IMG/VR virus record: IMGVR_UViG_3300028581_001913
Length of the DNA: 64,000 nucleotides
Reading direction: 5' to 3' (one strand)
DNA from: an uncultured virus (IMG/VR IMGVR_UViG_3300028581_001913)
Taxonomy: Duplodnaviria; Heunggongvirae; Uroviricota; Caudoviricetes
The stretch's first letter is position 1. Each line of letters starts with the position of its first letter. The notes under the pieces were generated by a model, which made no database searches, was not told the origin of the DNA, and worked only from the letters and a program-made list of their open reading frames with translations. The position numbers were made by a program, and so were the translations under genes. Positions 1 to 64,000 of this stretch are shown piece by piece.

Positions 1-73
1 GCCTTTGTCTGTGCTTTTTTTCAACATCTTTGGAAAGTGTGATTCAGTGTCCGGGAACCACCACCCTTGGTAT

Positions 74-877
74 TCATGCACTCAGTATCTCCTCGGTTTG
101 TCTAAGTATGCGTTCTGCACGGCCGTTCTTGAATTCGTTTATGTGAAATTGGCCATAGGCCAAATGACATGCCCACTCACGTATTTGATCCTGGTCAGGA
201 AACCAAGGGTTGTCTATCCGGGTTAAATCTGTGTTGCTTACTGGACGTGCAGCGTTTGATGGTGCCAATGCAAACACAGGCACGCCTGCTAGGATGGCTT
301 CTGTGGCAGCTATGCTGTTGAACGTGACTACAGCATGCACATCATCCAAGGCTCGTTCCACGCGATTGGTTTTTCTATCCATGCGACTTCGGTTTCGTTC
401 ACGTATCACAATGGGCCTATCAGTATGTTGTTGTATTGTGGCCACAGTCTCTGCCAGCCAGGCATCAAGTTCTATGCCGTAAAATTTGCAAGGCTTTTCA
501 TCAGGTGCCACAATCAATACAGTGCTACCACGTCGACGATTGGCCACTTCCAGTCCCAGTTGATTCCAACGATCACTAGGCCGTGAAATAACTTGATCAT
601 GTTGCAGGTTGTTGAGCACAATTCTATGCCATACCTTCCATCCTTGTGGATTTTGATAGCCAGGACGATTGCCCAGGTAACCCGAATCCATGTACCTGAA
701 TGGTCTTTTGTCAGTCCAACACTGTTTGATAATTTTGTGTTTCATTATACCACGCAACATCAATGGCTCTGTGCTGTCCTCGTAGCGCCATGATTCCAAC
801 GGCGTGCTTTGCAAGCCTAATCCATGAGCATACATGTCAATGTATTCGTCGTCGCCATTCTTACTCAAAAATATCAT
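74..877 (-). CDS. Capsule-synthesis-like / glycosyltransferase-like protein
   Basis: 267-aa ORF. Motifs VVTFNSIAATEAILAGVPVF and WACHLAYGQF resemble capsule polysaccharide modification proteins. Paralogue of 1690..2544. Confidence 0.55.
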   Translation of the reverse strand: MIFLSKNGDDEYIDMYAHGLGLQSTPLESWRYEDSTEPLMLRGIMKHKIIKQCWTDKRPFRYMDSGYLGNRPGYQNPQGWKVWHRIVLNNLQHDQVISRPSDRWNQLGLEVANRRRGSTVLIVAPDEKPCKFYGIELDAWLAETVATIQQHTDRPIVIRERNRSRMDRKTNRVERALDDVHAVVTFNSIAATEAILAGVPVFALAPSNAARPVSNTDLTRIDNPWFPDQDQIREWACHLAYGQFHINEFKNGRAERILRQTEEILSA

Positions 878-1677
878 TGCCAGTATGCTTCTTGTCTGCG
901 CACTCGTAGGTCTGCAGGCCGGCTCTTGCCAGTGCTTTTTCGTGCGCCTTTGAGATGATCAATGTATGCACCCCATTCACAATTGATCAAGGGATGACCT
1001 TCGCCCATTTGCAAGTGTGCTGTCCAATTGAGTTCACGCAAGGCATGACGTTTTCTCACTGCATCAAACACATAGCTGTCATGCCATTCTTCCAAGGTGA
1101 ATATACCTTGTTCTGCATGATCATACATGTGTTGAAAATCTGCCAGCCAGGTCTTGACAGCAGGTTCAACCACATGCATGCCGTACAACCCACACTCGCT
1201 GAATTTTTTACTGCGGCCGGCAAAACAAATATCTGATGAATCTGGAAAAAACTCAGTCAGTTTGCCAGTGCTCATGGGTGAATGGCATACCATGTCAGCG
1301 TCCATCCAGATCAACCATTCAGTCTGACAATTTTGTGCGGCGTGAAATATGCTGTATACTTTGTGAGCAAAACGCACTGCATTCCATTTGAACGATTTGG
1401 CAGCATCTTTTCTGCGATTTCGAACAGGGTCTGACAGGATATTGCCATTTGCTCGGGGCACATCGCGCCAGGTGTTTTTGAATATGACAAGAGCTGTGCT
1501 GGCACTTTCTAAATCTAATACTTCAAGATTGGGTGCAGTTTCTGTGACACGACAACCTTCAGCATACACTTTGAGTAAAACATCTTGGGGCCACGTCTGC
1601 AAAAAAGTTTTGATCATTCGACGACCATAAGAGTTGTAGCCGTCGGCATTAAATGTGGTACATACAGTGTATTTCAT
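874..1677 (-). CDS. Putative nucleotide-sugar transferase (GT-A-like)
   Basis: DxD motif WLIWMDADM, plus HDSYVFD and YIDHLKG. Start moved to ATG 1677, 4 nt after a TAAATA element. Confidence 0.6.
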   Translation of the reverse strand: MKYTVCTTFNADGYNSYGRRMIKTFLQTWPQDVLLKVYAEGCRVTETAPNLEVLDLESASTALVIFKNTWRDVPRANGNILSDPVRNRRKDAAKSFKWNAVRFAHKVYSIFHAAQNCQTEWLIWMDADMVCHSPMSTGKLTEFFPDSSDICFAGRSKKFSECGLYGMHVVEPAVKTWLADFQHMYDHAEQGIFTLEEWHDSYVFDAVRKRHALRELNWTAHLQMGEGHPLINCEWGAYIDHLKGARKSTGKSRPADLRVRRQEAYWQ

Positions 1678-1689
1678 AGTGTATTTACA

Positions 1690-2544
1690 GTGATCAAAAG
1701 CATAGCCTATTTTCCTGCCCAGTGTGCATTGAATTCCAAGCCTGTGATGAGTGCATTCTTGGACTGCTGCCAAGCTGCGGGCATACAAACGCAAGAGAAC
1801 TCAATGACCGCTAACGCCGCAGTGATTTGGTCAGTGCTGTGGCATGGCAGAATGCGAGCCAATCGGGCAGTGTATGAACACTATCGCAGTCAAAACAAGC
1901 CTGTGATTGTGATAGATATTGGTGCGTTGTATCGCGGAACCACTTGGAAACTGGCAGTGAACCATATTACCAGAGATGGCTATTACGGGCATGAGTCAAA
2001 CTTAGACCGGGATCGTCCTAGACGATTGCAAATAAGTTTAGCCACACAGGTCAATCCTGGACCAGAAATTATCATTGCCGCACAGCACAAGAACAGCCTG
2101 CAAGTTGCCGGCATTGACAGTATGGAATCTTGGGTGTTGATGCAAATTCAACAACTACGCAATTCCACTGATCGTCCCATACGCATACGATCGCATCCAC
2201 GAAGCCCACTACGTATGCCATACTTGCCTGAGAATACCATGATGGAAGTTGCTAAACCCGTGGTCAACACCTACGACAGTTTTGACATGCACTTCAATTG
2301 CCATGCAGTTGTGAACCACAACTCAGGACCGGGTATACAAGCAGGTATTGCAGGATGCAGACCCATTGTGGCACACAGCAGCCTGGCCTATCCTGTAGCA
2401 GTGGGTATGCCCGACATTGAACAACCTTACACGATAGATAGAGAACTGTGGTTGGCAAAAATATGCCACACTGAATACACTGTGGAAGAACTAAGAGAAG
2501 GACTATGGCTAAAAAGAATCGAGCCCGCACTGTTGACAGCATAA
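1690..2544 (+). CDS. Capsule-synthesis-like protein
   Basis: GTG start. Motifs IRIRSHPR and VVNHNSGPGIQAGIAG. Paralogue of 74..877. Confidence 0.55.
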   Translation: MIKSIAYFPAQCALNSKPVMSAFLDCCQAAGIQTQENSMTANAAVIWSVLWHGRMRANRAVYEHYRSQNKPVIVIDIGALYRGTTWKLAVNHITRDGYYGHESNLDRDRPRRLQISLATQVNPGPEIIIAAQHKNSLQVAGIDSMESWVLMQIQQLRNSTDRPIRIRSHPRSPLRMPYLPENTMMEVAKPVVNTYDSFDMHFNCHAVVNHNSGPGIQAGIAGCRPIVAHSSLAYPVAVGMPDIEQPYTIDRELWLAKICHTEYTVEELREGLWLKRIEPALLTA

Positions 2545-3257
2545 CTGATTGTGCTTGTGTGATCCACGGCACTGGATATGACTGGGTGTATGTAGAAAAA
2601 CTCTACAACATGTTGAGCCGCAATTTACCACAAGGCATACGTTTTCATGTTTACACCGAAGCAGATAGGTCAGTGCCGCCACACATGATCAAGCATGAAC
2701 TAAAACTTTGGCCGGGCATTGGTGGACCAAAAAGGTCATGGTGGTACAAAATGCAACTGTTCAATGCCGAGCATCATCAGGGCAATTTGTTGTATTTTGA
2801 TTTAGATTGTGTGATTGTCAACGACCTGGGTTGGCTACCCGCACTCAGTACAGATTGTTTTTGGACCATAAAAGATTTTAGATATCTGCAAAGATCCACT
2901 CACATCAGTATGAACTCCAGCATCATGTGGTGGAATGTTAAAAAATTTTCCAAAGTATGGCAGGACTTTGATCAACTGGATATCAATCGTACCGTGACAC
3001 AGTACCAAGGAGATCAAGATTATCTCAATGTGGCCATAACTCCCCAGCAACGTAGATTTTTTGACACCAGCCGTATTCAAAGTTGGCGATGGCAAGTGGC
3101 CGACGGAGGTTATAATTTTTCTGCACGAAAACCCCATGCACCCGGTGCCGGGGCCAATGACTACATTGGCGGCGACACCAGCATACTGGTATTCCACGGC
3201 CGTCCCAAACCGCATGAATGCACTGCTGATCCTGTGATTGCAAACAACTGGTGTTAG
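2505..3257 (+). CDS. Putative glycosyltransferase (GT8-like)
   Basis: Motifs WWYKMQLF, LYFDLDCVI (DxD), GDQDYL and VFHGRPKPH. Confidence 0.65.
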   Translation: MAKKNRARTVDSITDCACVIHGTGYDWVYVEKLYNMLSRNLPQGIRFHVYTEADRSVPPHMIKHELKLWPGIGGPKRSWWYKMQLFNAEHHQGNLLYFDLDCVIVNDLGWLPALSTDCFWTIKDFRYLQRSTHISMNSSIMWWNVKKFSKVWQDFDQLDINRTVTQYQGDQDYLNVAITPQQRRFFDTSRIQSWRWQVADGGYNFSARKPHAPGAGANDYIGGDTSILVFHGRPKPHECTADPVIANNWC

Positions 3258-3304
3258 ATAATACTTTTGTAGTACTTGACCGATAATTCCCAAACTGCTA
3301 TAAT
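3258..3304 (+). promoter_or_regulatory. Degenerate palindrome plus sigma70-type early promoter
   Basis: ATAATACTTTTGTAGTAC, then TTGACC(3276)-17 nt-TATAAT(3299) with extended TG. Confidence 0.8.
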
Positions 3305-3334
3305 ACGGACATACCAAGCAAAAAGGAGTCTGCA

Positions 3335-3544
3335 ATGGGATATCGTGTAGTTGACACCATAGACATCATGCGTGACAAATACGGCCCTCGCAAGGGCTTG
3401 GAAGGTCCGTTCAATTTCTCAGGTCGTGTGTTGTATTATGACAACAAGACGGGCCAGTACTACGATCCTACTACTGACTTCTATGTGGAGCAGGCAGAAA
3501 TGGATGCTATCAACATCCGCTTTTTTGAACAGTTTAAAAAGTAA
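3335..3544 (+). CDS. Small early hypothetical protein
   Basis: 69 aa, AAGGAG SD, motif YYDNKTGQYYDPTTDFY. Confidence 0.7.
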   Translation: MGYRVVDTIDIMRDKYGPRKGLEGPFNFSGRVLYYDNKTGQYYDPTTDFYVEQAEMDAINIRFFEQFKK

Positions 3545-3597
3545 TACTTTTGTAGTACTACTTTTTGGTTGACCAACAATTCTTAAAATGCTATAAT
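3541..3597 (+). promoter_or_regulatory. Palindrome plus sigma70-type early promoter
   Basis: GTAATACT..AGTACTAC, then TTGACC(3569)-17-TATAAT(3592). Confidence 0.85.
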
Positions 3598-3626
3598 AAT
3601 GGTATACAAAGCAAAAAGGAGCCACA

Positions 3627-3809
3627 ATGCAGATCACCACAGCAATTAAACGTATACAAAAAGAAGCAGAGTTCCAGGGCATGGGCCTGTTGGAAACATT
3701 GCAAGACATCCAAAAGCACGGCAAGATGCTTTACTGTGAAAAAACAATGGAAGCGTTTGTTGTTTTTATGCAACAAGGGCAAGCATTGTTTGCCCCGGTT
3801 GACGAATAA
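3627..3809 (+). CDS. Small early hypothetical protein
   Basis: 60 aa with AAGGAG SD, downstream of the promoter. Confidence 0.65.
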   Translation: MQITTAIKRIQKEAEFQGMGLLETLQDIQKHGKMLYCEKTMEAFVVFMQQGQALFAPVDE

Positions 3810-3827
3810 TTAACAATTTGCTATAAT
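3799..3827 (+). promoter_or_regulatory. sigma70-type promoter
   Basis: TTGACG-17-TATAAT with extended TG. Confidence 0.75.
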
Positions 3828-3872
3828 AGAAAAATATAAACAGTAAACAACCGCATTTCAAAGGAGCCAACA

Positions 3873-4901
3873 ATGAGTGCAATTCGAGTTATCAAAGGTG
3901 TGTATCGCAACCGACCCGTGCGCAACATCGCTTTCAATCTTGTGTCAGGCTTTCAATCTGGCGCCAAAGGCAATTTCGTGACAGTAGAAAACAACGGCGC
4001 ATTTCCCAACTGCCCCGACACCATCCGTATCAAAGTCAACAACATTAGCGACATCGAGTATGTCAATGGAGAAGCAGTGAGCAAAGAAAATACAGTGGCA
4101 TTCGTTGCCCCCCAAGCAGAAGCAGAAACAGAAGAACAAATCATGACACGTATTCGTGAGCGTTTTGACATCTTGCATGAGATGACAAAGGCCTGTGTGA
4201 ATGGTGACATCCGTGCTATGATTGTGTCAGGTCCTCCTGGAGTTGGCAAATCGTTTGGCGTTGAGCAAGAAATTGAAAAGGCCACATTGTTTGACAAACT
4301 GGCAGGCAAGCGCCTTCGTGCCGAAGTTGTGAAAGGTTCAGCAACACCCATTGGCTTGTACCAAACCCTGTACAAATACTCAGACAGTAATTGTGTGTTG
4401 GTGTTTGATGACTGTGACAGCATCTTGCTTGACGACGTGGCCTTGAACTTGCTGAAGGGTGCCTTGGACTCGGGTAAAAAGCGCACTATTTCGTGGTTGA
4501 GTGAATCCAGTGCTCTGCGCCGTGAAGGCATCCCAGATCGTTTCGAGTTCAAAGGTAGTGTAATTTTTATTACCAACTTGAAGTTTGATGGTATGAAATC
4601 GCAAAAATTGCGTGATCACTTGGATGCATTGCAGTCACGCTGTCACTACCTGGACTTGACACTTGACACCATGCGTGACAAAGTGTTGCGTATCAAGCAG
4701 ATTGCCAAGGACGGTGTGTTGTTCCAAGAGTATGATTTTGAACCCTGTGTGCAAGACGAGATTGTTGAGTTCATGGAAGCCAATCAAAATCGCCTGCGTG
4801 AGATGAGCCTGCGTATGGCCCTGAAGATTGCAGACTTGCGCAAGAGCTTTGAAGGCAACTGGAAGCGCATGGCTGAGACTACATGTATGAAGAGTGCCTG
4901 A
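3873..4901 (+). CDS. AAA+ / P-loop ATPase
   Basis: Walker A GPPGVGKS, Walker B VLVFDDCD, and ALQSR arginine-finger-like motif. Confidence 0.8.
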   Translation: MSAIRVIKGVYRNRPVRNIAFNLVSGFQSGAKGNFVTVENNGAFPNCPDTIRIKVNNISDIEYVNGEAVSKENTVAFVAPQAEAETEEQIMTRIRERFDILHEMTKACVNGDIRAMIVSGPPGVGKSFGVEQEIEKATLFDKLAGKRLRAEVVKGSATPIGLYQTLYKYSDSNCVLVFDDCDSILLDDVALNLLKGALDSGKKRTISWLSESSALRREGIPDRFEFKGSVIFITNLKFDGMKSQKLRDHLDALQSRCHYLDLTLDTMRDKVLRIKQIAKDGVLFQEYDFEPCVQDEIVEFMEANQNRLREMSLRMALKIADLRKSFEGNWKRMAETTCMKSA

Positions 4902-4902
4902 C

Positions 4903-4995
4903 ATGGCCTGGATTGGAGTGCTCATTGTAGTACTGTTAGGTGAACTGGGATGGGCACTGTTTTTGACTGCAATAATTTTATTATTTGGTGATTGA
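4903..4995 (+). CDS. Small hydrophobic membrane peptide (30 aa)
   Basis: MAWIGVLIVVLLGELGWALFLTAIILLFGD, read directly after the ATPase stop. Below the ORF-track cutoff. Confidence 0.45.
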   Translation: MAWIGVLIVVLLGELGWALFLTAIILLFGD

Positions 4996-5036
4996 GTTTT
5001 ACCCCGGGGATTGGTTGGCTCCGCCCCGAGTTTTAC

Positions 5037-5062
5037 ACAGGGACTTCGGTCCCTGTTTTTTT
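5037..5062 (+). terminator. Intrinsic terminator
   Basis: ACAGGGAC-TTCG-GTCCCTGT followed by a T run. Confidence 0.85.
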
Positions 5063-5096
5063 GACTTTTACTCCTGCATGTGCTACTATATACAAC

Positions 5097-6566
5097 ATGA
5101 AACAATGCACCATACAAATACGTGATGAAGTAAACATCAAGATTGAAGGACTAGATTTGGATGCTCGCAAGGCACTAGTCAATGCTTTCAAATATGAAAA
5201 CCCTGCCGCACGTTATTTGCCAGCAGTGCGACTGGGACGGTGGGATGGCAAGGTGGCATATTTCCAACTGGGTGGATCAACTTATGTGAACCTGTTGCCT
5301 GAGATCATGCCCATCCTGGAACGGTTGGACTATGACATTGAACTAGACGACCAGCGTGACTACTCAAACACGTTCAACTTTGAACAGGTGAGTGAAATAA
5401 GTTTTGAGCATGTGAAATGGTCCAAGACTCATCCTGCCGCAGGCAAACCCGTCATGTTGCGTGATTATCAAGTGGAGATCATCAACAACTTTTTGGCCAA
5501 TCCACAGTGTATACAAGAAGTGGCCACTGGTGCAGGCAAAACAATTATGACAGCAGCCTTGAGCAATGCTGTCACCCCTTATGGACGTTCAATTGTTATT
5601 GTGCCCAACAAGAGTCTTGTGACACAGACCGAAGCAGACTACATCAACATGCAACAAGATGTTGGTGTGTACTTTGGAGACAGAAAAGAATATGGACGTC
5701 AACACACCATATGCACATGGCAAAGTCTAAACAACCTGTTGAAAAATACCAAAGCTGGCATAGGCGACTGCACCATAGGCGAGTTTCTTGAAGATGTGGT
5801 GTGCGTGATTGTGGACGAAGTACACATGGCCAAAGCAGATGCACTCAAAACCTTGCTCACAGGCGTAATGGCCCGAGTGCCAATTCGCTGGGGGTTGACA
5901 GGAACTGTGCCCAAAGAGAAGTTTGAAAGCCAAGCACTGCTGGTCAGCCTAGGGCCTGTGATTGGCCGGCTAAGTGCCAGCGAACTGCAACAACAAGGTG
6001 TGTTGGCCAACTGTCATGTGAACATTGTGCAGTTGATTGATCATGTGGAGTACAAGGACTATCAAAGCGAACTCAAATACCTTCTTGAAGAGTCTGGCAG
6101 ACTGGACACCATGGCAGATCTTGTGCGTCAAGTAAATGAAACAGGCAACACCTTGGTTTTAGTGGACCGTACTGAGTGCGGTAGACAACTGGTGGAACGC
6201 ATGGGCGACCGTGCAGTTTTTGTATCAGGTGCAACCAAAACAAAAAACAGACAAGCAGAATATGATCAAGTGGCTGATGCAACCGATAAAATTATTGTGG
6301 CAACTTATGGCGTTGCTGCCGTGGGTATTAATATTCCTAGGATTTTTAATCTTGTGCTTGTTGAACCTGGCAAGAGTTTTGTGCGTGTCATTCAGTCAAT
6401 TGGTCGTGGTATACGCAAAGCAGAAGACAAAGACCATGTTCAGATTTGGGATGTAACATCAACGTGCAAATTTGCCAAGCGTCACTTGACCAAGCGCAAA
6501 CAGTTTTACAAGGAAGCCAACTATCCATTCACACAAGAGAAGTTGGATTGGATGAAAATAATATGA
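5097..6566 (+). CDS. uvsW: UvsW-like SF2 DNA helicase
   Basis: LRDYQ, ATGAGKT, VDEVH, GLTGT and QSIGRGIR motifs. ATG 5097 follows TTGACT-17-TACTAT. Confidence 0.85.
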   Translation: MKQCTIQIRDEVNIKIEGLDLDARKALVNAFKYENPAARYLPAVRLGRWDGKVAYFQLGGSTYVNLLPEIMPILERLDYDIELDDQRDYSNTFNFEQVSEISFEHVKWSKTHPAAGKPVMLRDYQVEIINNFLANPQCIQEVATGAGKTIMTAALSNAVTPYGRSIVIVPNKSLVTQTEADYINMQQDVGVYFGDRKEYGRQHTICTWQSLNNLLKNTKAGIGDCTIGEFLEDVVCVIVDEVHMAKADALKTLLTGVMARVPIRWGLTGTVPKEKFESQALLVSLGPVIGRLSASELQQQGVLANCHVNIVQLIDHVEYKDYQSELKYLLEESGRLDTMADLVRQVNETGNTLVLVDRTECGRQLVERMGDRAVFVSGATKTKNRQAEYDQVADATDKIIVATYGVAAVGINIPRIFNLVLVEPGKSFVRVIQSIGRGIRKAEDKDHVQIWDVTSTCKFAKRHLTKRKQFYKEANYPFTQEKLDWMKII

Positions 6567-7288
6567 AGTACGACATTATAGTATGCGGTGACAGTTACAG
6601 TTCTGCACTGCACAATGGCAATGCTCGTGACAGAGTGAGAGACCATTACAGTCAGTTGTTGCAAGACATCTACGGCTACAAAGTACTGTGTCTGGCACGT
6701 GGAGGCATGAGCAACGCAGGAATTTGTTTTCAAATGCGTGAAGCAATTGAGATAGGCTGCAATTTCTTGTTGTATCATAACACCTGGAGCTCAAGGATAA
6801 ATCTTATATTGAACGACAATTTCTATCTTGGCCACGGTTTGAAAAATTTTGTTTATCCATTTGTGGCAGATGAAAGCAGTTATTGTGAATGGGTGGGACA
6901 CAATGTTGAGCACACTTCGTCCAAGGGTGTTCAATATCCTGAAAACCGGGCAGCAATACTGAGCACAGTGCCCCAAGGACTAGATTGCCCGGACGGGGCA
7001 CTGACGTTGACCGATAACCAATTACTGGCTGTGAAGTTTTACTTCGCACACTTTCACAATGAAGGTTTTCAACAAGAAATTGACAGTTGGGGATTTTCTC
7101 ATTGGCATGCTGCGGCTGAAAAAGCTGGCATCATACCTATCAACATGAAATCTGCTATAGGGCAACCCATGTTTGACTATGTGAGCAAAGGCACCATTGA
7201 CGATGACAATCCCTATCACACTGATCGGGTCACACAACACACAGTGGCTGAAAATGTACACAAACATATATGTTCACTGATCTCTTGA
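6563..7288 (+). CDS. GDS-motif (SGNH-hydrolase-like) protein
   Basis: N-terminal VCGDSYS, LARGGMSN and C-terminal PYHT. ATGA overlap with the helicase. Confidence 0.5.
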   Translation: MKYDIIVCGDSYSSALHNGNARDRVRDHYSQLLQDIYGYKVLCLARGGMSNAGICFQMREAIEIGCNFLLYHNTWSSRINLILNDNFYLGHGLKNFVYPFVADESSYCEWVGHNVEHTSSKGVQYPENRAAILSTVPQGLDCPDGALTLTDNQLLAVKFYFAHFHNEGFQQEIDSWGFSHWHAAAEKAGIIPINMKSAIGQPMFDYVSKGTIDDDNPYHTDRVTQHTVAENVHKHICSLIS

Positions 7289-7319
7289 CCTTTGATGCCA
7301 GATCCTGTATTATAACAAC

Positions 7320-7820
7320 ATGCGAATTTTAACCTTAGACAACATCCATTACGACCTAGATCACCTGCCCGAAGAAGTAGATGACATGAGGTTTGCCATA
7401 TTGGACAATTCCAATCCTCAAGAACCAGACTATCATTTTATTCCACTAATTTTTTTAGAGAGTTTCAACGCACCTGCACTTGTGTTACGCATTGGTGAGA
7501 ACACAATAAAGATGCCCATGGACTGGCAAATACTCATAGGTGAACCCGAAGTAGGTGATCTAGAAGTGTTGCCATTGACATCAATCAATGATCGTGGCTT
7601 TAAAGTGTTTCAATTCAATCCACTCACCAGTTTCCGTCCCAGCTTTCCTGACATTGAAATATTAGATGTATATCATGAAGTATCGTGGTATGCACCCAAA
7701 TTAAAGAATGGTCAATTACTTTCGGTGCCACTTAACGATGATCCCGATCCTGACTGTGTGTACTTTGTGAAAGACATCAGTCGCAACTGTGAGATTGTGG
7801 ACTACAACAAATCATGGTGA
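7320..7820 (+). CDS. Phage hypothetical protein
   Basis: 166-aa ORF directly after TTGACC(7285)-17-TATTAT. Confidence 0.7.
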   Translation: MRILTLDNIHYDLDHLPEEVDDMRFAILDNSNPQEPDYHFIPLIFLESFNAPALVLRIGENTIKMPMDWQILIGEPEVGDLEVLPLTSINDRGFKVFQFNPLTSFRPSFPDIEILDVYHEVSWYAPKLKNGQLLSVPLNDDPDPDCVYFVKDISRNCEIVDYNKSW

Positions 7821-7823
7821 TGC

Positions 7824-7970
7824 ATGCCTTATACTGAATCCGAACTGTTTGAAAACTTGACTCGCTTGGTAAAAATTTACATAGAAAGTTATCCAGAGGA
7901 CCGGGAAGGACTAGAACGTTTCCTGCGCTGGGCACACACTCAATATGGTTACCGGTATGGGCAATCTTAA
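7824..7970 (+). CDS. Small hypothetical protein (48 aa)
   Basis: MPYTESELFENLTRLVKIY...; fills the gap between neighbouring genes. Confidence 0.45.
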   Translation: MPYTESELFENLTRLVKIYIESYPEDREGLERFLRWAHTQYGYRYGQS

Positions 7971-8256
7971 AACCGGTGCTATCTACATTTATGAGCGTGT
8001 GGGCAATGAAGTGTATGCCCGTGAGTCTGGTGCTGAGCCCAGTACCCGACGGTTGATGGGCTATGCATATGATCCAGTAAACGGACATCACGTTGATTAT
8101 GACAAACGCACCAGTGATGGTAGACCCTTGTTTGATCACATGCAGGAAGATAAAATGTGGGGCGAAATTCGGCGCATGGCCCGGACCAGTCCTGCTTTAC
8201 AAGATGCGTTAGAACGTGCTATAATGATATACAAATTAATCAAAGTGGAGAAATGA
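7957..8256 (+). CDS. Phage hypothetical protein
   Basis: MGNLKTGAIYIYERVG..., in operon context. Confidence 0.65.
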   Translation: MGNLKTGAIYIYERVGNEVYARESGAEPSTRRLMGYAYDPVNGHHVDYDKRTSDGRPLFDHMQEDKMWGEIRRMARTSPALQDALERAIMIYKLIKVEK

Positions 8257-8936
8257 AACAAAATATTAATCCTTACAATCCTGAACAATTTAAAAAACAA
8301 TTTGAATTTACAGATATATGCCGTAGTGTGGCCAAAGACTTTGATAATTTATGGTGGGATCAACCAACTAAATTTTTTGATAATATCACTCCTAGACAAC
8401 TTCTAGCTACTAATAATGTAGGATTCTCTATGATACCATTTTATTATTTGCTGCCTCTGTTGGCAAAAAATCCAGTCTCAATATATGATCTAGGTTGTGG
8501 AGCCAACATGTTTAAAAAATATATTCCTAATATTATTGGAGTCGATAAAAGCCATAATCAAATTGGCCGCCAATTTGATATAGAAGATCAAGTCGATACA
8601 GAATATGTTAAAAATCATCAGGATTATTTTGAGTCAGTGTTTTCGATCAATGCCTTGCATTTTAGACCTCTGACAGAAATTCGATTGGTCTGCAAAGAAT
8701 TTATCAGTATGATAGCACCAGGCGGTCGAGGATTTCTTTCTCTAAATCTTCAACGTATGGTAGAAAAAGAAACAATAACAATTGTTAAGTTAGATGAAGA
8801 TAGAAAAAAATTTTATGACAATTATGTGAGGAATCAATTACATAATTTGCCTTGCAAGTATTTAATATTTGATGTGAATTTAGATCCGTTAGATGATTGG
8901 CTGGATGGCAATGTTAGACTGGTATTTGAAAGATGA
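8253..8936 (+). CDS. Class I SAM-dependent methyltransferase (AT-rich insert)
   Basis: IYDLGCG, FSINALHF and IAPGGRG motifs. Confidence 0.7.
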   Translation: MKQNINPYNPEQFKKQFEFTDICRSVAKDFDNLWWDQPTKFFDNITPRQLLATNNVGFSMIPFYYLLPLLAKNPVSIYDLGCGANMFKKYIPNIIGVDKSHNQIGRQFDIEDQVDTEYVKNHQDYFESVFSINALHFRPLTEIRLVCKEFISMIAPGGRGFLSLNLQRMVEKETITIVKLDEDRKKFYDNYVRNQLHNLPCKYLIFDVNLDPLDDWLDGNVRLVFER

Positions 8937-9385
8937 GCAATCAACTTAACATTGTGAATGAGATGCGACAACTGGATCGTAAGAACAGAAACTTCTATCG
9001 TGAACTCTCAGATGAAGAACGCAAGAAGTTTTCCAACTATCTCATGATTCGTTGGGCCAGCTGTGTGCAAGGTAGCCGGGACTTGCAAGAGTTTTATTTG
9101 ATCTCCACCAACGAACGATTGAACAAACACTTTTTTAACATCAGTCGGCATCCTGAACTGCAATGGCTGTGTGCCACAACGGTGAGTCCAGACATGGGCA
9201 CACCCAGACACAATTGGATCTCGCCCAAGAAAAAAGAAACGGGTGCAGGAGCAAGTGCTATCAAAAAGCAGTTGGCCGAGTTGTTTCCCACCTACAAAGA
9301 AGATGAAATAGCCATGCTGGCCTCAATGACCACAAAGAAAGAACTAGATCAACACATCCGAGACCATGGCCGAGACACTAAGTGA
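8933..9385 (+). CDS. Clamp-loader small subunit-like (T4 gp62-like)
   Basis: KKFSNYLMIRWAS and HNWISPKKK resemble gp62-family motifs. Replication-gene context. Confidence 0.55.
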   Translation: MSNQLNIVNEMRQLDRKNRNFYRELSDEERKKFSNYLMIRWASCVQGSRDLQEFYLISTNERLNKHFFNISRHPELQWLCATTVSPDMGTPRHNWISPKKKETGAGASAIKKQLAELFPTYKEDEIAMLASMTTKKELDQHIRDHGRDTK

Positions 9386-10055
9386 ATTCACTTGCGGCTA
9401 CTGCAAGAAAACATTTCGACGTGCAGAAAGTCTTGTGGTGCACATGTGTGAGCCCAAACGTCGCAGATCAGAACGCAGTGAACGTGGTGTCGAACTGGGT
9501 TTTCAATCCTACTTGAGATTTTATGAAATTGCACAAGGCAGTGCCAGACTCAAAACATACGATGACTTTGCAGACTCACCTTACTACCGAGCATTTGTAA
9601 AGTTTGGTAGATACTGTGTGGCCACCCGGGCAATTAATCCTGCACAGTTCACGGCCTGGTTGTTGAAACACAACAAAAAAATTGACAACTGGGGTAGTGA
9701 CAAAATCTACACCGAGTACCTGTTGGACTATTTGAAAGTTGAAGCAGTGGCAGACGCACTAGCACGAGCAGTGGAGTTTGGTATAGACTGGAGTGAGAAA
9801 CACTCAGCTCCCGCCAATGATTGTTTGCGCTACGGCAGCACTCATGCCATGTGCCATGCTGTCACAACAGGACGCATTAGCCCTTGGGTGATTTATAATT
9901 GTGAGTCAGGACAGAAGTTTTTGGGCGAACTCACAGCAGACCAAGTGGCCATGATCTGGCCTTATATAGATTCAGACATATGGCAAAAGAAGTTCTCAGA
10001 CTATGCCGCAGACGCTGAATATGCTCGAGAAATTTTGAGACAAGCAGGATGGTAA
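9366..10055 (+). CDS. C2H2-like zinc-finger phage protein
   Basis: N-terminal FTCGYCKKTF...HMC. Confidence 0.6.
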   Translation: MAETLSEFTCGYCKKTFRRAESLVVHMCEPKRRRSERSERGVELGFQSYLRFYEIAQGSARLKTYDDFADSPYYRAFVKFGRYCVATRAINPAQFTAWLLKHNKKIDNWGSDKIYTEYLLDYLKVEAVADALARAVEFGIDWSEKHSAPANDCLRYGSTHAMCHAVTTGRISPWVIYNCESGQKFLGELTADQVAMIWPYIDSDIWQKKFSDYAADAEYAREILRQAGW

Positions 10056-10056
10056 T

Positions 10057-10635
10057 ATGAGTGCAGACATTGACATTGACGTTCCGGATCGTAGTCGGAT
10101 ATTACAACTGATTACTCACACACCTGCTAGACAGGTAGTAGATGGTCGCCCGCGTAAACATAACTCGGGTATCTACATCACAGACATTCCCCGAGATCCT
10201 GAACATGGCTGTGCTGCCATTGACTATGAATCAGCAGAACAGCGTGGCTACTTTAAAATTGACTTGTTGAACATGAGTGTGTATCAGTTGATCCAAGATC
10301 CTGCACACTACGAAGCCATGTTGTCAGCCGCACCTCCATGGGCTAGACTATGGACCAACCGACCCTGGGCCAGTCAGTTGGTTCACGTGGGCAACTACGT
10401 GGATTTGATGGTGGCTATGCAACCTGACTCGATACCCAGGATGGCTGCTTTTATTTCAATCATTAGACCGGGCAAAGCACACCTACAGCGACGGCCTTGG
10501 GATGAGGTATTTGCAAGTGTGTGGGACGGGGACGAATCGCGTGGATATACTTTTAAAAAGTCACACGCTGTGAGTTATGCTGCCTTGGTGGTCTTGCATA
10601 TGAATTTACTCAATACGGCGAACCAAAGTAATTGA
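10057..10635 (+). CDS. Miniature DnaE (Pol III alpha)-like protein
   Basis: ADIDID, KHNSG, YFKIDLLN, IIRPG and YTFKKSHA C-family motifs in only 192 aa. Confidence 0.7.
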   Translation: MSADIDIDVPDRSRILQLITHTPARQVVDGRPRKHNSGIYITDIPRDPEHGCAAIDYESAEQRGYFKIDLLNMSVYQLIQDPAHYEAMLSAAPPWARLWTNRPWASQLVHVGNYVDLMVAMQPDSIPRMAAFISIIRPGKAHLQRRPWDEVFASVWDGDESRGYTFKKSHAVSYAALVVLHMNLLNTANQSN

Positions 10636-10983
10636 TTTGCGCTTGCTCTTTTTGCGAGCAATGTCTATCAAACTGCACACAGGGCCATGCAAGATTTCAA
10701 GGTCTTTGTTGGAGAATGTGCGCAGAGTAAAACGGAATTGATCCCAATCTCCACGCAGGAATATGTTGATGGGTATGCTACGATTGCTTTCCCACCACCA
10801 AGTATTGGCCAGTTCCAAAAACTCTAATTTGTCTTGTTGTGTGAGCACAGCACCAAAGTCGTAGATGGTTGTAACAGCATCGTCTCTGTTTTGAACTACT
10901 CCAATGTACTCGTTGCTGGCGTAAACGCAAAGAGTTATAAAGGGGTATTTTTCCGCCAGTTTTTCAAAGATGTTATTACCCAT
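10606..10983 (-). CDS. Phage hypothetical protein
   Basis: 125-aa ORF with WWWESNRSIPINIFL. Confidence 0.65.
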   Translation of the reverse strand: MGNNIFEKLAEKYPFITLCVYASNEYIGVVQNRDDAVTTIYDFGAVLTQQDKLEFLELANTWWWESNRSIPINIFLRGDWDQFRFTLRTFSNKDLEILHGPVCSLIDIARKKSKRKSITLVRRIE

Positions 10984-11003
10984 AAATACGTGTCGAGGAT
11001 CCT

Positions 11004-12083
11004 ATGTATTCAACCACTGCTTACTTATATCAACAAATCATTCGGGTGCTTTTGATTGACACCAGTGGTGGATACTTTACTGCGAGGTACGACCCAGTGT
11101 ACGCAAAAACTTTAACTGTAAACAAAGGTGTAGACAACGTGCTGTTGTTTGAATTCATCAACCAAGACCAAAAACCTGTGAACATCACGGGCAGCACATT
11201 TCGCTTTAGATTGTTGAACCAAACTGGCGATGAATTATTGATCGAAAAAGACATGACTGTACTTAGCGCCACGTTAGGTAGGGTCAAAGTTGTATTAGAC
11301 ACAGCTGATACCATCAACATCCTAGCACAACCTGCCAGTTACAGCATTGAGCGCACCCAAGGCAATTACATACAGGCAGCATTTACAGACGACAATGCAG
11401 GTGCCAGAGCCGACTGCGACATTGTGGATTCAGTATTGCCACAATTTGTAGCCAGTCAACCGGTGACAATTCCCACTATAAATGGCAAAAATTCTTGGCC
11501 GCAACCTGGACCACAATCGTGGCCGGACTGGGCACTGAATCCGCAACCACTGTCACGCAACTATTTGACAGAATACTACTCAAGTTACATCAACACCACT
11601 GGTGCCAGTTTGACCACCATCAAGTATGATCTGGATCATTACACCGGCACCCTCAAAGTGCAGGCAGCACAGGATTACGAAGCTGTCTGGGTAGATGTCA
11701 CAGAAAGCCGCGAGTATTTTGACGAGTCTGGAACCTTTTACATCAATGTTGTGGGTTTTCACCCACTGTTGCGCCTGGCCATCAACAACAGTCAAGGTTA
11801 TGGTGCGTCAGCTACTGCCACAGTGGTAGATGGAGTGGTAACTGGTATTGCGGTGAACAATGCTGGCATGGGATACATGGCAGCACCTTATGTTCAAATA
11901 TTAGGCAATGGTGCCGGCGCTACAGCTATTGCCGCACCATTTACAGGTCCCAGCGGCATTGGGCAAATCACTGTGACAAATGGTGGATCCGGTTACCTGC
12001 CATTGAATTTTGGTGGTACCGAAGCACAGGCTGTGACTGTGCTGATCACAACTGGCTACGTGACCAATATCTTTTATCGTTAA
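11004..12083 (+). CDS. Probable virion (baseplate/tail-associated) protein
   Basis: Beta-rich, with ITVTNGGSGY-type repeats. Follows TAAATA at 10983. Confidence 0.55.
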   Translation: MYSTTAYLYQQIIRVLLIDTSGGYFTARYDPVYAKTLTVNKGVDNVLLFEFINQDQKPVNITGSTFRFRLLNQTGDELLIEKDMTVLSATLGRVKVVLDTADTINILAQPASYSIERTQGNYIQAAFTDDNAGARADCDIVDSVLPQFVASQPVTIPTINGKNSWPQPGPQSWPDWALNPQPLSRNYLTEYYSSYINTTGASLTTIKYDLDHYTGTLKVQAAQDYEAVWVDVTESREYFDESGTFYINVVGFHPLLRLAINNSQGYGASATATVVDGVVTGIAVNNAGMGYMAAPYVQILGNGAGATAIAAPFTGPSGIGQITVTNGGSGYLPLNFGGTEAQAVTVLITTGYVTNIFYR

Positions 12084-12115
12084 TTTGTTTTAACTGTTAG
12101 ATGATAAATAGATGT

Positions 12116-12747
12116 ATGAAATACATCTATCTTATAACTTCTCCGTCTGGTAAACAATACGTAGGCAAAAGCAAAAGTCAGTATTGTATCAATCTGCAGC
12201 CAAATATTTCCCTAACATTAAACGTCCAATCCTTGAGTCTATTAGAAAATATAGTTGGGATAAAATGCAATTTTGTATAATTGAGCGTAACGATAATTGG
12301 ACTTCTGATGAACTAAATGAAAGAGAAAAATATTGGATACAGAATTATAATACATTAAACGCCGGGTACAATGTCACTGCCGGTGGCGACGGTCATGATT
12401 CAGAATCTGCAAAAATATTTTGGCAAAATGTGTCTGAAGAATGGAAAAAACAACGAGCCGCAAATTGTAGCATCGGTCAAAAACAACGTTATGCTAGATC
12501 CACAGATTCCAACCAAACAAGAAAAAGAAAAAGTGATGCTCACAAAGGAACTTATCAAATTACATCTCCGGATGGCAAAGAATGGGTCACAACTCTCGGA
12601 CTTAAGGAATTTGCTGAAACACATAAAAACGAAATAAAAATAACGTATTGGGGGTTGTTCTCGGCCTATAGAAAATGCTATAATAACGTAGAAGCAACAG
12701 TTAAAAGAAAAAACGAGAACCGGTGGAAAGTAATACGCATTGATTGA
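12116..12747 (+). pseudogene. Frameshifted GIY-YIG homing endonuclease
   Basis: ATG 12116 gives MKYIYLITSPSGKQYVGKS. The remainder (LNEREKYWI, GYNVTAGG) is in another frame (ORF 12184..12747). Confidence 0.7.
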
Positions 12748-13729
12748 TATCATATCTTATTGGAAACAAGGAAGAAAAACCAAACAAACGCCGTCTGGCT
12801 GGATCTCCGGTAACGCCCCGTGTTGCATACATAATGGTCAGAGCGTTGACAAACGCAGTCGTGGTGGACTAAAAGTTACTGATCAGAGTTGGAGTTATTC
12901 ATGTTTCAACTGCTCGTACACAGCCAGTTTTATCTTGGGCCGATCTGTAAGTTACAAAGCTCGAAAGTTATTGGGCTGGATGAATGTTCCTGAAGTAGAA
13001 ATAGAGATGCTGAATCTGGAAAGTCTGCGGCATCGAAGCATCAATGGCATACTAGAAGATCGACAACAGATGTGGAACACGCTCAGTGGTGTCACATTTG
13101 AAGAACGAGACTTGCCACCTTTTGCTGAACTGCTGACACCCGAACACAAATTCTACTGGGACTATGTGCGTGGCAGACATGTGCCAGAAGACTTTCCTGT
13201 CATGGTGCAGATACAAAACAACGGCATCCATTGGACAAGATTGCATGTGGTCATACCATTCACTTATGACAACAAGATTGTGGGATACACTTGCAGATTT
13301 TTAGATGACCGGCAGCCCAAGTTCATCAGTGACAGTCAACCTGGTTATGTGTTCGGCACAGATTTGCAACACTCAGATTGGCAGCATGTGATTGTGACAG
13401 AAGGCATCTTTGATGCACTCAGCATAGGTGGTGTGGCAGTGATGCACAACACCATAAATGATGCACAGGCAAGATTGATACGCAGTTTAGACAAATCCAT
13501 AACTGTGGTACCCGACCAGGACCAGGCAGGTGTTGAACTCGTTGACCGTGCAGTGGAATTGGGATGGGCGGTGAGCATACCTGACTGGCCTGCGGGCTGT
13601 AAAGACGTCAATGATGCTGTGATAAAGTTGGGTCGATTGGGAGCTCTACTAACTATAATGCAATCGCGAGAAACCAGTAGAATCAAAATAGAACTGAGGA
13701 AGAAGCAACTTGCTAAAAGAATACAATAA
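12740..13729 (+). CDS. DNA primase (zinc-binding plus Toprim)
   Basis: NAPCC..H, CFNC, VTEGIFDA, VPDQD and KDVND. TTG start. Confidence 0.85.
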   Translation: MIDIISYWKQGRKTKQTPSGWISGNAPCCIHNGQSVDKRSRGGLKVTDQSWSYSCFNCSYTASFILGRSVSYKARKLLGWMNVPEVEIEMLNLESLRHRSINGILEDRQQMWNTLSGVTFEERDLPPFAELLTPEHKFYWDYVRGRHVPEDFPVMVQIQNNGIHWTRLHVVIPFTYDNKIVGYTCRFLDDRQPKFISDSQPGYVFGTDLQHSDWQHVIVTEGIFDALSIGGVAVMHNTINDAQARLIRSLDKSITVVPDQDQAGVELVDRAVELGWAVSIPDWPAGCKDVNDAVIKLGRLGALLTIMQSRETSRIKIELRKKQLAKRIQ

Positions 13730-14423
13730 ACTTTGGGTGTTTGGCGACAGTTACACTACTCCAGGAGTGTGTGTAAATTCACAAGATAGTTTCTGGGGGT
13801 TGATTGCACAACACTTTAAAATAAGTTCTATTAAAAATTGCTCAAAACCGGTTAACAGTTTTGACAGCGTGTGTCACTTATTAATCAGTATGCAAGATCA
13901 ATATAACTGGGATCATGATTTATTTTTAATTGGAATTCCGCCATTGGAAAGAATCACAGTATTTGATAATTTTAAAGATACTGCATACTTTGGGCACGAG
14001 ATTGATACTAATACCTGGAAGAGTAATCGTTTCAAAATCCCATACCATCACGGATTGATTGGAATGCAAAATTATGGCAGCGATAAAAAATTAATTATCC
14101 ACAGCGATAGGTCTTGGGTGGAAACGCAAGCATTGCGAACTATATTTTTATTGACAACCTGGTTGGATTCAAAAAATGCCAATTATCTTATAGTAAATTT
14201 ATCAAAACCATTTGACAAAGATAACTTGTGGGGGCCAAGTGAATTTGTATTGCCATTTTGTCAAAATCACAGTAGATGCATACTGTTCGAAGATACCTAT
14301 TACTCTGTAAATGTAAACCTCAACGAGCCAGCAGATTTTAAACAATACGGATGGAATGGACATCATGGACCAGTGGGTAACGCACATTTTTTTGAGAGCA
14401 GTATAAAGGACAAATTTTGTTAA
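13710..14423 (+). CDS. GDS-motif (SGNH-like) protein, AT-rich insert
   Basis: VFGDSYT and C-terminal GHHGPVGN. Flanked by a 15-bp direct repeat. Confidence 0.55.
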   Translation: MLKEYNKLWVFGDSYTTPGVCVNSQDSFWGLIAQHFKISSIKNCSKPVNSFDSVCHLLISMQDQYNWDHDLFLIGIPPLERITVFDNFKDTAYFGHEIDTNTWKSNRFKIPYHHGLIGMQNYGSDKKLIIHSDRSWVETQALRTIFLLTTWLDSKNANYLIVNLSKPFDKDNLWGPSEFVLPFCQNHSRCILFEDTYYSVNVNLNEPADFKQYGWNGHHGPVGNAHFFESSIKDKFC

Positions 14424-15838
14424 AAGAATACGGACTTGACGTTCAGCGGCTATTTTTAGAAATGATGTTGGAAGATGCACAGAGTTATGTGCGTGTTCAA
14501 AACATCTACAACCCGCAGAACTTTGACAAGAGCCTGCGAGCCGCGGCTGAGTTCATAAAAGAACATTCAGACAAGCACAAGACCTTGCCTGATCGTACAC
14601 AGATCTCAGCCACCACAGGCATTAAGCTACAAGCAGTGCCTGATCTTAACGAAGGCCACTTTGATTGGTTCATGGGCGAGTTTGAACAGTTCACCAAGCG
14701 TCAAGAACTAGAACGTGCCATTTTAAAAGCCGCAGACATGCTGGAAAAAGGCGACTTTGAGCCTGTGGAAAAACTGATCAAAGACGCAGTACAGATATCT
14801 CTGACTCGGGATATGGGCACAGATTACTTTGCAGATCCAGCAGCTCGTATCAACAAGTATTTCAACTCAGGTGGACAAGTGTCAACAGGCTGGCCACAAC
14901 TGGACAGATTGCTGTATGGTGGGTTCAGTCGCGGTGAACTCAACATCTTTGCAGGAGGATCAGGCTCAGGCAAGAGTCTTGTGATGATGAACATTGCACT
15001 GAACTGGTTGCAACAGGGATTGAGTGGTGTGTACATTACACTGGAACTGAGCGAAGAACTCACAAGTTTGCGAACAGATGCTATGTTGACCAACATGAGC
15101 ACCAAGGACATTCGCCGAGACATTGACACAACAGAACTCAAGGTCAAACTGGTGGCCAAGAAGTCTGGCAATTATCAAGTCAAAGGCTTGCCAGCACAGA
15201 GCAACATCAACGACATACGTGCGTATTTGAAAGAGTATCAAATACAAACAGGTCGGCGTGTGGACTTTGTGATGGTTGACTACTTGGACCTGCTGATGCC
15301 TGTGAGTGCCAAAGTCAGCCCCAACGACTTGTTTGTGAAAGACAAGTATGTGAGTGAAGAACTGCGCAACTTGGCCAAGGAACTGGGATTCTTGATGGTA
15401 ACAGCTTCGCAGTTGAATCGATCAGCTGTGGAAGAAATTGAATTTGATCACAGTCATATTTCAGGTGGTATTAGTAAAATCAACACAGCAGACAATGTGT
15501 TTGGTATCTTTACAAGTCGTGCCATGAAAGAGCGTGGCAAGTATCAGATACAATGTATGAAGTCTCGAAGCTCGACCGGCGTTGGTCAAAAAATTGATTT
15601 GGAGTACAACATTGAAACCATGCGCATTACTGACGAAGGCGGAGAAGATGGAGATGTTTATTCAAAGAAACCATCTGCGTCAATCATGGACTCAATCAAA
15701 GCCCGCAGTCAAGTTAGCCCGGCTAGTGGTGAGTCAGACCCTGCTCCATGGAACAGTTCGGACTCAGCACCCAAAGTCACGGCAGATGTTCAGAGTGCAA
15801 AACTAAAACTACTGCTGGGCAAAATTAAAACATCATGA
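14417..15838 (+). CDS. DnaB-like replicative helicase (T4 gp41-like)
   Basis: GGSGSGKS, ITLELSE, VDYLDL, TASQLNR and MKSR motifs. Confidence 0.9.
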   Translation: MLKEYGLDVQRLFLEMMLEDAQSYVRVQNIYNPQNFDKSLRAAAEFIKEHSDKHKTLPDRTQISATTGIKLQAVPDLNEGHFDWFMGEFEQFTKRQELERAILKAADMLEKGDFEPVEKLIKDAVQISLTRDMGTDYFADPAARINKYFNSGGQVSTGWPQLDRLLYGGFSRGELNIFAGGSGSGKSLVMMNIALNWLQQGLSGVYITLELSEELTSLRTDAMLTNMSTKDIRRDIDTTELKVKLVAKKSGNYQVKGLPAQSNINDIRAYLKEYQIQTGRRVDFVMVDYLDLLMPVSAKVSPNDLFVKDKYVSEELRNLAKELGFLMVTASQLNRSAVEEIEFDHSHISGGISKINTADNVFGIFTSRAMKERGKYQIQCMKSRSSTGVGQKIDLEYNIETMRITDEGGEDGDVYSKKPSASIMDSIKARSQVSPASGESDPAPWNSSDSAPKVTADVQSAKLKLLLGKIKTS

Positions 15839-16932
15839 ACTCTCGTTATTGTCCAAGGATATATCACGGGCTTGTATTGAGTAGCGATACAAATAATGCA
15901 GTGAAGTATGCTCCGTGTTGTTTGATGCAGGATTTTACATCAGAATCCTTTGTTAATTTTTATCACGATGACTTAGTCAATTTGCGCGAATTAAATCAAC
16001 AAAATATACTACCTGAGACACTGTGCCAAGTGTGCATATCTCAAGAAAAAGCCGGCGCACAAAGCATGCGTCAAGGTCTTTTGATAACACACGGAAAACC
16101 CACATTTGAACCCAGTGTACAATATCTTGACATCAACATAGATTATGCTTGTAATCTAGCATGTGTAACATGCGGCCCAGAATCAAGCACCACTTGGCGC
16201 AATGAACTTGGTATTAAAAATATCTTGATTAGATCAAAAATTGATCAATTTTTAGAAACGAAACTTGAACCATTGGATTTGTCAGAGCTAAAAGAAATCA
16301 AAATTTGGGGTGGCGAACCTTTTTTGACAAATACACATATGCAATTGCTTGAGTATGTTACAAGACGTACCGATGCATCAAAAATCAAATTGATGTACAA
16401 TACCAATGGTACGAGATTAATAGATGATTATACAAAAAAGTTAATTGAAAAATTTAAATTTTGTAGAATCAGTTTTAGCATTGATGCTGTCAACGAACAA
16501 TTTGAATATTTGCGCTATCCAGCAAAATGGAAAGAAGTAGAAAACAATTTGATGTGGTGGAAAAACAATTTGCCACAGAATGCCATGTTATCAATGACTG
16601 TTACTGCTAGTATTTTAAATGTGCTTGAATTAAATTCAGTGTTTGATTGGCAACAAAAAAATTTTTCAAAGTCTATATTTGGAGATGATATTGAAATTAA
16701 TGTTCATCAAGCCTGGGGAACATACAGTGTAGAATACATGCCAGAAAAAATGGTTACCTACTTTCAAAATATGCAAAACTATTGTCAACCATGGTTGCAA
16801 AAATTAGATTTTTTAGGCAATGCATCACATGAAGTTGATAAAGTGGCACAACAATTGCGCATATTGGATCAGCGCCGCAAATTGAATTCTGAAAAAGTCT
16901 TTCCGAAGATGTATGCATTTCTTAATTATTAA
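15835..16932 (+). CDS. Radical SAM protein (twitch/SPASM-like N-terminus)
   Basis: CNLACVTC, WGGEPFL, YNTNGT and FSIDA motifs. Confidence 0.85.
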   Translation: MNSRYCPRIYHGLVLSSDTNNAVKYAPCCLMQDFTSESFVNFYHDDLVNLRELNQQNILPETLCQVCISQEKAGAQSMRQGLLITHGKPTFEPSVQYLDINIDYACNLACVTCGPESSTTWRNELGIKNILIRSKIDQFLETKLEPLDLSELKEIKIWGGEPFLTNTHMQLLEYVTRRTDASKIKLMYNTNGTRLIDDYTKKLIEKFKFCRISFSIDAVNEQFEYLRYPAKWKEVENNLMWWKNNLPQNAMLSMTVTASILNVLELNSVFDWQQKNFSKSIFGDDIEINVHQAWGTYSVEYMPEKMVTYFQNMQNYCQPWLQKLDFLGNASHEVDKVAQQLRILDQRRKLNSEKVFPKMYAFLNY

Positions 16933-18306
16933 TTAAGTTGCAGTGGTCACAGCAGTCCATGTGCTGGCACCATTGGTGTTGACATACAACCTGTTGTTGG
17001 TTGTGGAGCCATCTGTGCGCAAATACAGTGATCCTTGAGCGGCGGTCAATGTGGGTGCACCTGAACCAAAAAATATGCCAAGATTGGCTGTGCTGGACAT
17101 TTTGTAACCTGCACCTGCTGTGCCTCCTGCTGGAATAGCAGTTCCAGAAAGTATGGTGGCTGCACCCACAGCAGATACTATTGCACTGCTGAGTACATTG
17201 CCGCCAGTGATATTGCCCGTGACAGTTATTAAACCTGCAGTATTGACATTGCCACCAGTGACATTGCCTGTGGCTGACATCTGCCCAGTTGTGCGCAAGT
17301 TGCCACCTGTGACATTGCCTGTTGCGCTGGTAAAACCACCAGTGAGAATATTGCCACCAGATATGTTGGCTGTGGTTGTGACATTGGCAGTGGTGTTGAT
17401 GGCACTGAGTATGTTGCCGCTCAAGCTCAGTGTGGTGGAAAGCAAGTTGCCACCGGTGACATTGCCTGTGGCAGACACCAAGCCCACAGTGCGCAAATTA
17501 CCACCTGTGACATTTCCGGTGGCACTGACCAATCCGCCAGTGAGCAAGTTGCCAGCAGTGACATTGCCTGTGAATGTAGAACCAGTTACCACAATGTTGC
17601 CCACAATGTCGCCGGTCACATACAGATTGCCACTAACGCCCACACCGCCGGCCACAATCAACGCACCAGAGCCTGCATTGGTGCTCACAGCAGTGTTGGC
17701 AATGGCCACTGTGTTGGTGTAAAAGTTTAATGGTCTAGTAAAATCATAAATGACAATTGTGGTGCCAGCATCAATGGTGCTAAAACCAAATTCAAATACA
17801 CCAGCAGTGGCAAATGTCAATACACTGGATACTAGTCCTTGTATGGCAGTTGTGCCCTGTGAAACACTCACAGGCAAGGTCATGGTACGACCAGCAGCAT
17901 CCACAGTCACTCGCAATCGTATCATGCCAAATGTGCCCACTGGCGGCCAAGTGGCAGCAGTAAACGTCAGAATAATATTGCCAGTGATTGCAATAGTCTG
18001 ATAAGGTCCAGCATTGCAGTCTATGGCAACTGTGCCTGATGTGGCTGCAATGGCAACCACAGTGCCCGACATGCCACGAACTTGGGCATTGTAGATCACA
18101 TTGTTGGCCATGTTGTTGTCCAAAGTTGTGCCCGTCAGTGCAGCTTTGAACACACCTTTTGACTGCAGTTCAGTAATTTCGTCCTCTGCATATTGAAAAT
18201 TCTGTTTGATATTAGTAAAATTATCACGCATGCCCTGCGTGTTGTTGCTGACACCTGCAACAGGATATTGGCCGTCTATGTTGTTGGGATTGATCTGACT
18301 GGTCAT
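16933..18306 (-). CDS. Probable tail fibre / virion fibre protein
   Basis: N-terminal YPVAG..N..QGMRDNF. Repeated SATGNVTGGNL units. C-terminal GSLYLRTDG. Confidence 0.65.
   Translation of the reverse strand: MTSQINPNNIDGQYPVAGVSNNTQGMRDNFTNIKQNFQYAEDEITELQSKGVFKAALTGTTLDNNMANNVIYNAQVRGMSGTVVAIAATSGTVAIDCNAGPYQTIAITGNIILTFTAATWPPVGTFGMIRLRVTVDAAGRTMTLPVSVSQGTTAIQGLVSSVLTFATAGVFEFGFSTIDAGTTIVIYDFTRPLNFYTNTVAIANTAVSTNAGSGALIVAGGVGVSGNLYVTGDIVGNIVVTGSTFTGNVTAGNLLTGGLVSATGNVTGGNLRTVGLVSATGNVTGGNLLSTTLSLSGNILSAINTTANVTTTANISGGNILTGGFTSATGNVTGGNLRTTGQMSATGNVTGGNVNTAGLITVTGNITGGNVLSSAIVSAVGAATILSGTAIPAGGTAGAGYKMSSTANLGIFFGSGAPTLTAAQGSLYLRTDGSTTNNRLYVNTNGASTWTAVTTAT
17170..17620 (-). repeat. Degenerate ~17-aa coding repeats (xSATGNVTGGNLxT)
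   Basis: Recurring GTGACATTGCCTGT-like units. Boundaries approximate. Confidence 0.7.
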
Positions 18307-18375
18307 GCTGGTTCCTTGTATGAGATATTTATTGCAACTGCATTTCCGCTAAATAATCCAAAGGCCCTTGAGCAA

Positions 18376-18624
18376 ATGCAAAAGAAAACCAAAAGCATAT
18401 TGGAAGAACTGGACAGTTTGTACATAGAACGTGATCGCAAAGCCATCATAGAAACTCGCGCCAGCAATCTAATTGAAACTGCCATTCGTTTGCTGGAACA
18501 AATTGACGCTGAGTTTTCTGCTGAACAAGCGGAAAATCTTCAGCGCAAACTGCTGAATGCAATACGTCACAGAGACACCAGCAAGTTCTCAAGGAGCGTC
18601 AGGAGAACCCATGCAGATCTTTGA
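18376..18624 (+). CDS. Late hypothetical protein
   Basis: MQKKTKSILEELD..., downstream of TAAATA at about 18350. Confidence 0.65.
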   Translation: MQKKTKSILEELDSLYIERDRKAIIETRASNLIETAIRLLEQIDAEFSAEQAENLQRKLLNAIRHRDTSKFSRSVRRTHADL

Positions 18625-19627
18625 ACTTACACAACCAGTGAATGAAATTGACTGGGGCGCCACCGCCAAGGCTGTGGGCAATAGAATTTTGCAAGCACCA
18701 GTTCGTGCGCTGGGGCAACGAGTTGGGCAGGACTTGTTGCCCCCAGAGGACGACGAAACTCCTAGACAACAGGCCAGAGCTAGTCAAACATATTTTGATG
18801 CTGCGGCAAAAATGATAAAATATGGAGTTGACGTCCCAGACATGATAAAGCGACTGGTGGACAAATATGGTGCCACTAGAGATGAAGCCATGACTGCAAT
18901 AGACAATGCACTAGACTTCATTGAGAATGAAAATCTTCGTTATGGTCCAACGACTGCAACCCAAACACAACAACCAGCATCAACAAATACAAATCAAGCA
19001 CAATCTTCGGCTGCTGCAACAACACCGCAATCTGCTGCACCTGTAGTACCATCAACACCAGAACAACTACGCATAGCCAAACAACGTGCAGCCGCGGCCA
19101 GAGCAGATATTGAAGCAATGCCAGTGGCCCCAGCTGCAACGCCGTTGAGTCAAATGAGTCCTGAACAACAGCGTATCATGAAACAAAAGTTTGCTGGTTC
19201 TATGGCACGGGCACAAATGTCTGGCAGTCCAAAACCACCACCCACAAATTATGGCACTACTGTGGGCCCAGCAGTAAAGCCACAGATGACAGCTACTCCT
19301 GCATTAAACATGCCGGTGACAAAAACAAATTTGTCAGCACCTTCCAATGTGGTGCCTATCAAACCTGGCATGATGCCAGCCACCACTGCGGCACCGGCAG
19401 CGCAAAAACCGACAACTGCTCAACAACAGTCTGACGTAGCACAGGGATTGATAAGTTTAGGGTATAAACCAAAACAAGCTACAGCAATGGCAGCCAAAGT
19501 TCCGCCAGGAACACCTGAACAAGATGCTATAAAATTAGCACTTGCAGGTAAACTTAACGAATCCTTGACCTGGAGCCGCAGCTTTGACCCCAGTTCTACG
19601 CTATTGAAAAAAATTAGACAACTATGA
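18611..19627 (+). CDS. Ala/Pro/Thr/Gln-rich probable head-internal protein with a RuvA C-terminal-like domain
   Basis: AGGAG SD. Starts MQIFE. C-terminal SDVAQGLISLGYKPKQATAMAAKV...EQDAIKLAL. Confidence 0.55.
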   Translation: MQIFELTQPVNEIDWGATAKAVGNRILQAPVRALGQRVGQDLLPPEDDETPRQQARASQTYFDAAAKMIKYGVDVPDMIKRLVDKYGATRDEAMTAIDNALDFIENENLRYGPTTATQTQQPASTNTNQAQSSAAATTPQSAAPVVPSTPEQLRIAKQRAAAARADIEAMPVAPAATPLSQMSPEQQRIMKQKFAGSMARAQMSGSPKPPPTNYGTTVGPAVKPQMTATPALNMPVTKTNLSAPSNVVPIKPGMMPATTAAPAAQKPTTAQQQSDVAQGLISLGYKPKQATAMAAKVPPGTPEQDAIKLALAGKLNESLTWSRSFDPSSTLLKKIRQL

Positions 19628-21546
19628 AAAGCCTACGCACACTATTAGAAGGCGGCAATGTGTTCAAAGATGCCGAAGGCCAACCACTCACAGGCCGCAT
19701 CAATCAAAGCGATGTGCCTGCCACTGTGGCCTGGCTTGAACAACTAACAGGTCTAGAATTTCCCCGTGATCGTTGGTTGGGATCAACAGGCAAAGCTGCC
19801 ACATCGGGCGACATGGATCTCGCTGTGGATGTTAATGAAATGACCAAGGATCAACTGGCACAAAAACTCATGCAGTGGATAGCCAGTCACAAACTGCCAC
19901 CTGCTGAATGGATCAAAAAGGGCGGCGAAGTTCACCTGCGCACACCCATACAAGGACGTCCTGAATTGGGCTATGTGCAAACAGATTTCATGTTCTTTCC
20001 CAATTTGGACTGGGGCACATTCTTTTATTCAGGTGGCGAGGATTCAGCCTACAAAGGTATGAACCGCAATGTGTTGATGTCAAGCATTGCTAAACAACTG
20101 GGACTCAAAGTGGGCGCCAATGGCATGTTCAGTCGCACCACTAACCAACTTGTAGATGGTGGCATGGATCCTGACTACGTGGCCAAGGCCTTGTTGGGCC
20201 CACGTGCCACTCGAGAAAATTTAAAGAATGTAGAAAGCATTTTTGCTGCATTAGCCCGAGACAAAGATAAAGAAGTCAAGGTCAAAGACTTTCGTGAATA
20301 CTTGACTCGTGAAGGTTTACAACAGCCCGATGCCGTGACAGAAGATGCCGACACCTACTTCTTGGCACGACTGCGTGATAGAATTGTGAACCAAGGCATG
20401 CAACCCCTGGTAGAACGTGAGGCAGGCAATCCATATCAAATTTACGAAGCCGATGAAGGCAACGTGGGTGGTAGAGCCAAGGGCATTGAGCACTTGGAAG
20501 ACCTGGTGTTCCGCAAAGGATCACGTGGTGCTGCTGAAGCACTTACTATTCTTGACCAAGCCGCTGCCAGCCCTGGAACCACGACCAGTGTAAAGTGGGA
20601 TGGCATACCTGCTGTGTACTTTGGACGCAAACCTGAAACAGGTGAGTTTGTGCTCACAGACGGCGCAGGCTTTGAAGCCAAAGGCTATGACGGCCTGGCA
20701 ACCTCACCTCAAATGATGGCACAGATACAGAACACACGCAAAGGTGAAAGATCTGCGCTTATTCAAACTTATGCCACATTGTGGCCCATGTTAGCAGCAG
20801 CGTTGCCCACTAACTTTCGTGGCTATGTACAAGGTGACTTGTTGTACATGAACACTCCACCGTTGGAAGCAGGCAACTATGTGTTCAAGCCCAATACTGT
20901 GCAGTACCGTATTCCTGCAAAGAGTGCATTGGGTCAACGCATAGGCAACAGTGAAATTGGCATTGCCATGCACACCATGTACTCAGACGCAGGCGAGCCC
21001 AAACAACCATTGCGGCGTGTGCGGTTCAATGATGTTCCGGGCTTGTTGTTGATTGAGCCCATATTTGGCAAACAAATTGAGCCCAATGCTGGCTTGACCA
21101 AACAAATCAAATCTTTGATTGCCAGCAAAGGTGCTGTCATTGACACCCTGTTTAATCCCGCAGAATTACGAGCCATGCAGATTACAGATCTAGCAAAGTT
21201 GTGTGTGGACTACATCAATTTCAGAATCAAGCAACCCGGCGGAAACTTTGATAACTTGTTGTCAGGATTTGGTGACTGGTTGCAAACCAAAGTAAGCCCA
21301 CGTAAATTTGCCAACATTGTAGAGTACTTGAAAAGCCCTACCAGCAATACAGAAGGCTTAGCAGCGGCATTTACCTTGTTCTTGTTGTTGCACGACTTGA
21401 AACTGGATGTGTTGCGTCAGCTGGATTTAAAGGATCCTGGACACGAAGGCTGGGTCATGGCCACTCCCGCAGGCTACAGCAAAGCGGTAAATAGATTTGA
21501 CTTCACCGCAAGAAATGCGGAGAAAAATAATCCGCAACCAGGATAA
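19624..21546 (+). CDS. Nucleotidyltransferase plus ligase-like two-domain protein
   Basis: LGSTG..SGDMD and VQTDF (pol-beta NTase-like). HLEDL, SVKWDG and VQGDLL (ligase-like). Confidence 0.6.
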   Translation: MKSLRTLLEGGNVFKDAEGQPLTGRINQSDVPATVAWLEQLTGLEFPRDRWLGSTGKAATSGDMDLAVDVNEMTKDQLAQKLMQWIASHKLPPAEWIKKGGEVHLRTPIQGRPELGYVQTDFMFFPNLDWGTFFYSGGEDSAYKGMNRNVLMSSIAKQLGLKVGANGMFSRTTNQLVDGGMDPDYVAKALLGPRATRENLKNVESIFAALARDKDKEVKVKDFREYLTREGLQQPDAVTEDADTYFLARLRDRIVNQGMQPLVEREAGNPYQIYEADEGNVGGRAKGIEHLEDLVFRKGSRGAAEALTILDQAAASPGTTTSVKWDGIPAVYFGRKPETGEFVLTDGAGFEAKGYDGLATSPQMMAQIQNTRKGERSALIQTYATLWPMLAAALPTNFRGYVQGDLLYMNTPPLEAGNYVFKPNTVQYRIPAKSALGQRIGNSEIGIAMHTMYSDAGEPKQPLRRVRFNDVPGLLLIEPIFGKQIEPNAGLTKQIKSLIASKGAVIDTLFNPAELRAMQITDLAKLCVDYINFRIKQPGGNFDNLLSGFGDWLQTKVSPRKFANIVEYLKSPTSNTEGLAAAFTLFLLLHDLKLDVLRQLDLKDPGHEGWVMATPAGYSKAVNRFDFTARNAEKNNPQPG

Positions 21547-21611
21547 TTTTTACCGTTTGTATAAATAAAAGCAGGTCCACCGAGACCACTTAACTTTAAA
21601 GGAAATTTATC

Positions 21612-22019
21612 ATGGCACAATTTACAAAAGTAAATGGAACAACACAACCAGTATTTGCACTAGACGTTGCAAACGGTAGTATCGCAGGAACAGCAAACGT
21701 TGCGGCCCAAGGCCCAGTGATGTTGTCTGGTCCACAACTGCAATTCTTCACACTCACAGCCAACGCTGCACTTACCAATGCTGGTAACGTCAACGGTTAC
21801 TTGAACAATGTGTTGCAAGCAGTTCAACAAACTGGCACAGTTGCTTTTTATCAAGCAGGTGCCGCAGCTGGTACAATCAACTTGGCTATCTACCCAGCTG
21901 GTGCGTATACCACAGCTACCCTGGTTACCGCTGCTCAAACAGCCAACGCCACAGGTGGTTTGAACATTGGTATCCCAACTGCCAACGTTGCTGCTAGTGC
22001 AACATTCACTAACCTGTAA
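21612..22019 (+). CDS. Probable virion structural protein
   Basis: Ala/Thr/Asn-rich. TATAAATA at about 21560 and AAGGA SD. Confidence 0.55.
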   Translation: MAQFTKVNGTTQPVFALDVANGSIAGTANVAAQGPVMLSGPQLQFFTLTANAALTNAGNVNGYLNNVLQAVQQTGTVAFYQAGAAAGTINLAIYPAGAYTTATLVTAAQTANATGGLNIGIPTANVAASATFTNL

Positions 22020-22036
22020 TCAGTTAGGTTTCAACC

Positions 22037-22070
22037 AAACCCTGGACGTAAAAAATCCGGGGTTTCCTTT
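22037..22070 (+). terminator. Intrinsic terminator
   Basis: AAACCCTGGA...TCCGGGGTTT hairpin with a T-rich tail. Confidence 0.65.
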
Positions 22071-22090
22071 TGGCCGTAAATATGCACACT

Positions 22091-22534
22091 ATGAAAGTCT
22101 TGTGCCGCACCTTTTTTGATTGTACCCACACAGGTGTCACAGGACATCTCCGCCCACAACAGTTGCCGTTTACCACAAAAACAGGCCTGGTGATTCACAC
22201 GCCTGAACAATGGAACCGCGGCCGTAATCAGCAACGCAACTGGGAGAGTTTGTTGCAAATAATAAGCCTGCGAACACAGCCAATGAATGTTGTACCGCCT
22301 ACAAAACACACCGACGGTTGGCATTTTGAGTTTGAAGTAGAAGCAGAGGGAGTGCTCAGCAGTGACATCAGCAGTGACGAGTTGGCAGGACTGGTCGGCG
22401 ACTGCGAAGGTGTGCCCATGGTCACAGGATTGGATGAATCTGGAGTGATCACTGCCACCCTGCATGCACAAGGTTCTGACCAAAACATTTGGTTCTCAAC
22501 CATAAATACGCCATTGGAGCCTGACCATGGTTGA
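22091..22534 (+). CDS. Late hypothetical protein
   Basis: After TAAATA 22077. Motif RNQQRNWE. Confidence 0.65.
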   Translation: MKVLCRTFFDCTHTGVTGHLRPQQLPFTTKTGLVIHTPEQWNRGRNQQRNWESLLQIISLRTQPMNVVPPTKHTDGWHFEFEVEAEGVLSSDISSDELAGLVGDCEGVPMVTGLDESGVITATLHAQGSDQNIWFSTINTPLEPDHG

Positions 22535-22793
22535 TACCACCGATATTGAAAAGAAAAGTCTTGAAGCTCACGTTGAACTGTGTGCAGAGCGTTATCGCAT
22601 GCTGGAACTCAAGATAGAAACAGTAGAAAATGAAATCTCAGAAGTCAAACACATGGTCACAGAAGTGCATGGCATTGTGCACCGCATGGGCGAAAAACGA
22701 AACGACCAACTGATTGCCTGGGGCATAGGTATCATAGGCACACTGTTGGCTGTGGTAGGATGGCTCACTGCCCACTACATCCGAACACTATGA
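22527..22793 (+). CDS. Coiled-coil protein with C-terminal TM helix
   Basis: SLEAHVELCAERY coiled coil and a hydrophobic C-terminus. Confidence 0.6.
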   Translation: MVDTTDIEKKSLEAHVELCAERYRMLELKIETVENEISEVKHMVTEVHGIVHRMGEKRNDQLIAWGIGIIGTLLAVVGWLTAHYIRTL

Positions 22794-23242
22794 CCCGTGA
22801 CCAAAAATTAGAACGCTTTGCCCAGCGTGAGTTCAAACGTGTGTATACTGAACTGATTATAGATGATGAACATGGTGGATATGTGGCATTTGGGCGCTAT
22901 CATCTACGACCATACTCAGCAGGTTTTGCTGTGTATCACAGCGATGATATTGTGAGCACATTCAGCAGCAAACGAACTGCCATGTCATGGTGTGTGGCAG
23001 ATCACCTGCAACAATACAGACTGGCACAAAACATCCGCATACTGGACAACAAAAAACAAACATTAACTGCTGATATCAATTGTCGACACGGGCAAGCAGA
23101 ACGCAGCACCCGCCCTGAATTCCGTGAAATGGTGCGCACCAAACTTGCACCCAAAATTGAGAACCTTACCCTGCTGAATCAAGAACTTGAAAAATGTCTA
23201 AATTCGGCTAAATATCTACAACTAAGAGGATTTGCCAAATGA
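22790..23242 (+). CDS. Hypothetical protein
   Basis: ATGA overlaps with both neighbouring genes. Confidence 0.6.
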   Translation: MTRDQKLERFAQREFKRVYTELIIDDEHGGYVAFGRYHLRPYSAGFAVYHSDDIVSTFSSKRTAMSWCVADHLQQYRLAQNIRILDNKKQTLTADINCRHGQAERSTRPEFREMVRTKLAPKIENLTLLNQELEKCLNSAKYLQLRGFAK

Positions 23243-24132
23243 AATTGACCGAACTGGCCACACCAAAAAAGAGCCGCCAAGTAGCCCAGGTATTTGAAAG
23301 CTACTTTGGTACCAAGATGCCTGTGAACCGACTCACCGTGCGCGAAGCACAAGCCATGCTCAAACGTGTGCGTGGAGTGATTGCTGAACATCAGCGTAGC
23401 ACAACACGTCATACCAGTGAGCGCAATCCTGCTTATCTTAAACTTGTGATGATGGAACAGGCCTTGGCACATCGTGTGAGCGAAGACATGGCTCCGACTA
23501 CTGCGCCAGGTACACAACAAAACACAACACAAAACGCAGCCGCAACCATTGCCACAACAAAAGATCCTGCACTCAAGGCAGCATTGACCAAGGCATCAAA
23601 AGGTCAGTCATTGAGTCCTGATGAGCAAAAACTTGTGGCTGGCGCTGCATTGATGAAAACAGAAAATCATCTGCGCAATGCATTCCGTACACTGAAAGAA
23701 TCAGAAGTGCAACAAGCCCAAGTTGTGTTGGCTGCACAAGACATGGTTGACAAAATGCAAAGCATGTTGGAAGACACCACAGAGATGCAATTCAAAGAAC
23801 TGCCTGCTCTAGTAGATTCAATCCGCAATCAAATTGGCATTGAACAGGCTACACAATTCAACACTGATGCCACCGCAGCACTGCAAGGTCTTGTGCAAAA
23901 CCTACAAGGTGCTAAAGTGCAATTGGAAACAGCACTGGGTGTTGTAACAGGACAACCTGCTGCACTAGATACCAGCATGGCTGCCAGTGGTATGCCTGGC
24001 GCAGTCCCAGGAACTGGTGCTGAAATGGATGCTGACCCGGTCGCTGGTGCTGAAATGATTGCCGACCCGCTCGCTGATCTCGAAACTGGTGCTGAGCCTC
24101 CCAAGGCATCTCTAGGACGAGCACGTAGATAA
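23239..24132 (+). CDS. Probable prohead core / scaffold-like protein
   Basis: MKLTE and TLKE-type motifs, helical, with an acidic low-complexity C-terminus. Confidence 0.45.
   Translation: MKLTELATPKKSRQVAQVFESYFGTKMPVNRLTVREAQAMLKRVRGVIAEHQRSTTRHTSERNPAYLKLVMMEQALAHRVSEDMAPTTAPGTQQNTTQNAAATIATTKDPALKAALTKASKGQSLSPDEQKLVAGAALMKTENHLRNAFRTLKESEVQQAQVVLAAQDMVDKMQSMLEDTTEMQFKELPALVDSIRNQIGIEQATQFNTDATAALQGLVQNLQGAKVQLETALGVVTGQPAALDTSMAASGMPGAVPGTGAEMDADPVAGAEMIADPLADLETGAEPPKASLGRARR
24014..24076 (+). repeat. 30-bp in-frame tandem duplication (GAEMxADPxA x2)
   Basis: CTGGTGCTGAAATG at 24014 and 24044. Confidence 0.85.
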
Positions 24133-24488
24133 TGAGAATCGACGAAGTCGACACTGACCGTTCACCAGACCCAGAAAAATTATTGGGGCTGGTGAATTTT
24201 CTTTCGGGCCGGGCCGACGACGAAAATGCACAAAAACAAATCAGCACAGACGCATTTATTTCTGCTGCTCGTAGTTTGGGTTTTCCGGTCAATAAAAAAA
24301 ATATTGTGAGTGTGGTTAGCCAAGCGCCGCTGGACAGTGTGTTGGAACCAATGGACCCTGCAAATCCCACAGTAATCCGATACAAAGGTACAGCTTCTGA
24401 CGGGCCCACCCAAATGCCTGTAAACAAGGCACAAGACATTGTGGCTGCCTCGGCCAAATCCGCCATGCAACGCGGAATGAACAAATAA
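24132..24488 (+). CDS. Hypothetical (probable head) protein
   Basis: Starts MRIDE. Operon context. Confidence 0.6.
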   Translation: MRIDEVDTDRSPDPEKLLGLVNFLSGRADDENAQKQISTDAFISAARSLGFPVNKKNIVSVVSQAPLDSVLEPMDPANPTVIRYKGTASDGPTQMPVNKAQDIVAASAKSAMQRGMNK

Positions 24489-24497
24489 CCATTCCTG

Positions 24498-24526
24498 TTG
24501 ACAACAATCAGTAAATACGCTATAAT
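24498..24526 (+). promoter_or_regulatory. sigma70 consensus promoter
   Basis: TTGACA-17-TATAAT. Confidence 0.85.
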
Positions 24527-24543
24527 CAGCGAAGGAATATCAC

Positions 24544-24867
24544 ATGGCCTCTACAGAAATAATTATTGATCAAATAGTAAAACAGCATCGTGTGGTGTTG
24601 TTTATGAAAGGAACTGCACAATTTCCCATGTGTGGATTTTCGGGCAAGGCTGTACAACTGCTGAATGAATGCAAATCTGACTTTGATGTATTCACGGTAA
24701 ATGTACTTGATGACAATGAAATTCGACAAGGCATCAAAGAATACAGTGATTGGCCAACCATTCCTCAGTTGTATGTTGATGGTGAGTTTGTGGGTGGATC
24801 AGACATCTTGATTGAAATGCACAAATCGGGTGAATTGCAACAGCTTTTGAAAACTAAGGAGGTATAA
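24544..24867 (+). CDS. grxD: Monothiol glutaredoxin Grx4
   Basis: LFMKG, CGFS and [16 protein letters not shown]. Confidence 0.93.
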
Positions 24868-24870
24868 TTT

Positions 24871-25272
24871 ATGGCCTATTCAGAAAAAGTAATCGATCAC
24901 TATGAAAATCCACGCAACGTGGGCAAGTTTGACATAGATGACACTGTTGGTACTGGCATGGTGGGAGCACCGGCATGTGGTGACGTGATGAAATTGCAAA
25001 TCAAAGTCGAAGATGGAATTATAACAGATGCCAGGTTCAAAACATACGGATGCGGAAGTGCCATTGCCTCATCCTCTCTTGTTACCGAGTGGGTTAAAGG
25101 ACGAACGCTTGACCAAGCGGCAGCTCTTAAAAATTCAGAGATTGCTCAGGAACTCGCACTGCCACCAGTCAAGATTCATTGTTCTATTCTTGCTGAAGAT
25201 GCTATACGAGCAGCCGTAGAAGATTATCGAAAGAAGCACAGTAAATATGCTGACACACTCTCGGCAACATGA
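24871..25272 (+). CDS. iscU: Fe-S scaffold IscU
   Basis: HYENPRNVG, APACGD, GCGSAIAS and LPPVKIHCS. Confidence 0.95.
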   Translation: MAYSEKVIDHYENPRNVGKFDIDDTVGTGMVGAPACGDVMKLQIKVEDGIITDARFKTYGCGSAIASSSLVTEWVKGRTLDQAAALKNSEIAQELALPPVKIHCSILAEDAIRAAVEDYRKKHSKYADTLSAT

Positions 25273-26992
25273 TGTTGTTGAACAAGAAACAGTTGTTGCT
25301 GCATCGAAATACAAATTAAAAATACTATTTTATCATGCCGGTGGCCATGCTGGTTGGATATACCCAGCGGCGTTGCAATTCAAAACATATATTGATTTAT
25401 TCTATCCCAATGCTGCTGAACATTTAGAATGGTTGATTCCCATACAAGAAGAAGTCACAGACGAAAAACTAATTCAACATATTACTGAAAACAATGTTGA
25501 TATATTGTGCACCAGTCATTATCTTTGGAATCATGTGTTTTTGACCAGGCAAATTGCAGCAATCAAATCGCAACTGAAATCTACATTGAAAATAATTGCT
25601 GGTGGTCCCAGCATTGACGTCAACAGCAACCAAGATTTTTTTGAACAATATCCTGGCATTGATTATGCAGTATATGGTGCTGGAGAGCAAGCATTTGCAG
25701 ATATAGTCGATCATTTGGTTACTGACAAACCGTTAATTGCATTTAACATGTCAAACTGTGCCTGGAAAAATACCAAGACAGGTAAGTCAATTGTTGCCGA
25801 TTATAAATTTGTAAAAATGATTGAGACCAGTCCTTTTGCACTCAATGCGGAATTGTTTGCACTCATGGTCGCGGATGCAAAGGAAAAAGGAACAATCTGG
25901 TTGCCATATACTCTTACTAGAGGTTGTCCGTACTCATGCACATTTTGTGATTGGAATAGTGGACTTGGCAATAAGGTATCAAGAAGGAAAAATACTTACC
26001 AACAAGAAATTGATCTGTTTCAGCGGCTAGGAGTCAAAAACATTTATCTGTCAGATGCCAACGTGGGACAGTATGATGAGGATGTCAAAATGATTGAATA
26101 CTTTGCGCAAAAAAATCTTCAAGAAAATGCTGGATTTCATATAGGCGGTAATTTTAGCAAACTCAAAAAAGAAAACAATTTAAAAATTTTCCATGTCATG
26201 GCCGACAGTAAATTGATCAATAAAACGTTTAATTTTTCAATCCAGGACACCAATGTACAAGTGTTACACAATATAAATCGTCCAGATGTGGGATGGGATG
26301 TACATGTGTCTATGGCCAATGAGTTGAGGGCTCGCCACAAAGATCTTGTGGTAAAGGCGCAATTAATTTATGGGCTACCAGGACAAACAGTAGCATCCTG
26401 GCGACAGACATTGCAACAGGTTGCGCAAGAAAATATACTGCCTATTGTGTTTGTCAATGAGCCGCTGCCTGCAAGTCCAGCCATGTTAGACACGGAATAT
26501 CAACGAAAATTTCAATTTGAATATGTTTTATGCCAGAGACTTATAAATCTTAGACATATGTATTTCAGTCGAGTTCCAAAAAAGAGCATTAGTTTTGATC
26601 AATCAGATATTGTGCATATGAATTTGCAAAGTGCATTTTTTGCTGCATTAACAGTAATAAATCTTGTGTGTATTGAAAATGCCGTGGACCCAATACCGAT
26701 ATCTTTGCCTGTGATAGAAAATTTTCTACATAGCAAAAATTATCAAAATCTTTATCAAAATCTCTTAGATAATTGGACCAAGCACAACAATTTTTTTTAT
26801 ACCACAGCCTTTAACGGAGAATTCCAAGAAACGTCAGACAACGGTTTGGTAAATAAATTTGTAGATTCTACAGCATTTGTCAATCACGTTATAGAACTAT
26901 TGCCTGTACAACAAAAAAAACAAATTGTAAAACTTGTTTTTGCATCCAAGTTCAAAGATTTTTTAATTCAATGGGGCCAAGACAGCGATTAA
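25247..26992 (+). CDS. B12-binding-like radical SAM protein (AT-rich insert)
   Basis: IIAGGP, GAGEQAF, RGCPYSCTFC and IYGLPGQT. Confidence 0.8.
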   Translation: MLTHSRQHDVVEQETVVAASKYKLKILFYHAGGHAGWIYPAALQFKTYIDLFYPNAAEHLEWLIPIQEEVTDEKLIQHITENNVDILCTSHYLWNHVFLTRQIAAIKSQLKSTLKIIAGGPSIDVNSNQDFFEQYPGIDYAVYGAGEQAFADIVDHLVTDKPLIAFNMSNCAWKNTKTGKSIVADYKFVKMIETSPFALNAELFALMVADAKEKGTIWLPYTLTRGCPYSCTFCDWNSGLGNKVSRRKNTYQQEIDLFQRLGVKNIYLSDANVGQYDEDVKMIEYFAQKNLQENAGFHIGGNFSKLKKENNLKIFHVMADSKLINKTFNFSIQDTNVQVLHNINRPDVGWDVHVSMANELRARHKDLVVKAQLIYGLPGQTVASWRQTLQQVAQENILPIVFVNEPLPASPAMLDTEYQRKFQFEYVLCQRLINLRHMYFSRVPKKSISFDQSDIVHMNLQSAFFAALTVINLVCIENAVDPIPISLPVIENFLHSKNYQNLYQNLLDNWTKHNNFFYTTAFNGEFQETSDNGLVNKFVDSTAFVNHVIELLPVQQKKQIVKLVFASKFKDFLIQWGQDSD

Positions 26993-27000
26993 ATACTAAA

Positions 27001-27324
27001 ATGATAACCATAACAAACCAAGCACAATCTAAAATACAAAAATTAGTTGCAACCAAAGGCTATGCTGGCATCAGACTGGGTGTGAAAACCACAGGTTGCT
27101 CTGGGCTTGCTTATGTGTTAGAATACGTTAAACAATATGATCCTGATGCTGCCACTATAAATTATGCTCATGACAATTTCTGTGTGTTGGTTGACAAAAA
27201 ACACGATGTGTATTTGAAGGGCACACAGGTAGACTATGTGCGTCAAGGCCTCAACGAAGGTTTTGAATTTCTCAATCCCAATGAACGTGACCGTTGCGGC
27301 TGCGGTAGCAGTTTTCGTATTTGA
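27001..27324 (+). CDS. iscA: Fe-S A-type carrier IscA
   Basis: GCSGLAY and NPN..CGCGSSF. Confidence 0.92.
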   Translation: MITITNQAQSKIQKLVATKGYAGIRLGVKTTGCSGLAYVLEYVKQYDPDAATINYAHDNFCVLVDKKHDVYLKGTQVDYVRQGLNEGFEFLNPNERDRCGCGSSFRI

Positions 27325-27389
27325 AACCCAAACGAAAATATTTTATAAATATTTTTCTTCGTCGGGATAAATAACCCAAAGGAGAAATT

Positions 27390-27998
27390 ATGTTTTTACA
27401 CGAATCAACAGAAACTAATGTTTATAAGAAAAAAAGTAAATTTGGCAAACTTACGGAATATACTAGAACTAAAACATTAACTCATTGGAAATGCGATCAC
27501 TGTGGGACTGAATTCTCAAAAGGTCGTAACGGAACCTACAGCACAGATGTTAAATGTTATTGTAAATCTTGTATAAGCAAATTTGGTGTAAACAAATTAG
27601 CAGGTGGTGCTGGGTACGAATCTAAAATCAAAAATAAGTTAGAACCTAATGTTGGCAAAATTGTATTAGGTAAAGAAGGATATCCAGAAATTCTCATAGG
27701 AAAAAATTATCCTTATCGAAAAGGCGGATATAGGTGCATACGACAACATCAATATGTAATGGAGTTATATCTTAAAAGAGGATTAAAAAAAGGTGAAATA
27801 GTACATCACATCGATGGTGATAAAACAAATAACCAACTAGAAAATTTATTTCTAACAACAATTAACGAACATAATAAATTACATGCAGAAAGCAAAAGTA
27901 TTATTTTTGAATTATACAAACGAGGAATTGTAAAGTTTAATAAAGAAATTGGACGTTACGAACTACAGAAAGAAAACATTGTTAAATCCCAGATTTGA
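27390..27998 (+). CDS. HNH homing endonuclease
   Basis: Two CxxC motifs and VHHIDGDKTNNQLENL..H..LH. Confidence 0.85.
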   Translation: MFLHESTETNVYKKKSKFGKLTEYTRTKTLTHWKCDHCGTEFSKGRNGTYSTDVKCYCKSCISKFGVNKLAGGAGYESKIKNKLEPNVGKIVLGKEGYPEILIGKNYPYRKGGYRCIRQHQYVMELYLKRGLKKGEIVHHIDGDKTNNQLENLFLTTINEHNKLHAESKSIIFELYKRGIVKFNKEIGRYELQKENIVKSQI

Positions 27999-28695
27999 TT
28001 ATCAACCAGTTCCTCGTGTGACCATAGAAGGCAAGAGGTATTATTCCACACCCGACGGCAACAAATTGCCCAGTGTCACTACCATACTTGACAAAACCAA
28101 AAGCGAAGAAAGCAAACGGGCCTTGCAAAACTGGCGAGCCAGGGTTGGCACAGAAGCAGCACAAGCCATCACAACAGAAGCAGCCAACCGTGGCACCCGC
28201 ATGCACACTTATCTTGAGCAGTATGTGCGAGATGGGGCGATCAAAGACCGTGGCACCAATCCATTCTCCTGGGCCAGTCATGCCATGGCACACACTGTGG
28301 TAGAACATGGCCTGAAGAACGTGAGTGAATTCTGGGGCATTGAAGTTCCGTTGTATTTCCCCCGGGTTTATGCGGGCACAACAGACGGCGCAGGTATACA
28401 CTTGAATGAACAAGCCATCCTGGACTACAAGCAGACCAACCGACCCAAACGGCGTGAATGGATTTACGACTACTTTGTGCAGTTGTGTGCCTATGCAGAA
28501 GCACACAACGAACTCTACGGTACAAAGATCCGAAAAGGTGTAGTTTTGATGTGTGTCAAACCCCAGCTAGACGAGCAAATGAACATGCTCACACAGCCAG
28601 AATATCAGGAGTTTGTGCTGGAGGGGCAGGAATTTGAACACTACCGTACACTTTGGTGGAAAAAGGTCGAACAGTATTACTTGCTAAATATGTGA
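27979..28695 (+). CDS. PD-(D/E)xK exonuclease
   Basis: PSVTTIL, RGTRMH, AGTTD, ILDYK and QLCAY. TTG start inferred. Confidence 0.8.
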   Translation: MLNPRFDYQPVPRVTIEGKRYYSTPDGNKLPSVTTILDKTKSEESKRALQNWRARVGTEAAQAITTEAANRGTRMHTYLEQYVRDGAIKDRGTNPFSWASHAMAHTVVEHGLKNVSEFWGIEVPLYFPRVYAGTTDGAGIHLNEQAILDYKQTNRPKRREWIYDYFVQLCAYAEAHNELYGTKIRKGVVLMCVKPQLDEQMNMLTQPEYQEFVLEGQEFEHYRTLWWKKVEQYYLLNM

Positions 28696-28714
28696 TATCC
28701 TAAGGAATCACACA

Positions 28715-30466
28715 GTGGCAATTTTACAAATATCCAGAATCACAGCCCGCAAAGGACTGGTAGAAGACCTTCCGCAGCCTCTAGCCGGAGCTGAACTGGG
28801 CTGGGCAACTGACGAACGCAGATTGTTCATAGGCAACGGTCCCTTGGAAGACGGTGCTCCTGTGGTGGGCAACACAGAAATTCTCACTGAGTTCTCAGAC
28901 ATCTTGAGTTTTGCTAGACAGTACACTTACAAAGGCCAAGCAGCTGGATACACTGCGCAGACCGGCATCACATCCGGCGGTCCTGTATCTCAGAGCATTC
29001 AAAGTCGCCTGGACAGCTATGCAGTGGTCACAGATTTTGGAGCTGTTGGAGACGGAGTCACAGATGACACAGCAGCCATCAATCGTGCGCTGTTTCAACT
29101 GTATTGTGTGCAGGCCAACACAGCCATTCGCCGCAGTTTGTTCTTTCCAGCAGGCAATTACATTGTGTCAGACAGTGTGCTTATCCCCCCGTTTGCTCGC
29201 TTGTATGGCGAAGGCAGCAACAGTTCCATTTTGGACTTTCAAGTGCAAAACTGGACAGCCAACACTGCTTTTGCACAAGGTGTGCTGGTTTATTATGTGC
29301 CTGGCAGTGCTTACTATCGCAGTGTGGTGTCAGTTCCGGCCACGGGTATCCCAATTGGCAATCCCACATACTGGGCAGTTGAAGCCTTGCCTGGCTATGT
29401 GGTACAGACTGCTGACAGCCTACAACAGACTGGAGTCAACATTGCCACCAATGGCGCCATTGCTCCCACCAATATTGAAATCACTGGCATGGGCATAAGA
29501 ACCAATCAACTGAACGATGCCATGCTGATTGACAAAGCCCAACAGTGCAGTTTTTCTCACATGACCATCACCGGTCCATTGCTTGCCGGGGATTTGACCA
29601 CCAGTGTGGATAACACTCGAGCCGTGGACTGGCTCAGCACTCCAAGCCTGCCATGTACCCAGATCAATTTTGACAACTGTGTGTTCACAGGTTTTACCTA
29701 TGGCATCAACACTGATCAACAAATTCTTGGGGCCACTGTGAGCAACGGTGCGTTTGACACGTTGTATCAGGGTGCTGTGCTGGGCGGAGCCAGCCCCAGC
29801 AACGGCGGCGCTACTGGGGTAAAATTTATTGGCAACAGTTTTGACAATATCTATGAACAGGGTTTGATATTCAACAATGTCAGCCTTAACTCGTCGGGCT
29901 ACAACATATTTTATGATGTGGGCAATCACTTCAACGGAACTGCACTGCCGTCCACAGCAGTGATCACAATAGATGCCATCAACAATGTCAGTGTGGGTGA
30001 CATGTTTCAACGCACCACTGCGTTCAGTGGTACATTTCCCAGAATTCAACTGTACAACAGTGTGACTCAAACAGTGCCAGCCAGCATTGGAGTCGACAGT
30101 GCTGCGCAGATTCAAATGGGCAGTTTTGTGCGGGAAACTGGCATCCAGGCTACACTTAGTGCCGGTGCTGTGTCGACCACATTGTTCACAGTGAGTTCAG
30201 TGCAGATCAAAGCATTCAAGATGGATTACACCATCACACGAGAAACATCAGCACGTACAGGTACCATCACAGTGGTCAATGATGCTGATGATTCAGCCGG
30301 CGACGGCTTGAGCTTTACCGATGACTATGTGGAAAACTCAGATACCGATGTCACATTATCTGTGACAGATGTGGCAGGTACAATGACAGTGCTGTATTCT
30401 TCCAGTGCTGTGAGAGCTGCTGGTACAATTTATTACAGTTTAACACACTTGGGTCGCAGTTATTAA
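28715..30466 (+). CDS. Tail fibre/spike with pectate-lyase-like beta-helix
   Basis: N-terminal ELGWATDERRLFIG, DFGAVGDGVTDDTAAI and FFPAGNY. Confidence 0.75.
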   Translation: MAILQISRITARKGLVEDLPQPLAGAELGWATDERRLFIGNGPLEDGAPVVGNTEILTEFSDILSFARQYTYKGQAAGYTAQTGITSGGPVSQSIQSRLDSYAVVTDFGAVGDGVTDDTAAINRALFQLYCVQANTAIRRSLFFPAGNYIVSDSVLIPPFARLYGEGSNSSILDFQVQNWTANTAFAQGVLVYYVPGSAYYRSVVSVPATGIPIGNPTYWAVEALPGYVVQTADSLQQTGVNIATNGAIAPTNIEITGMGIRTNQLNDAMLIDKAQQCSFSHMTITGPLLAGDLTTSVDNTRAVDWLSTPSLPCTQINFDNCVFTGFTYGINTDQQILGATVSNGAFDTLYQGAVLGGASPSNGGATGVKFIGNSFDNIYEQGLIFNNVSLNSSGYNIFYDVGNHFNGTALPSTAVITIDAINNVSVGDMFQRTTAFSGTFPRIQLYNSVTQTVPASIGVDSAAQIQMGSFVRETGIQATLSAGAVSTTLFTVSSVQIKAFKMDYTITRETSARTGTITVVNDADDSAGDGLSFTDDYVENSDTDVTLSVTDVAGTMTVLYSSSAVRAAGTIYYSLTHLGRSY

Positions 30467-30471
30467 ACACC

Positions 30472-30897
30472 ATGTGGCCTAGAGACTTCAGTGAGCGGCT
30501 GGAGAGTTGGGCACAGTTGAGACAGCAATGCTGTCAACTGGACTCAGAGCCTGCTTTGATCAAAATCAATCAATGGTGGTTCCGCACTCCTTGGACTGCT
30601 TATCACTTGCACTGGGACGACCAATCAGATTGGCCGGATCCTTGGCAGTTGTTGAGCGACAACCAGTATTGTCCGGTTGCAAGAGGCCTGGGAATCATGT
30701 ATACTATTGCTATGTTAGACCGTAAAGACATGCAAGATTCCTATATGATTGAGTATCAAAGCGACAATTTAGTCCTGGTTGCTCAAGAGAAATATATACT
30801 GAATTGGGATCCTAATCAAGTCGTAAATATCAGTCTGGGAAAGTCAAAACCCCGGCGGCAAGTCAGTCAAGAACAAATAAAACAAAAAATTCGTTAG
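30472..30897 (+). CDS. Phage hypothetical protein
   Basis: 141-aa ORF with WPDPWQLL..C. Confidence 0.6.
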   Translation: MWPRDFSERLESWAQLRQQCCQLDSEPALIKINQWWFRTPWTAYHLHWDDQSDWPDPWQLLSDNQYCPVARGLGIMYTIAMLDRKDMQDSYMIEYQSDNLVLVAQEKYILNWDPNQVVNISLGKSKPRRQVSQEQIKQKIR

Positions 30898-30903
30898 GAA
30901 GAA

Positions 30904-33225
30904 ATGAAAAGTATTACAGTTGTAAAGCGCAGTGGGCGTAGAGAACCACTTGCCTTGGAAAAATGGCAGACCCAAATTGCCAAAGTATGTGCAGGCATAG
31001 CAGACGTTAGCCAAAGCATGGTAGAGATCAAAGCTCAGTTGCATTTTTATGACGGTATTACCACCAAAGAAATCGACGGTATTACCCTACGTGCCATTGT
31101 GGATCTGATCGACGTGGAATCAAATCCTGATGTGGGGCACACCAACTATCAATACGTGGCAGGCAAACAGCGACTCAGCATGCTACGCAAAGATGTATAC
31201 GGGTCATACGATCCTCCCCACTTGTATGAGATCGTGAAGACCAACGTGGCCACTGGCCTGTACACTCCCGAACTCCTAGAATGGTACTCAGAGGACGATT
31301 GGAACCGTATGCATGACATGATTGATCATGCCAAGGATGAATCCTACAGTTATGCCGCAGTAGAGCAGTTGATTGAAAAATACTTAGTAAAGAATCGTAG
31401 CACAGGACAAACATATGAAACTCCGCAAGTTAGATACATGGTGGCTGCTGCCACTGTATTCCATCGAGAAGAACCTAACACAGCTAGGATGCGTTATATC
31501 AAAGAATATTACACCGCAGCCAGTGACGGACTCTTCACTCTGGCCACACCTGTGTTGGCTGGCCTTGGTACTCCTACTAAGCAGTTTAGCAGTTGTGTTC
31601 TTATTAGATCAGACGATGATCTCGATAGCATATTTGCCAGCGGTGAGATGATGGCCAAGTATGCCAGCAAACGTGCTGGCATTGGCCTGGAAATTGGACG
31701 ACTACGTCCGTTGGGCAGTCCAATTCGCGGTGGCGAAATCATGCACACTGGCATGATTCCGTTCTTGAAGAAATGGTTTGGCGACCTACGTAGTTGTAGT
31801 CAAGGTGGTATTCGTAATGCGTCGGCCACTGTGTTCTATCCAATATGGCACTTGCAGTTTGATGATCTCATTGTGCTGAAAAACAACCAAGGCACAGAAG
31901 AAACCAGAGTCAGACACATGGACTACGGAGTTGTACTATCTGCTTTCTTTTGGCGCCGATTCAAGAACAAAGAGAACATCACATTCTTCGATCCCAATCA
32001 AGTGCCTGACTTGTACGAAGCCTTTTATTCAAATACAGAACTGTTCGAGGAACTGTATGGCAAGTATGAAAAAGATTCCAGTCTGCGTACAAAAACAATG
32101 GCTGCAGAAGAAGTGTTCAAGTCAGGCATTTTGAAAGAACGCACTGACACCGGACGCATCTACTTGGTGTTCATTGACAATGTCATGAATCAAGGCCCAT
32201 TCGATCCTGAATATCATACCATTTACCAGAGTAACCTTTGCTGTGAAATACTTCTTCCTACTAAACCCTTTAAACGTCTGGATGACCGTGATGGTCGTAT
32301 CGCTCTTTGCACACTGGGCTCAATCAACTGGGGTGCGTTCCGTAATCCAGAAGACATGCGCCGTGCTTGCCGGATACTTCAGCGTAGCCTGTGTAACATT
32401 CTTGACTATCAAGACTTTCTCTCCATCCAGAGCCAACTCTCCAACAACGAGATCCAGCCCCTGGGTATCGGAGTCACCAACCTTGCCTACTGGCACGCCA
32501 AACGCAGCCTCAAGTACGGAGAACGAGACGCCTTGGCTGAAGTCAAGACGTGGATGGAGCATCAAGCCTACTACTTGACTGAAGCCACTGTGGAACTGGC
32601 CAAGGAACGTGGTCGTTGCCTAGACTCGGACAAAACACGTTATGGACAAGGCATCTTCCCCTGGGAACGCAGAGCCAAAGGAGTGAACGAACTCACAGAC
32701 TTCACACCAGATCCTGCCTTGGATTGGAATACCTTGCGTGGCAACATGCGAGCATATGGTGTGCGCAATGCTACCTTGATGGCAGTGGCGCCTGTGGAGA
32801 GTAGTTCAGTTGTGATCAACTCAACCAACGGCATTGAAATGCCCATGAGCCTGATCTCAGTTAAAGAATCTAAAGCAGGTAGTTTAACACAAGTTGTACC
32901 TGAATATCACAGACTCAAAAACAAATATCAATTGATGTGGGCGCAAAAGGACTGTGCGGGCTATTTGAAAACAGCCGCTGTGTTAGCAGCATACATTGAT
33001 CAATCAATTTCTACAAACACATTTTACAATCCTGCACACTGGCCAGATCGCAAAGTACCTACTACCTTGATTGCCAAAAATCTAATGCAAGCACATCACT
33101 GGGGTATCAAAACATTCTACTACAGTCTAATCAACAAACAAGGTTCCCGGGCAGACAAAGAAACAGCACCCTTGGAAGTGATTGATTTTGATGATGCGGA
33201 AGACTGCGAAAGTTGCAAACTATAA
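30904..33225 (+). CDS. nrdA: Ribonucleotide reductase class Ia alpha subunit
   Basis: ATP cone (VVKRSG), FSSC, SNLCCEI, KTFYY and C-terminal CESC. Confidence 0.95.
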   Translation: MKSITVVKRSGRREPLALEKWQTQIAKVCAGIADVSQSMVEIKAQLHFYDGITTKEIDGITLRAIVDLIDVESNPDVGHTNYQYVAGKQRLSMLRKDVYGSYDPPHLYEIVKTNVATGLYTPELLEWYSEDDWNRMHDMIDHAKDESYSYAAVEQLIEKYLVKNRSTGQTYETPQVRYMVAAATVFHREEPNTARMRYIKEYYTAASDGLFTLATPVLAGLGTPTKQFSSCVLIRSDDDLDSIFASGEMMAKYASKRAGIGLEIGRLRPLGSPIRGGEIMHTGMIPFLKKWFGDLRSCSQGGIRNASATVFYPIWHLQFDDLIVLKNNQGTEETRVRHMDYGVVLSAFFWRRFKNKENITFFDPNQVPDLYEAFYSNTELFEELYGKYEKDSSLRTKTMAAEEVFKSGILKERTDTGRIYLVFIDNVMNQGPFDPEYHTIYQSNLCCEILLPTKPFKRLDDRDGRIALCTLGSINWGAFRNPEDMRRACRILQRSLCNILDYQDFLSIQSQLSNNEIQPLGIGVTNLAYWHAKRSLKYGERDALAEVKTWMEHQAYYLTEATVELAKERGRCLDSDKTRYGQGIFPWERRAKGVNELTDFTPDPALDWNTLRGNMRAYGVRNATLMAVAPVESSSVVINSTNGIEMPMSLISVKESKAGSLTQVVPEYHRLKNKYQLMWAQKDCAGYLKTAAVLAAYIDQSISTNTFYNPAHWPDRKVPTTLIAKNLMQAHHWGIKTFYYSLINKQGSRADKETAPLEVIDFDDAEDCESCKL

Positions 33226-33227
33226 TT

Positions 33228-34142
33228 ATGAATTGGTTAAAAAATATTGATTTTGAAAATCACAACGGTGTATATCTGCCAATGATAAATGATATTGGTA
33301 GAAATCAATTTTATGATAAAATATTAACTGAAGTTTGTGACCAACACTGTGTGGAAATTGGATTTGGTACAGGATTCTTGAGCATGTTGGCCCTTAAACA
33401 TGGTGCTCACAGCATTGTGGCCTATGAGTTGGATTCTGATCGTTATCACCTGGGTTGCGAAGTAATTAAGATACTAAAACTGCAAGATTGTATCACATTG
33501 ATCAATCAACGTTATGATCATACCTGTAACCACTCTGCCAGTGTAATTTTTACAGAAACGGTAGATAACAACATTTGGGGCGAAGGTTTGTTTAATAGTA
33601 TTCCCAGACAACCAGGCAAGAGATTTTTACCTAGCCAGTATTTTTTAGAAATATATGCCATACCAATATCCGTAGATATTGCCCACAGTTTGATTCTGGC
33701 AAATGACAAAAATCAGTTTGCGCCAGGAGTAGACATTGATCCTCGTTTTGTGTCGTACATCAACTTGTTGCTGTCAAAAAAATACAATAAGTCTATCAAA
33801 GCAAAAACAAGCCTGCCCTTGGGTGTAACTGAATTAACGCCACTATCAACCTATGTAGACTGGGCTGCCAACAACACCTATGTTGATCGATATGTGTTTG
33901 ATGCCAACGCATCTTTTGTGGACCAACCTATTTGTCAACTGCAAGTTGACACAGGCAATCAGCCAGTGTTGATTGTGCCCAGAGCAGGCATGCAACACGG
34001 TGGTGATTGTCTTTACTTGGACACCGGGCATTGGAAACGCACTGCCAATCCTGCGGTGATCAATGCACTCAACAGCCGAGTAACTGTGGAACATGATCTC
34101 CGCACTGGAAAAATAACATATAAAATAGAGGAACTAAAATGA
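33228..34142 (+). CDS. PRMT-like SAM-dependent methyltransferase
   Basis: MINDIGRN, EIGFGTGFLS and ETVDNNIWGEG (double-E-loop-like). Confidence 0.6.
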   Translation: MNWLKNIDFENHNGVYLPMINDIGRNQFYDKILTEVCDQHCVEIGFGTGFLSMLALKHGAHSIVAYELDSDRYHLGCEVIKILKLQDCITLINQRYDHTCNHSASVIFTETVDNNIWGEGLFNSIPRQPGKRFLPSQYFLEIYAIPISVDIAHSLILANDKNQFAPGVDIDPRFVSYINLLLSKKYNKSIKAKTSLPLGVTELTPLSTYVDWAANNTYVDRYVFDANASFVDQPICQLQVDTGNQPVLIVPRAGMQHGGDCLYLDTGHWKRTANPAVINALNSRVTVEHDLRTGKITYKIEELK

Positions 34143-35242
34143 GCCAAGCACAATACAACCTAGCAACCAAAACTGATTATTTACATCGCAAGATGTTTCT
34201 AGATCCAGCCGGGCCTGTGACCATCCAACGCTTTGAAGAAGTCAAGTACAACAAACTTGTCAAGTTCGAACAAGAAGCACGTGGTTTCTTTTGGATTCCC
34301 GAAGAAGTGTCCTTGACCAAAGATGCCAATGACTTCAAAGAAGCCAGCGACACTGTGAAGCATATCTTTACATCAAACCTGTTGCGTCAAACAGCACTGG
34401 ATAGTTTGCAAGGCCGTGGACCAGCACAAGTTTTTACTCCTGTGGTGGGCATACCTGAACTAGAAGCACTAATGTACAACTGGAGTTTCTTTGAAACCAA
34501 CATTCACAGTAGAAGTTACAGCCACATCATTCGCAATATCTATAACGTGCCCAAGGATGTGTTCAACACCATTCATGACACACAAGAGATTGTGGATATG
34601 TCGTCAAGTGTGGGCAAATACTACGATGACTTACATAAAATGAATTGCAAGAAAGAACTAGGATTTGAATTAGTGTCTGACGATGCTCATATCAAATCAA
34701 TCTGGTTGGCACTGAATGCGTCATATGCACTAGAAGCATTCCGCTTTATGGTGAGCTTTGCCACGTCATTGGCCATGGTAGAGAACCGTATCTTTATCGG
34801 CAACGGCAACATCATTAGCCTGATCCTGCAAGATGAAATCCTACACCGAGACTGGACTGCTTGGATCATCAATCAAGTGGTCAAAGAAGATCCGCGCTTT
34901 GCTGCTGCCAAGGCCGAATGCGAAGCCGAAGTGTACCAAATGTACCTGGATGTGATCCGTGAAGAAAAAGCCTGGGCCGATTACTTGTTCCAGAAAGGTC
35001 CTGTGATCGGACTCAATGCACAGATTTTGAAAGACTTTGTAGACTACACAGCAGTGGGCGCACTCAAAGAGATTGGCATCAAGTACCTGGAACCTGCACC
35101 ACGCAGCACACCAATCCCTTGGTTCATGAAGCACGTGGACACATCCAAGAAACAAACTGCACTGCAAGAGAACGAATCAACTAACTATGTTATCGGCGTC
35201 ATGAGTGATCAACTGGACTACGACGAATTACCCGATTTATAA
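34139..35242 (+). CDS. nrdB: Ribonucleotide reductase beta subunit
   Basis: FFWIPEEV, ETNIHSRSY, EAFRF and DEILH. Confidence 0.95.
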   Translation: MSQAQYNLATKTDYLHRKMFLDPAGPVTIQRFEEVKYNKLVKFEQEARGFFWIPEEVSLTKDANDFKEASDTVKHIFTSNLLRQTALDSLQGRGPAQVFTPVVGIPELEALMYNWSFFETNIHSRSYSHIIRNIYNVPKDVFNTIHDTQEIVDMSSSVGKYYDDLHKMNCKKELGFELVSDDAHIKSIWLALNASYALEAFRFMVSFATSLAMVENRIFIGNGNIISLILQDEILHRDWTAWIINQVVKEDPRFAAAKAECEAEVYQMYLDVIREEKAWADYLFQKGPVIGLNAQILKDFVDYTAVGALKEIGIKYLEPAPRSTPIPWFMKHVDTSKKQTALQENESTNYVIGVMSDQLDYDELPDL

Positions 35243-35252
35243 AAGGAAAAAT

Positions 35253-35480
35253 ATGTATAAACCCAATCCTGCAATAAGAGATTCTGAAGACTTCCAGAAT
35301 ATTCGCAACGTGATGAGCAAGTTTGAAAAGATTCAAGAAAAGAATCGCTGCCTAAGAGTGCAATTTTTAGACTGGTTGTCAGTGAAAATGCATGCCTGGG
35401 CAGATGGTGTCAAAGCCATGTCAGATCGCATTGATTCACCATGCATTATTAAAGTAGACCCCAAAAGGAAAACAACATGA
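35253..35480 (+). CDS. Hypothetical protein
   Basis: AAGGA SD. Fills the operon gap. Confidence 0.55.
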   Translation: MYKPNPAIRDSEDFQNIRNVMSKFEKIQEKNRCLRVQFLDWLSVKMHAWADGVKAMSDRIDSPCIIKVDPKRKTT

Positions 35481-35698
35481 AAGCCATAGTATGGTCCAAA
35501 GACCAATGCGCCTTTTGCGAACAAGCCAAGGGCCTGTTAGAAATGAAAGGCATTGAATATGAAGTACGCAACATCAGTCAAGACTGGACACGTGAGCAAT
35601 TGTTAGAAGCAGTGCCCACTGCCAGATCAGTGCCACAGATCTTTTTAGATGATGAGTATGTGGGCGGATTTCAGGAACTGCGCCAAAGGTTGATGTAA
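35477..35698 (+). CDS. Dithiol glutaredoxin
   Basis: CAFC, SVPQIF and YVGGF. Confidence 0.9.
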   Translation: MKAIVWSKDQCAFCEQAKGLLEMKGIEYEVRNISQDWTREQLLEAVPTARSVPQIFLDDEYVGGFQELRQRLM

Positions 35699-36309
35699 TG
35701 CCACAATTCTCATCAGATTGGTTTACCAATGCCCTGGTCAACTTTGATTATATCAAAACTTACTTGATAAAAGAAGAAAAGGTTATCAACAATATTCTTG
35801 AAATTGGCAGCCACGAAGGACGCAGTAGTTGTTGGATGTTGGAAAACATGTTGACCGACACAGGTACTATGACTTGCATTGATCCATTTGCGGATCGTCC
35901 TGTCACAGCATTCAGTTATGATAGCATACCCGAAGATCGCAGTATTGAACAACTGTTCCGTGCCAACACTGCTGAAGTCAAAAAGCCCGGTCAAACATTA
36001 GAAGTCATGGCCAACATGAGTTTTCCATCACTGGCACAACTCATTGTTGACAAACGACAATATGACTTCATCTATGTAGATGGCAGTCACAATGCAGACG
36101 ATGCATTGGCAGATGCTGTGATGTGTTTTGGATTGTTGCGTCCCGGTGGTGTCATGCTGTTTGATGACTACTTGTGGGAAGATGGTGTGTCGGCCTATTT
36201 GGGCCGTCCCAAACAAAGTATTGATGCCTTTGTGAACATGTTTTATCACAGGCTCAAGTTGGGCTTGGTAAATTATCAGTTGGCAATAGTTAAAAAGGAA
36301 CTAGAATGA
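35698..36309 (+). CDS. Class I SAM methyltransferase (Methyltransf_24-like)
   Basis: LEIGSHEGRS, IYVDGSH and GGVMLFDDY. Confidence 0.85.
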   Translation: MPQFSSDWFTNALVNFDYIKTYLIKEEKVINNILEIGSHEGRSSCWMLENMLTDTGTMTCIDPFADRPVTAFSYDSIPEDRSIEQLFRANTAEVKKPGQTLEVMANMSFPSLAQLIVDKRQYDFIYVDGSHNADDALADAVMCFGLLRPGGVMLFDDYLWEDGVSAYLGRPKQSIDAFVNMFYHRLKLGLVNYQLAIVKKELE

Positions 36310-36602
36310 TTGAAGTAGGAAAAACATACACCATGCGCATGGGCTATGGTGAAGAGATTGTGGCAAAAATCACAGCATTAGACAGCGCCACTTACACCCT
36401 GAGCAAGCCTGTAGCAGTGGTGCCCGGACAGCAAGGCATACAGTTGATGAATTCATTGTTCACTGCAGACCCTGAGGCAGAAGTCACGGTAAATATATCT
36501 AGCGTGGCCATGATTGCCCCTGTGCGTGAAGACGTTGGGGACAGTTACTTGGAAGCCACAACAGGTATCAAACCTGTGCGCAGTAAAATCTTAATGGGAT
36601 AA
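36306..36602 (+). CDS. Small beta-rich hypothetical protein
   Basis: GEEIVAK and YLEATTGI. Confidence 0.6.
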   Translation: MIEVGKTYTMRMGYGEEIVAKITALDSATYTLSKPVAVVPGQQGIQLMNSLFTADPEAEVTVNISSVAMIAPVREDVGDSYLEATTGIKPVRSKILMG

Positions 36603-36603
36603 T

Positions 36604-36888
36604 ATGCCAGCAGTACAACGACAAGGCGATCCAAACTCATCAGGTGGAGTCAACACTTCGGGTGTGGCTTCTGTGCGAGTAAATGGTCGTCCCATTGTTG
36701 TACCTGGCATTTCAGTCTCACCGCACCCCTGCTGTGGACAACCCGGTTGTGGCATTCATTGTTCGGCAGTGACATCGGGTGGTTCAGGCACAGTAAGAGC
36801 AGGCAATAAACCTGTGATACGCGACGGCGATGCAGACACTTGTGGACATCCTAGAGTGGCAGGATCTAGCACAGTGAGAGCAGCATAA
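36604..36888 (+). CDS. PAAR-like spike tip protein
   Basis: MPAVQRQGD, VNGRP, HPCC..HC and RDGD..TCGH. Confidence 0.8.
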   Translation: MPAVQRQGDPNSSGGVNTSGVASVRVNGRPIVVPGISVSPHPCCGQPGCGIHCSAVTSGGSGTVRAGNKPVIRDGDADTCGHPRVAGSSTVRAA

Positions 36889-38042
36889 TGGCACAGTCAA
36901 CAGCAACACCACTGCAACTCACAGCAGGTGTAGGGTTTTATTCGGGTAATGCAATAACTGCCAATACTCAATTGGCCAACAACATTGCCAGCTACAACTC
37001 TCTTGCACCCATTGCTAACTTGTTGTTTACTATTTCTGAAGCGGCCAGCAATGTGTCATTGAGTATTGGTGCAGGCACCTTGGCCAACTTGAAAACATTG
37101 GGAGCCAATGTGTCAGGTAACTATTGTCCTGCCTTGGGCGATTCAGTGCCCAGCAACGTGTCCTGGACTGTGGGCAACTCAGGTTATGCCACAAGTATAA
37201 CCACGGCAGCCAGTACCTATCTAGGGTCTGGCGATTTTGGCAAGTTTGCACAGGCATTTGGTGCTGCCCAGGGATACATCAGTCTCACAAATAATATTAT
37301 CAACAGTGCTGTAAATGTCAACAGCACTGACTATTTGGGACCTACATTTTCAAACCAAAACAATCTCATCACTGCAGACATTGCCAAGGTCAACTTGGCT
37401 TTTCCTGCATTTGGCGCTGATTTGGCAGCTACCGGTGATCTCATTGCCTTTGACAATTTGTTGCAGTTTGGTACTCCAGCTGGCCTGTTGCAACAACTGG
37501 CACGGCAAGGCCGCATGCTGAATGGCTCAACGCCGGGCGTGACTGCTGCCTTGCGAGCCCAAGGGTTGACTGATCAAAACATATCAGATCTTGTGAACAA
37601 CAATGTGCAGAGTCTTTTTAATCCTCAAGGACTCACAGCCAATCAATTTGATAGATTGCAAAAAAAAGCCTATCCTGGATTGTGCAATGTGACTGGTGAT
37701 AATCTGCAGGCAGTATTGGACATATTGAATTGCACATTACCAAACATCACACAAATGTGTGAACTGTTGAATCCTGTGAAATTGTTTCCCACCAGCTACA
37801 GCAGTTTGACTTTGCCCACCCCTAGCGGGCCTGTGTTGATATATGACTCCACTGGCGCAGTCAACAGTGTGATCACTCCCATACTGAATTCTGGTGCACT
37901 GACCCCAAAGGGTTGCGATGACCTGGCCAAAATTATTCCTGCTGCCAATGCTGCTGCCAATCGAGCACTGCAAATTGCATTTCAGCAGGTGAAAGGCATT
38001 GCAGGAGTCACTGCGCCTCAACTGGGGGCTATACTACAATGA
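36888..38042 (+). CDS. Probable baseplate/tail structural protein
   Basis: Adjacent to PAAR. Ala/Asn/Gly-rich. Confidence 0.5.
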   Translation: MAQSTATPLQLTAGVGFYSGNAITANTQLANNIASYNSLAPIANLLFTISEAASNVSLSIGAGTLANLKTLGANVSGNYCPALGDSVPSNVSWTVGNSGYATSITTAASTYLGSGDFGKFAQAFGAAQGYISLTNNIINSAVNVNSTDYLGPTFSNQNNLITADIAKVNLAFPAFGADLAATGDLIAFDNLLQFGTPAGLLQQLARQGRMLNGSTPGVTAALRAQGLTDQNISDLVNNNVQSLFNPQGLTANQFDRLQKKAYPGLCNVTGDNLQAVLDILNCTLPNITQMCELLNPVKLFPTSYSSLTLPTPSGPVLIYDSTGAVNSVITPILNSGALTPKGCDDLAKIIPAANAAANRALQIAFQQVKGIAGVTAPQLGAILQ

Positions 38043-38884
38043 CCACAATCGCACAAACAGCAGCCGAAACAGCAGCATTTTCAAGACGATTAGGCACACT
38101 AAAAGGTCTAGACTTGATTGCCAACACCACAACACCTGTATCTGCTGATGTGGTCACATATTATGACACCAACATTGCCTTGGGATCTGGTCCAAATGGT
38201 ACATTTTTGACCACAGACTTTTTTGGCTCGGCAGCTGGTATTCCTTACAACGCTTATTTGACCTCTGTGACTTCAACCATATCAGCACAACTCACAGCAG
38301 GCACACTGACCACGCTAAACACCATATATTCACGTATGGTCAGTGTTGTGACCAGTGCATTTGGCATACCACCCACCATTACCATACCAGCTGGTCCAGC
38401 TGCTGGTGTATATGCCACATATGATCTAGCCTTGGCAGCCTTGATCACCGCGGCCGACACAGCCATTGGAACAGCTATCACTGCCATGGGCACAGCCACC
38501 ACAACATTGAACACTGGCTGGACTGACATGGTTCAACACAGTGCCAACGAAGTGATATTTCAAGCCAAGGCCAGTATTGACTATACCACACTCACAGCTG
38601 GCGCACAATTGCCTATCACTGCTTTTATTCCTGCACTGGCCGGCTACGGGCAAGAAACTCAGACCGGTATGGCAGCTGAATTTTTAGAGGCCATTGCCAA
38701 CACTGCCAACCAATCGGGACAGGCCATGGTAGGTGCGCTACGCGAAGGACGTAACACAGCCGCATTGAATTCTATTAATCTCCGTCCCGACAATGATGTG
38801 CCCCAACTGCCAAATGCTGTGCCACCACAGGCCACGCTGAGCGGCAGTGAATACACCCCCGCAGAAGCACGAGCTCTAGTGTAA
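38039..38884 (+). CDS. Probable structural protein
   Basis: Thr/Ala-rich, with GSGPNGTF and GQAMVGALREGRN. Confidence 0.5.
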   Translation: MTTIAQTAAETAAFSRRLGTLKGLDLIANTTTPVSADVVTYYDTNIALGSGPNGTFLTTDFFGSAAGIPYNAYLTSVTSTISAQLTAGTLTTLNTIYSRMVSVVTSAFGIPPTITIPAGPAAGVYATYDLALAALITAADTAIGTAITAMGTATTTLNTGWTDMVQHSANEVIFQAKASIDYTTLTAGAQLPITAFIPALAGYGQETQTGMAAEFLEAIANTANQSGQAMVGALREGRNTAALNSINLRPDNDVPQLPNAVPPQATLSGSEYTPAEARALV

Positions 38885-38937
38885 TACTCAAGTACTACTT
38901 TTTGTTGGTTGACCAGAAATGCCCGTTTTGCTATAAT
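38881..38937 (+). promoter_or_regulatory. Palindrome plus early promoter
   Basis: GTAATACT-CA-AGTACTAC, then TTGACC(38909)-17-TATAAT(38932). Confidence 0.85.
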
Positions 38938-38967
38938 ATAGGCATAGAGTAACAAAAAGGAGCCAAC

Positions 38968-39243
38968 ATGTACTACATTGTTTCTAGAGGTACTGGACTT
39001 ATTGTAACAGATGGTCCCAACAGAACCCGTGCTTACAAAACTTTTGGTGCGGCCCGTGCAACACGAACTCGCCTGTGTCGCAAAGCAGGCTGGAGTGTGG
39101 ATCAACTCAGCATTGTGGACACCAAGCACTACAAACCCAAAATGGTTGTGCGTACTAATCTCATGACTGGACAAGAGTTTGAAGAAGATGTCAATACCCC
39201 CCGCTTCTGCTCGCCCAGCTCAGAATCATTCTGGAGCATGTAA
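38968..39243 (+). CDS. Small early hypothetical protein
   Basis: AAGGAG SD. C-terminal TPRFCSPSSESFWSM. Confidence 0.75.
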   Translation: MYYIVSRGTGLIVTDGPNRTRAYKTFGAARATRTRLCRKAGWSVDQLSIVDTKHYKPKMVVRTNLMTGQEFEEDVNTPRFCSPSSESFWSM

Positions 39244-39297
39244 TACTTGAGTATTACCGTTTTGGTGGTTGACCAATAATTGCCAAAATGCTATAAT
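39240..39297 (+). promoter_or_regulatory. Perfect palindrome plus early promoter
   Basis: GTAATACT-TG-AGTATTAC, then TTGACC(39269)-17-TATAAT(39292). Confidence 0.85.
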
Positions 39298-39328
39298 ATG
39301 GACATATTGTAACGCAAAGGAGCCTGAG

Positions 39329-39610
39329 ATGACATACGCAACAATCCAAGAAGTCAACACTTCTATCATGTTTAGCAATTTTACAAACGAACAACTCAAC
39401 AGCATCAATGATGCGGTGAACTATGCTCGTGCCCAGCTTCGTGCAGTAAAGATCCGCACATTCACCAAAGGTGACACAGTGAAGTTCCACAGCACCAAAC
39501 GTGGTGTCACAGTAACTGGCACCGTGACCAAGGTTGCCATCAAGTATGTCACAGTCAAAGACGGTGCCACGCTGTGGCGTGTTCCTGCCAACATGTTGGA
39601 AGCCGCATAA
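39329..39610 (+). CDS. Small early protein (SH3/KOW-like C-terminus)
   Basis: AAGGAG SD. GDTVKF...GTVTKV...WRVP. Confidence 0.7.
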   Translation: MTYATIQEVNTSIMFSNFTNEQLNSINDAVNYARAQLRAVKIRTFTKGDTVKFHSTKRGVTVTGTVTKVAIKYVTVKDGATLWRVPANMLEAA

Positions 39611-39828
39611 TGAATGAATGGATCTTACTTGTTGCGTTTATCAGCCCTGGTGGCAACTTCATGGACAAAGTGCCTGTGACCATGCCCACCAAAACTGCCT
39701 GCGAGCGGGCAATCAAAACACTGCCCAAAAAAGGCGAGCACCCAATGGGTGTGCAGTATCGAGGCGTGTGTGTCACCCAGGCCCACTGGAATGGCACCGA
39801 ACCAATGAAAAATGTTCCACTTGATTAA
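39610..39828 (+). CDS. Small hypothetical protein
   Basis: Hydrophobic N-terminus and two Cys. Confidence 0.55.
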   Translation: MNEWILLVAFISPGGNFMDKVPVTMPTKTACERAIKTLPKKGEHPMGVQYRGVCVTQAHWNGTEPMKNVPLD

Positions 39829-39839
39829 CGGAGAAGAAC

Positions 39840-40262
39840 ATGGGTCTTGATATGTATGCATACGTGGCCGCCCGAGCAGGTCAGCAAGATGAGTTTTATG
39901 AAGGTGCGGAGTACGACAAGGACACTGACCAGATGGTTAACCCTGCTGTCAACCGGCCGCGACAAATTTGTTACTGGCGCAAACATCCCAACCTGCATGG
40001 CTGGATGGAAAGACTGTGGGACGCAAAGGGCGATCACGGTCGTACTGGCCAAGACTTCAACGGCGTTGAACTTGAACTCACTGCCGAAGACTTGGATGAC
40101 TTGGAGTATGCAGTACAGAACGATCGACTACCGCCAACGTCAGGATTCTTCTTTGGCGACGGCGCTGATGATTACTACAAGCCCAGTGATTTAAAATTTA
40201 TCCAGGAAGCCCGAGCAGAAATGTTCTTGGGTTTGAAAGTATTCTATAACAGTTCATGGTAA
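39840..40262 (+). CDS. Phage hypothetical protein
   Basis: MGLDMY, YWRKHPNLHGWM, GFFFG and C-terminal SSW. Confidence 0.75.
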   Translation: MGLDMYAYVAARAGQQDEFYEGAEYDKDTDQMVNPAVNRPRQICYWRKHPNLHGWMERLWDAKGDHGRTGQDFNGVELELTAEDLDDLEYAVQNDRLPPTSGFFFGDGADDYYKPSDLKFIQEARAEMFLGLKVFYNSSW

Positions 40263-40274
40263 CCACGTAAATAT

Positions 40275-41633
40275 ATGAATGGCATTGACTTCTCACACAA
40301 ACAATTCAACGGTATCACTGTGGCAGCTGATTGGATAAGAGACTTAGAAGCATCCGACAGCCGACTGCACAAAGAACGTGTGATCGAAAAAGCACTGATG
40401 GCTGCAAAGTTGGGCAGTGCCAATGCGCAGTGTTTTTTGTTCAACTGCTATCAGGCCTACAATCCCTACTACACATTCCATGTTCGACAGGTGCCCGAAA
40501 GCGAAGGCATTGAACATGCAGAAAATCCCTGGCCTGTGTTTTGGGGACTGTTGGAAGGCCTGCGCACACGATCATTCTCTGGACATCGTGCCCGAGACGC
40601 TATCTTAGAAACAATGAAACGCTTTGACAGTTTAGAGTGGAACAATCTCTGCAGACGTGTACTGATCAAAGACCTGCGATGCGGCATCAGTGAGAAAACC
40701 TTGAACAAAGTGCTGGGCCGAACAGAGTGGCGGATTCCTGTGTTTACTTGTCAGTTGGCACAAGACTCAACTGACCAACCCAAGAAGTTGAAAGGCATCA
40801 AACGCCTGGAGTGCAAACTGGACGGTGTACGTGTGTTGGCTGTGGTGCAAGGCTCAGATGTCACATTGTACAGCCGTAATGGCAAACAGTTTGAAAACTT
40901 TCCGCAGATTGTGCAAGCCATAGAAGACAATCGCAAGGCATTTTTTAATATTCCCCTTGTTGGCCGTTTTGTATTAGACGGTGAGATTGTGGGCGAGAGT
41001 TTTCAAAAGTTGATGAAACAAGCACATCGCAAATCAGACGCTGTCACAGACGGCATGGTATATCATGTGTTTGACATCATACCGCTTGACAGTTTTGTTG
41101 AAGGGCACTACAACGCACAACAACACAAACGCATTGAGATGTTGGAACGTGTACGTGCCTTGTTGCCAGAAAATGGTCCTTTGCAGATCATGAATGGCCT
41201 AGATGTGGACTTGGACACAGCCGAAGGACATGACATCATGCAACGCTATGCCGAAGCCGCTGTGGAAGGTGGATTTGAAGGCATCATGATCAAGAGCATG
41301 GATGCACCTTACCTGTGCAAACGCACTGATTACTGGATGAAATATAAGCCAGTTCATGATTACGATCTTACTGTAATTGCAGTAGAAGAAGGAACAGGCA
41401 AAAACACAGGACGCATGGGTGCGTTGGTGTGCGAAGGTCAAGACCAAGACAAGTTTATCCGAGTCAATGTCGGTAGTGGTTTCTCAGATGTAGAGCGGCA
41501 GGACTACTGGGACAACAGAGAAAAAGTTATTGGACAAACCGTTGTGATTCTCTGTGATGCTATTACACAGAACCAGGATGGTGGTTATAGCCTACGATTT
41601 CCCCGCTTTAAGACATTCAGGAACGACAAATAA
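40275..41633 (+). CDS. ATP-dependent DNA ligase
   Basis: KLDGVR, LDGEI, VFDI, EGIMIK and SLRFPRF. Confidence 0.93.
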   Translation: MNGIDFSHKQFNGITVAADWIRDLEASDSRLHKERVIEKALMAAKLGSANAQCFLFNCYQAYNPYYTFHVRQVPESEGIEHAENPWPVFWGLLEGLRTRSFSGHRARDAILETMKRFDSLEWNNLCRRVLIKDLRCGISEKTLNKVLGRTEWRIPVFTCQLAQDSTDQPKKLKGIKRLECKLDGVRVLAVVQGSDVTLYSRNGKQFENFPQIVQAIEDNRKAFFNIPLVGRFVLDGEIVGESFQKLMKQAHRKSDAVTDGMVYHVFDIIPLDSFVEGHYNAQQHKRIEMLERVRALLPENGPLQIMNGLDVDLDTAEGHDIMQRYAEAAVEGGFEGIMIKSMDAPYLCKRTDYWMKYKPVHDYDLTVIAVEEGTGKNTGRMGALVCEGQDQDKFIRVNVGSGFSDVERQDYWDNREKVIGQTVVILCDAITQNQDGGYSLRFPRFKTFRNDK

Positions 41634-42336
41634 ACTTTTGATATTCTACTAAAATTGATTCTAATCGTTCAGTAGATAACTGATACCAACCTTGGTTTAA
41701 TCCTAACATAGAATCAATTTTATGTCGTTCATTTTTAGTTAGCGTATCTCGTATCTTGTGTATCTGTATAACAACCGGGCGAAGTCTTTTTTTACGATTA
41801 GTTTCGGCTATTTTTTGATTAGACTGTTTGTTTATATCAGACCCACAGTTGTCAAAATGCCAACGAGTCATAGCAGAAATGCCGCCTGTTTGCCCGCAAT
41901 GCGGACAAGTGACTGCTGGCTTTGGTTTCCGCTTCTTGTCTTTGATATATTCGGGCTGGGGCTTGCCTTTGTTTCCTGGTGCCACTCCAGTTCTGGCCTT
42001 TGATGATGCCGCAGGGTCAATTGATTTGCTGTCGGACGCATTTAAAAAATCGATACGCTCAATAACATTTAACCGTTTTAGGACTTTATGTTCCCATAAT
42101 CTTGCCTTCGAAACTTTATTTTCTCCGTTAAACACTTGACGGATTTGTATAACATCTGGAGCACCGTGAATTTTGATGTATTCAGACACTCTTACGCTTG
42201 ATGTAAAATAGTCTTTCCAGAAATTCAATGGATGGCAATTTTTGGCGTATCTAACCCCATAATAGTTCATGTTGGTCTTAGACCAACGTATAAGATAAGT
42301 GTATGGCGAGTGCTCTGACTCGTTATAAATAGACAT
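41617..42336 (-). CDS. GIY-YIG-like homing endonuclease
   Basis: YTY..YYGVR, WEHKVL, CPHC..RWHFDNC. AT-rich and convergent with the ligase. Confidence 0.75.
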   Translation of the reverse strand: MSIYNESEHSPYTYLIRWSKTNMNYYGVRYAKNCHPLNFWKDYFTSSVRVSEYIKIHGAPDVIQIRQVFNGENKVSKARLWEHKVLKRLNVIERIDFLNASDSKSIDPAASSKARTGVAPGNKGKPQPEYIKDKKRKPKPAVTCPHCGQTGGISAMTRWHFDNCGSDINKQSNQKIAETNRKKRLRPVVIQIHKIRDTLTKNERHKIDSMLGLNQGWYQLSTERLESILVEYQKFICRS

Positions 42337-42410
42337 GCTGATTGCTCCTTTATAGCATTAGAGTAGTTGGGAATTCCACTTCCGCGAACTACACTTTTAT
42401 TTATTGTAGA

Positions 42411-42439
42411 TTGACAAATAAATCTATATCGTATATAAT
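42411..42439 (+). promoter_or_regulatory. sigma70 consensus promoter (probably leaderless transcript)
   Basis: TTGACA-17-TATAAT, 5 nt before the ATG. Confidence 0.8.
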
Positions 42440-42444
42440 ACAGC

Positions 42445-42864
42445 ATGAGTAAAAAAATTCGCATGTTTTCATATGGCATGAACACCAACTTGGACCAAAT
42501 GGCTGCCCGATGCCCGGGTGCTGTTTGTCTGGGTCCAGCATGGATCAACGACTATGCCTTGGTGTTTCGCCATTATGCTGATATTGAACCTGTGGCAGGC
42601 GACTGGTGCGATGGCGTGCTGTGGGAAATCACAGAAGACAACCTAGTGGCTCTAGATGCCTTGGAAGGCTATCCTTGGCACTACACCCGATTCTCAGTCA
42701 TGGTGCATACTGACCGCGGATCAGATATTGCACTAGTTTATCAAATGGTGGACCAGTCTTTTGAAGAAGCCCCCAGCACCCACTACTACAACATGGTCAC
42801 AGAAGGTTATGTGCAAAACAGTGTGCCAGTGGATCAACTGATTGCCACAATGGAGTTATCATGA
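42445..42864 (+). CDS. Gamma-glutamylcyclotransferase-like (AIG2) protein
   Basis: FSYGMN, GVLWEI and LDALEGYP..Y. Confidence 0.8.
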   Translation: MSKKIRMFSYGMNTNLDQMAARCPGAVCLGPAWINDYALVFRHYADIEPVAGDWCDGVLWEITEDNLVALDALEGYPWHYTRFSVMVHTDRGSDIALVYQMVDQSFEEAPSTHYYNMVTEGYVQNSVPVDQLIATMELS

Positions 42865-43133
42865 TCAATCTAAACTTTAACGTATACAATCCATTGAGCA
42901 ATACCTGGACCATTCTTTGGAACAAGAGCAGATTCATTGGCAAGAACAAGGCTGTGGAATTCAATGGGTATCGCACCAATCACATCATCAATGTGGATCT
43001 TCAATTCAAACCAGTGGGCGACCACGGTGGCGCTAGAATCATGCTTGGTGTATTTGGGTTTGATATTGAACTACACTTTTACGACTGCCGTCACTGGAAC
43101 TACAAAACCAAGACCTGGGAAGTGCATTTATGA
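42861..43133 (+). CDS. Hypothetical protein
   Basis: ATGA overlaps. Confidence 0.6.
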   Translation: MINLNFNVYNPLSNTWTILWNKSRFIGKNKAVEFNGYRTNHIINVDLQFKPVGDHGGARIMLGVFGFDIELHFYDCRHWNYKTKTWEVHL

Positions 43134-43597
43134 CCAAAAAAATCTACTACGAAAAACGTGGACGCAGGTATGTGCCTGTGAGTGAATACGACAGTGAGTA
43201 CCTGGACAGTTTCTCCAAGGGCACACACATTGTGATGTGCTACCCAGGCGGGCAAAGTCGCCGGTACAACATTGAGCCCAACTACGCCGCAATGATTGCG
43301 GCAGGCCGTGTGGCCGAAGACGCCATCTGCGACGCCATGCGTAAAGCCAGTGAAATGCGTCCGCAACGAACTCCGATTACTCCCGGACAGAAGAAGGCCT
43401 GGGAAAAGTTGGCCCGAGAGTTTGGAGATGAATTATGTCCGTTGACCTATGGTAGTGCCAGAGATCATGCCGAAGCCGGCGTCCAGGCCATGCAAGCGGA
43501 AGCAGACAAACTCATGACCAATCCTGCTGTGCAACTGGCCTACGAGCAGTTTCTCCTGGTGTGTGAATTGACCAAGAAAAACATTGACAACGCCTGA
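43130..43597 (+). CDS. Hypothetical protein
   Basis: YEKRGRRYVPV. Confidence 0.65.
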   Translation: MTKKIYYEKRGRRYVPVSEYDSEYLDSFSKGTHIVMCYPGGQSRRYNIEPNYAAMIAAGRVAEDAICDAMRKASEMRPQRTPITPGQKKAWEKLAREFGDELCPLTYGSARDHAEAGVQAMQAEADKLMTNPAVQLAYEQFLLVCELTKKNIDNA

Positions 43598-43612
43598 TTC
43601 GCATAGTATAAT
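43584..43612 (+). promoter_or_regulatory. sigma70 consensus promoter
   Basis: TTGACA-17-TATAAT. Confidence 0.85.
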
Positions 43613-43618
43613 CGCTGT

Positions 43619-43790
43619 GCATGATCAAGGAGATTGGGTTGTCTTCTGGGCATAACGGGAGAGAGATCTGTAAACCGGTCCTGTTGTGTGCCGTGGCATC
43701 GAAGACGGAAATCCCGTAGGATGAGACACTGCCTAGGCCTGGCAACAGGTCAAAACACTGGCTGGTACCCAGTGGAGTATGCCTTGTAGT
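43619..43790 (+). ncRNA. Candidate structured RNA / long leader
   Basis: About 200-nt intergenic stretch after the promoter, with nested complementary segments. Family not recognised. Confidence 0.4.
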
Positions 43791-43812
43791 TTAAACAGTG
43801 TAAAGGATAGCA

Positions 43813-44130
43813 ATGTCTGTTGAAATTGAAACCTCTGCGTTGAGTATGTTTGAATCCCTTGACTCTCTTAGATCAACGCCCTTGGTCATGCACCGTATTC
43901 AAGTGGAACTGCATGATGTCAAGACATGGTATGCAGTTATTCGCGAACTAAATCAAGTGCATGGTATGGGTAATTGGAAAGGTCAAAGCCATGTCAAACG
44001 CCGATTAGAAAACATAATATGGAATCCTGACCAGGCTGTACGTGTTTGGTTCGATGTGCCTGATCCTGCCATTGCATCTTGGTTGGCCGTTAAACTAGCA
44101 GTCCAAGTCAAACTGGTACCCAATAAATAA
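43813..44130 (+). CDS. Hypothetical protein
   Basis: AAGGA SD, 105 aa. Confidence 0.65.
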   Translation: MSVEIETSALSMFESLDSLRSTPLVMHRIQVELHDVKTWYAVIRELNQVHGMGNWKGQSHVKRRLENIIWNPDQAVRVWFDVPDPAIASWLAVKLAVQVKLVPNK

Positions 44131-44134
44131 ATCT

Positions 44135-45667
44135 ATGTTCCTTAGTTATTTTACATTATTCACCGCCTTGTCATTGAGCGTGGTTGCGGCCTGGTACAGT
44201 ATACTGGGTCTTACTGCTATTTTTGCAAGTGCAGTCATTCCCATTATCATCATGGGTGGTATCTTGGAAGTGGCCAAGGTCACTGTCACAGTGTGGTTGC
44301 ATGAATACTGGCAGCGTTGTCGATGGCTGATGAAGTGTTATTTGGTGCCAGCAGTGTTCATGCTCATGGTGATAACATCAATGGGCATCTTTGGTTTCCT
44401 ATCCAAAGCACACACAGATCAAAGTCTGGTGTCAGGCGATGTGCAGGCCAAGATCGCAATATATGACGAAAAGATTAAGATAGCAAAGGACAACATAGAT
44501 GCAAACCGCAAAGCACTTAAACAAATGGATGAGGCTGTGGACCAAGTTATGGGCCGAAGCACAGATGAAAAAGGTGCTGACAAAGCAGTTTCGCTACGCA
44601 GAGCGCAGGCCAAAGAACGCAATCGACTGCTTGCCGAAATTGCAGCCGAGCAGAAAAAGATTACTGTCATTAGTGAAGAACGAGCCCCTATTGCTGCCGA
44701 GGTACGCAAGGTGGAGGCCGAAGTCGGTCCGATCAAATACATAGCGGCTTTTATCTACGGAGACGACCCCGACAGCAATCTACTAGAACGTGCTGTGCGT
44801 TGGGTCATCATCATACTTGTTGTGGTGTTTGATCCGCTAGCCATCATGATGGTATTGGCAGCCACAGAGAGCATGAAATGGGAGCGTGAGCGTAGATTGC
44901 AACCTACGTATGCCCCCGACGACGGGCCGCTTACTGATCAACAAGTCGAACAACTACGTGCAACAGCACAACCAGAACTGCCCACAGCAGATATTGTAGA
45001 AACAAGCAAGCTGTTTGACGACCCAGGAGAACATCCTGCAGACACCTTTGATCATGAACTTGAAACAACCAAAGCAGTTGACCCACATCCACCAGGTTGG
45101 ATGTTTGGTGATTCTCAATCCAATCATCTCAATAAACAACATGTAGCCAAAGTTATTGCTGAGTTTGAACAACTTCGAGCACAGCCAGTAGAATTCAACC
45201 AGGATTATTTGAATACATTAACGCAAGATGTTGAGTCGGAAGAAGACAACAATCCAGATGTCAAGGCAGCAATCAAACAGTGGAAAGCAGAAAATCCTGA
45301 CAAAACAATTAAAGAAGAACGTGCCAAGTTGGCTGCTGGCCGAATTCAAGAATTGCCCTGGATGGGACTAGCGGCCGACAATGACTTGGCTCGAGAACAC
45401 ACATCGGGATTTGGCATTTCTTTTCCCGCCGCTCCAATTAAAGGCGATACGTTTATGCGTGTGGACCAAATGCCCAATGTGCTATACAAGTTCAATGGTC
45501 ACCACTGGATTATTGTGGACAAAACGCTAACAGATAACTACACATACGACGATGCATATATTGAGCATTTGATTGCCAAACTCACCAGTGGTGAATATGA
45601 TCCAGACATGTTGAGTGATGCAGAAGCTGATGCAATTGCACGTCGTGTAAAATCAATCACAATATGA
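44135..45667 (+). CDS. Membrane-anchored coiled-coil protein
   Basis: Three N-terminal TM segments, a coiled coil, and a further TM at VVFDPLAI. Confidence 0.7.
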
Positions 45668-46887
45668 AATCATCAGAGACCTTAGACAATTGTAGTTTTT
45701 GCGGCAAGCACAAAGATTCAGTGGCCAAATTAATTGTGGGAGCAGATGTGTCAATCTGCAACGAGTGTGTGGATCTGTGCCAAACCCTGCTGAAAGATGA
45801 GCTGCCAATCAAAGCCAAAGAGATAACCGATGATACTCTTGATCCTAGAGCCATCAAAGAGCACTTGGATCAGTATGTTATTGGACAAAGTCATGCCAAA
45901 ATTATGTTAAGTGTGGCCATTGCCAATCACTACAAACGCATTGCCAATGCTGATTCAGGCGTGGAGATTGAAAAAGCCAACATACTCATGCTGGGTCCCA
46001 CAGGCTCGGGCAAAACATTGTTGGCACGTACTGTGGCACGTTATTTGGATGTGCCGTTTGTGATTGCTGATGCCACGAGTCTTACTGAAGCAGGTTATGT
46101 GGGCGATGATGTTGAAAGTTTGATCACACGCTTGTACACAGCCGCAGGTGGTGATGTAGACAAGACACAGCGTGGCATTGTGTTCATTGATGAAATTGAC
46201 AAGATCAGCCGCCGCAGCGAAAGTGCCAGTATAACTCGAGATGTGTCAGGAGAAGGTGTGCAACAAGCCCTGCTCAAACTGGTAGAAGGCACCAAGTGTA
46301 GAATTACCCCACAAGGTGGTCGCAAACATCCAGCAGGTGACACAATAGAAATTGACACAGCTAACATACTATTCATTGCTGGTGGGGCATTTGTGGGCCT
46401 GGACAAAATTGTAAAGAGTCGTGTCAAAGGCACCAGCATTGGATTCAATGCCAGAGTGTCAGAAGATCGAGATAATAACCACTTGGATCAAACCACTCCC
46501 GAAGATTTGATCAAGTTTGGTATGATTCCAGAATTTGTGGGACGTTTTCCCAGTTGGGTCGCCCTGAGTGAACTTACCAAGCCTGATTTGATTCGCATCC
46601 TGCAAGATATCAAACACAGTTATGTCAGTCAGTATCAGTGGATTTTCAAACGCGACAACGTAAATTTAGAGTTCAGTGCTGACAGCCTGGATCTCATTGC
46701 AGAACGCACCATGGCCAACAAAACAGGGGCTCGTGGTCTACATAGTGAACTCGAACGGGTGTTGTTGCCACACATGTACGATTTGACTCGCTATCGCAAA
46801 GGCGGAATCCAGACCCTAAATATCAACACTGACCTGGTAAATAATCCTGAATCACTTCGGGAAATAAATGACCAAACCACACGCTAG
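45664..46887 (+). CDS. clpX: ATP-dependent Clp protease ATPase ClpX
   Basis: CSFCGK zinc finger, [21 protein letters not shown] loop and GARGL. Confidence 0.95.
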
Positions 46888-47092
46888 ATCAGTCATAGTA
46901 CAAGACAACAACATTGAAAAAGCCCTGCGCAAGTTCAAGAAAAAAGTACAGAATTCTGGCATACTGAATGATGTTAGAGAACGTGAATTCTACATCAAGC
47001 CCACAACTGAGAGAAAACTCAAACATAGTGCAGCCAAAAATCGCTGGCGCAAACAACTAGAAGCCCAACAACTCCCTCCCCGCACACACTGA
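46868..47092 (+). CDS. rpsU: Ribosomal protein bS21
   Basis: [20 protein letters not shown]. Confidence 0.9.
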
Positions 47093-47094
47093 AA

Positions 47095-47595
47095 TTATTT
47101 TAATCTACGGAGAACCCACGCTTGAGTCATTTTTAGTTTAGTCTCTTCGCTTTTTGCTTTTCCTTTGAGTGCAGTTGATCTTTTTAATTTCTCCTCAGCA
47201 GTCATCGGAACTCCTTTTTTAGATATAGACATTTTAATTTTAGTGTCAATACTTTTCTTTACTCCAACACGAGATTGCGACATTTTTAATTTTGTGTTTG
47301 CTGACAGCACTCTGCCTTTCTGACTCCCGCCATCTCCTAATTCGGGTTTTAAATTTGCCCAAGCAGAATCAGACACAACATTCCATAAATTGCTATAGTA
47401 TTGCCCCCAATACTCTAGTTCAGCCCTGCTAGAACATTCTTTAAGTACGTCTGTGGTGACAATGTTGCCGTGAGTCTTAAGGTGATTTAACCAGTAAGTT
47501 CCAGATCCCTTGTATTTGAAAGGGTCAGACTGTTTGGTTTGGCCTAAATATTGTAAACCCGTAATACAATGAGTTTTTTTGTATAAGAAAAACAT
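47095..47595 (-). CDS. GIY-YIG homing endonuclease with NUMOD3-like repeats
   Basis: FLY..YLGQT, YKGSG and repeated TKLKMS. ATG 47595 with GGAG SD. Confidence 0.8.
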   Translation of the reverse strand: MFFLYKKTHCITGLQYLGQTKQSDPFKYKGSGTYWLNHLKTHGNIVTTDVLKECSSRAELEYWGQYYSNLWNVVSDSAWANLKPELGDGGSQKGRVLSANTKLKMSQSRVGVKKSIDTKIKMSISKKGVPMTAEEKLKRSTALKGKAKSEETKLKMTQAWVLRRLK

Positions 47596-47771
47596 ATGAT
47601 ACTCCAATAAGTAAAAAAGGGCTATCTGTGTATTGGCACAGAAAAGATGATCAGTCTGTTCGCCCAAAAAATATTTATCTTTATTTCTATTTCTGTTATA
47701 CTAAATAATATTGTAAAGCGCCGATAGTCGGGCTTTACAATAGTCATAATCGCTTAATAAAGGAGAAAACA

Positions 47772-48236
47772 ATGACAAAAACTCTAACCCTTCGCAGTTT
47801 CGATATTCCTGCGATTCACAAATTTGGTATCGGCTTCGACAACCTGTTTGATGATCTCATGCGTGTCAACGCTCAACAAAGCAACAACAACTATCCACCT
47901 TATGACATTGTGCAAATCAATGATGATGAGTACATGATCAGTTTGGCTGTGGCCGGTTTTGGATTTGATAACTTAACTGTTACCAAGGACAAAAACTTCT
48001 TGATTGTTGAGGGCAAACACAGCCGTGAGAACATGGACAATGCGTATGAAGAATCCACTACAAAATACTTGCACAAAGGCATCAGCGAAAGAAGTTTCCG
48101 TAGAGAATTCCAACTTGCGGACCATGTGGAAATCAGCAATGCACACCTTGAACTTGGTATTCTCAGCATTCACCTAAAACGTGAAGTTCCAGAGCAACAC
48201 AAGCCAAAGATCATTGCGATTACCTACAAAGAGTAA
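47772..48236 (+). CDS. Small heat-shock protein (IbpA-like)
   Basis: YPPYDI, LAVAGF and YLHKGISERSFRREF. Confidence 0.92.
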   Translation: MTKTLTLRSFDIPAIHKFGIGFDNLFDDLMRVNAQQSNNNYPPYDIVQINDDEYMISLAVAGFGFDNLTVTKDKNFLIVEGKHSRENMDNAYEESTTKYLHKGISERSFRREFQLADHVEISNAHLELGILSIHLKREVPEQHKPKIIAITYKE

Positions 48237-48250
48237 TATAATGTAAATAC

Positions 48251-48274
48251 AGTGACAGCAATCCTGCTGTCACT
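48251..48274 (+). promoter_or_regulatory. 10-bp hairpin in the clpS leader
   Basis: AGTGACAGCA-ATCC-TGCTGTCACT immediately after TAAATA. Confidence 0.55.
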
Positions 48275-48295
48275 GATTGTAAGCAAGGAATAAAA

Positions 48296-48607
48296 ATGGC
48301 TCAAAGTGACACCCGTACACGAATCAAACCTTCAGAGGCTGTGCAAGAACCGCCCATGTTCAAAGTTATCTATTTGAACGATAATCAAACCACATTGGAG
48401 TTTGTGGTTGAAAGTTTGATTGAGTACTTTAACTACACAGCAGAAACAGCAGAGCAGATAACCATTGATATTCACCAAACTGGGCAGGCCACTGTGGCAG
48501 TGCTGCCTTATGAAGTTGCTGAACAAAAAGGTATTGAAGTCACACTCAGTGCAAGATCACAAAGTTATCCATTGCAGATCAAACTGGAACCCGAAACCGT
48601 GAACTAA
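48296..48607 (+). CDS. clpS: Clp adaptor ClpS
   Basis: PPMFKVIYLNDNQT..EFVV, IH..G and YEVAEQK. Confidence 0.9.
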   Translation: MAQSDTRTRIKPSEAVQEPPMFKVIYLNDNQTTLEFVVESLIEYFNYTAETAEQITIDIHQTGQATVAVLPYEVAEQKGIEVTLSARSQSYPLQIKLEPETVN

Positions 48608-49392
48608 TCACCTATCACAATTCGTCGGGGATGGTACACATATTGACGCCATTCAGTGTCTGCTCTACCTCGGCAGTTGTTGATAAATCGCACACCATGA
48701 CGAATTTGATCCACTGATCCATGATAATGTCCAAAACACCAAGTGTGTACCTTGTGTTCAGTGTCAGCACTGAGCGCCCGCAACATGAAGCCATTGCCCA
48801 TGGTATTGAATCGCAAGGTATTGACCAGACCAATGTCATGTGAGATCAATTCGGCTGCTGGCACAGTGTGAGTCACACATACAATTTTTTTCACATCAGC
48901 ATGAGTTTGCAGTCGTTTTACACTGCTGATCATGTAGTTGGCATCTGTGGTGGCCATTCGCCCCACGGTCTTGGCCGTCTGGGCAGTGACTTCACACTGT
49001 TGTTGAAACCACAAGGAAGTTTGTTCAGCGTCGATGCTGTGATCTAGGTCATAGGTCCACCATCCATTGGTGGCCAATATGGCCACACCGTCTACCACAA
49101 CCACGTTGTCCTGTAAAAATACCACGTTGGGAATTTTCCTTATCTTTTTTGACAAATCAGCAAAACTGGCTTTCAAATCATCATAGTAATAACGATGTTC
49201 GTCGTTGCCATCAATGTAAAACACTGCTTGATAACACCGGCCCAGGTGTTGAAGTATGCCAAGCACAGTGTCACGGTCTCGCGCCAAATCGCCAGCTACC
49301 ACACAATACGCACTGGTGGCCTGGCCAGTCCAGACAAATTCAGGCCAGGTTTCACCGTGCAGATCAGAAATTAGATCAAATGCAAAACTCAT
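48604..49392 (-). CDS. Calcineurin-like metallophosphoesterase
   Basis: SDLH, AGD, GNDE, THTVP and FGHYH. Confidence 0.8.
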   Translation of the reverse strand: MSFAFDLISDLHGETWPEFVWTGQATSAYCVVAGDLARDRDTVLGILQHLGRCYQAVFYIDGNDEHRYYYDDLKASFADLSKKIRKIPNVVFLQDNVVVVDGVAILATNGWWTYDLDHSIDAEQTSLWFQQQCEVTAQTAKTVGRMATTDANYMISSVKRLQTHADVKKIVCVTHTVPAAELISHDIGLVNTLRFNTMGNGFMLRALSADTEHKVHTWCFGHYHGSVDQIRHGVRFINNCRGRADTEWRQYVYHPRRIVIGD

Positions 49393-49416
49393 GATATATA
49401 TTTAAAAGGAACTGCA

Positions 49417-49770
49417 ATGAACATTATATTTGGAGATGCACTGGACTCACTGCCCGACAACTACACTGTGTTGGAGCTGGATACTTTTGTGTTGCCGCCC
49501 GACGGGGCAACTCGTACCAGTTATTGTGTGATAGAAAAAATGCCATTGACTGATTTTCCAATGATGGAAGCCTTTATCAAGGTGCACACGGACATGATGC
49601 AGGCCTATAGAGATCAGAATTGGGACTATTGTTTGCATGCCATCAGTGGATTGACTGGACGTTGGAATGGAGAATTAGACAGTTTCTACTCCAACTTGTT
49701 ACAACGTGTGGAAAACTATCAAGCCAACACACCAGGTAATGATTACACTGGTTTTGTAGACAAACGCTGA
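49417..49770 (+). CDS. Hypothetical protein
   Basis: AAGGA SD, 117 aa. Confidence 0.6.
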   Translation: MNIIFGDALDSLPDNYTVLELDTFVLPPDGATRTSYCVIEKMPLTDFPMMEAFIKVHTDMMQAYRDQNWDYCLHAISGLTGRWNGELDSFYSNLLQRVENYQANTPGNDYTGFVDKR

Positions 49771-50912
49771 AGTCCAGTCCGAAGAGCGTCAAAATATTCA
49801 TCGTCGGCAGTGAGTGGTGCAAACACCTTGACGCTGGTATCTCCCCACAGTGCAGCCGAGAATTTTGCAACTCTGCATAGCTCTGCAAAAGATATCACAC
49901 GATCAAAATCAAAAGACATGAAAGTATTGGCTCCGCGACAGTTGAGATCGAGTTCAGTGGCGATGTCTTTTAATCTTTGATGTATTTGGGCAGCCTGTGG
50001 AAGCAAGGTTAGTATCTGTTGTGTAGCACACAACGCCGCTGCTACTCCAGACATGTTGGGCTGCCAGGTATGTCCGTGAGACCAATTTTGGGTGTCTATT
50101 TGTGCAAGTACTTTTTCGTTGCAGCAGGCTGCCCCCAATGGTGAATATCCATTGGTCAAAGATTTTCCAATGGTACATATATCCGGTTGTATACCATAAG
50201 GTTCATATCCAAACATAGTGCCATTTGTGCCCCAACAAAATGCCACATCGTCTACTATCATTAATACATCGTGTTCTGTGCAGATGTTTCGTACACTTTG
50301 CCAATATTCTGTGCTATGAGGGGCCACGTGCATAGCCCAGCTTACGGTTTCCATGATCAAACATCCAATATCAGGATTTTCTTTCAGAGTTTTTTGAATA
50401 CGAGCTAAAGTGAGTTTTTCTTGTCCATGCTGTTGGTATTGATATTGCCAACTGGGACTGGGTATCAACACTGATCGATTGAGGTACTCGTATTGACCAC
50501 GCAGATGTTTTGCCAACATGGTGGTTCCGTGATAACTACCGGCAAAGCTGAGTACCTTGTGCTTTTTGAGACCACGAGTTTGCCAGTAGGTATCGTTCAT
50601 GGCCATGGCAGCTTCCACAGCATCTGATCCACTTACGGCCCAGGTCAATGCAGCCCATTGTCCCAATTCACAAATTAATTTTACCAATTTTTTGTTGTCA
50701 GCAGATGTTTCACCGGTGTTGCCACGTATGAAATTCACTGGATTGTTGGCCACAGCAGTGGTTATTTCATTGTTTTGATAGCCTAAGATATAGGCCATGT
50801 TGCCACACTGTATGTCTAAACAACGTTGACCATTGGAATAGTGTATCCATGAACCTTGAGTGTGAGTTACTGTTTTTTCCCGTTCACCGGGCGACCAAAA
50901 TTTTATTTCCAT
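49743..50912 (-). CDS. Class III PLP-dependent aminotransferase
   Basis: SGSDAVEAA, SYHGTT, IVDDV, PDICTIGKSL and HGHT. Confidence 0.85.
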   Translation of the reverse strand: MEIKFWSPGEREKTVTHTQGSWIHYSNGQRCLDIQCGNMAYILGYQNNEITTAVANNPVNFIRGNTGETSADNKKLVKLICELGQWAALTWAVSGSDAVEAAMAMNDTYWQTRGLKKHKVLSFAGSYHGTTMLAKHLRGQYEYLNRSVLIPSPSWQYQYQQHGQEKLTLARIQKTLKENPDIGCLIMETVSWAMHVAPHSTEYWQSVRNICTEHDVLMIVDDVAFCWGTNGTMFGYEPYGIQPDICTIGKSLTNGYSPLGAACCNEKVLAQIDTQNWSHGHTWQPNMSGVAAALCATQQILTLLPQAAQIHQRLKDIATELDLNCRGANTFMSFDFDRVISFAELCRVAKFSAALWGDTSVKVFAPLTADDEYFDALRTGLQRLSTKPV

Positions 50913-50942
50913 GCTTGTAATTAGCAGCCTAGAAATTACGTG

Positions 50943-51239
50943 TTAAATTTCAGGACTGCTTCCGGTCTTGTCTTCACCAGCACCTAACACACAGGCTATT
51001 CTAGTGTCATATTCTATCATGGTCCATGAACGAGTTTCTCGATTCATCATTAATGTGATATAAGTGTTGTGTACTGATTTTCCAACCCAGACTGGTGTTT
51101 CTTTGTGTGTATCTACAAAATAGTTTATCACGCTTTGTGCGTCTGAACACTTCATTGGTTTGGTTAGATCGATAATCTTTTGGGCGTGGGCTATAGAGCT
51201 GATTAGGCAGAATAACAACGCCACTGCTGTATTTTTCAT
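50943..51239 (-). CDS. Small exported protein
   Basis: Signal peptide ending AHA, and two Cys in the mature part. Confidence 0.6.
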   Translation of the reverse strand: MKNTAVALLFCLISSIAHAQKIIDLTKPMKCSDAQSVINYFVDTHKETPVWVGKSVHNTYITLMMNRETRSWTMIEYDTRIACVLGAGEDKTGSSPEI

Positions 51240-51264
51240 AGTGGCTTCTCCTGTGTGATATTTA

Positions 51265-52263
51265 TTACACAACAGGCACTAGATTATCTCTAAAAATTTC
51301 CCATGCATTGCGCCATGACCAACGCTGACTGCCGTCCCACACACGATGTCTGGGCAAAAACAAGCAATCTGTTACTGCTTGCTTCAAGTAAGGATTCATG
51401 CATCCTGTGATACCTTCGTCTATCACATCCAAGGGACCGGTGGCAGGATACGCAGCCACCGGAGTACCGCAGGCCATGGCTTCGATCATCACAATGCCAA
51501 ACGTTTCCCACTGGCTGGGAAACACAAACACATCTGCCAGATTGTAGTAGTAGGCTAGATCAGCACCGGTTTTGAATCCCACAAACTCCACATCAGGGTA
51601 ACGTGATTGCAACTCTGCACGATACGGTCCATCGCCTACCAAGATCTTGCGTGAGTTGTGATAACTCATGCCACAAAAATCATCCAAGTTCTTTTCTCGG
51701 CTGACTCTTGACACACATACCAAGGTGGTCTTTGCATTGGGCAAGCGTTCTCTAGGATAGAATATTTCTCTATCCACGCCACGAGTCCATGGTATGATGT
51801 CACCGTCAAAGCCGTGCTGGCGCAACTCCTGGACCATGGTTTCAGTTGTGGTCAGCACCTTGCCCGAGTGTTTGTGGAACCAACGCACTAGAGGCCAAGT
51901 AATGGCTTCAGGTATGCCAAACAGTTTTCTAAGTCCTTCTGGAAATTTAGTATGATAAGCAGTGTTGTAGCGATAATGATGTTTGTCAAGATATTGTCTA
52001 ACACGCAGACCCACAGGACCCTCAGTGGCGATGTGGATATGATCCGGACGGATCTCCTCAAGTATCGGGCCCACATTCCGGGGAAGGGCAATCTTGACTT
52101 CGTTGTAGCCAGGGCAATCAAAGTAGCGGAACCGCCTGGGATCAAGATATACAACACGATAGTTGTCGCGAATCGCATGCGCCTCAATATTTTTATAGGT
52201 TGTAACCACGCCATTGATCTGATCCGGTAAGTTGTCTGTAACGATCAAGATTGTTTTTGACAT
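51265..52263 (-). CDS. GT4 glycosyltransferase, Agt-like (glycosyl/glucuronosyl-diacylglycerol synthase)
   Basis: IVTD..QINGVV, HIATEGPVG, YHTKFPE, WFH, RGVD, ETFGIVMIEAMACGTPVAAYP. Downstream of a plcP-like gene. Confidence 0.8.
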   Translation of the reverse strand: MSKTILIVTDNLPDQINGVVTTYKNIEAHAIRDNYRVVYLDPRRFRYFDCPGYNEVKIALPRNVGPILEEIRPDHIHIATEGPVGLRVRQYLDKHHYRYNTAYHTKFPEGLRKLFGIPEAITWPLVRWFHKHSGKVLTTTETMVQELRQHGFDGDIIPWTRGVDREIFYPRERLPNAKTTLVCVSRVSREKNLDDFCGMSYHNSRKILVGDGPYRAELQSRYPDVEFVGFKTGADLAYYYNLADVFVFPSQWETFGIVMIEAMACGTPVAAYPATGPLDVIDEGITGCMNPYLKQAVTDCLFLPRHRVWDGSQRWSWRNAWEIFRDNLVPVV

Positions 52264-52418
52264 TGTCCTTTTACCTTGAATGTTTTGAATTTTAACTCAT
52301 ATCGCATGGTCGTCAGCACCTGTTCGCAACTGAGCTGATTTGGGAAAACTAATTCTATTCTTCCGGGTTGATCTTGCGGATTCGTGCTGTGTACTGCTAT
52401 CAATATCATCAACCACAT
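52245..52418 (-). CDS. Small 57-aa protein between plcP-like and agt-like genes
   Basis: AGGAG SD. MWLMILIAVHSTNPQDQPGRIELVF...GQCQKQS. Overlaps both neighbours. Confidence 0.5.
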   Translation of the reverse strand: MWLMILIAVHSTNPQDQPGRIELVFPNQLSCEQVLTTMRYELKFKTFKVKGQCQKQS

Positions 52419-53169
52419 TGTCAGTCTCCTGTGTCCATGTTATAATTTCCCATGTGCCGTCATGACGCTCTACTAACGCTGTACATGATTCTACCCAGTC
52501 GCCGTCATTCATGTATGCCACGCCATCTATGTTTTTGATTTCTGCGTGATGTATGTGTCCGCAGATCACACCATCAAATCCTCGCTTGCGACAGTAATCA
52601 GCAAGATTGTGTTCAAAGTGAAATATAAAGTCTACTGCTTTTTTGACCCGATGTTTAAGGAACAGGCTAAGGCTAAAGTACCCAAAACCAAAACGATGAC
52701 GAATCCAATTGATCCTAGTGTTGAGTCCAAGAATGAAATCATATGCTTTGTCTCCCAACATGGCCAACCACGGCGCCAATCTAGTGATGCCGTCAAACAT
52801 GTCACCATGCACCACAAGATAATGCCGACCGTCTGCACCTATGTGTTCTGTTTGATTTACCAATTCAATTATGCCAAACCCAATGCCATACTGCATGAAA
52901 GGTCTTAGAAACTCGTCGTGATTACCAGCCACATATACAACCCTAGTACCGCGCTTGCTATGGCCCAGCACACGACGAATAACATTAGTGTGCGACTGTT
53001 TCCAGCGCCATTTGTTTTGTTTGATTTTCCAGGCATCAATTATGTCTCCCACAAGATACAATGTTTCGCAGGTGTTGTGTTTGAGGAAGTTGTTGAGTTT
53101 GTCAGCCTGGCAATCTTTGGTACCAAGGTGTACATCGCTGATAAAAATTGAGCGATAGGTTTTTTGCAT
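52297..53169 (-). CDS. plcP: PlcP-like phospholipase C (LpxH-family metallophosphoesterase)
   Basis: FISDVHLG, LVGDIID, GNHDEFLR, HGDMFD, GHIH and GDWVESCTA. Adjacent to Agt-like GT4, with an upstream Pho-like box. Confidence 0.75.
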   Translation of the reverse strand: MQKTYRSIFISDVHLGTKDCQADKLNNFLKHNTCETLYLVGDIIDAWKIKQNKWRWKQSHTNVIRRVLGHSKRGTRVVYVAGNHDEFLRPFMQYGIGFGIIELVNQTEHIGADGRHYLVVHGDMFDGITRLAPWLAMLGDKAYDFILGLNTRINWIRHRFGFGYFSLSLFLKHRVKKAVDFIFHFEHNLADYCRKRGFDGVICGHIHHAEIKNIDGVAYMNDGDWVESCTALVERHDGTWEIITWTQETDNVVDDIDSSTQHESARSTRKNRISFPKSAQLRTGADDHAI

Positions 53170-53173
53170 CTAG

Positions 53174-53208
53174 TATTTACAAACACATGTGTTACAGTAA
53201 CGTTACAA
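53174..53208 (-). promoter_or_regulatory. Pho-box-like direct repeat plus TAAATA
   Basis: Minus strand reads TTGTAAC-GTTA-CTGTAAC, 11 nt, TAAATA, 4 nt, ATG. Confidence 0.65.
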
Positions 53209-53517
53209 TTTGTCTTGCCTAGATGCCTGTAGTTCTTGACGTAAAATTTTATAGTCTTCCAGCGTGGCAATTGAGGGCACAGTAGTCTTCATGTATGCAG
53301 GAGGCACAGTTTGCCATTCTGATTCACTCACACCGGCCACTATCATGGCAGTGTATTCGTGCCCATCGCTGGTATGCAGTTGCACTCGTTCAAATCCTTG
53401 TGGAGTCTTGGCTGCGTTCATACAGGCCTGTGCCAAAGCTCTAAGAGCTGCCGGGTCTGCTATGATGTGTAAATCTTGTCGGGGTTCATTGTGGGGATAT
53501 ATGTGTAGTCTAGCCAT
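53203..53517 (-). CDS. Hypothetical protein
   Basis: 104 aa, coupled to the stop of the DnaE-like gene. Confidence 0.6.
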   Translation of the reverse strand: MARLHIYPHNEPRQDLHIIADPAALRALAQACMNAAKTPQGFERVQLHTSDGHEYTAMIVAGVSESEWQTVPPAYMKTTVPSIATLEDYKILRQELQASRQDKL

Positions 53518-55193
53518 TATGTTATGTGCTCAATGTCCTTTAGGTTCATGCGTTTACTTTTGTACACTTTAACACATTCTGAACTGTTTGCATAGTCCAA
53601 ACGGCCTTTGCCCCACAAGATTGGTTGATCGCTGAAGGACATGGCATGTGGAACTATCACATCTAGATAACGGCCGTTGCCAGTGCCCAAGGTAGCAAAG
53701 GTTATGTAGTCTTTGGCGCCGCTTTTGAACACACGATAATTGGCTACCAGTCCCAGAAATTCTACTTCGCCTGGACGTCTTATTTCAGTGCAAGCAGGAA
53801 TAAAATTACTGCTGCTCCAACGACCAGTTCGTGCCAGTTCAGCACATTCTCCGCCTTGCATGGGTGCAGGCACTGCTCCGGCCAGTTTGGCTTCTTGATA
53901 ATACACCCAACTGCTGTAACTGCCTTCGCAGTGTTTCAAACAGGCTCGCCAGAACGCCTCAGGGTTGTGTGCCTTTTGGTAGGCCAAGGCCCAGATCAAT
54001 CTGCCCAAATTAGTGGCATGTGCCCGACACAGTCCAAAGTGACTGAGTTCACGCAGTGACGCCAACACAGTATCACGCTTTGGGTGGTCACCAATCAACT
54101 GCATAAACTCATAGATCTTTTCTTCATTGCGTTTGGCAAACGCTCTACGCCACATGTCAGCAGTGTACATGTCACAGTCCAATATGTCAGCTATCATGGT
54201 GATAGCATCATCTTCAAACACCACTGTGTCTTGTTGTATAGTGTCGGCACTCCAGTCTTGAAATGCACTGGCTTTACGTCGACCCTGTGTGGCCACTGGA
54301 CGTATCAGTGCAGTGGCCAGGGTACAGTCGCTCCGGCTCTTGACTTTGAGAGCTCTAAACAGTCTTTTCATGGCTGGACTTTCTCCCTGAGTCACACCCA
54401 ACACATCACCACGACCCAGCAGGTCACTGGTCTTCTCATCATGCTCGGGATAGTCTGTGAGTGGGCGTTGATCAATCTCCCACAGTTGACTCAGTCCACG
54501 ATTGGCCAGGATATCTATTTTGAAATGTTCAAGATCTTCAGTTTCGTGCTTGTCCAACAGGATTTGGTTGTTGCTATTGATCAGACTTTTGGGCACAGCA
54601 CGATCAAAAATTAAGATGCCACCGCAGTGTTTGGAAATACAGCGTTTTTTGCCCATGAGTTTGGCTGTGACTCGTTCGGCTTCTTTTATTTCTTCTGGAG
54701 GCAGTACCTGGCTGAATTCAAATCCACGTTTGAGTGTGCCTTTAGCTCCCAGCCTTTTGGCTGCTTCCCTCTTGGCTGACTTTTCTTTGTACATCACATA
54801 GTTGCTGACTCTGGCACTTTGTCCGGGCCAACGACGGAATATGCGATTCATCACAGTGGCCTGTTGCCAGTGCGGAAAATCAAGATCAATATCAGGAAGG
54901 TCGTCACGTTTGGGATTCATAAAACGTGCTATGGGAATGTTTTCTGCCACAGGATCTAGATCACTGATGCCCATGAGCCAGCATACCAGGCTTGAGCCTG
55001 CGGACCCTCGGGTGATATGTGGAATGTCTGTGGTAAGATCCAGTATTTCTCTCACACGCAGGAAATGTCGGGAAAAGTTTTGATCTCTAATTAGTTCTAG
55101 TTCTTCTGCCAGTCTGTGTGCGTATTTGGGATCTTGTGGTAATTCTCTTCTAAATTGTTTTACTAGTTGTTCAAGTTCTTTATATCTGTCCAT
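53517..55193 (-). CDS. PHP-less DnaE-like C-family DNA polymerase (~558 aa)
   Basis: RGSAGSSLVCW..GISDLDP, PDIDLDF, KHCGG, FKIDIL, ALIRP and RAHA. Start inferred at ATG 55193. Confidence 0.8.
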   Translation of the reverse strand: MDRYKELEQLVKQFRRELPQDPKYAHRLAEELELIRDQNFSRHFLRVREILDLTTDIPHITRGSAGSSLVCWLMGISDLDPVAENIPIARFMNPKRDDLPDIDLDFPHWQQATVMNRIFRRWPGQSARVSNYVMYKEKSAKREAAKRLGAKGTLKRGFEFSQVLPPEEIKEAERVTAKLMGKKRCISKHCGGILIFDRAVPKSLINSNNQILLDKHETEDLEHFKIDILANRGLSQLWEIDQRPLTDYPEHDEKTSDLLGRGDVLGVTQGESPAMKRLFRALKVKSRSDCTLATALIRPVATQGRRKASAFQDWSADTIQQDTVVFEDDAITMIADILDCDMYTADMWRRAFAKRNEEKIYEFMQLIGDHPKRDTVLASLRELSHFGLCRAHATNLGRLIWALAYQKAHNPEAFWRACLKHCEGSYSSWVYYQEAKLAGAVPAPMQGGECAELARTGRWSSSNFIPACTEIRRPGEVEFLGLVANYRVFKSGAKDYITFATLGTGNGRYLDVIVPHAMSFSDQPILWGKGRLDYANSSECVKVYKSKRMNLKDIEHIT

Positions 55194-55281
55194 TAAATGC
55201 TGCCTTAGTTGTTTTAGGAAAATACTTATGATATGATATTTTACCATGAGAAGATTTTGGTCATGTATACCGGATATAAAT

Positions 55282-55305
55282 CTGTAATATATGTGTTTAT
55301 AAATA
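55282..55305 (+). promoter_or_regulatory. Pho half-box plus TAAATA
   Basis: CTGTAAT, 11 nt (ATATGTGTTTA), TAAATA. Confidence 0.5.
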
Positions 55306-55310
55306 CTGCT

Positions 55311-55952
55311 GTGAAACCCACCATAGCCCTGTTCATCCATGATCCCCGATGCTCGGTACAGAGTGGCAATGGCATAATGCAAGCCTTGAGCAACAGCTAC
55401 AACTTCAAACTGTTCTCAAAAAATTGTGTGGAGGATGTTTTCTTCAATGATGTAGACATGATTGCAGTGCCTGGCGGATTTGGTGATGCTGACAGTTACG
55501 ACAATCTATTGCAACACAATGCTCCGGCGGTGCAAAAATTTGTGCAGGCCGGCGGCAGATATCTAGGCATCTGCATGGGCGCATACTGGGCAGGACTGCA
55601 CTATCTCAACATCTTGGATTCAGTAGATGCTGTGCAGTATATTCGTCGTCCAGGCTCAGATACACGCCGCCCACATGCCAAAGCTGTAGATGTGACCTGG
55701 CAGGGTCGACCTGATCGAATGTTTTTTTATGATGGATGCGCCTTAGTTGGAGATCAGAGCAAGTTTGAAACTGTGGCCACCTATGCCAATGGTGACGCCA
55801 TGGCCATTATACAAAACAGAATTGGCCTAATAGGATGTCACCCCGAAGCTGAACAATTTTGGTACAACGACTACTCTTGGATGCGCCGACACTGGGCAGG
55901 TGGGCACCGTCATCGGCTGCAACAGTTTGTTGACCAACTCATGCAGTCGTAA
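55311..55952 (+). CDS. BPL_N / class I glutamine-amidotransferase-like protein
   Basis: VPGG, YLGICMGAY and GCHPE. GTG start. Confidence 0.75.
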   Translation: MKPTIALFIHDPRCSVQSGNGIMQALSNSYNFKLFSKNCVEDVFFNDVDMIAVPGGFGDADSYDNLLQHNAPAVQKFVQAGGRYLGICMGAYWAGLHYLNILDSVDAVQYIRRPGSDTRRPHAKAVDVTWQGRPDRMFFYDGCALVGDQSKFETVATYANGDAMAIIQNRIGLIGCHPEAEQFWYNDYSWMRRHWAGGHRHRLQQFVDQLMQS

Positions 55953-55974
55953 AAAAAGGCCCTTCCGGGCCTTT
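55951..55974 (-). terminator. Intrinsic (probably bidirectional) terminator
   Basis: Minus strand AAAGGCCC-GGAA-GGGCC followed by a T run, between convergent genes. Confidence 0.85.
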
Positions 55975-56032
55975 AGTACTGGTTACGAGTTCCAGCGCCG
56001 CTCAATCGTTGCGGTCGGTTTAAAAATACAGT

Positions 56033-56590
56033 TTAGAAACTACGTGTGTAGCTCAAACGCCATGCATCTTTTTCTTCGTCACCGTAGCTGCGTGAAAAAC
56101 GCACAGCCACTGAATCTTTCTTGGTCAATGCATAACCCACTGTGGCATGCACACGACGAGTTTCGTAAGTGCTATTGACATCGCTGTCAATGGCATTGCG
56201 ATAACGTCCGCCAACATCACCAGTGAAGCCAGCAAACAACGGGAATTTCACACCTGCGTCAATAGCATAGTAACTAAAATGAGTTGTACTCTTGATGCTC
56301 TCGCCCAGGCGTCCGCCCAAGTAAAATGCGCCAAAAGATTTTCTAGCACGAGCTTCCAAGCCTGAACTGATTGTACCTGATCCCAGTGCAGTTTGGCTGG
56401 TACTGGTTTTGAGACTGTAGTCCCAACCCTCAGCAGCTTTGATACCAACTACCACTGCATTGGCAATGTTGTCGGCGCTGGTCGCGCGGTTTTCTTCTTC
56501 GCTGTACTCATAGGTGGCATAGCCTGTGGCAAATGCTGTACTGGTTGCAGCCACCAAAAGTGCGGCAGCGATTGCTTGGGTAAATTTCAT
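56033..56590 (-). CDS. Outer-membrane beta-barrel (porin-like) protein
   Basis: Signal peptide (AFA), amphipathic beta strands and C-terminal YTRSF. Confidence 0.75.
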   Translation of the reverse strand: MKFTQAIAAALLVAATSTAFATGYATYEYSEEENRATSADNIANAVVVGIKAAEGWDYSLKTSTSQTALGSGTISSGLEARARKSFGAFYLGGRLGESIKSTTHFSYYAIDAGVKFPLFAGFTGDVGGRYRNAIDSDVNSTYETRRVHATVGYALTKKDSVAVRFSRSYGDEEKDAWRLSYTRSF

Positions 56591-56683
56591 AGTTTCTCCT
56601 TTGTTAATTTACTGTATCATTGTAGATGTTTTATATAGCCATGTCAAGCAAACTGAACAATATTTCTGTGCATTGCATACTGA

Positions 56684-56718
56684 TATTTAAACACATTTAT
56701 GTTACAGTAGTGTTACAA
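56684..56718 (-). promoter_or_regulatory. Pho-box-like direct repeat plus TAAATA
   Basis: Minus strand reads TTGTAAC-ACTA-CTGTAAC, 11 nt, TAAATA. Confidence 0.65.
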
Positions 56719-56865
56719 TGATTTGACTTGTTTGTTCTTTTTGTCAGGGCCAAGAGACCTGGCTTCTTCCAACCGGCGCTCTGTGGCGGGGGTGTTTTGG
56801 GGAGGATGATACACGTGGTGTTTTTGGGGTTCGTGTCGTCGTGGGGCTCGTTTAAACCAACTCAT
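56713..56865 (-). CDS. Small basic protein (50 aa)
   Basis: AAGGA SD. MSWFKRAPRRHEPQKHHVYHPP...QVKSL. Confidence 0.5.
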   Translation of the reverse strand: MSWFKRAPRRHEPQKHHVYHPPQNTPATERRLEEARSLGPDKKNKQVKSL

Positions 56866-56924
56866 AGGCGGTTCCTTTGCAGGTCTAAATACTTATTGTG
56901 TGCGTTTGAAATATAAACTCCAGT

Positions 56925-58130
56925 TTAATTTTGTTGTAGCAGTTGGCGAATTGCAGCACGATGTTGACCGGTGCAATGCTGTCGCATTATGCCCATAGCT
57001 TGATCTAAATTGGTCTTGTACTCGTTTATTACTCGATCAAACAATCCATTGAAAAAACGATGTTTGTTACGCTGTGCAATCTCATGCAACTTTGTATGTA
57101 ACACTTGTTTAGCATCAACATCAAGATCAGCAATTCTTTTCATCTCTTGTATGATTGCTTTTAGGCGATCTTGGCTGTCGGCAATTGTGTCATAAGACTC
57201 ATCGATCAATTCAGCAAACGTTTCAAAACCGTAGGCCCTCAAGTATTGCAGGCTGCCAGCAGTAGCCGCCAGTATAAAAGGTTTGCCGCAGGCAATGGGT
57301 CTCAATGTTTTTTCTGTAAGGTGCCAACGGCTGTCATCAAACAGTGTCTCTAATACCACTTCTATACCAGTGGTATTGTAGTCATTGTTGTTATAGTCTG
57401 CACTAGCTGTGGCATTAGTTTGGTTTCCTGGCAGGTATTTTTCAATAAAATAATTTGAAATTTTTAAGTTATTGTTTTTAAAAACATGTTGTGTGTAGTG
57501 CTGTTCATCAACTGGATTGAATGCAGTGCGGACATGATTTAACAGTTGGTGATTTATCAGTTGCTCAACAAAATACAATCGATATTCTCTCGTGCCCGAC
57601 CAAGCACGGTTGTAAACTAAAAAATCTTGTTTGATGTTAGATAGATCAAAATTTAAGTTTGGGTCATGTTCAGCATATCTAAACCAATCATGCGCAATCA
57701 CTGCATGCCCCCAGTAATACACTGGCACAAATCCGTTTTTAGAGAACCATGTTACCGCTGCACTGCGTTGTTCTGAATGCAACAACATTGAAAGATCAAA
57801 TTGGTTTGAGCATACCAGTGCTCCTCTAATATATTGATCAGCATGGTAATCCAATAACAAATTGCATTGCAAAACGTCAAACCCAATGTCAAGTAGTACG
57901 TTTTTTGCAATATTTTTAATTTGATCTCTTGAATAAAAGTTGCTGATCAATGGTTCTTGATCGTGACACAACAACGGTGGATGATTCAAAAACTTAAATT
58001 TGGAGTAATTTTTCATGGGTGTGAGATCTTCAAGTTTTTTTGAACCATGTGGTAGCCAGCGATAAATTAGTAAATCATGGTTGACACAGTCATCCAGATA
58101 GTGGTATAATCTGTCTAAAGGAACACTCAT
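56925..58130 (-). CDS. Putative glycosyltransferase-like protein
   Basis: HDQEP, EVVLETLF, LTEKTLRPI..GKPF and IDESYD. Confidence 0.5.
   Translation of the reverse strand: MSVPLDRLYHYLDDCVNHDLLIYRWLPHGSKKLEDLTPMKNYSKFKFLNHPPLLCHDQEPLISNFYSRDQIKNIAKNVLLDIGFDVLQCNLLLDYHADQYIRGALVCSNQFDLSMLLHSEQRSAAVTWFSKNGFVPVYYWGHAVIAHDWFRYAEHDPNLNFDLSNIKQDFLVYNRAWSGTREYRLYFVEQLINHQLLNHVRTAFNPVDEQHYTQHVFKNNNLKISNYFIEKYLPGNQTNATASADYNNNDYNTTGIEVVLETLFDDSRWHLTEKTLRPIACGKPFILAATAGSLQYLRAYGFETFAELIDESYDTIADSQDRLKAIIQEMKRIADLDVDAKQVLHTKLHEIAQRNKHRFFNGLFDRVINEYKTNLDQAMGIMRQHCTGQHRAAIRQLLQQN
58081..58110 (+). promoter_or_regulatory. sigma70 promoter embedded in an antisense coding region
   Basis: TTGACA-18-TATAAT with extended TG. 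Confidence 0.6.
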
Positions 58131-59372
58131 ATGGAAAAAATTGGCTTCGTTGGGATTGGAAAATTAGGATTGGATTGTGCGGAAGTCATGGCTGAAAAGC
58201 ATGAAGTGCGCGGTTATGATATTTACCCACGTTCAAGCGACTCGGTAAAAGTTTGTGACATTGCTGAATTGGTAAACGAAAGTGAATGGATTTTTATTGC
58301 TGTGCCTACCCCACATGCTGAAGGCTATGATGGTTCGGTCCCATCCAGCCACATGGAACCCCGTGATTTCGGTCATGACGCTGTGATTGATGCAATCAAG
58401 AATGTTAACCTTTATGCAACCACACCCAAGAAGGTTGTTTTGATTTCAACAGTGTTGCCTGGTACCACACGCCGACACTTTTATCCACTACTGGATTCAA
58501 AACATCAGTTCCTATACAACCCGTATCTGATTGCCATGGGGTCAGTCAAATGGGACATGGTCAACCCGGAAATGGTAATGATTGGCACCGAAGACGGTAA
58601 CCCCAATGCCCTAGCAGGTGAGTTGATTGACCTTTACAAAACCATCATGGCCAACGATCCACGCTATGAAATTGGTACCTGGGATGAATGCGAAGCTATC
58701 AAGATCTTCTACAACACATTTATCTCAGCCAAGGTCGGTCTTGTGAACATGATTCAAGATTTTGCCCTGCGCATTGGCAACATCAACGTTGATGTAGTCA
58801 CTAATGCACTGGCACGTAGCACCATGCGCATAATGGGACCCAAGTACATGACAGCCGGCATGGGCGATGCAGGTGCTTGCCATCCACGTGACAACATTGC
58901 CTTGCGTTGGTTGGCCAAGGAATACAACATTGGCTACGACTTGTTTGACACGGTGATGCATGCACGAGAAGTACAGGCCAAGAATCTGGCCATGTACCTG
59001 TTGGACTTGAGCGTGATGCACGACAACATGCCCATCGTGATACATGGCAAAGCCTACAAACCTGATGTGGAATACTGTATTGGTTCATATTCAACCTTGG
59101 TAGGACACTACATTGAACAAGAAGGTCGTCGGGTTGTTTACGTTGATCCCTTGGCAGATGACCCAACCAATGTTGTAGCCTCAGTAGACACACCTGCAAT
59201 CTTTTTGTGGGCACACAACCGCAAGATCACTTATGAATACACTGGTGATCAGCTAGACACACTGCCCTACTGCAACATCCAACCAGGCAGCGTTATTGTT
59301 GATCCATGGCGCGAACTCACATCAACCACTGAGGTAGAAGTCGTCCACTATGGCAACACAAGATCTCATTAA
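58131..59372 (+). CDS. ugd: UDP-glucose/GDP-mannose dehydrogenase family protein
   Basis: GIGKLG, IAVPTP, STVLPGT, KIFYNTF, GACHPRD and AYKP. Confidence 0.8.
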   Translation: MEKIGFVGIGKLGLDCAEVMAEKHEVRGYDIYPRSSDSVKVCDIAELVNESEWIFIAVPTPHAEGYDGSVPSSHMEPRDFGHDAVIDAIKNVNLYATTPKKVVLISTVLPGTTRRHFYPLLDSKHQFLYNPYLIAMGSVKWDMVNPEMVMIGTEDGNPNALAGELIDLYKTIMANDPRYEIGTWDECEAIKIFYNTFISAKVGLVNMIQDFALRIGNINVDVVTNALARSTMRIMGPKYMTAGMGDAGACHPRDNIALRWLAKEYNIGYDLFDTVMHAREVQAKNLAMYLLDLSVMHDNMPIVIHGKAYKPDVEYCIGSYSTLVGHYIEQEGRRVVYVDPLADDPTNVVASVDTPAIFLWAHNRKITYEYTGDQLDTLPYCNIQPGSVIVDPWRELTSTTEVEVVHYGNTRSH

Positions 59373-59868
59373 ATATCATATTCCAGTATTTTGGGATGAT
59401 GAATTTAAAAGACTTGACTACGTTAACGAGCCGTTCAATGATTTAGTGAGTGTAAACCATTGGATCAGTCAAGGTTATGCCAATCGGTTCACTGGCGACA
59501 TGTGTGACATGCGCGGTCAACAACCCCGGTGGAATCAAACGTTCCTAGACATTTACACCCAAATGGGTTGGAAAGCTATAGGCACCAGTTATTATAGAAT
59601 GACCACCGGTACCACGCTGCCAGTGCATAGTGATTTGTATGTTCGATATATTCAATTGTGCAATTTACAGGGGCAAGAACATCGCATACGTCGAGCTGTG
59701 ATATTTTTGGAAGACTGGAGATCTGGCCATTACTTTGAAGGTGCTGGGCTAGCCATAACTGGTTGGCAGGCAGGTGATGCAGTTGAGTGGGCATATAATT
59801 TGCCACACATGGCAGCAAACGTGGGAATAGACCCTAGATACACATTACAAATAACAGGATGGGTATGA
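59350..59868 (+). CDS. Cupin / 2OG-Fe(II)-like protein
   Basis: LPVHSD, HMAAN and RYTLQITG. Confidence 0.55.
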   Translation: MATQDLIKYHIPVFWDDEFKRLDYVNEPFNDLVSVNHWISQGYANRFTGDMCDMRGQQPRWNQTFLDIYTQMGWKAIGTSYYRMTTGTTLPVHSDLYVRYIQLCNLQGQEHRIRRAVIFLEDWRSGHYFEGAGLAITGWQAGDAVEWAYNLPHMAANVGIDPRYTLQITGWV

Positions 59869-60779
59869 TATCAACATACAATGAATGGGATCCACTCCGA
59901 CGCATCGTAGTGGGTCGTGCTGACACAGCCAATTGGCCTGTGAATGATCCGGTGTTTAAAAATGAGGGAGAAAAAACCACTTGGAAGGAAACTCCTGTGC
60001 CACGCGGTGCTGTGCCTCAATGGATCATTGACGAAGCCAACGAAGACCTTGAAATATTGACCCGTACATTGCAAGACTTGGGTGTCAAAGTAGAACGTCC
60101 AGATCCTTGTTTGAACTTTCAAACACATGACGGACTCTCCACTTACTGCCCTAGAGACCGATTGTTAGTATACGGGTCAACCATTGTTAATCCTGTGATG
60201 ATGTATCCCTGCAGGGACATGGAATCACAGTGCTACTATGACATCATTGACGAAGCCGAACACTACTTGCACATGCCCAGAAACGAAGGCATGATATTGG
60301 AAGCGGCCAATGTTTGCAGGCTCAATGACTCATGGTTGGTATTAGAAAGTTCAGGATGCAATGCATCAGCACTAGCATGGTTGCGTGTTCAGTTTCCGGA
60401 TGTCAAAATAGAATCCTGTAACTTCTATGCTGGCGTGCATATTGACTCAACCATTGTGCCCATACGTGAGGGCCTGGTGCTGTTGAATGGTACCAGGGTA
60501 AATGACGCCAACTGCCCAGAAGTGTTTCGTGACTGGGACAAGATCTATGTGAATGATGTGGTAGCACAAGGATTCCACGAGTACCCTTATGCGTCAAAAT
60601 GGGTGGGCATGAACATGTTGGCCGTAAATCCAACAACTGTGATTATGGATCGGAACCAACCAGACCTAATTGCTCAACTGGAACAACGTGGGTTCACTGT
60701 AATTCCATTGGAATTGCGCCACAGCCGTACCTTGGGTGGTGGGTTTCATTGTGTCACCCTGGATCTGGAACGTGGTTAG
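59865..60779 (+). CDS. Amidinotransferase (glycine/inosamine-phosphate type)
   Basis: NEWDPL, CPRD, HIDST and GGGFHCVTLD. Confidence 0.85.
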   Translation: MISTYNEWDPLRRIVVGRADTANWPVNDPVFKNEGEKTTWKETPVPRGAVPQWIIDEANEDLEILTRTLQDLGVKVERPDPCLNFQTHDGLSTYCPRDRLLVYGSTIVNPVMMYPCRDMESQCYYDIIDEAEHYLHMPRNEGMILEAANVCRLNDSWLVLESSGCNASALAWLRVQFPDVKIESCNFYAGVHIDSTIVPIREGLVLLNGTRVNDANCPEVFRDWDKIYVNDVVAQGFHEYPYASKWVGMNMLAVNPTTVIMDRNQPDLIAQLEQRGFTVIPLELRHSRTLGGGFHCVTLDLERG

Positions 60780-60826
60780 TGTTTTTGTAATGCTCCCGGC
60801 TGCCATCCGTTAGATTTGTATTTTTC

Positions 60827-60855
60827 TTGACAAAATATTTGGTTTCTTGTATAAT
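60827..60855 (+). promoter_or_regulatory. sigma70 consensus promoter
   Basis: TTGACA-17-TATAAT. Confidence 0.8.
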
Positions 60856-60889
60856 ATTATTTATGTTAAACTGCTGCAAATGGTGCTAG

Positions 60890-61918
60890 ATGACAAATTT
60901 TAAGGTGGGATTCTGCTGCAAGTGGCTCAATGACCCTAGTGAATGTGGCGGCATGAAAGTCAATGCACAGGACCGTGACTTAAACGGCAGATCAACCACC
61001 ATGCGATGGCTGCGCGAACATGCGGATTTGGCTGAAGAACGCCAATGGGACATAATGAATCATAACGCTCGTGCGGCCGTCCGGCTGATTGAGCGTGTGG
61101 CCACACTGCCACCTCAACGGCGTATGGTACGCCTGGGCAGTGAAATGTTACAAGGCTACACTGAAAAGGATTGGATCAACTGGTGGCAACGCACTGAAAT
61201 CCAAGATCATTGTGCAAAGATCTTTGCGCCTGTGGGCGAAACTGCAAGACGCCTGGGTGTGCGTTTATCATTTCATCCCGGACAGTTTTGCGTGCTAGCA
61301 TCAGAGTCAGACGAGATTGTGGAACGCAGTATCTTGGAGTTTGAGTATCATGCAGACATGGCACGGTGGATGGGCTATGGTGGGTCATGGCATGACCACG
61401 GTTTTAAAATTAATGTGCATTTGTCTGGTAAAGGTGGACCAGCAAAGTTCCTGAAAACACTAGGCAGACTCACGCCCGAAGCCAGGAATCTGATCGCCAT
61501 CGAGAATGATGAGATGACAAATGGTTTGGACGTTACTCTTGCTGTGGCTGACAGTGTGGCTCTTGTTTTGGATGTTCATCACCATTGGATCAACACCGGC
61601 GAATACATCAACCCTGATGATTCACGTGCTCAACGGGTGGTTGAGTCTTGGCGTGGTGTGCGTCCTGCTCTTCACTACAGTGTCAGCCGTGAAGATGTTG
61701 TTGTGGGATATGATGCCCATGTACGACCCGACCTCTCAGCCTTACTCAGTCAAGGCTACAAAAAGCAAAAGTTGAGAGCACATTCGGACTTTATGTGGAA
61801 TCATGCTGTGAATGACTGGGCGTTGACCTTTGTTGATCAATGGGATATACAGGTCGAAGCTAAAGGCAAAAACTTGGCCAGTGAACAAGTCTACAAACAA
61901 TGGAAGAAAAATGCTTAA
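60890..61918 (+). CDS. uvsE: UV-damage endonuclease
   Basis: RLSFHPGQF, IENDE, LDVHHH, HYS, RAHSD and EAKGK. Confidence 0.9.
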   Translation: MTNFKVGFCCKWLNDPSECGGMKVNAQDRDLNGRSTTMRWLREHADLAEERQWDIMNHNARAAVRLIERVATLPPQRRMVRLGSEMLQGYTEKDWINWWQRTEIQDHCAKIFAPVGETARRLGVRLSFHPGQFCVLASESDEIVERSILEFEYHADMARWMGYGGSWHDHGFKINVHLSGKGGPAKFLKTLGRLTPEARNLIAIENDEMTNGLDVTLAVADSVALVLDVHHHWINTGEYINPDDSRAQRVVESWRGVRPALHYSVSREDVVVGYDAHVRPDLSALLSQGYKKQKLRAHSDFMWNHAVNDWALTFVDQWDIQVEAKGKNLASEQVYKQWKKNA

Positions 61919-62204
61919 TATATTTGCGGGAATTTATGAATGGATAAAAAATGATTACCGCACGAATAATTTTAGATTTGTTGTTGAGCTGTTGGCCTGG
62001 GCTATAAGTATCGGCTGCTCAATTACCATGGCTGCTACTGTGCCAAATCCGCCCTTGCTGATTCTGTATCCTATCTGGATTGCAGGCTGTGCCATGTATG
62101 CCTGGGCTGCCTGGACTCGAAAGAGTTTTGGCATGCTGGCCAACTACTTGCTATTGGTAACAATAGATTCAGTTGGCCTGGTCCGTATGCTGTTGTTAAG
62201 TTGA
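61911..62204 (+). CDS. Small multi-TM membrane protein
   Basis: Three hydrophobic segments. Confidence 0.65.
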   Translation: MLNIFAGIYEWIKNDYRTNNFRFVVELLAWAISIGCSITMAATVPNPPLLILYPIWIAGCAMYAWAAWTRKSFGMLANYLLLVTIDSVGLVRMLLLS

Positions 62205-62537
62205 TTTCTTTTTGGCAGGTGTCCGTTTAGCCACAGCTGGCTTGGCTGTTGTTTTCTTGTCCGGTGCTGGTTTTTTAATTTTGGCAACAGCCGCTGCCTT
62301 GTTTTCAGCAGTGGCATCGGCCACTGTGGGTGCAGGTGCTTCTACTCGATCATCCGCTGATGCCCCGGGTGCAACGTCAGCAGGTTTGACGTGAATCTTG
62401 CCCGCTGGCACTGCTTTTCCGTAGGGCCAAGGACGCTCTGAGTTAGCATCATTGTCTTTTTGGTCTGGTCGACTCATGGTGTAAATCCAATACCCTGCCA
62501 GGGCCAAAATCGCAACTGTGATAATAATAACTTCCAT
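62196..62537 (-). CDS. Membrane-anchored Lys/Ala/Pro-rich protein
   Basis: AGGAG SD, N-terminal TM helix and a basic tail. Confidence 0.6.
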   Translation of the reverse strand: MEVIIITVAILALAGYWIYTMSRPDQKDNDANSERPWPYGKAVPAGKIHVKPADVAPGASADDRVEAPAPTVADATAENKAAAVAKIKKPAPDKKTTAKPAVAKRTPAKKKST

Positions 62538-62559
62538 GTGTAAATCTCCTATGCGATAT

Positions 62560-62985
62560 TTAGTGACGATGTATGCTGTCTTGCACAAACCCTAAACTTA
62601 CTCCAAGTTCTGTAGCAATTTTTTGCATAGTCCACCCTTGTGCCCTAAGTTCTTTAGTCCTTGTACGCTCATAATCTTTTCCATGTTTGCTACGTGTGTT
62701 TTCTGCAATAGATACCCATCGCAAGTTGGAAATATGATTATTCACTTTGTTACCATCAATGTGGTCAACTACAAATTTTACATCTGGACATTGGGGACCA
62801 AAATGTTCAATTTCAAGTCTATGAATAGCAGTGGTTTTTTTACATTTGTTTTCTGTAAGATTAACATACCTGTATTGATTACTGCTTGTACCAGGATTTA
62901 GTATTTTGTCATACCTTAAAGATTTAACTTGACCACCATCACTTACAGCATAATCTGGGTACCCGTTTATAATTTTCCATTCCAT
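62560..62985 (-). CDS. NUMOD4-HNH homing endonuclease with C-terminal HTH
   Basis: EWKIINGYPDYAVSDGG, VDHIDGNKVNNHISNLRWVS..EN and IATELGVS. Confidence 0.85.
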   Translation of the reverse strand: MEWKIINGYPDYAVSDGGQVKSLRYDKILNPGTSSNQYRYVNLTENKCKKTTAIHRLEIEHFGPQCPDVKFVVDHIDGNKVNNHISNLRWVSIAENTRSKHGKDYERTRTKELRAQGWTMQKIATELGVSLGFVQDSIHRH

Positions 62986-63156
62986 GTCAATTCCTTTATA
63001 TTGTTCAACAACATTATTTAGTATTTGGTCACTAATTTCGCCAAAAAAGTAAAATGATGTTGCACCGCACAAATAAATAATGTTACAATAGATCAACAAG
63101 GCGCTGAATGGTTCGGGTCTTGTGTTCTAGAACTTGCTTAATTCAAGGAGAAAAAC

Positions 63157-63414
63157 ATGTTCAATTCCGTAATCGAAGCTGTGCAAACTGCACAAAAAAC
63201 TTTTGTCAACACTGTGGTCACTAACGAAGAAATCGCCCAGCCCATGATCCGCATGATCGACAGCCAGTGCGATGCTGCCAAACTCACTGCCAAAGCTGTG
63301 CTGGATATCACCACAACTTTGGCCAGTGCTACCACTGAAAAAGTGCAAGAAGCAATGAAGTTTGACTTTACCAAATACGCTGAAGCATTCAAGCCAGCCA
63401 CTGCTAAAAAGTAA
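63157..63414 (+). CDS. Phasin-like helical protein
   Basis: Ala/Thr/Lys-rich amphipathic helices and a strong SD. Confidence 0.45.
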   Translation: MFNSVIEAVQTAQKTFVNTVVTNEEIAQPMIRMIDSQCDAAKLTAKAVLDITTTLASATTEKVQEAMKFDFTKYAEAFKPATAKK

Positions 63415-63490
63415 TACTCTAGTACTACTTTTTGAAGACCCTGCTGAGTGCAGGGTTTTTCTTGACCGGAAATTCCCAATCTGCTATAAT
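63411..63490 (+). promoter_or_regulatory. Palindrome, terminator hairpin and early promoter
   Basis: GTAATACT-CT-AGTACTAC, ACCCTGC-TGAGT-GCAGGGT plus T run, and TTGACC(63462)-17-TATAAT. Confidence 0.8.
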
Positions 63491-63496
63491 TTGGGT

Positions 63497-63730
63497 ATGA
63501 AAACAAAAATCAATGAAATATTACAGTGGTCCGGAGCGGTGTTTATCATTGCTGGTCACAGTCTCAACGCCGTGGGCCCTGAGGCCTACCCCTACAACAT
63601 TCTTGCCTTTTTTGTGGGCACAATATTGTTTATGATCTGGACAATACGTGTTGCAAACAAGCCACAGTTCATGGTGAATATTGTGGCACTGTGCATTGGA
63701 GCAAGTGGATTGTTCAAGGCATTTGGTTGA
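63497..63730 (+). CDS. Small multi-TM membrane protein
   Basis: Three hydrophobic segments. ATG 6 nt after TATAAT. Confidence 0.65.
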   Translation: MKTKINEILQWSGAVFIIAGHSLNAVGPEAYPYNILAFFVGTILFMIWTIRVANKPQFMVNIVALCIGASGLFKAFG

Positions 63731-63755
63731 CCAGAATTAACCGATCTGCTATAAT
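63727..63755 (+). promoter_or_regulatory. Early promoter
   Basis: TTGACC-17-TATAAT. Confidence 0.8.
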
Positions 63756-63785
63756 TTGGACATACAAAGAAAAAAGGAGAGAGAT

Positions 63786-63998
63786 ATGGAAGCATCGATT
63801 ACAGTAGCAGACATGATGGCGGCATTGAGTGCATTGCCCCCAGACGCACGACTGGTAGTGACCGAAAGCGGTTATTACAGTTATGGTGAGTTGGCCCGTG
63901 TGGGCTTGCCAGAAGCCTACACCATGGACGGCGACGAGGATGACATCCCTCGTGGCACTGTGGTGTACCGTATTGGTCACAGCCACCAAAGTTATTGA
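63786..63998 (+). CDS. Small early hypothetical protein
   Basis: AAGGAG SD, 70 aa. Confidence 0.65.
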   Translation: MEASITVADMMAALSALPPDARLVVTESGYYSYGELARVGLPEAYTMDGDEDDIPRGTVVYRIGHSHQSY

Positions 63999-64000
63999 AC

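What the first reader, a model, noticed from the sequence alone, without database searches (positions are those of the whole stretch)
51265..53208. Phage-borne plcP-agt pair: candidate phosphate-starvation membrane-lipid remodelling system
Seen: a metallophosphoesterase (SDVHLG, GDIID, GNHD, HGD, GHIH, GDWVESCTA) followed, past one small ORF, by a GT4 (QINGVV, HIATEGP, YHTKFPE), with a Pho-box-like repeat upstream. Established: in Sinorhizobium, Agrobacterium and marine heterotrophs, PhoB-controlled PlcP cleaves phospholipids to diacylglycerol plus phospho-headgroup. Agt then converts diacylglycerol to P-free glyco- or glucuronosyl-lipids. GNHD rather than GNRD is the PlcP-type motif, as opposed to LpxH. 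Inference: the phage mines host membrane phosphorus for DNA synthesis while keeping the membrane intact with glycolipid. The ugd at 58131 could supply UDP-glucuronate. I do not know of a described phage-encoded version, but I could not search for one.
Basis: partly seen in the sequence, partly recalled or inferred. Interest (0 to 1): 0.9.

Follow-up and report, generated by a model that had tools for sequence, protein, structure and literature searches.

The report
Phage phosphate-starvation membrane lipid-swap operon
A large uncultured lake phage carries its own copies of the two bacterial enzymes that replace phosphorus-containing membrane lipids with sugar lipids, behind a phosphate-starvation-type switch, so it probably draws phosphorus from its host's membrane while it multiplies.

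Summary
On the minus strand lie a Pho-box-like repeat (53191-53208), a metallophosphoesterase (52297-53169), a small overlapping gene (52245-52418) and a GT4 glycosyltransferase (51265-52263). The esterase is PlcP-type, not LpxH: GNHD not GNRD, LpxH models far below cut-off, and a 100%-supported split from LpxH. The GT4 carries the Agt/GTcp residues except one Asp-to-Glu change. In 72 of 72 related phage contigs with enough sequence, a glycosyltransferase follows the esterase: GT4 in 41, GT2/GT21-like in 31. The repeat occurs twice in the window (0.04 expected). In three related 148-225 kb phage records it occurs twice, before this gene and before a PstS-type gene (one of the three scored, above cut-off). 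The small ORF is a real, virus-specific gene of unknown function. Enzyme activities, PhoB binding and phosphate-dependent expression are untested. No experimentally characterised PlcP or Agt sequence could be compared directly. The ugd link is not supported. I found no paper describing a phage PlcP. Public annotations call it LpxH. This scan reported the same module earlier on other phage DNA. Those are unchecked AI notes and I reached my reading before seeing them.

The parts
53191..53208 (-). Pho-box-like operator: two 7-bp direct repeats (TTGTAAC, CTGTAAC) at 11-bp spacing. It matches 9 of 14 specified positions of the consensus CTGTCATNNNNCTGTCAT. It overlaps the stop codon of the upstream ORF.
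   Evidence: Sequence read. The pattern occurs 2 times in the window against 0.04 expected. A box lies within 100 nt upstream of the esterase in 36 of 79 related phage loci, against a background of 0.0028 per 103 nt. The same composite motif precedes a PstS-type gene in 3 relatives. The consensus comes from PMC8528852.
53174..53179 (-). TAAATA, a -10-like hexamer 11 nt after the repeat and 4 nt before the ATG. There is no Shine-Dalgarno sequence, so a leaderless or near-leaderless transcript is inferred.
   Evidence: TAAATA is conserved in relatives. The same 11-nt spacing is seen at the second site in the window and before the PstS-type gene in relatives. Its role as a promoter element is inference.
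52297..53169 (-). PlcP-like metallophosphoesterase, 290 aa. The conserved enzyme ends near residue 250 (about 52420). Residues 251-290 are a variable read-through tail that overlaps the small gene.
   Evidence: The tail has pLDDT about 30 and the stop position wanders from 252 to 294 aa among relatives. LpxH is the closest solved fold.
52245..52418 (-). Conserved small gene (57 aa) in the +1 frame relative to the esterase. It overlaps the esterase tail and the GT4 start. Predicted fold is strand-strand-helix-strand with two invariant Cys. Function unknown.
   Evidence: It starts at or within a few codons of esterase nt 751 in most relatives. tblastn finds it in 62 of 77 loci. Invariant residues are M1 W2 I5 I7 D16 P18 C31 F47 C53 in 38 sequences. 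Variability peaks at its third codon positions. AlphaFold pLDDT is 88. A profile search finds 64 representative clusters, nearly all proteins of 35-112 aa.
51265..52263 (-). Agt/GTcp-like GT4 glycosyltransferase, 332 aa. Predicted diacylglycerol glycosyltransferase.
   Evidence: Motifs SRVSREKN (185-192) and FPSQWETFG (248-256). H104, R161, W317, G18, G82, G85, R186, K191, T254, F255, G256 and E261 are invariant in 29 aligned rows.
50943..51272 (-). Small secreted-looking protein on the same strand directly after the GT4, with a signal-peptide-like N-terminus after an internal ATG. Possible operon member, function unknown.
   Evidence: No family in Pfam, NCBIfam or PHROGs. Homologues lie next to the esterase unit in about 20 of 80 phage loci, either after the GT4 or just upstream of the esterase.
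49743..50912 (-). Class-III aminotransferase-fold protein (389 aa), next on the same strand. Its membership of the operon is uncertain.
   Evidence: Pfam Aminotran_3 171 bits. It holds the same position in 6 relatives: L045, L046, L048, L051, L055, L061. PDB matches are generic transaminases.
56684..56717 (-). Second copy of the same operator plus TAAATA (TGTAAC-N5-TGTAAC at 56701-56717, then 11 nt, then TAAATA at 56684-56689). It lies upstream of a predicted outer-membrane protein gene.
   Evidence: In relatives the site after the orf401 homologue holds a PstS-type gene plus a Porin_4 porin behind this motif.
56033..56590 (-). Predicted small outer-membrane protein (185 aa) with a signal peptide and a C-terminal aromatic residue. 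It lies behind the second operator. Likely a second member of the same regulon.
   Evidence: No family match. Homologues sit directly upstream of the esterase in L065 and L097.

Best explanation
This is a phage-encoded version of the bacterial PlcP-Agt 'lipid renovation' pathway, arranged as an operon: operator, plcP-like gene, small gene, agt-like gene.

Proposed mechanism:
1. In a phosphate-starved host, the host's PhoB response regulator binds the two 7-bp repeats that take the place of a -35 element, and it switches the operon on (inferred).
2. The PlcP-like metallophosphoesterase cleaves membrane glycerophospholipids to diacylglycerol plus a phospho-headgroup (inferred from family membership).
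3. The Agt-like GT4 transfers a sugar from a UDP-sugar to the diacylglycerol. This gives phosphorus-free glycolipid, so the membrane stays intact (inferred from conserved catalytic and diacylglycerol-binding residues).
4. The released phospho-headgroups feed the phosphate pool that the phage needs for nucleotide synthesis (inferred; the phosphatase step is not identified).

The 57-aa protein encoded in an overlapping frame is a virus-specific third component of unknown role.

The same switch controls phosphate-uptake genes in relatives (a PstS-type protein and a porin) and an outer-membrane protein gene in this window.
For: Shown by tools:

1. Family.
- Metallophosphoesterase with all metal-binding motifs.
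- LpxH models TIGR01854 and NF003743 score 37 and 45 bits against cut-offs of 190 and 134, and align only the N-terminal half.
- GNHD where 15 of 15 LpxH rows and 2 solved LpxH chains have GNRD.
- In a 91-row tree, 16 LpxH rows separate from 75 PlcP-like rows with SH-aLRT 100. The second, non-LpxH paralogues of LpxH-bearing genomes fall with the window protein.
- 146 of 401 sampled genomes of the class of a Roseomonas genome carry a homologue, mostly 42-58% identical. Proven PlcPs are 46-47% identical to each other (PMC8528852 passage).

2. Partner.
- In 35 of 40 cellular loci the homologue is directly followed by a GT4 36-44% identical to the window GT4.
- Of 37 such cellular GT4s read, 33 carry the published Agt-clade motif FPSxTDTFG exactly, and 36 carry GRVAxEKN or a one- or two-residue variant of it.
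- The window GT4 keeps counterparts of every residue reported essential in GTcp, except that Asp256 is Glu253.

3. Linkage in phages.
- 72 of 72 related phage loci with at least 1300 nt downstream have a glycosyltransferase after the esterase.
- 41 are Agt-like GT4 and 31 are GT2/GT21-like. None has neither and none has both.
- This mirrors cellular plcP context types 2 and 3/5.

4. Regulation.
- The operator occurs twice in the window.
- It occurs twice in each of three related records of 148-225 kb. The second copy precedes a 338-aa ORF. In L127 that ORF scores 402 bits on NF008171 (cut-off 339) as PstS.
- At the same position some relatives have TGTCAT or TGTCAC half-sites (L062, L102, L118).
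- Cellular homologues in L004-L010 and 18 of 30 nearest cellular pstS genes carry canonical boxes. Three of these have a TGTAAT half-site.
- Pelagibacter phage Mosig has a 47%-identical homologue divergent from its pstS.

5. Contigs from RNA libraries that are 85-99% alike cover both genes in 3 metatranscriptome runs of 3 studies.
Against: - No experimentally characterised PlcP or Agt sequence could be put into the tree or alignments. Membership rests on motifs, synteny and identity ranges.
- The operator differs from the consensus at 5 of 14 positions, including the C of TGTCA in both halves. The host and its Pho box are unknown, and PhoB binding is untested.
- 43 of 79 related loci lack the box by my regex. 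By the earlier classing, 17 have a two-hairpin element and 7 have another conserved element. Regulation is therefore not uniform.
- The donor-binding motif has Trp-Glu where the characterised clade has Thr-Asp. Sugar specificity, or even the acceptor, could differ.
- The esterase model is only moderately confident, with mean pLDDT 67.
- No enzyme that frees phosphate from the headgroups was identified.
- The RNA-library contigs cannot exclude carried-over DNA, and they show no transcript start.
- There is no ribosome-binding site before the esterase.
Confidence: 0.65

Rival explanations
1. The enzymes are what they seem, a phospholipase C of PlcP type and a lipid glycosyltransferase. But the phage uses them for its own membrane purposes and not to obtain phosphorus. 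Examples would be changing the cell surface to block superinfection, or preparing lysis. The repeat would then be bound by a phage-encoded regulator or serve as a phage-specific promoter, not a PhoB site.
For: - The operator is a consistent variant (TGTAAC, not TGTCAT) at both sites in the window and in relatives. That could reflect a phage factor.
- 43 of 79 relatives lack the box, and many of these carry other upstream elements.
- A virus-specific small protein is always coupled to the esterase.
- No headgroup phosphatase was found.
Against: - The only other gene behind the same operator in three relatives is PstS-type, the hallmark phosphate-starvation gene.
- TGTCAT or TGTCAC half-sites replace TGTAAC in some relatives.
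- Cellular homologues carry canonical Pho boxes.
- In Mosig the homologue is paired with pstS.
Confidence: 0.2
2. The esterase acts on another pyrophosphate- or phosphodiester-linked lipid or nucleotide, for example CDP-diacylglycerol or a UDP-linked lipid. The glycosyltransferase then builds a different glycoconjugate, so the pair is not a PlcP-Agt pathway in the strict sense.
For: - The closest solved fold is LpxH, a UDP-lipid pyrophosphatase.
- The donor motif is altered from Thr-Asp to Trp-Glu in the window GT4 and in 30 of the viral GT4s read.
- The GT4 is replaced by an unrelated GT2/GT21-like enzyme in 31 of 72 phage loci.
Against: - 49-59% identity to the cellular proteins that sit in plcP-agt operons.
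- The diacylglycerol-contacting residues of GTcp are conserved.
- GT21 is the family of the processive diacylglycerol glycosyltransferases (PMC8231724 passage). The alternation therefore fits a diacylglycerol intermediate.
Confidence: 0.08
3. The public annotation is right. The gene would be lpxH (UDP-2,3-diacylglucosamine diphosphatase) and the GT4 a cell-wall or LPS glycosyltransferase, so the phage would be modifying lipid A or LPS synthesis.
For: - JGI names for close relatives are 'UDP-2,3-diacylglucosamine pyrophosphatase LpxH' and 'glycosyltransferase involved in cell wall biosynthesis'.
- GenBank annotates the Mosig and S-SRM01 homologues in the same way.
- Virome papers list viral lpxH under LPS biosynthesis (PMC9611531 table; PMC10653327 section 3.4.6).
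Against: - LpxH models score far below their cut-offs.
- GNHD instead of GNRD.
- A 100%-supported split from LpxH.
- Genomes that have a true LpxH carry this type as a second paralogue.
- The Roseomonas genome has only this type, at 36 bits.
Confidence: 0.05
4. The region is host DNA wrongly joined to a phage contig, through contamination or chimeric assembly.
For: - One close relative lies on a contig binned as a Haliscomenobacter MAG (L003).
- Both proteins have cellular homologues.
Against: - The same gene order is seen with flanking phage genes (DnaE fragment, orf104, ClpS, Hsp20, UvdE) in many independent IMG/VR contigs. The L003 contig itself carries those phage genes.
- The phage copies form one clade with 100% support, at most 59% identical to any cellular copy found.
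- The stretch is held at 75% or more of its sampled words in 9 lake metagenome runs.
Confidence: 0.02

Closest known systems
Bacterial PlcP-Agt lipid-renovation operon: the 'type 2' plcP-then-agt layout of Sebastian et al. 2016 (PMC4796936), P. aeruginosa PA3219-PA3218 (PMC8528852), and Pelagibacter HTCC7211 PlcP with Agt/GTcp (PMC8231724)
   Same: - Gene order is esterase then GT4.
- The esterase is a GNHD metallophosphoesterase.
- The GT4 has the GTcp catalytic His, the diacylglycerol-contacting Arg and Trp, and both UDP-sugar motifs.
- A Pho-box-type repeat lies upstream.
- Identities to cellular operon members (49-59% and 36-44%) fall in the range reported between proven members (46-47% and 35-41%).
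   Different: - It is encoded by a virus.
- An extra conserved 57-aa gene overlaps the 3' end of the esterase.
- The operator half-sites are TGTAAC, not TGTCAT.
- The donor motif has Trp-Glu in place of Thr-Asp.
- The esterase has no Shine-Dalgarno sequence and starts 4 nt after the -10-like hexamer.
- In 31 of 72 relatives the GT4 is replaced by a GT2/GT21-like enzyme.
LpxH (UDP-2,3-diacylglucosamine diphosphatase), the name that databases give this protein
   Same: - Calcineurin-like metallophosphoesterase core with a helical insertion.
- The best structural matches are all LpxH: top 25 hits, E 1e-11 to 3e-9.
   Different: - His in place of the LpxH Arg in the GN(H/R)D motif.
- 17-22% identity.
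- LpxH family models are not met.
- A separate clade in the tree.
- It occurs as a second paralogue beside a true LpxH.
Phage phosphate-stress auxiliary genes under host PhoBR control (pstS and phoA of cyanophages).
   Same: - A phage gene set sits behind a host-type Pho box.
- A PstS-type gene shares the operator in relatives.
   Different: - The cargo here is membrane-lipid remodelling, not phosphate uptake.
- I found no paper describing that in a virus.
Pelagibacter phage Mosig EXVC030M gene Mosig_00120 and Synechococcus phage S-SRM01 QPX48289.1, both annotated as UDP-2,3-diacylglucosamine hydrolase or diphosphatase
   Same: - Homologous esterases in isolated phages: 47% and 37% identity, with GNHD and GNHE.
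- The Mosig gene is divergent from pstS.
   Different: - No glycosyltransferase lies within the 5-kb flanks.
- Their downstream small ORFs are unrelated to the 57-aa gene.
- Text searches of the Mosig and S-SRM01 genome papers found no mention of the gene.

Membership tests
PlcP (phosphate-starvation phospholipase C) | Calcineurin-like metallophosphoesterase with the full set of metal-binding motifs (DxH, GD, GNHD/E, H, GH) | tested here: met
   PF00149 scores 41.8 bits against 21.5. D12, H14, D42, N83, H84, H121 and H205 are invariant in 37 sequences.
PlcP (phosphate-starvation phospholipase C) | Distinct from LpxH: His, not Arg, in GN(H/R)D, and outside the LpxH family models and clade | tested here: met
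   GNHD in 136 of 139 rows, against GNRD in 15 of 15 LpxH rows. TIGR01854 scores 37.3 against 190.35 and NF003743 scores 45.3 against 134. SH-aLRT 100 for the split.
PlcP (phosphate-starvation phospholipase C) | Orthology with an experimentally characterised PlcP (S. meliloti SMc00171, Phaeobacter MED193, P. aeruginosa PA3219) | not tested
   No tool gave me those sequences by name. Indirect evidence only: the protein groups with homologues found in 146 of 401 sampled Alphaproteobacteria and with the non-LpxH paralogues of LpxH-bearing genomes.
PlcP (phosphate-starvation phospholipase C) | Followed by a gene for a phosphorus-free lipid synthase (agt, pgt-like, or btaAB) | tested here: met
   An Agt-like GT4 starts 33 nt after the esterase stop in the window. 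72 of 72 phage relatives have a GT4 or a GT2/GT21-like gene there. 35 of 40 cellular loci have the GT4. The context types are described in PMC4796936 section 13.
PlcP (phosphate-starvation phospholipase C) | Pho box upstream and induction by phosphate limitation | tested here: inconclusive
   A repeat with Pho-box spacing, 9 of 14 consensus positions, is shared with a PstS-type gene in relatives. Binding and induction were not tested.
PlcP (phosphate-starvation phospholipase C) | Phospholipase C activity on PE, PG or PC | not testable with these tools
   Needs an enzyme assay or lipidomics.
Agt / GTcp clade of GT4 (diacylglycerol glucosyl- or glucuronosyl-transferase) | GT4 GT-B glycosyltransferase of about 330 aa | tested here: met
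   PF13692 80.9, PF00534 79.3 and PF13439 48.1 bits. The protein is 332 aa, against 334 aa for GTcp.
Agt / GTcp clade of GT4 (diacylglycerol glucosyl- or glucuronosyl-transferase) | Residues His104, Arg163 and Trp320, which contact diacylglycerol and are essential | tested here: met
   H104, R161 and W317 are invariant in 29 aligned rows, which include 12 cellular plcP-adjacent GT4s. Residue roles come from PMC8231724. GTcp itself was not in the alignment.
Agt / GTcp clade of GT4 (diacylglycerol glucosyl- or glucuronosyl-transferase) | UDP-sugar motifs GRVAxEKN and FPSxTDTFG, with Asp as the catalytic partner of His104 | tested here: inconclusive
   The window has SRVSREKN and FPSQWETFG. Arg, Glu-Lys-Asn and Thr-Phe-Gly are kept, but Thr-Asp is replaced by Trp-Glu. 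Of the viral GT4s read, 30 share Trp-Glu and 12 keep Asp. Glu is the usual GT4 residue at this position.
Agt / GTcp clade of GT4 (diacylglycerol glucosyl- or glucuronosyl-transferase) | Synthesis of MGDG or GADG from diacylglycerol | not testable with these tools
   Needs heterologous expression and lipid analysis, as done for agt in PMC4796936 and PMC8528852.
LpxH | Score above the curated family cut-off, and the GNRD motif | tested here: not met

The most novel reading that the evidence does not exclude
A widespread, so far undescribed class of viral auxiliary metabolism.

- Hundreds of large freshwater phages, and in reduced form some isolated marine and freshwater phages, would carry a host-PhoB-controlled module.
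- During infection of phosphate-starved cells, that module would dismantle the host's phospholipids for phosphorus and rebuild the membrane from glycolipids.
- It would include a virus-only 57-aa protein, translated from a frame that overlaps the phospholipase gene, as a new third component. This could be an activator, an inhibitor or a targeting subunit of the phospholipase.
- Virome surveys currently count these genes as LPS-biosynthesis 'lpxH'.
Probability: 0.5. Interest if true: 0.85.

Novelty: new variant of a known kind. Interest (0 to 1): 0.72.

Why it matters
- Phosphorus often limits both bacterial growth and phage yield in lakes and oceans. The phage strategies described so far are uptake genes (pstS, phoA) and nucleotide recycling.
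- A phage that turns the host's own membrane phospholipids into a phosphorus source, while keeping the cell intact with glycolipid, would be a new route of viral resource extraction.
- It would change how infected cells ('virocells') look in lipidomic and biogeochemical budgets.
- It would correct a systematic mis-annotation. These genes are filed as lpxH or LPS biosynthesis in virome AMG tables.
- The hypothesis is directly testable. Both genes can be expressed in E. coli and read out by lipidomics, and the operator can be tested with PhoB.
- The conserved overlapping small gene is an unexplained, virus-specific addition to a well-studied bacterial pathway.

Tried and rejected
- **Nucleotide search of the region against GenBank phages:** no match.
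- **Nearest held virus record G001 (17.6 kb, 3% complete):** no esterase. The window's own assembly is not held.
- **Class-III aminotransferase (49743-50912) as a phosphoethanolamine phospho-lyase that would free phosphate from the PE headgroup:** the best PDB sequence matches are generic transaminases and nothing discriminates. I dropped this idea as unsupported.
- **ugd as donor supplier for Agt:** it is present at 76% identity in a GT2-type relative too. It has no operator and scores below the NDP-sugar dehydrogenase cut-off (130 against 189.8 bits). There is no specific link.
- **Fold of the 57-aa protein:** no PDB match at E of 0.001 or better. The nearest ESM Atlas clusters are unnamed proteins of 56-60 aa. 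No Pfam, NCBIfam or PHROG family matched. No fused form with the esterase appeared among 64 profile hits.
- **Complex prediction for esterase plus small protein:** the tool's queue was full at every attempt and the job never ran. I make no claim about binding.
- **Small ORFs after the Mosig and S-SRM01 homologues:** they are unrelated to the 57-aa gene.
- **Rfam search of five relatives:** it gave no family for the two-hairpin element.
- **RNA-library contigs:** they cover both genes but cannot show a transcript start, a strand or a level. Uncovered bins upstream of the esterase say nothing.
- **Naming genomes reached by the genome search:** not possible, so characterised PlcP and Agt sequences could not be added to the tree.
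- **Earlier scan notes for this genome by place:** none.
- **Supplements:** I did not open Supplementary Table S2 of PMC4796936 (plcP contexts) or any other supplement.


Full report
**1. What is there**

The window is phage DNA. Its large ORFs match PHROG families for DNA helicases, a DnaB-like helicase, both ribonucleotide reductase subunits, an ATP-dependent ligase, a DnaE-type polymerase fragment and tail or baseplate proteins. It has no tRNA.

Between 53208 and 51265 the minus strand carries, in order:
- a direct repeat;
- a 290-aa metallophosphoesterase (52297-53169);
- a 57-aa ORF in another frame (52245-52418);
- a 332-aa GT4 glycosyltransferase (51265-52263).

Pfam assigns Metallophos to the first protein and three GT4-type families to the second, all above their cut-offs. 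The same strand continues with a small secreted-looking protein (50943-51272) and a class-III aminotransferase-fold protein (49743-50912).

**2. The esterase is PlcP-type, not LpxH**

Public sources call close relatives 'LpxH'. GenBank annotates the homologues in Pelagibacter phage Mosig (47% identity) and Synechococcus phage S-SRM01 (37%) in the same way. The evidence against that name is as follows.
- The curated LpxH models score 37.3 bits (cut-off 190.35) and 45.3 bits (cut-off 134), and they align only residues 6-124.
- Alignments to solved LpxH chains place the LpxH GNRD opposite the window's GNHD.
- I collected 14 genomic LpxH that pass the TIGR01854 cut-off, plus one just below it. All 15 have GNRD.
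- Of 139 rows whose best match is the window protein, 136 have GNHD. The exceptions are S-SRM01 (GNHE), a fragment (L040), and L157, where my regex hit an unrelated N-terminal string.
- I built a quick IQ-TREE of 91 rows: the window, 24 phage rows, Mosig, S-SRM01, 36 cellular rows, 12 non-LpxH paralogues, 15 genomic LpxH and E. coli LpxH. I left out 56 of 80 IMG/VR loci as near-duplicates, and also L035, L040, L042, L130, L155 and L160. The 16 LpxH rows separate from the other 75 with SH-aLRT 100.
- The phage rows form one clade of 25, also with support 100. That clade sits within a group (support 94) that also holds Hyphomonadaceae, Myxococcota, Mosig and S-SRM01.
- Genomes that own a true LpxH carry this type as a second paralogue (G413, G422, G449, G453). 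A Roseomonas genome has only this type.
- A homologue is present in 146 of 401 sampled genomes of that genome's class, mostly as one copy at 42-58% identity. One of the 401, G214, is flagged unpublished. Only this tally touches it.
- Proven PlcPs are 46-47% identical to each other (PMC8528852, passage read).
- The AlphaFold model has mean pLDDT 67, a helical insertion at 123-196 and a disordered tail from residue 247. Its top 25 structural matches are all LpxH. No PlcP structure appeared.

I could not add a named, experimentally proven PlcP to any comparison.

**3. The GT4 belongs with Agt/GTcp**

- In 35 of 40 cellular loci found with the esterase, a GT4 36-44% identical to the window's follows directly. 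The exceptions are seven Hyphomonadaceae-type loci and two distant ones.
- Of 37 such cellular GT4s read, 36 carry GRVAxEKN or a variant of it by one or two residues, and 33 carry the second published motif, FPSxTDTFG, exactly. The motifs are those of PMC8231724 (passages).
- In a 29-row alignment, the window protein shares invariant G18, G82, G85, H104, R161, R186, K191, T254, F255, G256, E261 and W317.
- These correspond in position and spacing to the residues whose mutation inactivates GTcp. They include the proposed diacylglycerol contacts His104, Arg163 and Trp320.
- The one departure is in the second donor motif. The window and 30 of the viral GT4s read have Trp-Glu where the characterised clade has Thr-Asp. 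Twelve viral copies keep Asp.
- Proven Agts are 35-41% identical to each other.

**4. Linkage across phages**

- IMG/VR holds 372 stretches that encode a relative, and the best 80 (73-98% identical) were fetched.
- Of the 72 loci with at least 1300 nt after the esterase, 41 have the Agt-like GT4 and 31 have a GT2 of about 238 aa. None has neither and none has both.
- Five of these GT2 proteins were scanned. All match Glycos_transf_2. Three also pass the Glyco_transf_21 cut-off, one misses it by 0.7 bits and one has no such match.
- GT21 is the family of the processive diacylglycerol glycosyltransferases (PMC8231724 passage).
- This alternation copies the cellular plcP contexts 'type 2' (agt) and 'types 3 and 5' (other glycosyltransferases) described in PMC4796936, section 13.
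- It is hard to explain unless the esterase product is the glycosyltransferase substrate.

**5. The repeat behaves as a Pho box**

- Upstream of the esterase lie TTGTAAC, 4 nt, CTGTAAC, 11 nt, TAAATA, 4 nt, ATG.
- TGTAAY-N5-TGTAAY occurs twice in the window, with 0.04 expected.
- The second copy (56701-56717) has the same 11-nt spacing to TAAATA. It precedes a predicted outer-membrane protein gene.
- In five related phage records, the composite motif occurs twice in each of three (148, 212 and 225 kb), once in one and not at all in one (345 kb). The reversed control pattern occurs nowhere.
- In those three records, one copy precedes the esterase and the other precedes a 338-aa ORF.
- In L127 that ORF passes both PstS equivalog models (402 bits against 339; 385 against 205). 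A Porin_4 porin follows it. The ORFs in L128 and L129 look alike in the printed residues but I did not scan them.
- A broader half-site pattern lies within 100 nt upstream of the esterase in 36 of 79 loci, or 34 of 64 distinct upstream sequences. It usually ends 19-25 nt before the ATG. The background elsewhere in those loci is 55 hits in 2.04 Mb, or 0.0028 per 103 nt.
- At the same position L062 and L118 have a TGTCAT or TGTCAC second half, and L102 has TGTCAT plus GGTCAT.
- Cellular homologues of the Hyphomonas type carry canonical boxes.
- So do 18 of 30 of the cellular pstS genes nearest to the phage PstS-type gene (61-64% identity for the best). Three of these combine CTGTCAT with CTGTAAT.
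- The window's box matches 9 of 14 positions of the consensus CTGTCATNNNNCTGTCAT quoted in PMC8528852.
- In Mosig the homologue is divergent from pstS.

Points against:
- 43 of 79 loci lack the box by my regex.
- By the earlier classing, 17 have two adjacent hairpins and 7 have another conserved element.
- Binding by PhoB is untested and the host is unknown.

**6. The small ORF is a gene**

- In most relatives a 55-60-codon ORF starts at or within a few codons of nucleotide 751 of the esterase, in the +1 frame.
- The esterase frame, by contrast, stops anywhere between 252 and 294 codons, and it loses all conservation after about residue 258.
- tblastn finds the small ORF in 62 of 77 loci that could show it, including loci with the GT2.
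- Thirty-eight distinct copies share nine invariant residues, among them two Cys.
- Among 28 copies of equal length, variability is highest at the third codon position of the small frame: 0.97-1.16 bits against 0.44-0.69. That site would be the first position of the esterase frame.
- AlphaFold gives a confident strand-strand-helix-strand fold with pLDDT 88.
- A profile search of 1.84 billion representatives finds 64 proteins, 39 at E of 1e-10 or better. All but four are 35-112 aa long, and none is a fusion of esterase size.
- Foldseek, Pfam, NCBIfam, PHROGs and the ESM Atlas give no function.
- Six loci have a different, basic 43-aa ORF in its place.
- Cellular operons have no room for such a gene, because the gaps are 40-200 nt.
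- Its role is unknown. I could not run the complex prediction.

**7. Other evidence**

- The stretch is held at 75% or more of its sampled words in 9 lake-water metagenome runs.
- Contigs from three metatranscriptome libraries of three studies, 85-99% alike, cover both genes. These are contigs, so carried-over DNA is not excluded and no start or strand can be read.
- ugd (58131-59372) is a core gene of these phages. It is also present in the GT2-type record G004, so it gives no specific support to a glucuronosyl lipid.
- The window has no pstS and no GT2.

**8. Literature**

- Full-text searches for plcP with phage (25 papers) or with viral (162 papers, almost all about papain-like proteases) turned up no phage-encoded PlcP or Agt. 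I read only the listings.
- The same holds for searches on auxiliary metabolic gene with phospholipase C and lipid remodeling, lpxH with auxiliary metabolic genes and phage, and lipid remodelling with phage-encoded and phosphorus.
- Two virome papers list viral lpxH under LPS biosynthesis (PMC9611531 table; PMC10653327 section 3.4.6).
- Text searches of the Mosig announcement and the S-SRM01 paper found no mention of the gene.
- Papers outside the held library, and supplements, were not seen.

**9. Earlier notes of this scan**

After I had reached the reading above, look-ups by sequence and by words showed that the scan had reported the same module on other phage genomes. Those reports give the same elements: a PlcP-type esterase, Agt or GT2, a missed 56-residue protein, and a Pho-type site shared with pstS. 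They are unchecked AI notes, not independent evidence. They did not change my scores.

**10. Verdict**

- The best explanation is a phage-borne, Pho-type-regulated PlcP plus glycolipid-synthase operon with a virus-specific small third gene.
- My rough part-confidences are about 0.85 for family membership, about 0.65 for phosphate-starvation control and about 0.55 for phosphorus mining as the selective benefit. Overall confidence is 0.65.
- It is a new variant of a known kind: known enzymes and a known regulatory logic in a viral setting that, as far as I could search, is undescribed and is mislabelled in databases.

Noticed in passing
window 56033-56717 (minus strand): A second copy of the Pho-box-like operator with the same TAAATA spacing precedes a 185-aa predicted outer-membrane protein that has no family match. 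In relatives the same position, after the orf401 homologue, holds a PstS-type gene plus a Porin_4 porin behind the motif. The window's phage has apparently swapped its phosphate-uptake cargo.
   Followed up: partly
L076, L090, L093, L095, L097, L101, L103, L105, L107, L109, L112, L115, L122: the 60 nt upstream of the esterase start: In a subgroup of relatives the Pho-like box is replaced by a conserved element of two adjacent 5-bp stems. Five of the 10 pairs show compensatory changes in 13 sequences. There is no Rfam match. It could be an operator for a dimeric regulator or a small structured leader. An earlier scan note (e1-5648049) mentions an undescribed folded RNA in such a cassette.
   Followed up: partly
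L112:11567-11949: A related phage contig whose esterase is 81% identical carries a Betaproteobacteria-type tmRNA (RF01850, 158 bits against a gathering score of 84). Together with the PorB/Porin_4-like porin in L127, this hints at a betaproteobacterial host.
   Followed up: no
L003 (NZ_JBBAKG010000031.1, binned as a Haliscomenobacter MAG): This 70-kb contig carries the phage gene order ugd, UvdE, DnaE fragment, orf104 and esterase, at 72-92% identity to the window. It is probably a phage contig mis-binned into a bacterial MAG.
   Followed up: partly
window 50943-51272 and about 20 of 80 related loci: A protein of about 100 aa with a signal-peptide-like start and no family match travels with the esterase unit. 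It lies either after the GT4 or immediately upstream of the esterase.
   Followed up: no
L052, L053, L064, L068, L073, L081-L083: about 70 nt upstream of the esterase: A third conserved upstream element beginning AATTGTGAC replaces both the Pho-like box and the hairpins in 7 loci.
   Followed up: no
window 53517-55382: A DnaE-type polymerase ORF of 621 aa matches only the middle part of DNA polymerase III alpha (profile positions about 300-800 of about 1000-1150). The polymerase may be split into separate genes in this phage.
   Followed up: no
G449 contig C6, 188-197 kb (L156, L165): In one cellular genome the PlcP-like paralogue lies between two pstS homologues. This is another case of physical linkage between plcP and the phosphate transporter locus.
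   Followed up: no
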